Positions 1-64,000 of a stretch of DNA of 64,000 bases are shown in pieces; within the stretch, counting starts at the first letter, position 1; each line of letters opens with the position of its first letter. The notes under the pieces are model-generated. The model had not been told where the DNA came from. It searched no databases and saw nothing but the letters and a program-made list of their open reading frames with translations. The translations under genes and the position numbers were made by a program. Source of the stretch: Octopus sinensis (lineage: Eukaryota). Where the stretch lies: contig NC_043006.1 in NCBI RefSeq assembly GCF_006345805.1, positions 19,902,001 through 19,966,000 of the forward strand, in the 5' to 3' direction.

Positions 1-164
1 ACATAGTTTGTTCAAAATATTCTGAGATTTTTATAAGCTAAGCTAAGTCATCAATTCATGTGGAATCTGGAAATATTCCTCCAGTTAATTTAGCATTAAT
101 GCTCTTGAAGCAATCCATTCTTGGTGCAATCCCACTACTGATTCTAATGAGAATGAATATTTAC

Positions 165-546
165 AGCTTTTATCTTTTTTTACTTGTTTCAGTCATTAGA
201 CTGTGGCCATGCTGGGGCACCACCATGAAGAACTTTTAGCTGAATGAATTGACCTCAGTACTTTGTCGGTCCCATTTAGTGAACTGCTAAGTTACAGGGA
301 TGCAAACACACCAACATCAGTTGTCAAGCAGCGGGGGACAAACTGAGACACAAAAACACACACATAGATATAAATATATATATATATGATTGACTTCTTT
401 CAATTTCTGTCTACCAAATCCAATTACAAGGCTGTGGTCACCTTGAGGCTATAATAGAAGACACTTGTCCAAGGTACCACACAATGGGACTGAACCCAGA
501 ACCATGTGGTTGGGAAGCAAGCTTCTTATCACACAGAGCCACTCCT
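165..546 (-). mobile_element. SINE-A (tRNA-derived, ~400 bp), degenerate
   Basis: Reverse complement of the head AGGAGTGGCTGTGTGG..GGTTCAGTCCC and the (GAGTAAAA)n tail shared with about 20 other copies in the window. Confidence 0.85.
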
Positions 547-569
547 TTAAAATTCCTTTTACTTTTCAG

Positions 570-752
570 CAAGAGAATAGTTTTGTTGTTTGAAATATTG
601 GACATTGAATATATTCATGACTTTGATCCATTATGGATTTCTAATACTGGTACAAGTCCAAAAGTTTCTTTATCCTCTTTCAATGGCCATAACCATTTCA
701 TCACACCTGGAATTGCTGACCCCTTTCAGCTCCAGCTGGTCCTTGATTTTAT
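570..752 (+). other. Exon-like segment on the strand opposite the main gene
   Basis: ttccttttacttttcag acceptor, AT|gtaagt donor, 183 nt, open in one frame (KRIVLLFEILDIEYIHDFDPLW...); no family recognised. Confidence 0.25.
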
Positions 753-1427
753 GTAAGTTTCTGATTATAACATCAATATAGTTAAATAGTCTTCTACTAG
801 GATATGGAAGTCTCAAAAATATAACATCCAGTATTCAGCAAGATAACAGAGGCCAGCAAAACTACCCTGCATTGAGCAGTAATGGGAGCAATGGACAGCA
901 TGTGACCATAAATCATTTCTTTGGTCTTGTGCTCATTTCACAAGAAATTTTGGATCCACATGAGAAACCTGATAGATATACCAGCAGGACAGCCTTGAAA
1001 CAAGTTAAACCCTAGAATTCTCTAGTGATGTATTCAGAGTCCAAATTTTGGCTCCAGGAAAAGAAAAATGCTCCCTACATATGCCCTTAAGAAGGCAAGC
1101 CTTGTTGACTCTGTGATTATATGATTGCCAGATGTTGTGAAGCTTATAACAGGCACTCTAGGTTCATCCTTTGCATGCCAAGAAGTCTTTCTTACTATCA
1201 TCAATATAGTACTAAAAGTTATAGGAAGGGCATGGTTGGGTAACTCAACCCCAGTACTAGACACGGACTATATCTTATCAATTCACCCCACCACTACCAG
1301 AAAGATGAAAAGCCAAATTGACCTCAACAGGATTTGAACCCAGAATGCAAAAAAGCTTTTATACATTAATAATTTGATATTCAATTAAATTGTAGTTATA
1401 AACAAAGAATAATAATAATAATAATAA

Positions 1428-1818
1428 TCATCATCATCGTTTAACGTCCATTCTCCATGCTAGCATGGGTTGGATGGTTCGACCGGGATCTGGGAAGCCA
1501 GGAGGCTGCACCAGGCTCCAGTCTGATCTGGCAGTGTTTCTATGGCTGGATGCCCTTCCTAATACCAACCACCTCCATGAGTGTAGCGAGTGCTTTTTAC
1601 GTGCCACCAGCACAGGTGCCAGGGGTGGCTGGCACCGGCCACGACCGGTTGGTACTTTTTATGTGCCACCGGCACAGAAGACAGTCAAGGCGGTGCTGGC
1701 ATCAACCACGTTCGGATGGTGTTTTTTACGTGCCACCGGCACAGGGATCACAACTACAGTTTCCATTTGATTTTTTGATGTTGATGTACTTGACTCAATA
1801 GGTCTCTTCAAGCACAGT
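1428..1818 (-). mobile_element. RTE-related non-autonomous retroelement with (GAT)n tail and ~57-bp internal repeats
   Basis: GGATGCCCTTCCTAA motif, (CAT)n tail, three TTTTTA(C/T)GTGCCACC units. Confidence 0.8.
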
Positions 1819-1833
1819 GTGCCTGTATATTTA

Positions 1834-1870
<37 letters not shown>

Positions 1871-2033
1871 TGACGTACATTTGCCATTTAAATATGGCTA
1901 ACCCCTAAGGGTGGATGCTACTGTAGTTTGTAGCCCCAGGAGGACACCTCCTCCAGCTGGCCATAGACACACTTTCTGTGCCCTATCAGTGTTTGCAAAG
2001 GGAAGCCATCCTTCCAGTCTTCAACTTATGATA

Positions 2034-2078
2034 CACACGGACTCGAGTTTCTGGGTATTGACCCGTCATCGGCGTGTG
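2034..2078 (-). ncRNA. Minimal type-I hammerhead ribozyme-like motif (left arm)
   Basis: Exact mirror of 2113-2157. Confidence 0.55.
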
Positions 2079-2112
2079 ACAATCACAGTTGTCGATGAGA
2101 AGCAGGTTCCCT

Positions 2113-2157
2113 CACACGCCGATGACGGGTCAATACCCAGAAACTCGAGTCCGTGTG
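2113..2157 (+). ncRNA. Minimal type-I hammerhead ribozyme-like motif (right arm)
   Basis: CACACG-CCGATGA-CGGGT caat ACCCA-GAAA-C TCGA G-TC-CGTGTG: 6-bp stem I, stem II, palindromic stem III loop, GUC site; deviates by U4C and a C.A pair at the base of stem II. Confidence 0.55.
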
Positions 2158-2465
2158 TATCATAAGTTGAAGACGAGAAGGATGGCTTCCCTTTGCAAAT
2201 GCTGATAGGGCACAGAAAGTGTGTCTATGGCCAGCTGGAGGAGGTGTCCTCCTGGGGCTACAAGCTACAGTAACATCCACCCTAAGGGGTTAGCCATATT
2301 TAAATGGCAAATGTACGTCACGATGTGTTGTAGCTACTGTTTATAACTCGCTCTGAGATTTATTATTGATTATATATATATATCTAAGAATTTGTTTAGA
2401 CATACTTTCTTGAATTATATGGCAGGCGAACAATGTGATTTATGTTACTTACTTGAAGATTATAA

Positions 2466-2519
<54 letters not shown>

Positions 2520-2844
2520 GTGTGAGTGGAGGGGCTATGCATGTAACTTACCCGCGAGACTTCACTACTACCCCAGTCATTAGCAAATGAAGACATAGAG
2601 CAAGACCTGTATAAGTAAATAAAAAACGACAGTGTTGTTATAACAGTATTACCCAGTGATGTCTTTACAATATCATTTGTGACGTATTTGGTAGTAATCT
2701 TTATTAAATAGTCAATTAAGAAAATATCAATTATTTTATTCACTGGTGTTTAAGATGCACTTTTGTATTTTAAAATAAATCAAAAAATGACATTGTGTCT
2801 TATGCAGTCATATTATGGATAGGAGACTAAGAATTGTAGCTTAA

Positions 2845-3064
2845 CCCTTTAGTGTTCAGATTACTCTGTTAAATGTAATACTTTTTCACTCAAATTGTTT
2901 TGAATTAATCATGCATTATCTCATAGCTTTGAGGTTTCAATGATGTGATTGCATATTTTTTGAATGTCAATGTAGGTTAGGTTTGAAGGGCTAGATATTC
3001 CCAGTTTGATTATAAAACATGTAGAATATCTGGGCCAGATATGGCCGGTTTAAACACTAAAGGG
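2845..3064. mobile_element. MITE-P1, piggyBac-type
   Basis: TTAA|CCCTTTAGTG...CACTAAAGGG|TTAA termini; further copies near 15994, 28169 and 48296. Confidence 0.85.
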
Positions 3065-3121
3065 TTAAGGAGATGAATGAGCCCAAGTCTACTACGCCCC
3101 AAAATTGTTACATATAATAAA

Positions 3122-3465
3122 ATATTGGTTTCAAATTTTGGCACAAGGCCAGCAATTTTATGGGAGGGATAAGCTGATTACATCAACCCAAGTATTCAAC
3201 TGGTACTTATTTTATCAACCCTAAAAGGATGAAAAGTAAAGATGACCTCAGCGAAATACTTATAATAGAATGTTGGTGTCAAGCTTTGGCACAAGGCCAG
3301 GAATTTTAAGGGAGAGGTAAATTGATTACATTGATTCCAGTGTTAAAATGGTACTTATTTTATTGACCATGTCAGGATGAAAGGTAAAGTCGACCCTGAT
3401 GGAATTTGAACTCAAAATGTAAAGACGGATGAAATACTGCTAAGCATTTTGCCCAGTATGCTATA
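3122..3465 (-). mobile_element. Two degenerate SINE-B-related copies
   Basis: GGTACTTATTTTAT(C/T)..GGATGAAA.GTAAAG core present twice. Confidence 0.65.
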
Positions 3466-3675
3466 CTTATAATGAAATATTGAAAACAAATCAAAATATC
3501 ACAGTCTGTTACCACAAACTTCTAAAAGATTGCTTCAGGTATGTCGGCAATTTCGTGGAGAGGTCACATTGTTTCAGTATACCTCCTTTCTCGGCATTCA
3601 TAATCTACACCTGGTATGTGTCTTACATAATTTAATGACTGGGTTACAATTAAGAAACAGTTATTATCTAAATCT

Positions 3676-3841
3676 GTTTCTTTATTATCCACAATGGGCT
3701 AAACACAGAGGGGACAAACAAGGACAGACAAAGGTATTAAGTCGATGCCAAGTCAGCTGCCAGACGTTGGAGTTTCAATGTGTCCATGCCCAGGGAAGTA
3801 AGGCATTCAGAATATGGCAAATGCCTGATGGAGGGTATTCT
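3676..3841 (-). mobile_element. SINE-B 3' fragment fused to a 96-bp copy of the nearby CR1 fragment
   Basis: 3746-3841 matches 4830-4925 with 2 mismatches. Confidence 0.85.
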
Positions 3842-3865
3842 CCATGTGAATAAGTATTACAGTTA

Positions 3866-4253
3866 TGTAGCAATATCGTTTCCCTCATTGCTATCTTCAC
3901 TGTTTGAGAAGAGTATTAAGAATAACCTCGGTCGAGATTACAAACATCTTTGGCTGGTTTAACGCTGTTGTAAACACTAAGCTGATTGGTTGACAGTTGA
4001 CACGTGGTCTCTACATAGTTCGCGCCACTGGTGGACATGTGACACGAGGGTTTCTACGTAGTCCGCGCCACTGGTTGACACGTGACACGAATTCTCTCGA
4101 CTTATTTTCGCGCCACTGTCACTAAACAGCCAATCAGCTTAGTGTTTACAACAGCGTTAAACCAGCCAAAGGTGTTTGTAATCTCAAACGAGATCATTCT
4201 TAATACTCTTCTCAAACAGTGAAGATAGCAATGAGGGAAACGATATTGCTACA
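3866..4253. mobile_element. Fold-back MITE with TGT..ACA termini and ~125-bp TIRs
   Basis: TGTAGCAATATCG...CGATATTGCTACA, flanks CAGTTA/CAGTTG, three ~42-bp internal repeats. Confidence 0.85.
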
Positions 4254-4421
4254 CAGTTGACAATGAAATCTGAATGCTAAAGGGTTCAAATGCTGTTTGG
4301 AACATAAATCAACATGAAATTTGATGGAAGGTTAAAAATCTATTATCCAGCCATCTCATTCTAGGTCTACCCCAAGACCTCCTGCCAGATGGCTTCGTTT
4401 GAAGGATTCCTCTTGTCATTT

Positions 4422-4965
4422 TATAATAATAATAATGAAATTATTGTATACAGTGCGCAGGTGCACCACAACTTGTCAGAAATTGCATATAAAGTACATG
4501 CAGTAATGTAGAAATGTCTGGAAAGCGAACAATGTATGAGTCAGATACATGCTTGTGTGTGTATGGAGGGGAGAAAATCAAGTGTAGTGTTGGCGAATCT
4601 CAGGAAGCATGGAAGTTTTGAAGGATGCAGTGCTCTGCCAACAAACAACTGATGCTGGCAGTTTGTTCCATGCTTCAGCAACTCTCAGCGTGAAAAAATG
4701 TTTCCTGAAGTCATGGGAGCTGTGCTGTTTTCTTACTTTGTAAATATGTCCACGGGTGTTAGATGGGTGGAGTTTGAAAAGGTGCTCAGAGTTATTGTTT
4801 GTACGATGGTTGATAATTTTATGGGTGTCTGCCAAGTCAGCTGCCAGACGTTGGAGTTTCAATGTGTCCATGCCCAGGGAAGTAAGGCGTTCAGGATATG
4901 GCAAATGCCTGATGGAGGGTATTCTTATCCTGCAACATTCTATTTACATGACCACAGTACCAGGG
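4422..4965 (-). mobile_element. CR1-clade LINE 3' fragment
   Basis: ORF 4578-4904 YPERLTSLGMDTLKLQRL..TRGHIYK..FFTLRVAEAWNKLP is a typical CR1 ORF2 C-terminus; (ATT)n tail. Confidence 0.9.
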
Positions 4966-5621
4966 CTGTGACTTCTCAATGCAGCAGAAAAGTAGCAGCT
5001 CAGCCTGGAGAGACACTTTGATCTCCAAGCTATGCATCTTGTTAAATAACATTACACCAGGGAAGATTGGATAATATCCATAGTCTCAGTTGGTTATTCT
5101 TAGGAATCCAGTCAGGAAGCTTAATAACGATTGCTTCTGCTAGGACCAATGGAGGAGTTACCTGAGGACTCTACTCTAAAAACCTACCCAGAAATAGTTG
5201 AAGACAGATAAATGGGTGGATGGCTGAACGGACAGACAGACAGATAAATGGAGAGATGGATAGCTGGATGGATGGTCAGTCATGAATTTAGGTCACTTTA
5301 AACAATAAGCCAGTATCAATCATACAACCTGGAGTAATCTCAGGTGATTTGGTATCAATACGGTTGAAATAGTGCAATTAGTGCTTATTATGAAAATGGA
5401 ATCCCAACCAACAAAGATGAAGTAAGGACATAAAGAACTGGATAAGATGGACTCTGGTGTGGTATAAGTCTGCAGCATGGAACCACAGTAGCATCAGTGG
5501 TGAGATCTCAGACTATGTCTATCCTGCAGGACAGTCATTCGTTCATATTTGGGTAACTTCTAGTACTACTGCCACTACCACCTCTACCATTTGTTAGTAC
5601 TACTACTACTCATTCTACTAC

Positions 5622-5835
5622 CTATTTCTTTATTACCCACAAGGGTCTAAACACAGAGGGGACAAACAAGGACAGACAGAGGTATTAAGTCGATTACATC
5701 GACCCCAGTGCGTAACTGGTACTTAATTTATCGACCCCGAAAGGATGAAAGGCTAAGTCGACCTCGGCGGAATTTTAACTCACAACGTAATGCAGACAAA
5801 ATACCGCTAAGCACTTCACCCGGCATGCTAACGTT
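5622..5835 (-). mobile_element. SINE-B (~235 bp)
   Basis: Reverse complement of AGGCGGCGAGCTGGCAGAA..GAGTT.AAATTCC..GGGGTCGATAAATTAAGTACCAG. Confidence 0.9.
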
Positions 5836-6169
5836 TCTGCCAGCTCGCCGCCTTTCAACTACTACTACCACCACCACCACCACCACCACTGCCACCTCTA
5901 CTGATACAAACACTACTACTGCAGTGCACCAAAGAAGACATGGGTGAAACAAACTGAGGAAGACCTGAAGTCGTAGCGCCTGGTCCTCAAGCATGAATAA
6001 GGCCAACACCGTGGATTGGAAAGCATGGAATAACATCATCACCAGAGTCCATCATTCAGCAGCACCCATAGCAGTGTATTGGTTGAGGGGACAGCCTCCA
6101 CCTTTGGTCACCATCTTGGGATTTTACTTACTTACTTACTTACTTACTACCACATCAGCTACTACATGT

Positions 6170-6550
6170 GGAGGCACAATGGCCCAGTGGTTAGGGCAGC
6201 GAACTCGCGGTCGGAGGATCGCGGTTTCAATTCCCAGACCACACACAATTGTGTGTGTTTATTGAGCACAAACACCTAAAAGCTCCACGAGGTTCCGGCA
6301 GGGAGTGGTGGCGACCCCTGTTGTACTCTTTCGCTACAACTTCCTCTCACTCTTTCTTCCTGTTTCTTGTCCCCGACTTCCTACGCAACCGCTGAGCCTG
6401 GATGCGCGTTCATCCATTCGTCGATGCTCTCGGTGTCGGGGGCTGACCTGCTTTCTCTTCTGCAGATCTTATGAATAGCAAAAGGACCTCGTTTTGGACT
6501 TCTCCCACTGGGACGAAGACCGATTTGCTCAACAAATAAACAAACAAACG
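6170..6550 (+). mobile_element. SINE-C (tRNA-like head), tail variant 1
   Basis: GGAGGCACAATGGCCCAGTGGTTAGGGCAGC head with A/B-box-like motifs; (AAAC)n tail. Confidence 0.85.
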
Positions 6551-7104
6551 AACAAATCAGCTACTACAACTGGCAATACTATTCCCACTTGTTAGTACAA
6601 CTACTACAGTTGTTACTACTGCTTCTACTACTACTACCACTCCTACTATTGGTGGTGTTGTATCTAATACAAGTGTGGATTGATAGAGTGACACAAACAA
6701 TAGCACCTGCTACCACCTACACTACTCGTGCTGCCATCACATTTACCACCACCACGACCACCACCATCATCCTCATCACAACTACTACTGCTACTACTAC
6801 TTGAATTACTTGCCAAGTCTTTTAGGATTATTTTGGCAATTGTCCAGATAAACTTAGCCAAGTCAACACCTCAGTTTCAATTTCCAACTTTAGCAACTTC
6901 CCTACCACACTAAAGGAACAATATTTAAAATTCACCACCATGAACCCACACCCCACATATTCCCACCCAGCCACACCCATCCAACCCCACCACCAGCTTT
7001 CTGATTCATCTACGAATCTCAGAACTGTCTTTCTTTCTACAGAGATGGCAAAAAACCTGTATATCACCTTTCTTGTCATTACTATTATATCAATTAAAAT
7101 GAAG

Positions 7105-7560
7105 AGCAGGCAGAATCGTTAGCACACCGAGCTAAATGCTTAGTGGCATTTTACCTGTCTTTACGTTCTGAGTTCAAATTCCACCAAGGTCAACTTTGCC
7201 TTTTATTCTTTCAGGGTTGATAAAATGAGTACAAGATGAGCACCGAGGTTGAAGTAATCAGCTTAAATCCTCACCTCATCTTGCTGGCCTAGTGTGGCCC
7301 TGGGCGAAAATTTGAAACCATTATTATGACAACAATTAAAACGGCAAGATGGCAGAATCATTAGCACATTGGACAAAATACTGCTAAGCATTCTGTTAGT
7401 CTTTATGTTCTGAGTTCAAATTCTACTGACGTTGACTTTGTCTTTTCATCCTTTCAGAGTCGATAAAATAAGTATCAGTTGAGCATCGGGCTCAATGTAA
7501 TCACCTAGCTCCCTCCTCTGAACCTGCTGGCCTTGTACGAAAGGCAGAAGCTATTATTAT
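7105..7560 (+). mobile_element. Two degenerate SINE-B-related copies
   Basis: GGCAGAATC.TTAGCAC and CTGAGTTCAAATT motifs present twice. Confidence 0.7.
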
Positions 7561-7697
7561 TAACGTCAATTATATTCACAACAAGAACATCAGCTGCTGC
7601 AGCAGAATGACAGAAACATCTGAAGCACCACACTAAATGCTTCACTGTATTTCATCATTTCTTTTTATAGTCTCAGCTCAAAATTTCATCAAAGGTG

Positions 7698-8107
7698 ACT
7701 TTACTCTCTTTTTTCACTCTTTTTAACTGTTTCAGTCATTTGACTGCGGCCATGCTGGAGCACCGCCTTTAGTCAAGTAAATCCTGGTACCCCAGGACTT
7801 ATTCTTTGTAAGCCTAGTACTTATTCTATTGGTCTCTTTTGCTGAACTGCTAAGTTACGGGGATGTAAACACACTACCATCGGTTGTCAAGCGATGTTGG
7901 GGGGGGACGGACACACGCAAACACACACACATATATATACACATACATATATATATATACGACAGGCTTCTTTCAGTTTCTGTCTACCAAATCCACTCAC
8001 AAAAATTTGGTTGGCCTGAGGCTATAGTAGAAGACACTTGCCCAAGGTGTCACACCATGGGACTGAACCCGGAACCATGTGGTTGGTAAGCAAGCTACTT
8101 ACCACAC
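7698..8107 (-). mobile_element. SINE-A
   Basis: Near full-length match to other SINE-A copies. Confidence 0.9.
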
Positions 8108-8514
8108 TTCAAATAAATAAAGTGAACAGGGATCTTCATGAGATTCAACAATGGGGATTCAGTTGCTTGATCTTCTAGATTACCTGCTCTTGAATTAGCA
8201 CATAATTGGTGGAGTATTCCACAGACATGTTTACCATTAATGTAACCCTCAAGTATAATCACTGTGACACAGTGTGCAACTGACAAGGATGTACATTTGA
8301 ATTACGGGTACAATCCATCTGCCAGGCTTCTGTACAGTTTCCATGAACCAAATTTCACTCAAGTCAACCTGTAGTAAAGATGAAAGGCCTGAAGTAAATC
8401 TCAAGGTGCCATGCAGTGGGACTGAACCTGAGACCTTATGCAGTGAACTTCATAAATATTCAATCAGGCTGCATGCAAATCAAGATTCTATAATACATAA
8501 AATACCATCAGCCT

Positions 8515-9225
8515 TGTCTGCTTCTTCTGCCTTTAACCCTCCAACGCGGAGTATAGGTCACTCATAATTGAATTCCATGTCGCATAATTTTTCGCTTCTG
8601 CACTTATACTCTGCCATGAATGTCCACCTTTCTCTAGTTCCTTTTGTGTTGATCTACGCCACGAGTTCTTAGGCCTACCTTTCTTTCTATATCCACCCGG
8701 ATTCCACTGTAAAGTACTTTTCGCTACATTTGGTGTGTCTTTTCTAATTGTGCTACCAATCCACTTCCACTTTTTCTTAAATATTTGCTCCCTAATCCGT
8801 TTCTTTATTACCCACAAGGGGCTACACACAGAGGAGACAAACAAGGACAGACAAACGGATTAAGTCGATTACATCGACCCCAGTGCGTAACTGGTACTTA
8901 ATTTATCGACCCCGAAAGGATGAAAGGCAAAGTCGACCTCGGCGGAATTTGAACTCAGAACGTAACGGCAGACAAAATACAGCTACGCATTTCGCCCGGC
9001 GTGCTAACGGTTCTGCCAGCTCACCGCCTTTATTTGCTCCCTAATCGAAACTTCATTTGTTCTTTGCCATAGCCCCATATTGCTTGTGTGTTCGGGTCAT
9101 CTAATTTTAAGTATACTACGCAAGCATTGTACAAGAGTTAATAAAGATCTGAGCCAGCACATAGATTAGTTGCCATACGAAGATCCTATTGTACCAGAAC
9201 ACTGACCGGTCAACAGTAGACTATG
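8515..9225 (-). mobile_element. RTE-clade LINE 3' fragment, interrupted by SINE-B
   Basis: KWKWIGSTIRK..LQWNPGGYRKKGRPKNSWRR is a typical RTE ORF C-terminus. Confidence 0.88.
8798..9030 (-). mobile_element. SINE-B with 16-bp TSD
   Basis: TATTTGCTCCCTAATC at 8782-8797 and 9031-9046. Confidence 0.95.
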
Positions 9226-9282
9226 CAGGAGAAACTTGAAAATGACTATATTCCATCAATGGTGTTTATTCAGAATACACTT

Positions 9283-9513
9283 ATTTCTTTATTGCCCACA
9301 AGGGGCTAAACATAGAAGGGACAAACAAGGACAGACAAACGGATTAAGTTGATTATATCGACCCCAGTGCGTAACTGGTACTTATTTAATCGACCCCGAA
9401 GGGATGAAAGGCAAAGTCGACCTCGGCAGAATTTGAACTCAGAACATAGCGGCAGACGAAATACCGCTAAGCATTTCGCCCAGCGTGCTAACAATTCTGC
9501 CAGCTCGCCGCCG
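9283..9513 (-). mobile_element. SINE-B with TSD
   Basis: Full-length; TTCAGAATACA on both flanks. Confidence 0.92.
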
Positions 9514-9598
9514 TTTTCAGAATACATTTGATCACCTACAGGGACATAATTGTAAACACTGAATTCCTGAGAAGAGCCAATCAGCACAGCTTGCAGGA

Positions 9599-9708
9599 GA
9601 TAAAATAAGTATCAGTTGAGCATTGGGCTCAATGTAATCACCTAGCTCCCTCCTCTGAACCTGCTGTACGAAAAGCAGAAGCTTGTACGAAAAGCAGAAG
9701 CTATTATT
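9599..9708 (+). repeat. Local copy of 7462-7558
   Basis: Near-identical ~100 bp with an added internal duplication of TGTACGAAAAGCAGAAGC. Confidence 0.85.
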
Positions 9709-9757
9709 AAAGAGACTTGCAGGTCATGTTTTCCAACTACCAGAAGAATGAATACCT

Positions 9758-9890
9758 ACTTCTTTACTACCCACAAGGGGCTAAACACAGAGGGGACAAA
9801 CAAGGACAGACAAACGGATTAAGTCGATTACATCAACCTCCAGTGTTTCACTGGTACTTAATTTATCGACCCCGAAAAGATGAAAGGCAA
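9758..9890 (-). mobile_element. SINE-B, truncated
   Basis: 3' half of SINE-B. Confidence 0.88.
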
Positions 9891-10082
9891 AGAAGAATGA
9901 ATACCAAAGACAATTACACAATGGATGGAGAAAGAGAGGAAGACCCAAGAAGACATGGCTCGCTATCGTCAAAGAATATCTGAAGCAACTTAGTATCACC
10001 TAAGATGATGCAGGCAACTACACTCAAAACGAGACCAACGTACGGGCCAGCTATAAGGGAGGACCGAAGACTAAGAGTAAGA
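9891..10082 (+). mobile_element. RTE LINE extreme 3' end
   Basis: Degenerate DG.R.RGRPK.TW motif; ends GAAGACTAAGAGTAAG. Confidence 0.7.
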
Positions 10083-10217
10083 CATACTGGAATTGATTCA
10101 AATTTCTCTAAAATGTTTAACTTTGAGTTGATATTAAGAATCTATATATTGATTTACTCCTATTTCGGCATCCATTAGGTTCAAACCGGTTGGAGGTCAG
10201 AAAAGAAAAGATCTGTA

Positions 10218-10300
10218 TTACAGTTCTAGATACAGGGTAGAATTTAAAACAGAAATTCTGGGAAAGACATCATTAGGTATTACAAAAATAGCTTCTCTTC
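10218..10300 (-). CDS. Candidate terminal exon of the minus-strand gene
   Basis: gttattcttcacag acceptor, phase 1, GREAIFVIPNDVFPRISVLNSTLYLEL*; phase-compatible with 10408-10465. Confidence 0.25.
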
Positions 10301-10407
10301 CTGTGAAGAATAACTTCTATGTAGGCCCAACTAACATCAGCTAGTGGCTATTCCACATAACCTCTAACTCAGACTCCATACTAACCACTTTTCCCAATTA
10401 TTCTTAC

Positions 10408-10465
10408 CCAAAACATTAAGCAACTTGAAATCCCATTTCACCCTGTTTTTACTGCAGGTATCAAC
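10408..10465 (-). CDS. Candidate exon of the minus-strand gene
   Basis: catttttag acceptor, G|gtaaga donor, 58 nt, VDTCSKNRVKWDFKLLNVL; needs an unlocated phase 2-to-0 exon upstream. Confidence 0.3.
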
Positions 10466-11094
10466 CTAAAAATGTCCAAACTGAACCCTAATGATCCCAG
10501 AAGTTTTGGAGAACATGCAAATGTCACGGCTACAGGCCTTTCCTTCTGACGAAACCACTTTAACTTGGATCTATCATGAGCCCAAGGACAAATAAGACTG
10601 GAGCTTAACCTGCTTTCCAAAGTATATGAGTGTCCAAGATTACATTTCTCCCACCATTGAATGGAATGTCAATCTCTCATGGAGTTACCTTCTCAGCTAT
10701 TGCTGGAAATTATTTACAGCTGAATGAACTGGAACAATGTGAAATGAAGTGTTCTGCTCAAGAAAACAATGTACTACCCAGTCGAGGAATTGAAATCGTA
10801 ATCTTGTAATTATGAGTGCAACACTCTAACCACTGAACCATCAAACAAGAAGAAAAAGAATCTGTATCATTGAATTCTTTTGTTCTACCTTACACCTTAA
10901 ATTAGAATAAGGATCCTTTTTTCATTGAGACCAACCAGCCAACCAACCAGAATCTGATACAAAAAAAAAAGGGCAATTCAAAGGATATTAGTTATCAGCA
11001 GGAAAAATTTTGGCAAAGTGTGAATGACAGCAGGTTAATATTCTGGGTGCAGAGAATTAGAAAAAGTGGTTAATCAGAGGCCAGGATAAGGTGT

Positions 11095-11260
11095 AATAGA
11101 AAAGTGGATGAGATATGGCAGAGGTGAGACACAGCCTAATCAGGGGCCAGCATAAGGTGAGTTAGAACAGTGTGTGAGACACAGTAGAGATGAGACACAG
11201 TAGAGATGAGACACAGCCGGAGTAAGACACAGTAGGGGTGTGATACAACAGGAATGTGTC
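11095..11260. repeat. Degenerate ~15-bp minisatellite
   Basis: Repeated GAG(A/G)TGAGACACAG(T/C) units. Confidence 0.6.
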
Positions 11261-11303
11261 AGGAGTACCTGAGAAGAGCTGGTATGTTTACTTCTAAGGC
11301 TTA

Positions 11304-11608
11304 TCTTTATATATAAAACTGAAGTTGTGTGTGTGACTGTCTACTCCGATTTAGATTCCTAACTACTCCCAAATTTTGCGGTGCAGTTTAACCAAAAGCA
11401 GGTATCTTATAGTCGCGATTCATATCGAGCCCTTCTGGGTATTAGCGTGCATCTATGATGAGTCTAAGATTTTAAAAAAATTTTCCCATAATTTTTCCAC
11501 ATTTTTAATGCATATTTTGCTCAGTTTATATAAGGGAAGTAACTCTCTAAAAATGCTTATATAGTTATTTCCCTTACAAACCCAAGCAATGCCAGGCGAT
11601 ACTGCTAG
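11304..11608 (+). mobile_element. Non-autonomous Helitron
   Basis: A|TC start, CCCAAGCAATGCCAGGCG subterminal motif, CTAG|T end; same family as 40100 and 41852. Confidence 0.85.
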
Positions 11609-11881
11609 TCTTTCATAAGATAGAAAGACATCCACCTGGTGGGGAATATTCTGTGCATTCCCATTTTAATGTGGGATACAATAACTAATAATTAGAACAA
11701 CAATATTCATCACAGAAACAAAGTGTTCAGACCCAGAACCTGGATACAACATTAAGGCAGAAGATCAAGGTAACTGGTACATTGTAATGAAACTGACCAT
11801 TCTCAAACCGATCAGGTACCTCCTCCTCCACAGCTAGGCAGACTGCAGTAATGTAGACTAAAACGACCTTTCTAAACTTAC

Positions 11882-11917
11882 ATTGAAATATCAGTATAAG
11901 ATTTGAACACTTGACCT
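11882..11917 (-). CDS. 36-nt exon of the SAM-domain gene
   Basis: ttttgttctacttgctcag acceptor, gtaagt donor, phase 2-2, (E)GQVFKSYTDIS, in frame with 14792-15134. Confidence 0.65.
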
Positions 11918-12517
11918 CTGAGCAAGTAGAACAAAACCTTTATCTACACACAGAACGCATGACTAATTAAAGACAAGGCTCTCATGCCGAGAGCTAAATC
12001 ATACACCCACATATACAAAAATACACTATGGGCTTCCACATAGCATCTGTCAACCAACTTCCAATCACAAGCCTTTAATTAATCCAAGGCTATGGTAGAA
12101 GATATTTGCCTATGGTGTCATGCAGTAGAATTGAACCTGGAATCAATACAATGAAGTAGTAGCAAGTAGATACAGACAGCATGTGACACTCCAACTACCC
12201 TAACTTATATGAGTAGAGTTTAGTGTCTTGCTCAAGAACACTATACTATGTCAGACACTGGATAGAAATACTTCAGTACTGTAAGTGCTTGAGGACTAAA
12301 GTCTCACCTGTAAACATAAGAAGTATGATGCTATGATATTAATGCCTTTCTCCAAGGAGATGAGAAAGCTAGCAGCAATGTCATTGACCCTTTTGATACC
12401 AACCTGGCTGAAACTGCCTCTAGCTCTGTAGTACAAATGTCTTGTTTTCAAAAGTTCTCAATTAAAATCTTCCACCAAACCTTAGTCATAATTTATGTTC
12501 TTAACTCTAGCTTAACA

Positions 12518-12763
12518 ATGGCTATAGGAGAAGACACTTGCCCAAAGTGCCACGTGGTGGGACTGAACCTAGAACCATGTGGTTGGGAAGCAAACTTCTT
12601 ACTGCAGGAAGAATTTGGTGTGCATGTGAAAATAAAATATCAAAGAAGAAGCAAAAGACTGTACCATTAATCTGTTAATCCTATATAGACTTGACTTAAA
12701 ACTCATTCTTAAATGTCCCTTTTTAGCCTTAATTCCTTCTTTGAATTTTCTTCAACAGATACT
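12518..12763 (+). repeat. Inverted copy of 15130-15547 lacking the 15258-15437 insertion
   Basis: About 8 mismatches over ~245 bp; includes the exon 3' splice site. Confidence 0.93.
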
Positions 12764-12794
12764 ATGGTAATTAAAGGAATATGGTTCCCTCTCT

Positions 12795-12998
12795 CTCGTT
12801 CGGAGAGGCACTGAGCAGCTATACGCACACATACACACACGGCAGTAACTTCCGCCTACCGAATTCAATCACAAAGCTTCGGTCGGCTTGGGGCTATAGT
12901 GGAAGACACCTGGCCAAAGTGCCACGCAGTGGGACTGAACCCGAAACCATGTAGCTAGGAAGCAAGCTCCCTAACCACACGGCCATGCCCGCACCTAC
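12795..12998 (-). mobile_element. SINE-A-related 5' fragment
   Basis: tRNA-like head and GGGACTGAACCCG motif. Confidence 0.7.
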
Positions 12999-13386
12999 AA
13001 AAATGTATGCATATATGCGCAGCGCTATGCACGTGGCAAGTTTTCTACGGCCGGATGCCCTTCCTTATTTTACTAAATTCTTTGTTATATTTAAAATTAA
13101 TTGAAAGAACCACAGAGCATCTCAACAGGAATATGGTAATTAAAGGAATATGGTAATTAAAGGAATATGGTAATTAAAGGAATATGGTAATCAAAGGAAT
13201 ATGGTAATCAAAGGAATATGGTAATTAAAGGAATATGGTAATTAAAGGAATATGGTAATCAAAGGAATATGGTAATTAAAGGAATATGGTAATCAAAGGA
13301 ATATGGTAATCAAAGAATATGGTAATCAAGGAATATGGTAATCAAAGGAATATGGTAATCAAAGGAATATGGTAATTAAAGGAATA

Positions 13387-13658
13387 AGGCGGCGAGCTGG
13401 CAGAATCGTTAGCACGCCGGGCGAAATGCTTAGCGGTATTTCGTCTGTTGTTACGTTCTGAGTTCAAATTCCGCCGAGGTCGACTTTGCCCTTCATCCTT
13501 TCGGGGTCGATAAATTAAGTACCAGTTACGCACTGGGGTCTGGGCATGGACACATTGAAACTCTAACGTCTGGCAGCTGACTTGGCATCGACTTAATACC
13601 TATGTCTGTCCTTGTTTGTCCCCTCTGTGTTTAACCCCTTGTGGGTAATAGAGAAATA
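13387..13658 (+). mobile_element. SINE-B carrying a 48-bp CR1-derived insert
   Basis: Insert 13540-13587 is the reverse complement of 3746-3793. Confidence 0.93.
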
Positions 13659-13946
13659 GGTAATTAAAGGAATATGGTAATCAAAGGAATATGGTAATTA
13701 AAGGAATATGGTAATCAAAGGAATATGGTAATTAAAGGAATATGGTAATCAAAGGAATATGGTAATTAAAGGAATATGGTAATCAAAGGAATATGGTAAT
13801 CAAAGGAATATGGTAATTAAAGGAATATGGTAATCAAAGGAATATGGTAATTAAAGGAATATGGTAATTAAAGGAATATGGTAATTAAAGGAATATGGTA
13901 ATTAAAGGAATATGGTAATCAAAGGAATATGGTAATTAAAGGAATA

Positions 13947-14176
13947 AGGCAGCGAGCTGGCAAAACGTTAGCACGCCGGGCGAAATGCTTAGCGGTATTT
14001 CGTCTGCGTTACATTGTGAGTTCAAATTCCGCCGAGGTCGACTTTGCCCTTCATCCTTTCGGGGTCGATAAATTAAGTACCAGTTACGCACTGGGGTAGA
14101 TGTAATCGACTTAATACCTATGTCTGTCCTTGTTTGTCCCCTCTGTGTTTAGCCCCTTGTGGGTAATAGAGAAATA
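13947..14176 (+). mobile_element. SINE-B without the insert
   Basis: Same register in the array and same 3' variant tail as its neighbours. Confidence 0.93.
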
Positions 14177-14362
14177 GGTAATTAAAGGAATATGGTAATC
14201 AAAGGAATATGGTAATCAAAGGAATATGGTAATTAAAGGAATATGGTAATCAAAGGAATATGGTAATTAAAGGAATATGGTAATCAAAGGAATATGGTAA
14301 TTAAAGGAATATGGTAATTAAAGGAATATGGTAATCAAAGGAATATGGTAATTAAAGGAATA

Positions 14363-14634
14363 AGGCGGCGAGCTGGCAGAATCGTTAGCACGCCGGGCGA
14401 AATGCTTAGCGGTATTTCGTCTGTTGTTACGTTCTGAGTTCAAATTCCGCCGAGGTCGACTTTGCCTTTCATCCTTTCAGGGTCGATAAATTAAGTACCA
14501 GTTACGCACTGGGGTCTGGGCATGGACACATTGAAACTCTAATGTCTGTCAGCTGACTTGGCATCGACTTAATACCTATGTCTGTCCTTGTTTGTCCCCT
14601 CTGTGTTTAGCCCCTTGTGGGTAATAGAGAAATA
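14363..14634 (+). mobile_element. SINE-B carrying a 48-bp CR1-derived insert
   Basis: Near-identical to 13387-13658; insert at 14516-14563. Confidence 0.93.
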
Positions 14635-14791
14635 GGTAATTAAAGGAATATGGTAATCAAAGGAATATGGTAATCAAAGGAATATGGTAATTAAAGGAAT
14701 ATGGTAATCAAAGGAATATGGTAATTAAAGGAATATGGTAATTAAAGGGTTAAGGTCAGAAAGAAACAGAAGAGAAATGCCAATGACTTAC

Positions 14792-15134
14792 TCTGTAGTA
14801 ACTTCTCTTTCGTCGAGTGAGATATGACTTTGATGCATGCAACTGGTATCGTTGTCGTGGTTAGGCCACTCAAGATGCCTGTTGAAGGGTGATGAACATG
14901 ATGAAGATGTCGACATTGCTGATGGCGCATTGGGAGAAGTGGCTTCCACCAAATGCAAGTGTGTGTCCTTTGACTGTGCCACATGTACAGCAGCTAGGTA
15001 CTTCTCCCTCTCGGCATTTGAGGTAAATCTCTTCAAATCATCCTCCTTCACTTGTATTGAGTTGGGATTCAGCAGTTCATAAATAGAGGATAACAATAAT
15101 TCTCGATCTTCCAGAGAAATTTCCTTTAAAGTAT
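14792..15134 (-). CDS. 343-nt exon encoding the SAM domain C-terminal helix and a following region
   Basis: ttttcttctacag acceptor, GA|gtaagt donor, phase 1-2, DTLKEISLEDRELLLSSIYELLNP...EVTTE. Confidence 0.88.
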
Positions 15135-15257
15135 CTGTAGAAGAAAATTCAAAGAAGGAATTAAGGCTAAAAAGGGACATTTAAGAATGAGGTTTAAGTC
15201 AAGTCTATATATGATTAACAGGTTAATGGTACAGTCTTTTGCTTCTTCTTTGATATT

Positions 15258-15437
15258 TTATTTTCGGGTGCTTTTTACGCACGGAGTGGTTGGCGTTAGG
15301 AAGGGCATCCAGCCATAGAAACATTGCCAGATCAGACTGGGCCTGGTGCAGCCTTCTGGCTTCCTAGACCCCAGTTGACCCGTCCAACCCATGCTAGCAT
15401 GGAAAGCGGACACTAAACGATGATGATGATGATGATG
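15258..15437 (+). mobile_element. RTE-related element, 3' part
   Basis: GGTTGGCGTTAGGAAGGGCATCC and (GAT)n tail. Confidence 0.85.
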
Positions 15438-15454
15438 ACATGCACACCAAATTC

Positions 15455-15842
15455 TTCCTGCAGTAAGAAGTTTGCTTCCCAACCACATGGTTCCAGGTTC
15501 AGTCCCACTGTGTGGCACTTTGGGCAAGTGTCTTCTCCTATAGCCATGAGTTGACCAAAACCTTGTGAGTAAATTTGGTAGATAGAAACTGAAAGAAGCC
15601 CATCATATATGTGTGTGTGTGTATTTCTTTGTTTGTATATGTGTTCATCCCCCATCATTGCTTGATGAACAGCATAGGTGTGTTTACATATGTCCCCATA
15701 ACTTGGCAGTTTGGCAAAAGAGACTGACAAAATAAGCACCAGGCCTTACAGAAAATAATAAGTACAGAGGCTGATAAGTTTGACTAAAATTCTTCAAGAC
15801 AGTGTCCCATCATGCCTACACTCTAATGACTGAAACAAGCGA
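15455..15842 (+). mobile_element. SINE-A, degenerate
   Basis: Family match. Confidence 0.85.
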
Positions 15843-16061
15843 ACAATACTATCTTCATACAGCCTGGATCACCAATTTCGCAAACACATTCAGTTGATTC
15901 CGTCAGGATTGCAGTATTTGCACTTACATTAACACTCATCTAAACTCTTTTGATACCAAACTCTTTCGAAACCTTTCCTAGTACTATGTTCAAATCCTTC
16001 AGCATTCAGATTACTCTATCAAATCTAAAGCTTATTTATTCACATTGTTTTGAATTAATCA

Positions 16062-16345
16062 GCGCAGGAGTCACGAGATATGTTTGCGAAAAGATGGAAG
16101 TCTGTAGCGTGCAAGCTGGGTATATCTGGCACCAGGTAAGTGTGGCCGGATCAAGAAGTAAAGGTTCTACCCAGATGGCTGGGATCCGTGCCCTACTGTA
16201 TAATAACAAATTTTTAAAACTTTATATTGTAAATATTATATATATTTCATTGTAAATACCAACGTTTTAAGCTACTACACCCTATATGTTTGTCTGTATT
16301 TGTATGTCCCCTCTATGTAACGCCTTAATGGCAAATCTTTCATGA
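16062..16345 (+). mobile_element. Probable Tx1/L1 LINE extreme 3' end
   Basis: Frame ESRDMFAKRWKSVACKLGISGT resembles the Tx1 ORF2 C-terminus; AT-rich UTR with AATAAA. Confidence 0.5.
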
Positions 16346-16346
16346 A

Positions 16347-16735
16347 ATAAAGTAGCTTGTTTACCAACCACATGGTTCCGGGTTCAGTCCCACTGCGTGG
16401 CATCTTGGGCAAGTGTCTTCTGCTATAGCCCCGGGCCGACCAAAGCCTTGTGAGTGGATTTGGTAGACGGAAACTGAAAGAAGCCCGTCGTATATATGTA
16501 TATATATGTATGTGCGTGTATGTTTGTGTGTCTGTGTTTGTCCCCCTAGCATTGCTTGACAACCGATGCTGGTGTGTTTATGTCCCCGTCACTTGGCAGT
16601 TCGGCAAAGGAGACCGATAGAATAAGTACTGGGCTTACAAAGAATAAGTCCCAGGGTCGATTTGCTCGACTAAAGGCAGTGCTCCAGCATGGCCACAGTC
16701 TAATGACTGAAACAAGTAAAAGAGTAAAAGAGAGT
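16347..16735 (+). mobile_element. SINE-A
   Basis: Family match, head clipped. Confidence 0.9.
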
Positions 16736-16871
16736 ATCTCATAGCTTTGGGATTCTGATGGAGTGAACGTTTATTTTTAGAATGATATTAAAGGGTAGGT
16801 GTGAAAGACCAAATCTAGCCATTTTGAACACAAAACAGATAGAATATTTGGACCAGATGTGTCTGGTTTAA

Positions 16872-17956
16872 CCCTTTCGTTACCAAACCGCCCAAAGCCG
16901 CCCGAAAAAAATTTGGTTAATGTGACCAAACCGCCCAAACCCGCCCGTATTTACCTATTCATATTTAAATGAGAATATCAGAGAAAATCTCTTTAGTACA
17001 TTCGTGAAAACACGTGATTATACTTTGTAAACAGTTCATCTACAGTTTTGTACAACAATCGAAGTGTAATTTTAATTCCCTGAATTTTGGGAGATTTTTT
17101 TCCGAAATTTGTTCCTATTGTGTTTTCAAAATTTGTAATTCTGACAAAATATGGATACGAATTTCATTATATCAAGCAGCGAGTCAGAATTCGAAGGATT
17201 TTCTACTGAAGACCTTGATAAATCTAACTCTATGACTGAAAAAAAAAAGCATGTGGTATTTGATAATGAATCTGATGTTTCATTTTCCAAAAGTGAAAAC
17301 AGTGAATCCGACAGCTGCGACAGCGATAAAGAAAATGAATTGGCACCTGAATGGAGTGAAAATTTAAAACTGTTTCTTTCGGTGATTTTTCTGAAGAAAC
17401 TGGACCAAGCCACAGACTTTCCCAGGAGAGTAAAGCCTTAGACTATTTCTTTTTACTTTTTCGAATGAGCCTATTTGAAATCATTACGGCGGAAACGAAC
17501 CGTTATGCTAAATGTAAACAAAGCGAAAGAAAGGATAGTTAGTGGTTTCCCACAACCTTAAATGAAATTAAGACTATTTTGCCATAAATATTATTATGGG
17601 TATCAGAAAGTTGCCCAGAATAACAAATTCTATCGTAAAATTTTGTTGTATACCCAATTGAATATTAGCTAATAACCCATTTTCTATAGCGATGTTTGAA
17701 CAAAATTTTAATAATTTTATATTTTGTTGAATTTACCTGTATCTACCTGCAATTAGAGTCACTTTGTGACAAAAATTATAGTATAGAATTGGTTGAGAAC
17801 ATTTCATTAAATTATCTTCCAAAAATCATGTTAATATATTGATAAATAAAAAAGTTATAGTTGTTTAATGAAACCAGACTAAATTTATGATTATGTTAGA
17901 AATTAATTGAAACACATAAGGGGTGTATTTTGGCCAGAAATATAGTAACGAAAGGG
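16872..17956 (+). mobile_element. Internally deleted piggyBac DNA transposon
   Basis: TTAA|CCCTTTCGTTAC...GTAACGAAAGGG|TTAA; frameshifted acidic N-terminus from 17151 then ETNRYA..WFPTT..EIK..IIMGIRKLP (PGBD-like). Confidence 0.92.
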
Positions 17957-18069
17957 TTAAATGCTAAAGGGTTAAAGGGATCTAAATGAAAACCTATCAA
18001 AATTTCATGTCAAATTCCCAAACTAGCTTAATAACAACAAAGTTGTTTTGCTAAATTCTTCATTATTTT

Positions 18070-19005
18070 TGTAGACGCTGCTGTGGAAGTTTCAGCACGC
18101 ATGCATAGAGTCGGATTACTTCCGGTAGGCCGCCAGAAGTTCCCTTATGTGCATGCGCAGGAACTGCAACCTGAAAGTGTCTCTGCTAAGTCTGCCTTTT
18201 TGGGAGAGCAGCCCTAACAAACGGACGTGACTAAAACTTCTCTCAGGGAAAACCCTATGCATAGAGAAACTATCTTCGAAGCGGGAACGGAAACCGTATC
18301 TTCTTGGCTCACCCGAGTGAACATTTGTAAACAGTCCTGTGGACTTGGCTGCCGGTTCGCCCTTAAGAAATATATATATGTAGTGACGTCATATTCCAGT
18401 GTGCGCACACGCAACGTCATTCTTCATTGTGCGTGTGCGGAACGTCCTTCTTCAGTGTGCGTGTGCAGGGTTGGAACCTTCTGGAAAGGCATAAGGAAGT
18501 TCCCTCATGCACATGCGCTAGAGACTGAAGAAGAAATTCTATAGCGTTCCTTAATAGCATCGGGGACTTGAGACACGGCGATAGAAGAGAAAGGACGTAT
18601 TTTCATACGTGTGATCAGCTTATTCTCCTGTCCCAGACGCTTAGGATTTAACCTGTTCTATTAATGCTGAATTGTTGTAAGAATGGATACCAGTATACCA
18701 TCGTGTTTCATTGTTGAATAAGAGAATAAAGAATTGTTTTTAAACTTGCGTTTCGTTCCTGACTGGTAGTTTCTAGAAACAAAAAGAAAGGAAATGTGTT
18801 GCACCCAAGTTGCACCCCAAAAGTGTAAAGAAGCAACCAGTTCCCTTTACATTTATGTATATATTTTACCTGTGAACCCGAAGAATAAAGTGTTATTTAT
18901 TGTTATCGAAGACAGCCAGCTTTTTGGTTCCTTTTCTTCGACTTGTATGTGACAAGATAAGACCAGACACCCCTCAAGTGTTCCTGAAACTCTAATCTTG
19001 TTACA
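18070..19005 (+). mobile_element. Solo LTR (936 bp)
   Basis: TGTAG...TTACA termini, TTTT flanks, TATA-like tract, AATAAA signals, no internal coding region; splits a MITE-P2-like remnant. Confidence 0.75.
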
Positions 19006-19052
19006 TTTTTGAAACTAATTGAAAAGTAGTGGTGCCACTTATTAGAAGTATA

Positions 19053-19285
19053 TATTTCTTTACTACCCACAAGGGGCTAAACACAGAGGGGACAAACAAG
19101 GACAGACAAACGGATTAAGTCGATTACATCGACCTCAGTGCGTAACTGGTACTTAATTTATCGACCCCGAAAGGATGAAAGGCAAAGTCGACCTCGACGG
19201 AATTTGAACTCAGAACGTAACGGCAGACAAAATACGGCTACGCATTTCGCCCGGCGTGCTAACGTTTCTGCCAGCACGCCGCCTT
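19053..19285 (-). mobile_element. SINE-B
   Basis: Full-length; ACTTATTAGAA on both flanks. Confidence 0.93.
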
Positions 19286-19597
19286 ACTTATTAGAAATAT
19301 AGTAATGACAGAGTAAGCAAACTGGTAATTGTCCAAAAATATACAAACTAACTTTCCAGGCTCTCTGAACTGTTAAGCACGTTTGTATATGCACGAGGCA
19401 GAAAAACTGGCAGAATCATAAGAGCGCCAGACAGAATATATCTTGTAGTATTTTTACTCTCATTCTCTGTACTCTGGGTTCAAATTATCATTCAAGGCAA
19501 CCTTGTCTCAATGGAAAGCTTGGAAAAGTGGACTTTAAAGAATGATGATGATGATGATGATACACACACACAAAAAAATATATACATTTAAAAGAGG

Positions 19598-19725
19598 GGA
19601 GAGGAGGAGGAGGAGGAGGAGGAGGAGAAAGAAGAAGAATGAGGAGGAGGAGGAGGAGGAGGAGGAGAGGAGGAGGAGGAGAAGAAGAAGAAGAAGAAGA
19701 AGAAGAAGAGAAGAAGAAGAAGAAG
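19598..19725. repeat. (GGA)n/(GAA)n compound microsatellite
   Basis: Direct reading. Confidence 0.95.
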
Positions 19726-19789
19726 AGACATATTAAAATGTCTGGTGTCAAAAAAGTCAACATCAAATCAGCATTGCCAAATAGATGGC

Positions 19790-21905
19790 ACTAAGAAATC
19801 TGTAACAAAACACCTCATACCATATAGAAGAAAAACACAGAGAGCTCCATTTTGCATCCGGCTGCAATCATCAGCTGATTTCCATGCTTCGCTGAGATTT
19901 CAACCCATTATGCTCAGTATCTCTCCACACGGTGGGCCTGCAACAGCTGGACATATTATTGTATTGCAACCGGACTCATGCCAGTTCTGTGGTCTGATAC
20001 GCTTTCACAAACCTCCTGGTAATCCAAGTACTACCCTCAACTGCTTTCTCCTAATATTCCTTGATGATGCTCCTCGCAGCAAATGCACCAGCCACCTTCA
20101 GAAACCTTCTGAGAGAAGCTGCTGGGAAACCCCTGCAGCCAGCCTTGAAAACAACCAGCTCACAGATGTAACTCTTCTCCCGAATCTCTGATACCAGCTC
20201 TTCATAGCCCAACAGCTTCCGCTCATGGGCCTCAGCAATGTTCTCCTCCCATGGCGCAGTCAGCTCCCCAAGGACCACATGTCTCTGACCCTCATCTACC
20301 AAAACAAGGTCGGGTCGGAGTGCTGACACCATGATACTTTCAGGCAATGGCTTGTCCATAAATACCTCCCATTTTCTGTCTTCGACCTGTTGAGGTTTCT
20401 GTCGCTTTGACATCACATTTTGCTTCATAAATGCTGTCTTGCACAAGCTCAGTTCAGGCACTCAGCTCTCTCTTGCAGCTGAAGCAACAATGTGTAGCAC
20501 TAAATTATGTCTAAGACTGGAGTGCTTTTGAGCAAGCTGACAGCATGTGTTTGAGGCTGCCATACTTCCCGCACAAGTGGCACTGTGGACTCTCTTGGAT
20601 ACCCCATTGTTTTTAGATTTTCTGGAGACGGATGCACATCATATGCAGTCTGGATCAGAGCTTTCAAATGCCCTGCAATCAACCACCACCAAGCAGACCA
20701 CTTCAACTCCAGCTTTTCAACATCATTCCAATTCAGCCTCTGACGCTGCTGTGCTTGTTGCACTGCGTGACCCTGGCACCTCTCAACTTCCAGCTGCCTT
20801 ACTTGTTGTTCACGTAACTTCTGCTGTTCTTGTTCACTTGACTCAGACCAAAACCGCTCTCTCATGACAAGTCCCACGCCAGCCCTGCCATCTATAATCA
20901 CTCCACGCACTTCAGCATGCTGGGCCATCTCATCAAGCTACTGCATCGCTTCACTGACCATCCACTTTCTACCAGTGTTCAAATCTGGTGGGTTGTCGTG
21001 GATCACAGTGTCCCTCGACTCAGACAGCATTGATTGCAGACGCACCTTGGAGACCTTGTACTCCTCCACTAGTGACGTCAGGGGCAACTGGAGCATACCC
21101 TGGTTGCCATAAAGGGTGACATATGAAAGGCACTTCAAAAGGCCAAGCCACTTCCTTACCATTTTATTGATCTTCCATTCAATTGTCTCAATCCTCATTA
21201 GAGAAATTTCATACACAATTATGGGTCACAGCAACCTTGGAAGCAACCCAAAATGCATGCACCACACCTTGAACTTCCCAGGCAAACTAATTTGATCAAT
21301 GCTCTTTAACCCTGTCTCTGCCTGCTTCTGCAGTTCAACACCACAATGCTTATCTGTGAGGAGAAAACTGTACCATCATCCCAGACTTTTGACACTTTGC
21401 TGACAAACAGTTGGTATTTGCTCTCCACTGATGCTGAAAAACAAATTTATGAGTGATCCACCCTTCAGTGAAATGTTTAAAGAGCATCCGACTCCAGCAG
21501 ATCAGTTCAGACAATCTATTCAACATGTCTCTGGCAACGTTGATATTCTCCTGCACAATGGTGAGATCATCCATGAACGCCCTCAGTTTTACTCCTCCTC
21601 AGTTGAACCTGCGCTCAGGCTTTAAGCCCCTCAGTATGATCCCCATGACCATCACAAAAAGGATTGGGGAGATGGCACAACCCATTGCAATCCCCTTTTG
21701 TAGATCAATGTATTCAGTGGTGTACTTTGCAGTAGAGAACCGAAACATGAACTGGTCAAAGTATAATGATAGAATGCTTCGGAGTTTCTGGGGCACAGAG
21801 AACTTCAGGGCTACCTGTATCATGTTATGAAGCACAGAACCATATACATTTGCTAAGTACAGCCATACAACATGCAGCTCCTTACGCAATGCTTTATTCT
21901 CTTTG
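19790..21905 (-). mobile_element. RLE-bearing non-LTR retrotransposon, HERO/NeSL-like, 5'-truncated and degenerate
   Basis: RT motifs QKGIAMGCAISPILF and MDDLT; TGRKW; RLE motif LRPDLVL..GELTAPWEENIAEAHERK..GCRGF. Confidence 0.92.
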
Positions 21906-22205
21906 ATCTTAGCCCAAATCATATACATATGTATGTATACACACACACACACATGCATACATATATATGTATGTATACACACACACACACACGCATACAT
22001 ATATATGTATGCATACATATAAATATATGAACTCACACATACGCATGCACTATGAGCTCCCATACACTTTCTGTTTATGAAATTTCCTTCACATTGTACT
22101 ATTAAACCCCAAGATGCATTGGGGGATTCGAGAAGACCTGACCACCACCACAGAATTGAGGTTCCACATGAAAAGCACTGGTGCTGATGTCATGTAGAAA
22201 GCACT

Positions 22206-22450
22206 AAGTTCAAGGTGTGGTGCATGCATTTTGGGTTGCTCCCAAGACTGCTGTGGCCCATAACTGTGTATGAAGTTTCTCTAACAAGGATTGAGACCAT
22301 TCAATGGAAGATCAATAAGATGGTAAGGAAGTGGCTTGGCCTTTTGAAGTGCCTTTCATATGTCGCCCTTTATGGCAACCAGGGTATGCTCCAGTTGCCC
22401 CTGACGTCACTAGTGGAGGAGTACAAGGTATCCAAGGTGTGTCTGCAATC
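22206..22450 (+). mobile_element. Inverted fragment of the adjacent HERO-like element
   Basis: Reverse complement of about 21030-21275, roughly 94% identical. Confidence 0.88.
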
Positions 22451-22451
22451 A

Positions 22452-22605
22452 ATAAAGTCGTTGGCATCAGGAAGGGCATCCAGCTGTAAAAACCAAGCCA
22501 AAACAGACTATAGAACCTGATGTGGCCCCTGACCTAGCGAGTTCCTGTCAAGCCGCCCAACCCATGCCAGCATGGAAAGCGGATATGAAATGATGATGAT
22601 GATGA
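22452..22605 (+). mobile_element. RTE-related element 3' part, degenerate
   Basis: GTTGGCATCAGGAAGGGCATCC and (GAT)n tail. Confidence 0.7.
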
Positions 22606-22934
22606 CGATGACAATGGTAGCAGACATTTACTCAAGGTGCCACACAGTGGAACTGAACATACAGCCATGTGGTTGCAAAGCAAACTTCTTAACTACACAG
22701 CCATGCCTGCACACACTGTTAGACTTTGGCACAGAAAGACTGACAAATGTCTCAGAACCACTTCCAAGACATACTACAACGACAGCTAACAGAATGAAAC
22801 GAGGAACACCTTGGTTTATTATACAGGTGTTAAAGACAGAAGTGGAAATGGTTGGCAGAGACAGCCTGTATCGACATCCAGAGTTTTATCAGTTTTTACA
22901 AGGGGAGATAAAGTTAGCAATAAAATCATTTATG

Positions 22935-23345
22935 TAGGCGCAGGAGTGGCTGTGTGGTATGTAGCTTGTTTACCAACCACATGGTGCCGGGTTCAGTCCC
23001 ACTGCGTGGCACCTTGGGCGAGTTTCTTCTACTATAGCCTCGGGCCAACCAAAGCCTTGTGAGTGGATTTGGTAGATGGAAACTGAAAGAAGCCCGTCGT
23101 ATATATGTATGTGTGTGTGTGTTTGTGTGTCTGTCTTTGTCCCCCTAGCATTGCTTGACAACCGATGCTGGTGTGTTTATGTCCCCGTTACTTAGCGGTT
23201 CGGCAAAAAGAGACCGATAGAATATGTACTGGGCTTACAAAAGAATAAGTCCCGGGGTCGAGTTGCTTGACTAAAGGCGATGCTCCAGCATGGCCGCAGT
23301 CAAATGACTGAAACAAGTAAAAGAGTAAAAGAGTAAAGAGTAAAT
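22935..23345 (+). mobile_element. SINE-A
   Basis: Full-length family match. Confidence 0.93.
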
Positions 23346-23793
23346 CAGTGGCGTGTGTAAAGCATAGAGGTAGTGGGTTAGAACAGAGGTGTATATTTGT
23401 GTGACTGAGCACATGTGAATGTGAGTGAGTAGATATGAGAGTATGTATGTGTGAGTATGTGTGTGTGTGTGTGTGTGTGATGTGCAAATGTAGATGTCTG
23501 TGCGTGTGTGTATGTACACAAGTAGTAACTGTGTGTATAAAATTAACGAGTATGTAAACAGAATCAGTGAATGTGTATTTATATACACTGCGGTCGTGGG
23601 TATGTCGGATTGCGGGTGTGAGTGTGAGTGTGAGTGTATGCAAATATAGAAAAGGCATATGTGTGTGTGTGTGAGTCTGTTTGCGTAAAGAATTAGTGAA
23701 TACGTATGTACTGTGTGTGTGTGTGTGTGTGCGTGTGCATGTTGAAGCAGTGAGTGTGTAGAGGTAATGTGTATGTATGAATAATGGAATGGG

Positions 23794-23830
<37 letters not shown>

Positions 23831-24584
23831 ACACACACACACATATATATATACATATATTATCATCATAATCATCATTACCAACATTCAATGGCAATGT
23901 TCCATATAGGTACAGGTTAAATGGTTCAGCTGCATTCAAAGGAACCAAGGACTGCCTCATGCTTCACTGTCTACTTTGACATGGTTTCTATGGTTGGATA
24001 ACGTTGATAATGCCAACCACTTTGCAGTGTGCACTAGGTGCTTTTCTTTTTTTTTTTTGTTTTTTTTGTACTACCATCACTAATGAGGTTGCCATACAGC
24101 TTGCAAGACTACAAATCCCGAGAGAGGCAGCTTTATGCGAGAAGATAAGTGTTGAAGTATGAGAGAAGGGGTCAGAGAAGAACGGGCATCTTGCTGTAGA
24201 GGGGTTACATGGCTGCTCACATTTTAGAAGAGAGAGTTGGGGAGTAATCAGTGTGGAGCAGAGAGGAGATAAAATTAGTGTTGTGGTTTCTTGGGGGGGA
24301 ACCTCAAAGTATAAGGTGAGTAGAAGTCCATGTACGGTTACAACCTTGGGACTGAAATGCATAAGGGAATAAAGGAATAAAGGAATACACACATTGTAGT
24401 AATCAGTTGTTTGTCCTGTGTGTTATTTAGTCATTCATCCATTCTCTTAAATTTCGGACTTCCTATCGTAAACATGTTTAGCAAACAATCTGATTTCTGG
24501 TATTTAAATAATTAGATAAAAAATTAGTACTAATAAATTATTACATATTAATAAACAATTAGGTTATTTCCCTTTTCTTCATAT

Positions 24585-24982
24585 ATTATCTTTTACTCTC
24601 TTTTACTTGTTTCAGTCATTTGACTGCGGCCATGCTGGAGCACCGCCTTTAGTCGAGCAAATCAACCCCGGGACTTATTCTTTGTAAGCCCAGTACTTAT
24701 TCTATCGGTCTCTTTTGCCGAACCGCAAAGTGACGGGGACGTAAACACACCAGCATCGGTTGTCAAGCAATGCTAGGGGGACAAACACAGACACACAAAC
24801 ACACACACATATATATATATATATATACGACAGGCTTCTTTCAGTTTCCGTCTACCAAATCCACTCACAAGGCATTGGTTGGCCCGGGGCTATAGCAGAA
24901 GACACTTGCCCAAGATGCCACGCAGTGGGACTGAACCCAGAACCATGTGGTTGGTTAGCAAGCTACTTACCACACAGCCACT
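24585..24982 (-). mobile_element. SINE-A
   Basis: Full-length family match. Confidence 0.93.
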
Positions 24983-25139
24983 ACTATGTTTAACAAATAT
25001 CACCGATAATGCCTTCTCTCGTAGCTAAGTGGTGGGATGAGGAGCAGAAGAGCTGGGAGTCTGGGTGAATAAAGGTTCCAAGGATGTATGAAAGAGAGAT
25101 GGGGAAATGGGAGAGGGAGTCAATATTATGAATAAGTTA

Positions 25140-25560
25140 AGGCAGTGAGCTGGCAGAATTGTTAGCATGCTCGCAAAATGCTTAGGGGCATTGTGGTGTT
25201 GAACTGCAGAAGCAGGCAGAGACAGGGTTAAAGAGCATTAGTTTGCCTGGGAAGTTCAAGGTGTGGTGCATGCATTTTGGGTTGCTTCCAAGGTTGCTGT
25301 GACCCATAACTGTGTATGAAATTTCTCTAATGAGGATTGAGACAATTGAATGGAAGATCAATAAGATGGTAAGGAAGTGGCTTGGCCTTTTGAAGTGCCT
25401 TTCATATGTCTCCCTTTACATTCTGAGTTCAAATTCTGCCGAGGTTGACTTTACCTTTCATTGTTTTGAGGTTGATAAAATAAGTACCAGCTGAGCACTG
25501 ATGTCAATATCATCAACTTAACCACTCTCCTAGAATTGGTGGCCTTGTGCCAAAGTTCGA
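25140..25560 (+). mobile_element. Degenerate SINE-B containing a ~220-bp HERO-derived insert
   Basis: 25188-25410 matches the reverse complement of 21118-21348. Confidence 0.88.
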
Positions 25561-25794
25561 AATGAATATTTTTCATGCAGTGAAGACAGCAAGCTGGTAA
25601 AATTATTAGCACACCAGGCAAAATGCTTAGTGGCAGTTCCTCTGTTTTTATATTCTGAATTCAAATTCCACCAACATTGACTCTACCTTTCAGCCTTTCA
25701 GGATCGATAAAACAAGTACTGGATGTAATCAATTTACTCTCTCCCACAAACTTGCTGGCCTTGTGCCAAAATTTGAAGCCAAGGGTAAAAAGGG

Positions 25795-26125
25795 TAACGA
25801 TCCCCTTCAGTCATGAATGACCATGGGATGCACCTAGAAAGTTCCCCTCCAAGGCAGAAGTCAAGCAAGGTGGTTCAGGGAAGACCGGCAATCACCCATG
25901 CATACTATCCTCCCCTCTCCATGTTCTCAATGTTACCCAAGGGAGAGGCAAAGGGGTCGATACAGCTTGGCACCAGTGCTGTTGCAACTCATTTCTACAG
26001 CTGAGTGAACTGGAGTAACGTGAAGTAAAGTGTCTTGCTTAAGAACACAACACGCAGCCCAAACCAAGAATCGAACTCACTACCTCATGAATGTGAGCCT
26101 GGTGCTCTAACCACTGAGCCATGTG
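25795..26125 (-). mobile_element. SINE-D (tRNA-derived)
   Basis: Homologous to 56805-57135 in opposite orientation. Confidence 0.82.
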
Positions 26126-27068
26126 AGGGGAAAATAGACTGACAACTATAGTGATTGAGATGGATGCAGGGGCAGAAGTAGTGAGTGGTGTGTAAGGGGT
26201 GTGGTGGGGTGGGATTGCTGACCAATGATGCATAAGGGTGAAGAATAGCAGAACAGTAATGATTATACAATAGACGAGGATGAAAGAGATGACAAGTAGT
26301 TAGGTAGGGTACAAGAATGTTGGGGATGGGAGATGGGTAGGCATAGTGCATGGGAAGGGTAAGAGACTGTATAGTGATGGAGGAGAGAGATAATTTGGTA
26401 GCAGGTAGGAGGGGCATGCGAAGTCAGAGTGGAGTGGACAGTATTGAGGATGGGGTGGACAGATATTGAATAAAATGGTTCCAGAAAGTGAGAAACATTC
26501 ACAATATCCAGGGAAATCTGCAGTTAGTGAGATGAAGGGTGGTGGTGGTGGTGGTGGTGGTGGTGGTGATGGTGTCTTGAGGAGGGAATTGGGCAAAGGG
26601 TTCAGGTCTGTGGTAAGAAGTTTGCTTGCTAACCATATGGTACTGGGTTCAATTCCAGAGGATGGCAACTTCAGCAAAGGTCTTCTACAATAGTCTAAGG
26701 CCAACCAAAGGTTTGTGAGTGAATTTGGTAGATAAAAACTGAAAGAAGCTCATCATGTGTGTGTGGGGGGGGGTATATATAAGTACCTCATTTTTAACTG
26801 CCTACAACCTCAATAAAATTGACATGTATGGGCACAACAAATTACTTTTTCCAAAGGCTGAAACAGCTGTAATGATTTTAATAATTTATATTAAGGTTTT
26901 TTTAATAACTTCTTGTATTCTTATCTTATATGTATTGAATTTTATACTGTATATATGTATGTTATTATGGTTGTCGTTTTGATAAATAAATAAGTCAACA
27001 TTCTAATAGCCTAAAGTTGATAAACCAACTAATGTGTTTCTCCATTTTCTTATTTGTAATATACATAC

Positions 27069-27112
<44 letters not shown>

Positions 27113-27117
27113 TATAT

Positions 27118-27148
<31 letters not shown>

Positions 27149-27267
27149 CATATATATATACACATATAAAGTTAATCCAAACATGGAAGCACAAAAATAC
27201 ACACAACGCGAGGACGTGGAACAAATATAGTATTATTGGACACTCAGGAAAGAAGGAAAGAAGGAGG

Positions 27268-27302
27268 GCTTAACGTTTTGAGCGGAGCTCTTCGTCGGAA
27301 AC
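27268..27302 (-). ncRNA. Degenerate minimal hammerhead-like motif (Penelope-type)
   Basis: GTTT-CCGACGA-A-GAGC tcc GCTC-AAAA-CGTT-AAGC; U4C and G12A core changes; palindromic AACGTT. Confidence 0.35.
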
Positions 27303-27665
27303 ATAGGAGAAGGAAAGATCCAGAGAAGGGAAGACAGAGGAAAAAATCGCCAATGGTACACACGCGATCACACACATATATATATACACACACATACAAA
27401 CATACATACATACATACAAACATACATACATACATACATACATAAGATGTGAATATAGACATGAGGTGCTTATATGTAAAGGTCAGTTCCATATATGTGT
27501 GCATATAACAGCTGTCCATATGTAAGTATAGCTACATATGTATCCAACGTATGCTGCTAAACCAGCATTAAATTAAAACAGCCATACATTTATTCTACTT
27601 AATGTACATACACTGTTGACAGGTAAGATTTTTTTTATAGATGTGTTGTTTTAATAACACATATA

Positions 27666-27882
27666 TGAGGGGCTGCTGAAAAGTCTCTGGCTTTAAGGGT
27701 ATTGTGAAAGGCCTGCCTGGAGGCCTGACCTTCCAAGTTTTTTTACAGGGCTTAGAAAAACTGAAGGACTGGTGCAATAAGAGTGTGGATCTGAGAGGGA
27801 AATATGTTGAATAAAATCATAATTAACTGATCCTCCTGTATTTTCATTTACCCAAAGCCAAGAGCTTTTCAGTACCTCCTCG
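27666..27882 (+). mobile_element. Mariner-derived MITE
   Basis: TA|TGAGGGGCTGCTGAAAAG...CTTTTCAGTACCTCCTCG|TA; retains the transposase C-terminus GLEKLKDWCNKSVDLRGKYVE*. Confidence 0.85.
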
Positions 27883-28168
27883 TATATTGGAGGGAGATAT
27901 AAAATTGTCAGGGCAGAGGCTAGCAACAACACCAGGCACATTTCAGTCCTGCCTGTCAATGTGTGTATACACTTGGTATGAAACATAGATGTACATGTGC
28001 ATGCTTAGAAGGAAGGTGTATCAAAACAGCAATAAACTATATCAAATATTCAATAAGGAAATAGTATTCCGGTGGAATACTAGACACAGATGTTCAACAG
28101 ATACTTAACAGATGTTCAACAGATATTCAACAAACTATACAGAGAATGCTGAAGGTAGATTTTTTTAA

Positions 28169-28797
28169 CCCTTTAGCATTTAAACTGGAGTGGCTGTGTG
28201 GTAAGTAGCTTGCTTACCAACCACATGGTTCCAGGTTCAGTCCCACTGCGTGGCACCTTGGGCAAGTGTCTTCTACTATAGCCTCGGGCCGACCAAAGCC
28301 TTGTGAGTGGATTTGGTAGACGGAAACTGAAAGAAGCCTGTCGTATATATGTATATATATGTGTGTGTGTGCGTGTGTGTTTGTGTGTCTGTGTTGTCCC
28401 CCTAGCATTGCTTGACAACCGATGCTGGTGTGTTTATATCTCCGTCACTTAGCGGTTCGGCAAAAAGAGACCGATAGAATAAGTACTGGGCTTACAAAGA
28501 ATAAGTCCCGGGGTCGAGTTGCTCGACCAAAGGCGGTGCTCCAGCATGGCTGCAGTCAAATGACTGAAACAAGTAAAAAGAGTAAAGAGTAAAAAGAGTT
28601 ATCAGTACCAAATATTCTACCTTTTTAAGCTCAAACAGGACGGATCTGGCCTCTCATACCTACCCTACAATATCATTCTAAAACATAAACAATTATATCA
28701 TTGAAATCTCGAAGCTAGAAGATAATTCATGATTAATTCAAAACAATATGAATAAATAAGTTTACATTTGACAGAATAATCTGAATGCTAAGGGGTC
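28169..28797. mobile_element. MITE-P1 interrupted by SINE-A
   Basis: TTAA|CCCTTTAGCATT start; body resumes after 28600; ends GCTAAGGGG. Confidence 0.75.
28185..28600 (+). mobile_element. SINE-A
   Basis: Full-length family match. Confidence 0.93.
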
Positions 28798-29384
28798 AAC
28801 TGGCATTTCATCAGTTATGACCACAAGGGTTGCAGTTGATCCAATCAACAGAACACCCTGCTTGTGAAACTGGTGTGTGAAACTGGCTGAGCACTCCACA
28901 GACATGCTTATCCTCAACAGAGTTCTCAGGGAGGTTCAGTATGATACAGAATGTGACAAGGTAGGCCCTTTGAAATACAGGTACTACTACATGGATAAGT
29001 CATACAAGTTTGGGGTAGTCAAAGCAGGTATTTGCAGCTGACTCCTAAGTAGGTTACACTATAATCTGGGGAGTTACATGGCCCTTTTTTAATGTAAATA
29101 CAACTAATATTCATTAAATATTATCAAATATTCTCCTTTATTTCAAAACTTGTCTTACAAATTTTAGAGCATTTTTGAAAGTTGTTTAACTTGTCTTACA
29201 AATTTTAGAGCATTTATGAAAGTTGTTTAACTGATAAAAAAAAAAAAATTTTTTAAAAATCGATATGTATCACCTAGACAACAAAGATGTATAGAATTAC
29301 AAATAGAACAGAAAAAATGTTACATGAGGCTACTGATACACCGCGGTCTACTTCAGATCCTTGTGATGTCGAGTGGATAGGTCA

Positions 29385-29795
29385 CATCTTTACTCTTTCT
29401 CTTTACTCTTTTACTTGTTTCAGTCATTTGACTGTGGCTATGCTGGAGCACCGCCTTTAATCGAGCAACTCAACCCCGGGACTTATTCTTTGTAAGCCCA
29501 GTACTTATTTTATCGGTCTCTTTTTGCCAAACCGCTAAGTGACGGGGACATAAACACACCAGCATCGGTTGTCAAGCAATGCTAGGGGGACAAACACAGA
29601 CACACAAACATACACACATACATATATATATACATATATACGACGGACTTCTTTCAGTTTCCGTCTACCAAATCCACTCACAAGGCTTTGGTCGGCCCAA
29701 GGCTATAGTAGAAGACACTTGCCCAAGGTGCCATGCAGTGGGACTGAACCCGGAACCATGTGGTTGGTAAACAAGCTACTTACCACACAGCCACT
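29385..29795 (-). mobile_element. SINE-A
   Basis: Full-length family match. Confidence 0.93.
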
Positions 29796-30035
29796 CTCTG
29801 ATTTTTATTGAAATTTCTGGTAAAAAAAATGTGCAACCTATCCTTGAGTATATATGGTACTCATTTTTGTCAGGTGAATGGGCTGGTACTAAGTGAAAAA
29901 AAGTGTCTTGTTCAAGACACACTGTGCTACTAGGAATCAAACTCACAGCCTTATATTTGTGAACCAAAAATCTAACCACAAAATGATGTGCCTTTACAAA
30001 GACTAAACGGATGTTAACTAAAATGTGTGGTTGTT

Positions 30036-30217
30036 AACAGATGTTTTCAATAAACTATATAGAATACAAATGACAGATGTTTAACAGATGTAAAATAAGT
30101 TGTGAGGTTGTTAACAGATGTTCAAAAACTATGAGGAACAGTAAAGACTGATGTTTTTAACAGATGTTAAACTGTGATTGTAAACAGGTTTAAACAGTGT
30201 CCCTGTTAACAGATGTT
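30036..30217. promoter_or_regulatory. Homotypic cluster of (A/G)ACAGATGT E-box motifs
   Basis: Six exact CAGATG in ~185 bp with unique spacers; function unproven. Confidence 0.3.
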
Positions 30218-30249
30218 ATGTAAACATAAATACAAGAGACAGATATTAA

Positions 30250-30660
30250 CTGGCTGTGTGGTAAGTAGCTTGTTTACCAACCACATGGTTCCGGGTTCAG
30301 TCCCACTGCGTGGCACCTCGGGCAAATGTCTTCTACTATAGCCTCGGGCCGACCAAAGCCTTGTGAGTGGATTTGGTAGACGGAAACTGAAAGAAGCCCA
30401 TTGTATATATGTATATATATATATGTATATGCGTGTATATGTTTGTGTGTCTGTGTTTGTCCCCCTAGAATTGCTTGAAAACCGATGCTGATGTGTTTAT
30501 GTCCCCGTTACTTAGCGGTTCGGCAAAAGAGACCGATAGAATAAGTACTGGGCTTACAAAAGAATAAGTCCCAGGGTCGAGTTGCTCGATTAAAGGCGGT
30601 GCTCCAGCATGGCCGCAGTCAAATGACTGAAACAAGTAAAAGGGTAAAAGAGTAAAGAGA
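30250..30660 (+). mobile_element. SINE-A
   Basis: Full-length family match. Confidence 0.93.
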
Positions 30661-30819
30661 ATATCATAGACACAGCTATAGACATAGTAAAGTAACATTC
30701 TATGCTATAATGTTGCAAGCGGTTATAGCAAATGCTATAAACAACTACAAAATAAAATTTGAATTCAAAGAATTCAGTAAAGAATATAAATAAAAACAAA
30801 AATATGTAAAATATATTAC

Positions 30820-30870
30820 CAAGAAAATGTAAGTTTCCTTCCACCAAAGTGGTCCCTGTAACTTGGTTCT
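30820..30870 (-). CDS. 51-nt exon encoding the middle of the SAM domain
   Basis: tttatcttttatgtttcag acceptor, G|gtaata donor, phase 1-1, (E)NQVTGTTLVEGNLHFL(D). Confidence 0.85.
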
Positions 30871-31049
30871 CTGAAACATAAAAGATAAACCTTTATAATA
30901 ATGATAGCTGATAGAAATAGTTATTGGTTGGTTGGTTGGTTGGTTGGCTGATAGATTCATTTCTTCAATCTTGTATTACAACACATACAAAGAGAGGGAG
31001 AGAGAGTAAGGGAGAGATACAGAGAGAGACTCTCTGTTATTGTTTTTTA

Positions 31050-31781
31050 GGAGCACTCCGTTGGTTACGACGATGAGGGTCCCAGCTGATACGATCAATG
31101 GAACAGCTTGCTCATGGAATTAACGTGCAAGTGGCTGAGCATTCCACAGATACGTGTACCCTTAACGTAGTTCTCGGGGAGATTCAGCGTGACACAGAGT
31201 GTGACAAGGCTGGCCCTTTTTTCTTCATCCAAAGACAGATAGACAAGGGGAGAGAGAGAGAGCGAGATCCTTATATCCACAAGGTAAACTACAATACATC
31301 TGAGCTAAACAATTGTTTTAAGAAAATTTGAGAATGATTTTCTACAAATTATATCTGTAGAGAAGAGGCAAATGCAAGAAGAAATTTGTAAATAATATAT
31401 ATAGGAGCACTCCGTCGGTTACGACGATGAGGGTCCCAGCTGATACGATCAACGGAACAGCTTGCTCATGGAATTAACATGCAAGTGGCTGAGCATTCCA
31501 CAGACACGTGTACCCTTAACGTAGTTCTCGAGGAGATTCAGCGTGACACAGAGTGTGACAAGGCTGGCCCTTTGAAATACAGGTACAACAGAAACAGGAA
31601 GAAAGAGTGAGAGAAAGCTGTGGTGAAATAGTACAGCATGGTTCACCCCCCCCCCCCTGCAGGAGCCTTGTGAAGCTTTAGGTGTTTTCGCTCAATAAAC
31701 ACTCACAATGCCCGGTCTGGGAATCGAAACCGCGATCCTACGACCACGAGTCTGCTGCTCTAACCACTGGGCCATTGCACC

Positions 31782-31785
<4 letters not shown>
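31050..31785 (-). mobile_element. SINE-C (tail variant 2) with partial duplication and inserted local copy
   Basis: Tail fragment 31050-31216, unique insert, then full copy 31400-31785. Confidence 0.85.
31215..31735 (+). repeat. Direct copy of 34675-35185
   Basis: Near-identical, including ~190 bp of non-repeat sequence. Confidence 0.92.
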
Positions 31786-31816
<31 letters not shown>

Positions 31817-32227
31817 TAAGAGGCACGGGATAAGTGGACATATTAGGCTTGGTGGCAGGTAATGAGTAAAAGAACACTACACTCACACACAAAGTGAGAG
31901 AGAAAGAACTGTCAACAGAGAAGGGGGGAAGCAGAGGAGGAGGAGGAAGAAATGGCAGAGTAGTTATGGTAAAAGTTATACAAATGAGTAATTTGTTTTA
32001 TTTAATATCAGTAATAAATATTTTTTTCTTTTGAAAATTGGTATTCATTTCATCATTTTGTATGAGCCCCAAGAAATTTGGTAAAAGTTAAATTGTAATT
32101 ATTGTATATGTCCCACATTTTCTGATAATATCCATTATGGCGAAAGTATACTTCCAAAGTTACCCACTATATGATGGGTAACAATCTAGTTATGATAGCA
32201 CACACACTCATTAGATATATATATGTA

Positions 32228-33517
32228 CGAGGAGCGTTCAATAAGTAATGCCTCTGACCCACTTGCAGTTGTTTGATCTAGCTGAAAATTTACATGTGCA
32301 ATTATGTATATCTCTATAGATTAAGTGGCAAATTACAGCTCTGAACTAATTGTGGTTTCTGATATACAGGTGTTTGAACTGAGTCAAGTGTGAAATGGAG
32401 CCTGTTGAGTGTCGAGCAGTGATCCGGTTTTTGTATTTGAAAGGACGCACACCACGGGAGACTTTTGATGAAATGAAAGTAACTTATGGTGATGATGCCC
32501 CATCATATGACCTTGTAAAACGCTGGCATCGTGAATTCAAACATGGTTGGAACTCTGTGGAAACAGCTCCCAGATCTGGTCACCCCCCCTTCTGCCATTG
32601 ATGAGGCATCTGTCCGTCAAGTTGAGGCTGCCATTTTGGAAGATCGACGCATAACTATTCGCCAAATAGCCCATGAGGTCAAGTTTAGTACCGGGTCTGT
32701 GGAAACTATCATTCATTACCATTTGCATATGCAAAAGGTGTCTGCAAGATGGATTCCCAGGTTGCTCACACCTTTCCAGAAGCAAGAACGCATCGAGTGC
32801 TCGAGGATGAATTTGGAGATGTGCCAAGAAGATGAGTCAAAATTTTTCAAAAGACTGATTACACAGGATGAAACCTGGGTCCATCACTATGATCCAGAGA
32901 CCAAAGCCCAGTCAATGCAGTGGAAGCACCGTGACTCACCTCCTCCAAAGAAGGCAAAGGTGCAGCCCTCCGCTGGCAAGTCATGCTCACAGTCTTCTGG
33001 GACCAGGACGGAGTAGTGATGACAGATTTCCTGGCAAAGGGTACCACAATTACAGGAGCCTATTATGCTTCACTTTTGAGGAAATTAAGAGAAGCTATCA
33101 AAATCAAGAGGCGGGGCAAGATCACACAAGGCATCCTCCTCCTGCAGGACAACGCTCCGTCTACAACTCGCGTGTCGCCAGATCAGAAGCACAGGCATGC
33201 GGCTATGAACTCCTCCCCCATCCCCCTACTCTCCTGACCTTGCACCCTCTGATTTTCACCTCTTCCCAGCCATGAAGTTGTTTTTGAAAGGAAAGCGTTT
33301 CCCAGATGATGCAGCCTTGATTTCTGAAGTCACGTCATGGTTGGAGGACCAAGCTGGGGTTTTCTACAAAAACGGTCTCCAGAGTTGCATCAAACGATGG
33401 GAGAAATGTGTAACTCTGAGTGGTTCCTATGTAGAAAAAGACTAATAACTGTGCCAAGTTTCGTTGTTCTACTGCAATGGGAAGTGGGTCAGGGGCATTA
33501 CTATTGAACGCCCCTCG
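32228..33517 (+). mobile_element. Full-length mariner transposon (1290 bp)
   Basis: TA|CGAGGAGCGTTCAATAAGTAATGCC...GGCATTACTATTGAACGCCCCTCG|TA. Confidence 0.97.
32395..33447 (+). pseudogene. Mariner DD34D transposase, frameshifted
   Basis: WIPRLL, TQDETW, QDNA and YSPDLAPSDFHLF motifs spread over several frames. Confidence 0.95.
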
Positions 33518-33525
33518 TATATATG

Positions 33526-33600
<75 letters not shown>

Positions 33601-33631
33601 GTGTGTGTGTGGTGTGTGGTGGTGTGTGTGT

Positions 33632-33925
33632 GGAGGCGCAATGGCCCAGTGGTTAGGGCAGCGGACTTGCGGTCGTAGGATCGCGGTTTCGATTCCCAGA
33701 CCGGGCGTTGTGAGTGTTTATTGAGCAAAAACACCTAAAAGCTCCACGAGTCTCCGGCAGGGGGTGGTGATCCCTGCTGTACTCTTTCACCACTCTTTCT
33801 TCTGTTGGCCTGCTCGCTTAGCCAGCGGGGTGGCGTCATTCGAAGACTAAAACAATGCGAACGCATTGTGACCGGCGATGTGTAACTACATCTGATGGAC
33901 TGGTCGGTCACATGATCACATGATA
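33632..33925 (+). mobile_element. SINE-C, tail variant 3
   Basis: Same head; different 3' module ending GGTCACATGATCACATGA. Confidence 0.88.
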
Positions 33926-34419
33926 TATATTATATATAAATAGGAGAGGGGAAAAATTTTTTGGTATTATTTATGGTATTACGTTTTGGTATTATTTTTT
34001 CCAATCCCCTATTTTGATATGTAATTACTCTACTAAAGCTATTTTCCAGTATTTTTCAGCTCCTATGCATACCTCACACAATTAAAACATCTTTGTACAA
34101 TTTTGGATAACTGGAATAAGCAGATGTGCACTAAGAAGGCACAGCTTGGATTATAACTCTGTCTACATATGCTGCTCCTCTAGACGGAAACCTTACCTAT
34201 CATTGTGGTTTTGCGGCACAAAGCAAAGTAGATCTTGCCATCAACTCAAGAAAACAGAGTGAATCCTCTACAAACACTCAATCAAACTGAGTTCTCAACT
34301 TGTTCCATTTTCCAAAAGGCTTGTAAGGTACCAGCAGGCCTCAAGAGACACATTTGTGTCCACAGACATGATTAACACTTTATTTTACTTAACTCTCATT
34401 TGTCGTTCACTACAAGTAA

Positions 34420-34603
34420 AAAGCACGTAAAAAGCACCCACTACACTCACGGAGTGGTTGGCGTTAGGAAGGGCATCCAGCCGTAGAAACACTGCCAGAT
34501 CTGACTGGGCCTGATGCAGCCTCCTGGCTTGCCAGACCACAGTCGAACCATCCAACTCGTGCTAGCGCAGAAAACGGACATTAAACGATGATGATGATGA
34601 TGA
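34420..34603 (+). mobile_element. RTE-related element 3' part
   Basis: Family motifs and (GAT)n tail. Confidence 0.85.
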
Positions 34604-34861
34604 AGAGAATCCATCATCGTACACATATATTGTTTGAACCAAATGTGGGTTCTAGTCCCACAGGCAGCCTTTGACCTTTTTTCTTCATCCGAAGACAGAT
34701 AGACAAGGGGAGAGAGAGAGAGCGAGATCCTTATATCCACAAGGTAAACTACAATACATCTGAGCTAAACAATTGTTTTAAGAAAATTTGAGAATGATTT
34801 TCTACAAATTATATCTGTAGAGAAGAGGCAAATGCAAGAAGAAATTTGTAAATAATATATA

Positions 34862-35234
34862 TAGGAGCACTCCGTCGGTTACGACGATGAGGGTCCCAGC
34901 TGATACGATCAACGGAACAGCTTGCTCATGGAATTAACATGCAAGTGGCTGAGCATTCCACAGACACGTGTACCCTTAACGTAGTTCTCGAGGAGATTCA
35001 GCGTGACACAGAGTGTGACAAGGCTGGCCCTTTGAAATACAGGTACAACAGAAACAGGAAGAAAGAGTGAGAGAAAGCTGTGGTGAAATAGTACACCCCC
35101 CCCCCCTGCAGGAGCCTTGTGAAGCTTTAGGTGTTTTCGCTCAATAAACACTCACAATGCCCGGTCTGGGAATCGAAACCGCGATCCTACGACCGCGAGT
35201 CCGCTGCCCTAACCACTGGGCCATTGCGCCTCCA
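34862..35234 (-). mobile_element. SINE-C, tail variant 2
   Basis: Full-length family match. Confidence 0.92.
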
Positions 35235-35339
35235 CTAATAATATATATATATGATTGTGCTCCAGTATGGCAACGATCTCTGTCTGAAATAAGTGATTGT
35301 AACAAATATATGTGTGGTTGCGTTGAGGGAAGGAAGGAC

Positions 35340-35520
35340 AGATAGACAGACAGATAGGGAGATAGATAGACAGGCAGACAACTAGGTAGGACAGACAGAC
35401 AGATAGATAGGTAGAAAGATAGAAATAAAGAGATACATACATAGACAGATAAGATTGATATGCAAATAGGTAGAAAGACAGATAGACAAGGAGTAGGTAG
35501 GTAGATAAATAGATAGATAA

Positions 35521-35592
<72 letters not shown>

Positions 35593-35602
35593 GTAGGTAG
35601 AT

Positions 35603-35660
<58 letters not shown>

Positions 35661-35665
35661 GTAGG

Positions 35666-35736
<71 letters not shown>

Positions 35737-35741
35737 GTAGG

Positions 35742-35780
<39 letters not shown>

Positions 35781-35785
35781 GTAGG

Positions 35786-35860
<75 letters not shown>

Positions 35861-35897
35861 GTAGGTAGATAGATAGATAGATAGATAGATAAGTAGG

Positions 35898-35968
<71 letters not shown>

Positions 35969-35973
35969 GTAGG

Positions 35974-36020
<47 letters not shown>

Positions 36021-36199
36021 TTAAACGAACAGGCAGAAAGTTTGACAGACAGTGACCAACAGACAAGTAGCTGGATAGACTGACAGACAGACAGATAAAC
36101 AGATAGATTGATAGGCAGATAGACAAACAGAGAGATAGATAGAGAGACAGATAGACAGACAGATAGACAGACAAAAAGGCAAACAGACAGATAGGTAGG

Positions 36200-36233
<34 letters not shown>

Positions 36234-36290
36234 CACAGAGAGATAGGTAGAAAGATAAACAGGTAAATAGAAAGATACGTAGAAAGATAA

Positions 36291-36329
<39 letters not shown>

Positions 36330-36358
36330 GCCAAACAAACAGAAAGATAGATAAACAA
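35340..36358. repeat. ~1-kb (GATA)n/(GACA)n microsatellite
   Basis: Direct reading; recurrent AGATAAGTAGGT interruptions. Confidence 0.97.
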
Positions 36359-36749
36359 AGAGAATACCTCTCGAAAGCATTCTGTATATGAAACAGATTA
36401 CAGCAACTTCGCCAATGTGGAGTAGTCAAGGAGATTGTTGCTTCATAAGTGAACAATGCTTAATATCTTAGACAAAATTTACCTGCAATAGGACTTTACT
36501 TCGGTTCAGATGACTAATGAGATATGTCAGTTATATAATGATACAGCTGTCAACAGCAATGAACTGTATTGCTCTGTGGTATGTATCTACATCTAGCTAG
36601 ATGGGATTGACGCAGTGAGAGGGAAGTGTTTTTAACGCAGGACATAATGAGTCAATCGACACAGGTGACAAACCATCAGGCTTTTGACTGACAGATTGAC
36701 ATCATAATACCTTAGTCACATGTGACTCTCTAAATTATTAATTATGGTA

Positions 36750-37160
36750 GGTGCAGGAGTGGCTGTGTGGTAAGTAGCTTGTTTACCAACCACATGGTTC
36801 CGGGTTCAGTCCCACTGCGTGGCACCTTGGGCAAGTGTCTTCTACTATAGCCTCGGGCTGACCAAAGCCTTGTGAGTGGATTTGGTAGACGGAAACTGAA
36901 AGAAGCCTGTCGTATATATATGTATATATATATATGCATGTGTGTGTTTGTGTGTCTGTGTTTGCCCCCCTAGGATTGCTTGACAACCGATGCTGGTGTG
37001 TTTATGTCCCCGTAACTTAGCAGTTCGGCAAAAGAGACCGATAGAATAAGTACTGGACTTACAAAAGAATAAGTCTGGAGGTCGAGTTGCTCGATTAAAG
37101 GCGGTGCTCCAGCATGGCCACAGTCAAATGACTGAAACAAGTAAAAGAGTAAAGAATAGA
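36750..37160 (+). mobile_element. SINE-A
   Basis: Full-length family match. Confidence 0.93.
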
Positions 37161-37369
37161 GGTGCGACCATGACTGGTCATCTACTGTAATTGTAATATA
37201 AAGACTGCTTTGCAACTGTATGGCTTCAGGGTCAGTTTTACACGGCAACAACTTAAGCAAGTGGTCTGTACTATAGCCACAGACTGACCAAAGGCTTGGA
37301 AGTGAACATGATGGATGGGAACTGTGCAGAACATTGTGTGTGTGTGTGTACACATATATATGTATGTAG

Positions 37370-37602
37370 AAGGCGGCGAGCTGGCAGAATCGTTAGCACG
37401 CCGGGCGAAATGCATAGCCGTATTTCGTCTGCCGTTACGTTCTGAGTTCAAATTCCGCCGAGGTCGACTTTGCCTTTCATCCTTTCGGGGTAGATTAAAT
37501 AAGTACCAGTTATGCACTGGGATCGATATAATCGACTTAATCCGTTTGTCTGTCCTTGTTTGTCCCCTCTATGTTTAGCTCCTTGTGGGTAATAAAGAAA
37601 CA
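37370..37602 (+). mobile_element. SINE-B
   Basis: Full-length family match. Confidence 0.93.
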
Positions 37603-37627
37603 TATATATGTATGTAAAGGTTAAACT

Positions 37628-37790
37628 AGGCGTAGGAATGGCTGTGTGGTAAGTAGCTTGCTTACCAACCACATGGTTCCAGGTTCAGTCCCACTGCGTG
37701 GCACCTTGGGCAAGTGTCTTCTACTATAGCCTCAGGCTGACCAAAGCCTTGTGAGTGGATTTGGCAGACAGAAACTGGAAGAAGCCCGTC
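37628..37790 (+). mobile_element. SINE-A 5' half
   Basis: Head up to the (GT)n tract. Confidence 0.88.
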
Positions 37791-37821
<31 letters not shown>

Positions 37822-38879
37822 CGTGCGTGCGTGTGTGTGTGCGTGTGTGTGTGTGTTATATTTCACTTGTCATTTGAGCAAATTAGTACTTCCTTTGTTG
37901 ACATAAAGCTCAGTCAGTCTGCAGAGATCTAAGGGATAAAAAAATAAATCCCAAACAGAGTTATCTACCTTTACTAAAATCAGACACTTTACTAAAATAG
38001 ACACTTGGCGATGACCATCGATGGATTTGGTCTTTATACAAGGTAGAAAGAGGGTTTGTGCGTGGTTACTTAAACAGCTAAAAAGAGCAGTCAAATTTCT
38101 TTCAAATCAGAACCAAAAGATTTGAAAAGGAAGGATATATCAGATCATACAGTGATGTAGTGCTTGATATATCATCATCATCATCATCATCATATAATAA
38201 TAATAATAATATTAATCACAAAGTTATTGTGTATAGTGCTCAGGTACACTACAACTCATCAAAGGTGCATGTACAGTACATAGAATTATGTACAAAAGAC
38301 AGGAAAGTGAACAGTGTATGAGTCATGGTATACATGTGTGCATGCTTGAGAGCCGAACATGATGGTCACATTTGGAACAGCTTTGATCATAGGACTGCTC
38401 AGTCAGTGCTATCCAAGTTTACACAACAAGCAAGTAAATAGGTTTAAGACATTCATTCTATGCACATGAAAACAATTCTAATCTATCTTTCTATCTATCT
38501 TTCTCTCCCCCTCTCTCTTTATCGACTTCTCTCTCCCTTCTCTCTGTCTCTACTTCTTCCTCTCTCTACTTCTCTTTCACAAATATTGGCAGATTTTGTT
38601 CAACCTATTTTGTTAGAGAGTGACATAGATACTCCCAGTGACACTGTGTCTTCCATTTTAAAAGAGGTCATATTCAGTTGATTACATGGTCTACTGTGTG
38701 ATGTCTCATACTCAAGTGGACATCTCACTGGAGTGTGAGTCTAGGAAGATTCAACAGCTTCATAAGAACCAGATTGGATATCAGATAAACAGGGATCCGT
38801 AGTCACTGACACTTTTACCAGCACTGTATTGAGTATAAGTCTCAAAGGCTCAGTCTACCTAACTGTAAATAAGTGCCAC

Positions 38880-39535
38880 AATGTGGTATAGTTCACTTTA
38901 TTGTGTCTATGACTAAGACATTTAACTGTCAATGGCCTAGTCTGCATGGTAGTAAATAGATATCGCAATGTGGTGTGGCCTACCAAAGGAAGCAGGAACT
39001 GGATTATAAAATGAATAATTTTCTTTGATATCCAGCCATTCAAATTCACCCGTATCAGTGGCACGTAAAAACCACCAACCAATCGTGGCCGTTGCCAGCC
39101 TCCCCTGGCACCTAAAAAGCACGATCCGTACGTGGTTGATGCCAGCGCCACCTTTGATGGCTTCCATGCCGGTGGTACATAAAAAGCACCAACCGATCAT
39201 GGCTGTTTGCCAGCCTCCCCTGGCACGTAAAAAGCACCATCCGTATGTGGTTGATGCCAGTGCCACCTTGACTGGCTTCCATGCCGGTGGCACATAAAAA
39301 GCACCAACTGATCGTGGCCGTTTGCCAGCCTCCCCTGGCACCTGTGCCGGTGGCACGTAAAAAGCACCCACTACACTCACGGAGTGGTTGGCGTTAGGAA
39401 GGGCATCCAGCTGCAGAAACACTGCCAGATCAGACTGGAGCCTGGTGCAGCCTCCTGGCTTCCCAGACCCCAGTTGAACCGTCCAACCCATGCTAGCATG
39501 GAAAACGGACGTTAAACAATGATGATGATGATGAT
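38880..39535 (+). mobile_element. RTE-related element with about 5 internal repeats
   Basis: Tandem GGCAC(G/A)TAAAAAGCACC units, then family 3' end and (GAT)n. Confidence 0.88.
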
Positions 39536-40099
39536 ACACTTTCGAAGGAAGTGGTTTCAACCATACTTACCAACCTCTAAATATACAAAACATGAGGTTG
39601 AAGTCTTCTGCTAAGTCCCTATGGGACTATTGCCATATGCTGACACTACTATGATTCAAAATAGTATATGGCTATTAGGAGATGAAACACATTGCATGTA
39701 AAAGATAAGACATTGTTAGCACAGCAACATTTGTGTGTTAATAACTACTAGAGAAAGGGTGGGGAGAGATACGGCGGAGGAAAAGTAGGATAGGTGTGAG
39801 TGAGATAGAGAGAGTGAGGGTGGGACAAGAAAGAAATTTAAAGGTTTTTTTTTAAATATCTTCCTAGTGTAACAGCTGTGATCTTGAAATTATATTTATC
39901 TTCTTGTCCACTGGATTATATGCATGCATGTCTGTATGTATGGTTTGTACTTTATAGATATATGCATGCATATGTATGTATATGTGTGTGTGTGTGTGTG
40001 TGTGCCTGTATGTGTCACCATTATCATCGTTATCAACACTAAATTACATCCACTTTCCAAGGTGATATAAGCTGGACAGTTCTTCACAATCTGCACCAA

Positions 40100-40612
40100 T
40101 CTATATATATAAAACTGTAGTTGTGTGAGTGTCTGTCCCCTTCGATTTAGATTCCTAACTACTCCCACATTTTGCAGTGCAGTTTAACCAAATTCGAGTA
40201 TCTTATAGTCGTGATTCATATCGAGCCCGTCTGAGTATTAGCGCGCGTCTACAATGAGTCTACGATTTTAAAAATAATTTAACATCATTTTTTATTCCAT
40301 TTTAATGCATAATTTTTCGTGTGTCGATGGCGGCAGAGTTGGCGTCCATGGTCACACCTGCACCTGTTTGCTTCTCCCCCTTCTTCCCTCCCTCGTGAAG
40401 CTGTGGGGAAGGGAGTGTAAGGATATCAACGTCGTAAAGTGTTGTCAAGGAGACCAGCGTTCTTTTAGAACAACGACTTCATAGCTTGAAGACACCAAAA
40501 CAGAAATGGCTAAGAAAGCCCGAATTGGCATCTATAAGGGAAGTAACTCTCTAAAAATGCTTATATAGTTATTTCCCTTACAAAGCCGAGCAACGCCGGG
40601 CGATACTGCTAG
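40100..40612 (+). mobile_element. Non-autonomous Helitron
   Basis: A|TC...GCCGAGCAACGCCGGGCG..CTAG|T. Confidence 0.88.
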
Positions 40613-40981
40613 TTCTTAATAAATGTTACTGCATTGTTAAAGTGGTCAGGTGAACATATCTTGCTAGTATATTTATTTATTTCTAGATGGTTTCTACAGC
40701 TCTTCCCACCACTAACAACAACCCACCATGCAGTTATGTGCAAGTGTGCGATGCATGTGAGTGTGTGCATATGATTGCTTAATAGTTTGCACTACAATCA
40801 TATTGATCCCTGGCCATCAACAACACATTGTGAAGTATTTTATAAAAAACATTATAAAATTCTAGTGATATTTTTGTATGAAATACTACACATGACAGTA
40901 ATCTACTTTGACTGAACTAATATCATCATCATCATCATCAATATATACATATCATATATATCATACATATATATACATATA

Positions 40982-41018
<37 letters not shown>

Positions 41019-41325
41019 TTATATATATATGTATATATATAGTTTGCACTACAATCATATTGATCCCTGGCCATCAACAACACATGTGTGAAGTATTTTA
41101 TAAAAAACATTATAAAATTCTAGTGATATTTTTGTATGAAATACTACACATGACAGTAATCTACTTTGACTGAACTAATATCATCATCATCATCATCAAT
41201 ATATACATATCATATATATCATACATATATATACATATATATATGTATATATATATATATATATAATATATATATACTTATATATATATGTATATATATA
41301 CATATATATATATATATATACTATA

Positions 41326-41357
<32 letters not shown>

Positions 41358-41398
41358 CATATATATATATACATATATATATACATATATATATATAA

Positions 41399-41430
<32 letters not shown>

Positions 41431-41542
41431 CATATATATTATATATATATATATATATATAATATATATATAATATATATATATATACATATATATACAT
41501 ATATACATATATATATATATACATATATATATATACATATAT

Positions 41543-41594
<52 letters not shown>

Positions 41595-41851
41595 CACCTA
41601 CAGATATATGTGTGTGTATACCAAACTATACAAATTATACATCCCTGACAGCTGATAATACCAATCAGTTTTGCACTGCATGGTAAGATCAGCAGATATA
41701 TATATATCTTTATCTATCTATTCATCTAAGTATATGTGTGTGTGTGTGTGTGTGTGCCTGTATGTGTCACCATTATCATCGTTATCAACACTAAATTACA
41801 TCCACTTTCCAAGGTGATATAAGCTGGACAGTTCTTCACAATCTGCACCAA

Positions 41852-42364
41852 TCTATATATATAAAACTGTAGTTGTGTGAGTGTCTGTCCCCTTCGATTT
41901 AGATTCCTAACTACTCCCACATTTTGCAGTGCAGTTTAACCAAATTCGAGTATCTTATAGTCGTGATTCATATCGAGCCCGTCTGAGTATTAGCGCGCGT
42001 CTACAATGAGTCTACGATTTTAAAAATAATTTAACATCATTTTTTATTCCATTTTAATGCATAATTTTTCGTGTGTCGATGGCGGCAGAGTTGGCGTCCA
42101 TGGTCACACCTGCACCTGTTTGCTTCTCCCCCTTCTTCCCTCCCTCGTGAAGCTGTGGGGAAGGGAGTGTAAGGATATCAACGTCGTAAAGTGTTGTCAA
42201 GGAGACCAGCGTTCTTTTAGAACAACGACTTCATAGCTTGAAGACACCAAAACAGAAATGGCTAAGAAAGCCCGAATTGGCATCTATAAGGGAAGTAACT
42301 CTCTAAAAATGCTTATATAGTTATTTCCCTTACAAAGCCGAGCAACGCCGGGCGATACTGCTAG
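41852..42364 (+). mobile_element. Non-autonomous Helitron (duplicate of 40100-40612)
   Basis: Same sequence, offset 1752 bp. Confidence 0.88.
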
Positions 42365-42988
42365 TTCTTAATAAATGTTACTGCATTGTTAAAGTGGTCA
42401 GGTGAACATATCTTGCTAGTATATTTATTTATTTCTAGATGGTTTCTACAGCTCTTCCCACCACTAACAACAACCCACCATGCAGTTATGTGCAAGTGTG
42501 TGATGCATGTGAGTGTGTGCATATGATTGCTTAATAGTTTGCACTACAATCATATTGATCCCTGGCCATCAACAACAACACATTGTGAAGTATTTTATAA
42601 AAAACATTATAAAATTCTAGTGATATTTTTGTATGAAATACTACACATGACAGTAATCTACTTTGACTGAACTAATATCATCATCATCATCATCAATATA
42701 TACATATCATATATATCATACATATATATACATATATATTATATATATATTATATATATATATATATATACTTATATATATATGTATATATATAGTTTGC
42801 ACTACAATCATATTGATCCCTGGCCATCAACAACACATTGTGAAGTATTTTATAAAAAACATTATAAAATTCTAGTGATATTTTTGTATGAAATACTACA
42901 CATGACAGTAATCTACTTTGACTGAACTAATATCATCATCATCATCAATATATACATATCATATATATCATACATATATATACATATA

Positions 42989-43025
<37 letters not shown>

Positions 43026-43290
43026 TTATATATATATGTATATATATACATATATATTATATATACTATATATATTATATATATATACATATATATATAT
43101 ACATATATATATATACATATATATTACATATATATCTATATATATATATATATATATACATATATAATATATATACATATATATCTATATATATATATAT
43201 ATAATATATATACATAATATATATATATATATATACATATATTACATATATACATATATATATATACATTATATATATATATACATATAT

Positions 43291-43340
<50 letters not shown>

Positions 43341-43480
43341 CACCTACAGATATATGTGTGTGTATACCAAACTATACAAATTATACATCCCTGACAGCTG
43401 ATAATACCAATCAGTTTTGCACTGCATGGTAAGATCAGCAGATATATATATATCTTTATCTATCTATTCATCTAAGTATA

Positions 43481-43539
<59 letters not shown>

Positions 43540-43689
43540 TATATATATATGTATATCTATAAACATATGTCACATTTACGAGCTTTTGAAGTTTAAGTGC
43601 ATTTTCAACAACACATTTTCCTATATTTTTTCATGCATGGAAACACCACTCCCTCTTTTGCTACATATATATATTTATTTCATCTAGTG

Positions 43690-44425
43690 TCAGCTCACGA
43701 GCTGTGGCCATGCTGGGGCACCGCCATTTGGTGTTGCTGCATAATTTTACTTTGCGAATGCTTTTTAGCAATTGACATTTGGTGCATGAGAGGGTTTGAT
43801 GCAGCTGCCCTCATCTGCACCTCCTGCTGCAAAGTTGATTCATGTGGGACACCTGACAGGAAGAGATCCAGTTTTATTTTGAAGACACCTACATCCACCC
43901 CATGCAGGTCTCTCAGGTCCTTCGGAAGGATATTGAAGAGCTGTGGACCTCTGAAACCCAGGCTATTGCAGTATCTTGTCCTACATCTTGTTGGCAAATT
44001 TAGAGTCCTTGGCACCATGCAGTGGTGCCCAGTTCTAGTATTTGTGTAACTCTCGATGCCAAAGTTTGGGACAAATCCTTCTAGGATCTTCCAATGTATA
44101 TTATGGCATATCTTTCTCGCCTACGCTCTAAGGAATAGAGTCTTAATCTCTTGAGTCTTTCCCAGTAGCTTATATGCTGCATAGAGGCTATCTTCTTCGT
44201 GTAGCTTCGTTGGATTGACTCAAGTTCTAAGATTAATTTGACACTGGTTGGTGACCATAGCTGAGAGCAATAGTCAAGGTGGCTTAGGACAAGTGTCCTC
44301 CAGAGGACCATCATGGTTTCCTGGTCTCTTATTCTAAAAGCTCTAAGAATCCATCCGGTTAGCTGCTTACATTTCATTGCCAATTTAGCAACATGCACAT
44401 GAAAGGTTGCATCATTACTCATGTA
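43690..44425 (-). mobile_element. CR1/L2-group LINE 3' fragment
   Basis: LDYCSQLWSP..ELESIQRSYT..YWERLKRLRLYSLERRRERY and GPQLFNILP motifs. Confidence 0.92.
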
Positions 44426-44549
44426 AATGCCCAGGTCTCGCACTGTTTGAGTGGGTAGTGGGAAGCCAGGAGGCCTCACCAGGCTTCATTCTGATCGCGC
44501 TATGTTTCTACTGCTGGATGCCCTTCCTAATGCCCACAACTTTTTACAT

Positions 44550-44965
44550 GTCACTGGCACAGCTTGGAAGGAATGTGTGTGGCATGTGATCATCACATTG
44601 ACCAGAACAGAGAAAGTTATCATTGCACTACCTGCTCACAGGCCAATGCAAAGTTGCAGAAAATACATGGAGAGGAGTGTATGAGCCACACACGCAAGTA
44701 TACAATTGGTTCAGACGTTTCCAAGATTGCCCAAAAATGTCTCAATATTAACAAACATTTTGGGAGACTCACAACCAGCAGAACTGACGAAAACATCAGA
44801 GATGTGCATGCAGCTGTGAGGGGAAATCATCAAATTAATTTCCCTGAGTTATCAGAGGATGTGCAGATTAGTTGTGGTCAAGTTCAGTCCATTATCAATG
44901 AAGATTTGGGTATGAGATGTGTGTCTGCCAAGTTTGTGCCATAACTGCTTTCAGCTGACCAAGAA
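44550..44965 (+). mobile_element. Mariner 5' fragment, degenerate
   Basis: RTDENIRDVHAAV..EDLGMRCVSAKFVP. Confidence 0.8.
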
Positions 44966-44967
44966 CG

Positions 44968-45675
44968 GTGAAAACTTTTCGAAAACTGCGTAGGCCTCTG
45001 AGCAGGTATCGTCTAGCATTTGGCAAAATTTGATGCAGACTCTCTCCTCAGCTTTCATTCTTATGGTTAACGTGATGATCACATGCTACACACCTTCCTT
45101 CCAAGCACTGCTATAAACAGCGGCAGTGAGCTAGACTGTTAAAACTTAGTGCAGGAGTGGCTGTGTGGTAAGTAGCTTGCTAACCAACCACATGGTTCCG
45201 GGTTCAGTCCCACTGCATGGCATCTTGGGCAAGTGTCTTCTGCTATAGCCTCGGGCCGACCAATGCCTTGTGAGTGGATTTGGTAGACGGGAACTGAAAG
45301 AAGCCTGTCGTATATATGTATATATATATATATATGTGTATGTGTGTATATGTGTTTGTGTGTCTGTGTTTGTCCCCCTAGCATTGCTTGACAACCGATG
45401 CTGGTGTGTTTACATCCCCGTCACTTAGCGGTTCGGCAAAAGAGACCGAGAGAATAAGTACTGGGCTTACAAAGAATAAGTCCCGGGGTCGATTTGCTCG
45501 ACTAAAGGCGGTGCTCCAGCATGGCCACAGTCAAATGACTGAAACATATAAAAGAGTAAGAGTATACACAGCAGAGTTCAAGGTCAATCTGTGCCAAGTG
45601 GCTTCCCTCTGTGTGCTCTAGCTTCATTACTATGGCAACAGTTCGGATACTTATTGATTAGACCTTATATATACT
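44968..45675 (-). mobile_element. Mariner 5' end of the same family, interrupted by SINE-A
   Basis: TIR-like TAAGGTCTAATCAATAAGTATCCG near 45670; leader homologous to the 44550 copy. Confidence 0.75.
45148..45562 (+). mobile_element. SINE-A
   Basis: Full-length family match. Confidence 0.93.
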
Positions 45676-45887
45676 TAAAAGTGGGTTTGGAGGGATATAT
45701 TATCCAGGCGGATACTGTATTAGCTCTCAGTGAAGTTCCAATTAATGGCCAACCCAAAACGATCAGTATCTAACATCTGTGACTACAATTAGTTGTTTGT
45801 CACCTCATGAATTTTTCTGATCAGTAATTCCATGTACTTTTCACTGGACGTTAAAAATTATATTTTTAACGTACATATTAATAGTAA

Positions 45888-46295
45888 TAGGAGTGGCTGT
45901 GTGGTAAGTAGCCTGTTTACCAACCACATGGTTCCAGGTTCAGTTCCACTGCGTGGCATCTTGGGCAAGTGTCTTCTGCTGACGCCTTGTGAGTGGATTT
46001 GGTATACAGAAACTGAAAGAAGCCCGTCGTATATATGTATATATATGTATGTGTGTGTGTGTTTGTGTGTATGTGTTTGACCCCCTAGCATTGCTTGACA
46101 ACCGATGCTGGTGTGTTTACATCCCCGTAACTTAGCGGTTCAGCAAAAGAGACCGATAGAATAAGTACTGGGCTTACAAAGAATAAGTCCCGGGGTCGAT
46201 TTGCTCGACTAAAGGCGGTGCTCCAGCATGGCCGCAGTCAAATGACCCCAGGATGGCAACGGTAAAATGACTGAAACAGTAAAAGAATAAAAGAA
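45888..46295 (+). mobile_element. SINE-A
   Basis: Family match with an internal deletion. Confidence 0.92.
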
Positions 46296-46938
46296 AACAA
46301 ATACATACATACATACATATGTGTATGTGTTTGTGTGTATGTAGATGCATGTGTGTGTGTGTGTGTGTGTAACTTAAAACTATATCTTCTTTAAATTTCT
46401 GACAGTTCCATCCAATTTAGCTGTTTTCTCTTGTATTTGCCTTGTTGTCACCCTTCCTTTTTACATTCACGTCCTTAAGTTTTTTTGTGTAATATTTCTA
46501 ACGCAGCTGAGAGCACTTGATTGCCACATCAATCATATTTCTTTAACTCAAGTGCTACGTGAAAATTTGTTTCTTTATGCCTCAAGAAGTTTGCTGGTCT
46601 AAATCCAACATTAAGAATAGTGTTAAAATAGAGGATTTAGAAACTATTACAGTTTCCACGGCAACAGATGCGACCAAGCTGTATAAAACCTATTCACCCC
46701 GTTACAAATCTTCTTGTCTAACATACATCATCTTCAGTACTGACACATCGAAAATAATAATCACACACACACACACACATACACACACATATATATATAT
46801 ATATATCATATTAAATTAGAGATAAAACCACTATTAGGCAAATCATACAATGAAAAACTTAAGCCAATACATAAGATTAATTAATTTATATTATTTTAAA
46901 TATATATCAAAATTATTAAAAAAAGATAATTAGTATAA

Positions 46939-47001
46939 CACTACGATCGTTTCATGGCTGTCCAATTCGTAAAAATTCGAGTTACAATCATTCTTCAGGT
47001 G
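46939..47001 (-). ncRNA. Minimal type-I hammerhead ribozyme motif with intact core
   Basis: CAC-CTGAAGA-ATG..32 nt..CAT-GAAA-C GATC G-TA-GTG; palindromic stem III loop, GUA site. Confidence 0.65.
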
Positions 47002-47599
47002 ATTGAAATATTTAACTTAGCGAGGTTTAATTAATATATATATATATATTATTTTTATATATATATATATATATGTTAATTAAAGAATACAGTATTATAG
47101 ATTCACTTCAGCTGATCTTACCAATCAGTTTTGCACTAGGTATTAATTAACCAGACATTAAATAATACTGTTATGTAATACCATGTGCTCTTCAGAGATG
47201 ACAGGTGTGGAAAAAATATTTTTTCCACATTTGCCAAAAAATATTTTTTGCTGTTATCTAATATCAAGTTACTTAATACCCAGTGAAAAACCAACTAGTA
47301 AGATGAGATGAAATGGATTTATATTGTAAATTCTGATTACTAAACCCACTCTACTGACAAATATATGAGTATCCAAGATGTATCAAAGAACAGAGTCTGC
47401 TGTACAATTTAACAAGATAATGAGGAATGATGGAATAAATGATGTTTAAGTGTATCAAATCAGCTAAACAATGGAAAGTAAGCCAACTTATTATACCAAT
47501 ATCTTAGAGAAAGTTCCATTATTATGCCAGGTAACAAAGCTTTCTCTCTCATATGTCACCATGTGTTACAATAAGTCTTTGAGATAACAACAGGAATGA

Positions 47600-48050
47600 C
47601 AATGTCATTCACCAACGGGCTCTTGCTTTAGAGAACTTTGATGAAAACAGTTTTCTTGTTCTAGATAACAGCAAACCTACAACCATGTCTGGCATTCAAA
47701 TCTCCTATGGGCTCTACCCATTTCCCATCTATTAGCTTTCCGTCAAACCACCCTACTAAAGTACGTGTTCATGAAGTTCTTTCTGTCCTGTTTTCAACCA
47801 ACTCTAGAGTGTCCCAAGGTTTGTTTCTGTTCCCAATTCTCTTCTTTCAATACTTTGATGACCTTCTTGCAACCGCATCCAACAACACCTACCTACACTC
47901 ATGACCCTTCCTCTCCAACTTTCCCCAACCATGCAGCATCACTCCTGCTCAACCCAATCACCACATGCCAAGCTTGCACTGATTTTATAAATGGAGATCT
48001 TGAGAGCATCCTTCATTGGGGCCGTATCTTTGTTGTTCAACCATGAAGAT
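47600..48050 (+). mobile_element. L2/CR1-group RT fragment, highly degenerate
   Basis: SYG..P..SF.S..(K)VRV...NSRVSQG..LFPILFFQYFDDLL matches RT domains 3-5. Confidence 0.7.
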
Positions 48051-48295
48051 TCAGCTTGATAATTGAATAACCTACTCCTGAATAAAGGAGTAAGTGGCTA
48101 ACATTTCACCAAGATGCCATATAGTGAGATCAAACCCAGGAACTCATAGTTGCAAAGCTAACTTCTTGACCATACTGCACCTACTCTTAGTCTTATAATT
48201 GACTAGCTTAAAAGCCAATTTCCATGCGGACAGCAATAATAATAAAGCAATTATTGGTACCATACTAATATTGTATTACTTTAAATTCAGTTTAA

Positions 48296-48515
48296 CCCTT
48301 TAGTGTTTAAACGGGCCATATCCGGCCCAAATATTCTACAAGTTTTATATTTGAACTAGCCATATCTAGCCTCTCACACCTAACCTACACTGACATTCTA
48401 AAAATAAATAATCACATTATTGAAACCTCAAAGCTATGAGATAATGCAGGATTAATTCAAAACAATTTGAGTGAAAAAGCATTACATTTAACAGAGTAAT
48501 CTGAACAGTAAAGGG
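48296..48515. mobile_element. MITE-P1
   Basis: TTAA|CCCTTTAGTG...AAAGGG|TTAA. Confidence 0.88.
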
Positions 48516-48557
48516 TTAAATGAAAAACTTGCAAGATCACAAATTTTGGGAGTTCTT

Positions 48558-48965
48558 TTAACTCTTTACTCTTTTACTTGTTTCAGTCATTTGACTGCGG
48601 CCATGCTGGAGCACCGCCTTTAGTCGAGCAAATCGACCCCGGGACTTATTCTTTGTAAGCCCAGTACTTATTCTCTCGGTCTCTTTTGCCGAACCGCTAA
48701 GTAACAGGAACATAAACACACCAGCATCGGTCGTCAAGCAATGCTAGGGGGACAAACACAGACACACAAACATATACACACACACTTGTATATATATATA
48801 CATATATACGACAGGCTTCTTTCAGTTTCCGTCTACCAAATCCACTCACAAGGCATTGGTCGGCCCGAGGCTATAGCAGAAGACACTTGCCCAAGATGCC
48901 ACGCAGTGGGACTGAAACCGGAACCATGTGGCTGGTTAGCAAGCTACTTACCACACAGCCACTCC
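48558..48965 (-). mobile_element. SINE-A
   Basis: Full-length family match. Confidence 0.93.
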
Positions 48966-49197
48966 AGCGCCTAACATTTGAATTTTCAACTGTTAGCATA
49001 CAACAGATCCTCATCCAGACCTGCTCTCAATGCTGGATGTTCAAGAACCAAATGAAGGGCAGATTTTCAATCCAGGGATCATCCTGAATCCAGAAACATA
49101 TAATATGTCTATGAGAAGCAAGATACAGGAGTCTTGGATGGATGGACAGACAGAATTTCACATTTATTATTATAGAAGATTAAAACTATATATCATT

Positions 49198-49371
49198 ATA
49201 GGCGTAGGAGTGGCTGTGTGGTAAGTAGCTTGTTTACCAACCACATGGTTCCAGGTTCAGTCCCACTGCATGGCACCTTGGGCAAGTGTCTTCTACTATA
49301 GCCTCGCGCCGACCAAAGCCTTGTGAGTGGATTTGGTAGACGGAAACTGAAAGAAGCCTGTTGTATATATG

Positions 49372-49408
<37 letters not shown>

Positions 49409-49613
49409 TTGTGTGTTTGTCCCCCTAGCATTGCTTGACAACCGATGCTGGTGTATTTATGTCCCCGTTACTTAGCGGTTCGGCAAAAGAGACCGATAGA
49501 ATAAGTACTGGGCTTACAAAGAATAAGTCCCGGGGTCGATTTGCTCGATTAAAGGCGGTGCTCCAGCATGGCAGCAGTCAAATGACTGAAACAAGTAAAA
49601 GAGTAAAAGAGTA
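49198..49613 (+). mobile_element. SINE-A
   Basis: Full-length family match. Confidence 0.93.
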
Positions 49614-49879
49614 TCATATATTCAGATCTTGTTAAAGCAATTGTGTTGTTGTGTGGACAAAAGTATTTAACACACTACATTTTCTAAGTTTTCTGGTTGA
49701 ACAAAACTTAGGCTCCATTTGTTACTGCATGTTTGAAAAGTTAGCAATAAAAATGCAAAATTTATTGCTTTCACAAGTAAACTATCTCACATTGAATAAT
49801 GAATGGATAACTGCAAAATGAAACAGTGCCACATATTTGATAATGAATGGATGGTTGCAAAAATTAAACTGTCCCATAT

Positions 49880-50269
49880 GGATGGATGGAAGCACTCCGT
49901 CGCTTACGACGATGAGGGTTCCGGTTGATCCGATCAACGGAACAGCCTGCTCATGAAATTAACGTGTAAGTGGCTGAGCACTCCACAGACACGTGTACCC
50001 TTAACGTAGTTCTCGGGGATATTCAGCGTGACACAGAGAGTGACAAGGCCAGCTCTTTGAAATACAGGTACAACAGAAACAGGAAGTAAGAGTGAGAGAA
50101 AGTTGTGGTGAAAGAGTACAGCAGGGATCACCCCCCCCCCTGCCGGAGCCTCGTGGAGCTTTAGGTGTTTTCGCTCAATAAACACTCACAACGCCTGGTC
50201 TGGGAATCGAAGCCGCGATCCTATGACCGCGAGTCCACTGCCCTAACCACTGGGCCATTGTGCCTCCAC
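49880..50269 (-). mobile_element. SINE-C (tail variant 2) with 15-bp TSD
   Basis: TAAACTGTCCCATAT at 49865-49879 and 50270-50284. Confidence 0.94.
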
Positions 50270-51191
50270 TAAACTGTCCCATATATTGAGTAATGGAGGG
50301 ATAGATGAATGGAGGGATGGTGATGAAATTTAATCAAAGCAAAAATTAGAATGGAAGACACAAGTATAGTGTGTTTATTGAGTGAGAGCGAGAGAGTGAG
50401 AAACTGACAGATGCATGGCCACCAATATCAAATTATTACTCCTTTAATATGTAAATGTCCATATTGACAAGGATTGTCCCATCTGTATAGTGATGTGAAA
50501 AAATACGCTATTGTAAAACTATGAAATAAGCAAAGGTGAAGAAAAACTCACACACACACATTCGTGTGCATGTGCTTGCACACAGCAAGTTGGCAGAGTT
50601 GTTGGGGTTTGGGATGAAATGACTTGCAACATTTGTTCTAACTCTCTACGTTCTGTGTTCAATTCCCACCATAATCACTCTGCCTTTCATTCTTTTAGAG
50701 TTAATAAAACAAAATATGCCAACCCAGGGTGGTGAATTGGTATATTGTCAGGACATACACTACGGTATATGTCCTGAGATTTTGCATCCTGCATTCAATT
50801 CATCTCAAGGTCTACTTATTACTTTACTTAACGCTAACACCTAGCACCTTGGGTATCTTTGGAAGAGACTACTCTGTTGCAAGCATTCAGACTAGGACTC
50901 TGTTTCAAAGATACGTTCTTCATTCTCCCAACAGTGCCTTCCTTCCTGGCTAAGTGCCTTCCTTCCTGACTAAAAGTGCCTTCCTTCCTGACTAAAAGAG
51001 GAATAAAAAAAAAGTCTTACACAGACATATACACACAAAGAAAAGAACATCCACCACACACACATACATACACGAGCACACACATATACACATAAAAACA
51101 CATTATACACATGCACACATACACTTCTTCCCTCATTAAGATTCATGTGCCATTTCTGGAAGCAGTAAAGATGAAACAATAAAGAACTAAC

Positions 51192-51273
51192 CATTAAATA
51201 TCACAGCAAACTGTTTTGCCAAGCCCTGTTGGTCTAGCCATCGAACTACATCAGCTGTGCTCCATTTTTTTAA
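51192..51273 (-). CDS. 82-nt exon encoding the SAM domain N-terminal half
   Basis: ttttttgtgtattttcag acceptor, G|gttagt donor, phase 0-1, LKKWSTADVVRWLDQQGLAKQFAVIFN fits the SAM W..EDV..WL...GL..Y...F pattern. Confidence 0.9.
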
Positions 51274-51416
51274 CTGAAAATACACAAAAAACATTCAAGG
51301 GTAAAAATTAAGCAAGCTACTTCATCTTACTTCTTATGGATAAATATTTATTTGATCACAAAACTTTCAATAAATAAATTTTTGTAAGCATTTGAAGATA
51401 TTCAAAAATTGTTAGT

Positions 51417-51504
51417 GCGTCCCCAAAGTCCATCCCCTCCTCACCGTGGTGGGGACGCTGGCAACGGGTAGTGTCAGAGCTATGCCATCGGGAACTTCGG
51501 TTCC
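51417..51504 (+). other. Compact GC-rich island with three predicted stems
   Basis: GCGTCCCCA/TGGGGACGC, TGGCA/TGCCA, GGAAC-TTCG-GTTCC. Confidence 0.4.
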
Positions 51505-51584
51505 TGGCTACCTCTCAGATTTACTTTTTTAAAGTGATATCCTTTTGATCTTTTTGTAAAATTTTAATAAATCTTTCTAGCATT

Positions 51585-51870
51585 ATCATCATCATCATCA
51601 TCATCGTTTAGCGTCCGCTTTCCATGCTAGCATGGGTTGGACGGTTGAACTGGGGTCTGGGAAGCCAGAAGGCTGCACCAGGCCCAGTCTGATCTGGCAA
51701 TGTTTCTATAGCTGGATGCCCTTCCTAACGCCAACCACTCCGTGAGTGTAGTGGGAGCTTTTTACATGCCACCGGCATAGGTCCCAGACGAGGCTGGCAA
51801 ACGGCCATGATCGGATGGTGCTTTTTATGTGCCACTGGCACAGAGGCCAGGCGAGGCTGGCAATGGCCAT
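51585..51870 (-). mobile_element. RTE-related element
   Basis: (CAT)n tail and family motifs. Confidence 0.88.
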
Positions 51871-51961
51871 TATGGTTCTAAATATTTAATGTATTTTTTT
51901 TTAATGACAAAATTTCATTTTTATTTTTAAAAAAGTAGAAAGAGATATGAGGAATGATTAC

Positions 51962-52017
51962 CTCTTGTGGTAAACTTTTATAATTTTCATTTAGGAATTG
52001 AACAGGTACATCGGAAG
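51962..52017 (-). CDS. 56-nt exon preceding the SAM domain
   Basis: tttttgtgttctttcag acceptor, GAG|gtaatc donor, phase 1-0, (A)SDVPVQFLNENYKSLPQE. Confidence 0.82.
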
Positions 52018-52494
52018 CTGAAAGAACACAAAAACGTATATTAATATATACTTAGAAGTGGATGCGTGCGTTCTATTATATAATAACAAAATAATAAATA
52101 GAACATAAGCATATATACATACATATATGTACGTACCTACATCTATATGTATATATACATGCATATATGGGTAACGCAGAGTAGATGAAACAGAGGCAGC
52201 TGAAGAAGGGGAATGTTCCTTGTGTTGTATGTCTTGTACTCTATTTTTTCATTGTTTAAGAAAAATGTCCATTTCCTTGGTTTTGTGTTTATGTTTTCGT
52301 TTTTCATTGTGTTCGACATTTTTTTTTTTTGGATTATGCATGTATATATATATATACATATAGACAGTCTGTGCATCAGGATTATTAAGGCTGTCCCACT
52401 GAAGAAAACTTGCCTTCGGCAAATATATTTTTTTTTGCTGGAAATAGTTAGAAACCATCGGTCTGGGATATAGTTGAGATGGTAAATGTTTTTA

Positions 52495-52712
52495 ATTTTC
52501 ATTCAACGGCAGTAATTTTATTCAGCTGAATACATGTCATTGATTGGTTGAACTTACCGAAATACAACTACTTTAACACAAAATAACTTTGAAAATATAA
52601 ACTTTTCTCAACAACACTAAGAGAAAAAGATGTTTTATATGACACATTCTACCAGTGTACAAAGTTTGAAAGTGTTTAGTTACAAAAAATTAATTTCTCA
52701 ATCTGCCATTCA
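52495..52712. mobile_element. MITE-P3
   Basis: Inverted homologue of 58873-59100. Confidence 0.7.
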
Positions 52713-53511
52713 AAGGGAAAAGATCCAAATTCTTACTATCAGGTAACTAACTTCATGTTATTACATAACTGACTTCACAATATGGGTATTCATAACTTAT
52801 TGGGAATTCCTAAAGACAAGACCCTGTGTAAGACAGTTTGGTATTCTCTGAAAATGCACAAAAACCGTTTTAAGGGCTACATAATTTGTATTGTTGTTAT
52901 TGGATTAGTGAAACAATTATGAGAATGGAACCAAGAGATAAGCCCTGCTTTCCCGAGAATTATCAGGTACATCAGCTAGTATATATATATGTGTGTGTGT
53001 ATGTGTGCATATACATATATATATATACACACACATACACAGTATCTCACAGAAGTATGTACACTCCTATAAAATTTCAGTAAAATTGCCATTACTTTGA
53101 TAATATCAAAGGAAATCAAACAGAATTTTTAATGAATAAAATATATTATACATCCAAACATTATACAAACTTGGAACACAAAACAATAAACATTTCCAAA
53201 GATATGAACGAAATATTAATTTTCAAACGTTACAAAAATATGTACACCCAAAAGGAAATTTGCTATATTCAATATTTTATCCACTTTTTTTTTGTTTTAC
53301 TAAATTCAGATATTGCTGATAATTTCAATTCTAATAAATTATTTCTACTGGAATTTTTGCACCAGTCATTGTTATTGCATCTGCAGGAATTCCGAGTTGT
53401 GTACCATGGTGAAAATCTTCATTGCGATTAAAATGACATCAAAAGGAAAAGAATTGTCTGAAGATTTGAAGAAAATTATTTTTAATTTGCTCAAGAATGG
53501 TTTAGAATATG

Positions 53512-53745
53512 TATTTCTTTACTACCCACAAGGGGCTAAACACAGAGAGGACAAACAAGGACAGACAAACGGATTAAGTCGATTACATCGACCCCAGTGC
53601 GTAACTGGTACTTAATTTATCGACCCCGAAAGGATGAAAGGCAAAGTCGACCTCGGTGGAATTTGAACCCAGAACGTAACGGCAGACGAAATACGGCTAC
53701 GCATTTCGCCCGGCATGCTAATGTTTCTGCCAGTTCGCCGTGTCT
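53512..53745 (-). mobile_element. SINE-B in Tc1 with 15-bp TSD
   Basis: ATGGTTTAGAATATG at 53497-53511 and 53746-53760. Confidence 0.95.
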
Positions 53746-54047
53746 ATGGTTTAGAATATGAGTTAATAAGCAAAAGAATACATATTAGTGTAAACACCGT
53801 TGCCAAAGCTACTGGACAGCTAAGCAATAAAGACCATCCAGGTTGTCCTTCTATTTTAACTGCATGTGATATTTGCCACATCCAACATTGCATGATGGAT
53901 GACAGGTGTCATATTACTTCATCTTTGGCCCAAAAAGTGTCTTCTGTTAGTGGAAAGAGTGTATCTGCCCAAACAGTTTGCTGAAGTTTGAACCAGTGTG
54001 GTCTTCATGAACTTGTAGGAAACCGCTCCACACTACCAAGCATAAAT

Positions 54048-54281
54048 AAAGGCGGCGAGCTGGCAGAATCGTTAGCACGCCAGGCGAAATGCTTAGCGGT
54101 ATTTTGTCTGCCGCTACGTTCTGAGTTCAAATTCTGCCGAGGTCGACTTTGCCTTTCATCCTTTCAGGGTCGATAAATTAAGTACCAGTTTTGCACTGGG
54201 GTCGATGTAATCGACTTAATCCCTTTGTCTGTCCTTGTTTGTCTCCTCTGTGTTTAGCCCATTGTGGGTAGTAAAGAAAGA
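54048..54281 (+). mobile_element. SINE-B in Tc1 with 16-bp TSD
   Basis: ACTACCAAGCATAAAT at 54032-54047 and 54282-54297. Confidence 0.95.
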
Positions 54282-54539
54282 ACTACCAAGCATAAATCAA
54301 GTCATCTTTCTTTTGCCAAAACCTATGTGAGTGAATGGAAGGTGTTTTGGAATAAAGTTCTTTTTCCTGACAAGACTAATATCAACTTATTTGGGTCAGA
54401 TGTTATTTAACAAGTATGGCGACAACCAGGTGAAGATAATAGTGACAAATGCACCGTAACTACCATGAAATTTTTTAGGGGTATACATACTTCAGTGAGA
54501 TACTGTATATATATATATTATATATATATATATATATTC

Positions 54540-54938
54540 TCGTTTACTCTTTTACTTGTTTCAGTCATTTGACTGCGGCCATGCTGGAGCACCGCCTTTA
54601 GTCGAGCAAATCGACCCCGGGACTTATTCTTTGTAAGCCCAGTACTTATTCTGTCGGTCTCTTTTTGCCAAACCGCTAAGTGACAGGGACGTAAACACAC
54701 CAGCATCGGTTGTCAAGCAATGCTAGGGGGACAAACACAGACACACAAACACACACACATATATATATATACATACGACAGGCTTCTTTCAGTTTCCGTC
54801 TACCAAATCCACTCACAAGGCATTGGTCGGCCCGGGGCTATAGCAGAAGACACTTGCCCAAGATGCCACACAGTGGGACTGAACCCGGAACCATGTGGTT
54901 GGTTAGCAAGCTACTTACCACACAGCCACTCCTGCGCC
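54540..54938 (-). mobile_element. SINE-A
   Basis: Full-length family match. Confidence 0.93.
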
Positions 54939-54949
54939 TATATATATAT

Positions 54950-55531
54950 AAAATCAAAATCAAAAATCAAACCAAATCAAAATAGATGAACATCAATGGA
55001 ATTTGTATCTTTGTGGTACCAGTGCCGGTGGCACACAAGAAAACCATCCGAACGTGGCCGTAGCCAGTACCACATCGACTGGCCTCCGTGCTGTGGGCAC
55101 GTAACAAACACCATCCGATCGTGGCCGTTCGCCAGCCTCATCTGGCACTTGTGTCGGTGGCACATAAAAACACCATCCGAGCGTGGCCGTCTGCCAGCCT
55201 CGTCTGGCACCTGTGTCGGTGGCACATAAAAACACCATCCGAGCGTGGCCGTCTGCCAGCCTCGTCTGGCACCTGTGTCGGTGGCACATAAAAAACACCA
55301 TCCGAGCGTGGCCGTTCGCCAGCCTCGTCTGGCACCTGTGTCGGTGGCACATAAAATCACCCACTACACTCTCGGAGTGGTTGGCGTTAGGAAGGGCATC
55401 CAGCTGTAGAAACACTGCCAGATCTGACTGGCCTGGTGCAGCCTTCGGGCTCCCCAGACTCCAGTTGAACCGTCCAACCCATGCTAGCATGGAAAGCGGA
55501 CGTTAAATGATGATGATGATGATGATGATGA
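54950..55531 (+). mobile_element. RTE-related element with a young ~57-bp internal tandem array
   Basis: Near-identical CACCATCCGAGCGTGGCCGT..GGCACATAAAAA units; (GAT)n tail. Confidence 0.9.
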
Positions 55532-55547
55532 TATATATATATATATA

Positions 55548-55944
55548 CTTAATCATATCGAAGGGAACTGGAAATTAATAGAAATTTTCACTTCCAGTGG
55601 CCTAGTGTGTAAAAATTTAGTCCAAAGACTAAGTATTACTTGTAAAATACAGTGTACTTTTAAACACATAAGGAATCCCCACATGGGATTCAACACGCTA
55701 GTAAGAACAGCTAGGTTCTATAACCACAAAATTGGGGATAAAATCTCGACAGGAATGAAATTTTGTGGTTATAGAACCAAGCTGTTCTTTCTAGCATGTT
55801 GAATCCCACGAGTGGATTCCTTATGTGTTTAAATGTACACTGTATTTTACAAGTAATACTTAGTCGTTGGACTAAATTTTTACACGCTAAGCCACTGGAA
55901 GTGAAAATTTCTATTAACTTCCATTTCCCTTTGATATGATTAAG
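55548..55944. mobile_element. Fold-back MITE (~185-bp arms, TA flanks)
   Basis: TA|CTTAATCATATC...GATATGATTAAG|TA; partial relative at about 56600-56692. Confidence 0.88.
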
Positions 55945-56042
55945 TATTGTAAGTCTTTGGATAATTTCTCAAATTTTTAAAGTTGGCATTTTTTTATTGC
56001 TGACGAGGAGCTGCATCTGCAAAGTAGAGTTTGAAAAAATTA

Positions 56043-56435
56043 GGGGCAGGAGTGGCTGTGTGGTAAGTAGCTTGCTAACCAACCACATGGTTCTGGGTTC
56101 AGTCCCACTGCGTGGCATCTTGGGCAAGTGTCTTCTGCTATAGCCCCGGGCCGACCAATGCCTTGTGAGTGGATTTGGTAGACGGAAACTGAAAGAAGCA
56201 TGTCGTATATATGTATATATATGTATGTGTGTGTCTGTGTTTGTCCCCCTAGCATTGCTTGACAACCGATGCTGGTGTGTTTACGTCCCCGTCACTTAGC
56301 GGTTCGGCAAAAGAGACCGATAGAATAAGTACTGGGCTTACAAAGAATAAGTCCCGGGGTCGATTTACTTGACTAAAGGCAGTGCTCCAGCATGGCCGCA
56401 GTCAAATGACTGAAACAAGTAAAAGAGTAAAGAGT
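56043..56435 (+). mobile_element. SINE-A
   Basis: Full-length family match. Confidence 0.93.
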
Positions 56436-56804
56436 ATGTATAAACAAGAAGCACATAGTTGATTGCCTTGTGTTTTATATATTTAATCTAAGGTGTACCT
56501 GTTGATGAAGATTTCACCTAGCGAATATTATTTATTTGCTAAACTAAAATCAGAAACCAATTGGTCCAGGAAACTAGATAGTAAAAGTTTTTATTTTTTC
56601 ATTTCGTTCCTGTCGGGATGTTATCCCCAATTTTGTGGCTATAGAACCTAGCTGTTCTTTTTAGCGTATTGAATCCCACGAGTGGATTCCTGAGAGACAG
56701 ATAGAATATAGAATACACTTCATAGTGCTCAAGGCATTTAAACTTAAGCAGGTAACTCCTATACATATAAAAAAACAAAAGAAAGACAGGTGTATTAATT
56801 TAAC

Positions 56805-57135
56805 AGCGTGGCTCAGTGGTTAGAGCGTCGAGCTTACAATCCTGAGGTTGTGAGCTCGAATCCCGGACCGGGCTGCGTGTTGTGTTCTTGAGCAAGACAC
56901 TTTATTTCACGTTGCTCCAGTTCACTCAGCTGTAGAAATGAGTTGCGACGTCACAGGTGCCAAGCTGTATCGGTCCTTGCCTTTCCCTTGGACAACATCG
57001 GTGACGTGGAGAGGGGAGGCCGGTATGCATGGGCGACTGCTGGTCTTCCAATAAAACAACCTTGCCCAGACTTGTGCCTCAGAGAGTAACTCTCTAGGTG
57101 CAAACCCATGGTCAGTGTCTGACCGAAGGGGGTCA
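56805..57135 (+). mobile_element. SINE-D (tRNA-derived)
   Basis: GCGTGGCTCAGTGGTTAGAGC head, GCTCGAATCCC B-box-like, TTCTTGAGCAAGACACTT core. Confidence 0.88.
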
Positions 57136-57675
57136 CCATCACCATCACGGGAAGAATGGAAAAATCTTTGATATTTTGAGCCTACACTCTTTGATAGAAA
57201 GGATTGAGAGGAAAAACGGAGAGAAAAATGTGTAAGGATTAACCGTACAACATGATATATAGCAAACACACACACACACACATGCACACACACACACATT
57301 GCAGAGAGAAGGAGAAAGTGAGAGACATATAAGATATGACATCATTTATTTCATCACTACATATCTTTCAAGACCACACTGTTGCAAGCTAAACTTCTTA
57401 ACTACACACCATGCTTTGGCTGCATTCTACTGTTGCCACAAATGCATACACACTCACTACGTGCACAAATATTACTTTCCCCATTAACACATCCTCTATC
57501 ATTTATTAATGATATGTATTACTCACTCTTACCATTACCCAGCTCTATTACTATCCATTTCTCTCTCTTCACACATTAATCTTTTTTCTATCCCCCTTTC
57601 CTCTTCCTCTCTCGCTCCCTTTTTCTCTTTTCCCGTCAGGGTGCCACTCATGCAGTTTTTATTCAACATCCTTAC

Positions 57676-57754
57676 CAACAATCCTCATGTAGCAGTTTCC
57701 CATATTCTTTCCTTCATTACTCTCAATTCTACCAGCTAGAGAAGATAAAACTCT
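57676..57754 (-). CDS. Candidate alternative 79-nt exon
   Basis: ttgtttgttcaccaactccag acceptor, G|gtaagg donor, phase 0-1, RVLSSLAGRIESNEGKNMGNCYMRIV. Confidence 0.4.
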
Positions 57755-57997
57755 CTGGAGTTGGTGAACAAACAAATGTATGAAGGTAATGTAGGGTAGT
57801 GAGGACTCTCACTCTTTCCTCCTGCATCTTACAGCTCACCTGCGACAGACCAGCGTCCCGTCCAGGTGGGGAACCTATACGCCAAGGAAACCGGGAAACT
57901 GGCCCTTATGAGCCATGCATGGCTCGAGAAGGAACAAACAAACAACAAACAAGACACTGGCCAATGCATGATGCTGTATATGCGTGTTTATATATAC

Positions 57998-58208
57998 TCT
58001 CTCTTTACTCTTTTACTTGTTTCAGTCATTTGACTGCGGCCATGCTGGAGCACCGCCTTTAGTCGAGCAAATTGACCCCGGGACTTATTCTTTGTAAGCC
58101 CAGTACTTATTCTATCGGTCTCTTTTGCCGAACCACTAAGTGACGGGGACGTAAACACACCAGCATCGGTTGTCAAGCAATGCTAGGGGGACAAACACAG
58201 ACACACAA

Positions 58209-58244
<36 letters not shown>

Positions 58245-58407
58245 GACAGGCTTCTTTCAGTTTCCGTCTACCAAATCCACTCACAAGGCATTGGTCGGCC
58301 CGGGGCTATAGCAGAAGACACTTGCCCAAGATGCCACGCAGTGGGACTGAACCCGAAACCATGTGGTTGGTTAGCAAGCTACGTACCACACAGCCACTCC
58401 TGCGCCT
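57998..58407 (-). mobile_element. SINE-A
   Basis: Full-length family match. Confidence 0.93.
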
Positions 58408-58484
58408 ATATATGTATAAACTAAAACTATAGGATTGCAAGGTGAACTTTTTAACCACTTGGTTATGGCTATAGCTATGAATGA

Positions 58485-58615
58485 ATGAATGAATGAATGA
58501 ATGAATGGATGGATGGATGGATGGATGGATGGATGGATGGACGGACGGACGGACGGACGGACGGACGGACGGACGGACGGACGGACGGACGGACGGACGG
58601 ACGGACGGACGGACA
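58485..58615. repeat. Stepwise (GAAT)n-(GGAT)n-(GGAC)n microsatellite
   Basis: Direct reading. Confidence 0.95.
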
Positions 58616-58872
58616 AATAGATGGATAGTTATATGAACAGCTGGATAGATGGACAGAGGAGTGGACAGTTGGATAAACAGATGAATAAATGGATGAATAG
58701 TTATTTACTTTGAATTGGTATTATCTCATATCTGATTAGCCTGCTATTACGTAACATGCTTCATGATTTTAGTATACATACCATATTAGTATTTCCTCCT
58801 AAGTACTATATACTCTGGGAATGCATTAATTCCCTTTTCGGGGCTACTTTATTTGAATTCTTGGATCTTTAA

Positions 58873-59100
58873 CCCTTTGAATGGCAGATTGAGAAATTAA
58901 TTTTTTGTAAACTAAACACTTTCAAACTTCGGACACTGGTAGAATGTGTCATAAAAAACATCTTTTACTCTTAGTGTTGTTGAGAAAAGTTTGTATTTTC
59001 AAAGTTATTTCATGTTAAGGCTGTCATATTTCAGTAATTTCAACCAATCAATGACGTGTATTCAGCTGATTAAAATTACTGCCGTTGTTTGTCAACAACA
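58873..59100. mobile_element. MITE-P3 (piggyBac-type left end)
   Basis: TTAA|CCCTTTGAATGGCAG start; homologous to 52495-52712. Confidence 0.72.
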
Positions 59101-59176
59101 ACAACTGTGTGTGTGTGTGTAAAAACAAATAATGTTTTCTATATTCTTAACTAACAAAAATAGTAAAGAAACCTAC

Positions 59177-59340
59177 CAGCAGATGGATGGGCAAAAGACT
59201 GGCTTCCATAGTTAGAGGGTTCATCCAGTACACTGGAGACTGTTTTCAGGGTTAGCTTCTTTTTGGGTGTGTATCCTTGTTGTTCCCATCGTTGCATCGG
59301 GGTAAACAACTGCTTACTCACAAAGACAGGGGCCAATATA
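59177..59340 (-). CDS. 164-nt exon, most upstream exon found
   Basis: cttctttttcgtcttccag acceptor, G|gtaggt donor, phase 2-1, ILAPVFVSKQLFTPMQRWEQQG...FAHPSA; joins 52017 in frame. Confidence 0.7.
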
Positions 59341-59499
59341 CTGGAAGACGAAAAAGAAGTCATGTGAGCATCTCAAGTTTACTGCAAACCAGATTATAAG
59401 TATTTCTAACAAGTAGATAGAAAGATAGTCTATATACCAAAATATAAAATTTGTAAAAAACGTAATAATAATGCTCAAAAAAAATTTTTTTTTAATTTA

Positions 59500-59532
59500 A
59501 ATAATAATAATAATAATAATAATAGTAATAAT

Positions 59533-59567
<35 letters not shown>

Positions 59568-59635
59568 TAATAGTAGTAGTAGTAGTAGTAGTAATAATAA
59601 TAATAATAATAATAATAGTAATAATAATAATAATA

Positions 59636-59674
<39 letters not shown>

Positions 59675-59938
59675 GTAATATAATTGTAATAATAATAATA
59701 AAATAATAATAATAATATAATTAATAATTAATAATAATAAATAATATTGTAATAATAATAATAATAATTGTAATATAATTGTAATAATAATAATAATTGT
59801 AATAATAATAATAATAATTGTAATAATAATTGTAATAATAATAATAGTAATAATAATAGTAATAGTAATAATAATAATAATAATTGTAATAATAATAATA
59901 AAAATGTAATAATAATAATAATAATTGTAATAATAATT

Positions 59939-59971
<33 letters not shown>

Positions 59972-60039
59972 TAATAATAATAATAATAATAATTGTAATA
60001 ATAATTGTAATAATAATAATAGTAATAGTAATAATAATG

Positions 60040-60093
<54 letters not shown>
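59500..60093. repeat. ~600-bp (TAA)n with TAG/TTG variants
   Basis: Direct reading. Confidence 0.97.
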
Positions 60094-60095
<2 letters not shown>

Positions 60096-60445
60096 CCTTT
60101 CTACTAAAGGCACAAGGCCTGAAATGTCGGGGGAGGGGACATTACACTGATCTCAGTGTTAATGATGCTGCCAGCTCACCACCTTAATAATAATAATAAT
60201 AATAATAATTAAGTTGTTTATTGGCCACAAGGGCTAACAAAAATCAATTAAAACATAAAGGGACAAAACACAGGACAAAAGTTACAAAGGGCTTTATAAT
60301 AATAATAATAATAATTCAACATCCTTAAACAACCTTTATTCAAGGGCCATTTGAGAGGGATGGGCTACTTGACCTGACGAAAATTCTAATTGGGCCCAAC
60401 CTGCAAGGTCATGTGCTGTTTATCTTGATATGAGATAGACAGAAA

Positions 60446-60644
60446 GTAGATAGAAAGTTAGTCTATACCAAAATATGAAATTGATAAAAAACGTAATGAT
60501 AATGCTCAAAGAATTTTTTTTATAATAATAATAATAATAATAATAATCCTTTCTACTAAAGGCACAAGGCCTGAAATGTCGGGGGGGGAGGGGACTAGTC
60601 GATTACACTGATCTAAGTGTTAATGATGCTGCCAGCTCACCGCC

Positions 60645-60685
<41 letters not shown>

Positions 60686-60806
60686 TCAACATTCTTAAGC
60701 AACCTTTATTTAAGGACCATTTGAGTGGGATGGGCTACTTGACCTAAAGAAAACTCTAACTGGGCCCCACCTGCAAGGTCATGTGCTGTTTATCTTGATA
60801 TGAGAT
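60446..60806 (+). repeat. Rearranged local duplication of modules from 59412-60436
   Basis: Same modules separated by (TAA)n tracts of different length. Confidence 0.8.
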
Positions 60807-61609
60807 CACCATGTCGCACACATATGGTTGTGGTGCATGCGTCTGGTGTACCCTTATCAGACGGGTAGTCATGATGGGTATATTGGGCTTCGTATATTTT
60901 ACCCACTGTCACTTTGATAGCATGCTCTGCTCTCTCACTCAATAATAATAATTTCAAATTTAGGCACAAGGCCAGCAATTTCAGGGGAGAGGGTGAATGG
61001 ATTACATTGACCCCAGTACCTACCTCATTTTATCGACCCCTCCAAAAGATGAAAGGTAAAGTCAACCTCAGCAAAATTTGTATTCAGAACATAAAGTTGG
61101 ACAAAATGCCACTAAACATTTTGCCTGGTGTACTAATGATTCTGCTAGTACGCCACCTTCATAACTCTCAATGCAGTACCAGGCAGTAGCGCTCATGGTT
61201 TCTGGTCTTAACTAATTGGAAATGTACTTATTTTGTCTTAGTATAAAAGATAGGCTACAGCAAATATTCTGCTCAATACCACAGATTTGCTTGTCAGTTG
61301 TTTGACCTTAACCAGTTGAACATGTCCCTTAGTGGCTGACGATATGTGCATCTCTGATCATGAACAGGAGTAGTGGAGGAGCATCATAGCCATGTGTTGA
61401 AAGGAATTTTGGGGGGGTTTGAATAAATCACCTCTGGAAACATGGGTGTTTCATTCATCATCCTTAAACAACCCTCATTCAGGGACCTTTTCAGCAGGAT
61501 GACTACTCAACCTGAAGAACATTACAACTGGGCTCCACCTGCAAGGCAGTGTGTTATTTATCTTGATGTGCCTTGCATTTACCATGTCACACACATATGG
61601 TTGTGATTC

Positions 61610-63235
61610 AATAAATTCACTTGAGGATGGCACAACATTCTCCACCCTCACTCTCCTTTTGAAGTGAAACTTGAAAAAGTTGATGAGGGCTCTACCAAAT
61701 AAGAATGTCTCTATCCTCATGCCTTTCAGTCTTGTCCACCAGACAGTGTCCTTCAGAACAGCTACAGTGAATGGGAAACTACCTTACCAGCTCAATTAAA
61801 GGTGGCTAGCAGGGCAACCATCACTATGAACTAGGCCAATAGACGGACCCGACCCACATGCAACAACAGCTTCCCACAAGTCAGCAATGCTCAGACACTG
61901 AAAGAGTGCACGCAGAACAGTTTCATCAATCTGCACACACTTCAGGTAAGCCTGTCTGAAAGCACATCCATGCCCTTAGAGTTTATCTCAAACTGGTAGC
62001 AGCCATTGATAGCACTGGATTTCTGAAAATTATCCATGGTCGGCTCTGAGCAGAGAGTCCTTCAGAGCAGACTAAACAGTTCATTTTCATCGACACCTAA
62101 AGTCTCCCTGAGAACACAATTGCACTTCCCTGCCATTAATCCTCTATATATTGCCAAAGTGGAACATCCACCAATCTCATTTCCCAACTGCCAGAAGGAA
62201 GGCTCAGAGCACCTAGGTGCCAAATGCCCAAACTCAGTCTTTCTTTCACCCAGGTCTGCAACTCTATCAAGGAAACAAGCTGAGGAAAGACATGCGTCAC
62301 AAATGAATCTCACACATGGATGGAAGCACTCCGTCGGTTACGACGACGAGGGTTCCGGTTGATCCGATCAACGGAACAGCCTGCTTGTGAAATTAACGTG
62401 TAAGTGGCTGAGCACTCCACAGACAAGTGTACCCTTAACGCAGTTCTCGGGGATATTCAGCGTGACACAGAGAGTAACAAGGCCGGCCCTTTGAAATACA
62501 GGTACAACAGAAACAGGAAGTAAGAGTGAGAGAAAGTTGTGGTGAAAGAGTACAGCAGGGTTCTTCACCATCCCTGCCGGAGCCTTGTGGAGCTTTAGGT
62601 GTTTTCGCTCAATAAACACTCACAACACCCGGTCTGGGAATCGAAACCGCAATCCTACGGTTGCGAGTCCGCTGCCCTAACCACTGGGCCATTGCGCCTC
62701 CACATCTCACACATATTCACTGCCCAAAAATCATTACAGTTGGTGCGATCTCAGCACATGTCTGTTTAAGCTGCCACACAGAGGATGCTGGCAGCAGACT
62801 GACTGCCTACCTAACCACTGGAATGCTTCCCTTAGACAAGAAGATAAAAATGAGATGCCCTAACCTGATTACGACACAGCAACCAGGGCAGAGCACAACA
62901 GTCAAGTGATAAATGATGGCAGATGCGATGCAAGCATTTGCTATCTCTGCCTGACCTTTGAGGACAGCTTCCTCTCTGGCCACCATCACCTTATCCCAGT
63001 TCTTATCTGCTCGGAGGTCAGGACCAAAACAGATCCTAAGCAGTTTAACTGGTCTGTCAATCCAGTGTCCAGTGCTGTCATCTGACAGTATCAATCTGCC
63101 TTTCCAGGTGCCCCAGCCTTTTTTCAATAATATAAGGGATAAGGCCTGAAATTTTGATGGGATACAAGAGGGCCTCCAACAACATCCAATCAAGGAACCC
63201 CGAAGATCAAACACTACTCTATACAGCCTGATAAC
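61610..63235 (-). mobile_element. Tx1-clade (L1 group) LINE 3' fragment, interrupted by SINE-C
   Basis: VKLL..FGPDL..KNW, KGQAEIAN.CIAS.I.YHLTV, MDNFQKS, zinc-knuckle remnant, FFKFHFKRRVRVE. Confidence 0.85.
62318..62703 (-). mobile_element. SINE-C (tail variant 2) with 11-bp TSD
   Basis: ATCTCACACAT at 62307-62317 and 62704-62714. Confidence 0.94.
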
Positions 63236-63569
63236 TGACTTAGAGGCTGATGTCCCTCAAACCATTTTAACAAATTCACATACATTTAATAGAGATGATC
63301 TCCAGAAATGACCTTCCATGCATGAATAACTGTATATGTATTTGTATATGTGTGAACGTCTGTATATTCGTACGTGTATGTATGTCTCTCTACAGTTGTG
63401 TGTGCGCATGTGTATGTGTATGTATCTCAGTGTGTACGTATTCATATATGTGTGTGTGTGTATTTGTATACGTGTATGCCAGTTTGTATGTGCATCTCTC
63501 TATGTGTACAAGTGTGCGTATTTGCTTATATGTGTGTATGCGTGTAAGTGTACTAGTGTGTGTATTTGT

Positions 63570-63846
63570 GCAAGTGTATTAGTGTGTGTGTGTGTGTGTG
63601 TTTTGTGTGTGTGTTACTGAGTGTATTGGGGGAGTGGTGTGTGTGTGTGTGTGTATGTGTGTGTGTGTGTTGTGTGTGTGTGTGTATGTGTGTGTGTATG
63701 TGTGTGTGTGTATGTGTGTGCGTGTATGTGTGTGTGCGTGTGTGTGTGTGTATGTGTGTGTGTGTATGTGTGTGTGTATGTGTGTGTGTATGTGTGTGTG
63801 TGTATGTGTTGTGTGTGTATGTGTGTGTGTGTATGTTGTGTGTGTA

Positions 63847-63878
<32 letters not shown>

Positions 63879-63945
63879 TGTGTGTGTATGTGTGTGTGTA
63901 TGTGTGTGTGTATGTGTGTGTGTTTGTCTGTGTGTGCATGTAAAG
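63570..63945. repeat. (GT)n/(GTAT) compound microsatellite
   Basis: Direct reading. Confidence 0.95.
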
Positions 63946-64000
63946 ATATGTGGGTACATTCATCAAAATTAATGGCAGCACTGGACAGTTTTTTTTTATC

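What the first reader, a model, noticed from the sequence alone, without database searches (positions are those of the whole stretch)
12518..15547. Inverted copy positioned to bury the 3' splice site of the 343-nt exon in dsRNA
Seen: the intron downstream of exon 14792-15134 carries a reverse-complement copy of the intron end upstream of it. The proximal ~135 nt (4 mismatches) cover the likely branch region, the pyrimidine tract, the AG and the first exon bases. Inference: in the pre-mRNA the two copies can pair across ~2.4 kb, loop out the exon and mask its acceptor. The exon is not a multiple of 3 and ends the SAM domain, so skipping would frameshift. Established: coleoid cephalopods have extensive ADAR editing, and A-to-I at an acceptor AG abolishes it. 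This could be a repeat-built splicing or editing switch, or promote circularisation.
Basis: partly seen in the sequence, partly recalled or inferred. Interest (0 to 1): 0.8.

Follow-up and report, generated by a model that had tools for sequence, protein, structure and literature searches.

The report
Inverted copy of an octopus splice acceptor
In an octopus gene for a SAM-PDZ scaffold protein, 246 bases spanning the acceptor splice site of one exon were copied upside-down into the next intron, so the pre-mRNA could bury that splice site in double-stranded RNA; nothing available here shows that this does more than the many other inverted repeats in the same gene.

Summary
Window 12518-12763 is a reverse-complement copy of 15130-15547. 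It has two blocks, 136 nt and 110 nt, each with 4 mismatches and no indels. A 172-nt SINE sits only in the exon-side copy.

The proximal block is single-copy sequence. It covers the first 5 exon bases, the acceptor AG, the pyrimidine tract and the likely branch region of a 343-nt minus-strand exon. This is exon 5 of the Octopus sinensis LOC115216697 / O. bimaculoides LOC106871175 orthologue.

The copy at 12518-12763 is the derived one. It is truncated at both ends and abuts a 17-mer minisatellite. It predates the SINE insertion, so it is not an assembly artefact. Predicted pairing is very strong, and it appears in the minimum-energy fold of 3.6 kb of pre-mRNA.

The functional reading is unproven:
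- All 12 protein models from five cephalopods include the exon.
- The next exon is at 2552-2606, not 11917.
- Argonauta lacks the copy.
- The window holds 45 other inverted pairs.
- Published octopus data report that editing very rarely alters splice sites and that circRNA levels are low.

Most likely this is a lineage-specific, largely neutral inverted duplication. It is a good but ordinary candidate for repeat-mediated exon skipping or hyper-editing.

The parts
15130..15265 (-). Arm B, proximal block (the original): first 5 nt of exon 5 (15130-15134), acceptor AG (15135-15136), pyrimidine tract and likely branch region at the end of intron 4
   Evidence: Single-copy apart from arm A. GC 29%. 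Weak self-structure on its own (-13.8 kcal/mol).
15266..15437 (+). 172-nt SINE with a (GAT)n tail, inserted into arm B after the duplication. Its first 14 nt are an inverted piece of the element's own 5' region, which resembles twin priming.
   Evidence: aligns with 5 other copies, and arm A keeps the uninterrupted empty site; 96% identical to the copy at 51586-51747.
15438..15547 (-). Arm B, distal block: 25 nt of unique intron plus the terminal ~83 nt of a full SINE1 copy that continues to about 15839
12628..12763 (-). Arm A, proximal block: derived inverted copy of the acceptor region. In the pre-mRNA it is antisense to the acceptor.
   Evidence: Four mismatches (12671, 12681, 12701, 12754). 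Homology ends 5 nt into the exon sequence.
12518..12627 (-). Arm A, distal block: copy of 15438-15547, truncated in the middle of SINE1
   Evidence: It shares private variants with arm B relative to the other SINE1 copies. The left flank has no SINE1 homology.
14792..15134 (-). Exon 5 (343 nt): residues 104-218 of the orthologous protein, including the end of the SAM domain
12764..14748 (.). 17-mer minisatellite (GGTAATTAAAGGAATAT, 48 units within 2 mismatches of the consensus) between arm A and the exon's donor. It carries three embedded SINE copies in a higher-order repeat and a 336-nt insertion (12785-13120) flanked by GGAATATGG. It ends 43 nt from the donor.
   Evidence: The 17-mer occurs nowhere else in the window.
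30820..30870 (-). Exon 4 (51 nt), upstream neighbour
2552..2606 (-). Exon 6 (55 nt), the true downstream neighbour. Intron 5 is therefore 12.2 kb.
19053..19286 (.). SINE copy in intron 4 that is inverted relative to three copies inside the minisatellite (best 13945-14176, 92% over 234 nt). This is a second inverted pair flanking exon 5.

Best explanation
This is a real, lineage-specific inverted segmental duplication inside an octopus gene.

Origin. The last 241 nt of intron 4 (as it was before a later SINE insertion) plus the first 5 nt of exon 5 were copied in reverse orientation into intron 5, next to a 17-mer minisatellite. The mechanism was probably a replication template switch or break repair; this is inferred. 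Afterwards a SINE landed in the original, both copies accumulated 8 substitutions, and the minisatellite between them expanded.

Consequence. In the pre-mRNA the two copies can form a 136-bp plus 110-bp duplex. That duplex contains the branch region, pyrimidine tract and AG of exon 5 and loops the exon out.

Most likely outcome. The same thing happens as with the many other inverted intronic repeats of this gene. When the duplex forms it is hyper-edited and unwound by ADAR. In a minority of transcripts it may cause frameshifting skipping (exon 4 joined to exon 6), with the product plausibly lost to nonsense-mediated decay, or some circular RNA. The exon remains essentially constitutive, because its acceptor is made and committed before the partner arm is transcribed.

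In short, it is a tolerated by-product of repeat-driven intron evolution, not a dedicated switch.

Shown: the anatomy, the direction and relative age of the copy, and the pairing potential. Inferred: everything about RNA-level outcome.
For: Anatomy and uniqueness.

Arm A is the derived copy:
- The exon boundary is conserved in three cephalopod lineages.
- Arm A stops 5 nt into the exon and in the middle of SINE1.
- It shares private SINE1 variants with arm B.

It is real and not recent:
- Arm A keeps the empty site of a SINE insertion present in arm B.
- There are 8 substitutions and no indels.
- The window contains no N.

Pairing potential.

Evidence for ordinariness:
- 45 inverted pairs of at least 80 nt lie within 5 kb of each other in this window. 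Many are about 400 nt at 90-94% identity, and some flank exons 2-3.
- A second pair flanks exon 5.
- All 12 protein models include exon 5.
- There is no counterpart in Argonauta.
- The pyrimidine tract is good (83% Y) and the donor is GUAAGU.
- Octopus has the highest genomic potential for long dsRNA and the strongest hyper-editing among the species surveyed (PMC5625713).
- In octopus, editing rarely alters splice sites and circRNAs are low (PMC9699675).
Against: - The duplex sits directly on the 3' splice site. In the RABL5 minigene, dsRNA-forming Alus affected splicing only when closer than about 68 nt to the exon (PMC2533698). If this duplex forms, an effect is therefore expected.
- It is the most identical inverted pair in the window (97%).
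- A frameshifted product, if degraded by nonsense-mediated decay, would be invisible in protein models, so constitutive annotation is weak evidence.
- No RNA-seq, population or close-relative genomic data could be examined.
Confidence: 0.6

Rival explanations
1. Regulated splicing or editing switch. Pairing of the two copies masks the acceptor, or lets ADAR convert the acceptor AG to IG. Exon 5 is then skipped, the frame shifts, and gene output is tuned, for example by temperature or ADAR level.
For: - The duplex covers the branch region, pyrimidine tract and AG. The acceptor A is in a perfect A-U pair near the helix end.
- Energy is very favourable.
- Skipping shifts the frame.
- About 500 human editing sites in 3' acceptor sequences alter splicing (PMC5991522).
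- Proximity of dsRNA to the 3' splice site matters (PMC2533698).
Against: - No isoform lacking exon 5 appears among 12 models.
- The copy is not present in Argonauta.
- The partner arm is transcribed about 2.4 kb after a well-defined exon.
- Octopus-wide, editing very rarely alters splice sites (PMC9699675).
- The 5' neighbour of the acceptor A is C, which is not a favoured ADAR context (general knowledge).
- The gene is full of similar inverted pairs with no sign of consequence.
Confidence: 0.1
2. circRNA driver. The flanking complementary sequences bring the donor (14792) and acceptor (15134) of exon 5 together and promote a 343-nt circular RNA.
For: Inverted complementary sequences flank a single exon within 2.4 kb. 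This is the known architecture for back-splicing (reviewed in PMC5168830; PMC13019027 links circRNA and loop-out skipping).
Against: - The acceptor itself lies inside the helix, so it would be hidden from U2AF/U2 for back-splicing too.
- circRNAs are at overall low levels in octopus, consistent with repression by ADAR (PMC9699675).
Confidence: 0.08
3. Assembly artefact: a chimeric or fold-back read, or a haplotype copy inserted upside-down.
For: The copy lies next to a 2-kb minisatellite with 96-98% identical higher-order units, which is a region hard to assemble. No independent reads or assemblies could be fetched.
Against: - The arms differ by 8 substitutions and no indels. In the adjacent 3-nt mismatch, both copies differ from the one other SINE1 copy read at that site (12892-12973).
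- One arm carries a 172-nt SINE insertion that the other lacks.
- The interior is not palindromic, so this is not a fold-back.
- There are no gaps.
Confidence: 0.04
4. Two independent insertions of one transposable element in opposite orientations, or terminal inverted repeats of a DNA transposon carrying the exon.
For: 83 nt of each arm are SINE1 sequence.
Against: - The other 161 nt are single-copy and include the ancestral acceptor and 5 exon bases, at a boundary conserved in other cephalopods.
- The outer end of arm B is not an element terminus, because SINE1 continues there.
- There are no target-site duplications outside the arms (read directly).
- The SINE1 parts share private variants.
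Confidence: 0.02

Closest known systems
Inverted Alu pairs causing loop-out exon skipping (TBXT AluY/AluSx1; RABL5; genome-wide survey in PMC13019027, PMC2533698)
   Same: Reverse-complementary sequences lie in the two introns flanking one exon, within 5 kb. The predicted stem is very stable and loops the exon out. Skipping is the expected outcome.
   Different: - The critical arm here is not a transposon pair. It is a segmental copy of the exon's own acceptor region, so the helix includes the splice signals themselves rather than lying beside them.
- The host is an octopus.
- No skipping has been observed.
- The exon is long (343 nt) with good splice sites, whereas Alu-prone exons tend to be short with weak acceptors (PMC13019027; abstract, results section).
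Flanking intronic complementary sequences that promote exon circularisation (inverted Alus; the inverted repeats around mouse Sry, the latter from general knowledge)
   Same: Inverted repeats bracket a single exon. The Sry case is also a non-transposon genomic duplication.
   Different: In known cases the splice sites stay outside the paired region. Here the acceptor is inside it. No back-splice evidence is available.
ADAR editing at 3' acceptor sites and structure-dependent exons (PMC5991522; ADAR-deficiency splicing changes in PMC7462079; ADAR2 self-editing, from general knowledge)
   Same: Intronic dsRNA overlaps a 3' splice site, so that A-to-I at the -2 position (AG to IG) could abolish it.
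   Different: Editing here is hypothetical. Known site-specific editing structures are usually conserved. This one is absent from Argonauta, and its status in close relatives is unknown.
Splice-site sequestration by RNA secondary structure and conserved long-range base pairing (PMC8052449; reviews PMC7404189, PMC9198270)
   Same: A distant complementary box pairs with splice signals.
   Different: Those boxes are typically 10-30 nt and evolutionarily conserved with covariation. This one is 246 nt, young (3.3% diverged) and lineage-specific.

Membership tests
Inverted-repeat loop-out exon-skipping element | Reverse-complementary sequences in the upstream and downstream introns of one exon, within a few kb | tested here: met
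   arms 0 nt upstream and 2029 nt downstream of exon 5
Inverted-repeat loop-out exon-skipping element | Predicted stable intramolecular stem | tested here: met
   -201.5 and -214.8 kcal/mol; present in the MFE of 3.6 kb
Inverted-repeat loop-out exon-skipping element | The enclosed exon is actually skipped in some transcripts | not testable with these tools
   No RNA-seq is accessible. 12 of 12 protein models include the exon, which is only weak negative evidence.
Inverted-repeat loop-out exon-skipping element | Arms are copies of an interspersed repeat | tested here: not met
   The proximal 161 nt are single-copy; only the distal 83 nt are SINE1.
circRNA-promoting flanking complementary sequences | Back-splice junction joining the exon's donor to its own acceptor | not testable with these tools
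   No RNA data are available.
circRNA-promoting flanking complementary sequences | Splice sites left accessible outside the paired region | tested here: not met
   The acceptor AG, pyrimidine tract and likely branch region are all paired in the predicted structure.
Conserved editing-complementary or long-range regulatory RNA structure | Conservation of both boxes, ideally with compensatory changes, across species | tested here: inconclusive
   Absent in Argonauta hians, and not seen in the 613 nt available from a third species. O. bimaculoides and O. vulgaris loci could not be fetched.
Conserved editing-complementary or long-range regulatory RNA structure | Observed A-to-I editing in the arms | not testable with these tools
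   No RNA data are available.
Assembly fold-back or false duplication | Identical arms, a palindromic junction or adjacency to gaps | tested here: not met
   3.3% substitutions, a SINE present in one arm only, a non-palindromic interior, and no N.
Transposon terminal inverted repeats | Arms end at element termini and are flanked by target-site duplications; multiple genomic copies | tested here: not met
   Arm B's ends fall inside a conserved exon and inside a continuing SINE1. There is no TSD, and the sequence has only two copies in 64 kb.

The most novel reading that the evidence does not exclude
A non-transposon, self-derived antisense copy of a 3' splice site acts as a lineage-specific switch sensitive to ADAR or temperature. 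When the 246-bp duplex forms, or its acceptor AG is edited, exon 5 is skipped and the frame shifts, so a neuronal SAM-PDZ scaffold is down-tuned. This would be an example of cephalopod RNA editing regulating splicing through a structure built by segmental duplication.
Probability: 0.07. Interest if true: 0.65.

Novelty: new member of a known kind. Interest (0 to 1): 0.3.

Why it matters
If the pairing affects splicing, this would be a clean natural experiment. A single dated duplication places a perfect antisense partner on a splice acceptor, in an animal with extreme ADAR activity, and the consequence (frameshift) is easy to read out. It would extend inverted-Alu loop-out skipping from primates to molluscs, and from transposon pairs to self-copies of splice sites. 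If it does nothing, that shows how robust co-transcriptional exon definition is against a duplex of about -470 kcal/mol formed 2.4 kb later.

Tried and rejected
1. Independent confirmation or close-relative comparison.
- The exon-5 ORF and the arm-A junction ORF of the window are not on record.
- A homology search with the arm-A ORF found nothing.
- O. bimaculoides and O. vulgaris gene ranges (124 kb and 172 kb) are too long for DNA retrieval.
- Other isoforms and older models are not on record.

2. Argonauta hians locus (L003). It was retrieved, but its introns are unalignable. It shows only complementary (GAT)n/(ATC)n tracts around the exon, not a homologue of the arms.

3. Pfam on the exon peptide alone gave no SAM match. 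The SAM assignment came only from full-length orthologues.

4. Rfam and tRNA scans of the region found nothing.

5. Test of whether arm A was seeded by a pre-existing SINE1 copy (homology-primed conversion). This was rejected, because the left flank of arm A has no SINE1 similarity.

6. A fold-back palindrome, inversion with staggered breaks, and transposon terminal repeats were all considered and rejected on anatomy. The exon is contiguous with arm B and correctly oriented, the interior is not palindromic, and there are no target-site duplications.

7. Literature search for the gene identifiers, and the supplements of the octopus transcriptome paper, gave no mention.
Full report
**1. The observation**

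The repeat finder reports two collinear inverted blocks: 12628-12763 against 15130-15265 (136 nt, 97%) and 12518-12627 against 15438-15547 (110 nt, 96%). blastn of each arm against the whole window confirms them, with E = 2e-62 and 3e-48. All eight differences are substitutions and there are no indels.

Only 12520-12602 belongs to a dispersed repeat, here called SINE1. It has about 22 copies in the window at 75-90% identity. The remaining 161 nt (12603-12763) have exactly one other copy in 64 kb, which is the partner arm.

**2. The gene**

The gene lies on the minus strand. The exhaustive representative search with the exon peptide found O. bimaculoides XP_052826614.1 (LOC106871175) at 98% identity. 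A second search recovered O. sinensis LOC115216697 isoforms, O. vulgaris CAI9728347/8 (labelled 'X-box-binding protein 1' in the source record), Argonauta hians, and a transcript-derived protein from a further species. The window's exon-5 peptide is identical to the O. sinensis and O. vulgaris proteins.

tblastn places the exons as follows:

| Exon | Coordinates |
|---|---|
| 1 | 59175-59297 |
| 2 | 51959-52021 |
| 3 | 51193-51276 |
| 4 | 30820-30870 |
| 5 | 14792-15134 |
| 6 | 2552-2606 |

Pfam gives SAM_2 over residues 63-123 of the O. bimaculoides protein. This match is borderline there and above threshold in relatives. PDZ and a FIP-type C-terminal match appear in homologues. Exon 5 starts at residue 104, so it does encode the end of the SAM domain.

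Exon 5 is 343 nt. Joining exon 4 to exon 6 shifts the frame, giving ...NLHFLGLALCLHLLMTGVVVKSR.

All of them join exon 5 directly to exon 6. Intron 5 is therefore 12.2 kb, and the relevant skip junction is 30820|2606.

**3. Anatomy and history**

Arm B (15130-15547) is the original.
- The exon-5 acceptor position is conserved in Argonauta (L003) and in the species of P0001 (L001).
- Arm A stops 5 nt into the exon sequence at one end. At the other end it stops in the middle of SINE1, whereas arm B's SINE1 continues for another ~300 nt.
- The SINE1 parts of the two arms share variants not seen in the other copies.

Arm B is interrupted by a 172-nt SINE with a (GAT)n tail, and arm A preserves the uninterrupted site. 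The first 14 nt of that insert are the reverse complement of the family's own 5' region, which resembles twin priming.

The order of events is therefore: SINE1 insertion, then inverted duplication, then SINE insertion into the original. This order, together with 3.3% substitution-only divergence and the absence of gaps, argues strongly against an assembly artefact.

Arm A abuts a 17-mer minisatellite at 12764. The minisatellite fills the space up to 43 nt from the exon's donor and occurs nowhere else in the window. It contains three SINE copies in a higher-order repeat whose units are 96-98% identical. The distance between the arms has therefore probably grown since the duplication.

The 17-mer shares the 9-mer TTAAAGGAA with exon bases 6-14, immediately beyond the breakpoint. 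Such 9-mers occur 13 times on both strands elsewhere in the window. From that count I estimate a chance of roughly 0.2-0.4% for this placement. This hints at microhomology in the rearrangement, but the junction sequence does not fit a simple switch at that 9-mer. The mechanism remains unresolved.

**4. Pairing potential**

| Measure | Value |
|---|---|
| Duplex energy, proximal block | -201.5 kcal/mol |
| Duplex energy, distal block | -214.8 kcal/mol |
| Self-structure of the acceptor arm alone | -13.8 kcal/mol |
| Pairs formed in the MFE of 3.6 kb pre-mRNA (15900 to 12300), proximal | 132 of 136 |
| Pairs formed in the same MFE, distal | 107 of 110 |

Every base from exon +5 to -56 is paired except a U-U mismatch at -5 (15139). 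The acceptor A (15136) pairs with U (12757).

**5. Context that lowers the prior for a dedicated function**

- The window contains 45 inverted pairs of at least 80 nt within 5 kb. Many are full SINE1 pairs of about 400 nt at 90-94% identity, and some bracket exons 2-3.
- A second pair brackets exon 5 (19053-19286 against 13945-14176, 92% over 234 nt).
- Octopus has an exceptionally high genomic potential for long, nearly perfect dsRNA and one of the two strongest hyper-editing signals among the species surveyed. Such duplexes are described as being unwound by extensive editing (PMC5625713).
- Exon 5 has an 83% pyrimidine tract and a GUAAGU donor.
- The partner arm is transcribed about 2.4 kb after the acceptor, so the acceptor is likely to be committed before pairing can occur. 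This is inference.
- Argonauta has compact introns (about 2.6 kb and 4.3 kb) and no homologue of the arms.

**6. Context that keeps the idea alive**

- The helix lies on the splice signals themselves. In the RABL5 minigene, an effect of dsRNA-forming Alus required them to be within about 68 nt of the exon (PMC2533698).
- Loop-out skipping by inverted repeats is established (PMC13019027).
- About 500 human editing sites in 3' acceptor sequences alter splicing (PMC5991522).
- A frameshifted skip product, if lost to nonsense-mediated decay, would not appear in protein models.

**7. Verdict**

The structure is real. It is a neat, datable, self-derived inverted copy of a splice acceptor.

Mechanistically it belongs to a known kind: flanking inverted repeats that cause loop-out, circularisation or hyper-editing, and splice-site sequestration. 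Its unusual feature is that the arm is the splice site's own copy rather than a transposon.

Function is unproven and, on present evidence, most likely minor. Close-relative genomes and RNA data, which the tools could not reach, would settle it.

Noticed in passing
window 12764-14748: A 17-mer minisatellite (GGTAATTAAAGGAATAT, T/C variant at position 7) is confined to this intron. It has three embedded SINE copies forming a higher-order repeat (units 96-98% identical) and starts 43 nt downstream of the exon-5 donor. Its unit shares the 9-mer TTAAAGGAA with exon bases 6-14, right at the duplication breakpoint. About 48 tandem AU-rich motifs next to a 5' splice site could themselves bind splicing factors.
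   Followed up: partly
window 15266-15279: The SINE inserted in arm B begins with 14 nt that are the exact reverse complement of the family's own 5' region (CGTAAAAAGCACCC), with 8 nt deleted. This 5' inversion resembles twin priming, and no target-site duplication is evident.
   Followed up: partly
window 11882-11917 (minus strand): A 36-nt in-frame candidate micro-exon with a ttgctcag acceptor and a gtaagt donor would insert GQVFKSYTDISM between exons 5 and 6. It is absent from all 12 protein models. It could be an unannotated neural micro-exon or just chance.
   Followed up: partly
L003 8960-9050 and 9515-9590 (Argonauta hians): In Argonauta the orthologous exon is flanked by a (GAT)n tract ending about 50 nt upstream of the acceptor and an (ATC)n/(CTC)n tract about 70 nt downstream of the donor. 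These are complementary microsatellites that could also loop the exon out. They are not homologous to the Octopus arms.
   Followed up: partly
window 19053-19286 vs 13945-14176, 13385-13658, 14361-14634: A second inverted SINE pair (92% over 234 nt for the best copy) also brackets exon 5, so the exon sits inside nested potential loops.
   Followed up: no
window 12785-13120: A 336-nt insertion (part SINE1, part unique) lies in the first unit of the minisatellite, flanked by the direct repeat GGAATATGG. This is consistent with a target-site duplication and shows that the array predates this insertion.
   Followed up: no
window 32519-33442 (+): Stop-free stretches in two frames look like the remains of a DNA-transposon transposase, possibly mariner-like (judged from the sequence by eye only), with an apparent frameshift, inside intron 3.
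   Followed up: no
protein records: The O. vulgaris orthologues (CAI9728347.1, CAI9728348.1) are named 'X-box-binding protein 1'. The protein shows SAM, PDZ and FIP-type matches and no bZIP match in the Pfam scan of the homologues, so the name looks like an annotation error.
   Followed up: partly
window 49187-49621 vs 54530-54950, and 51582-51869 vs 55246-55532: Long inverted SINE pairs (289-436 nt, 89-90%) bracket exons 2 and 3 of the same gene. This illustrates how common exon-flanking inverted repeats are here.
   Followed up: no
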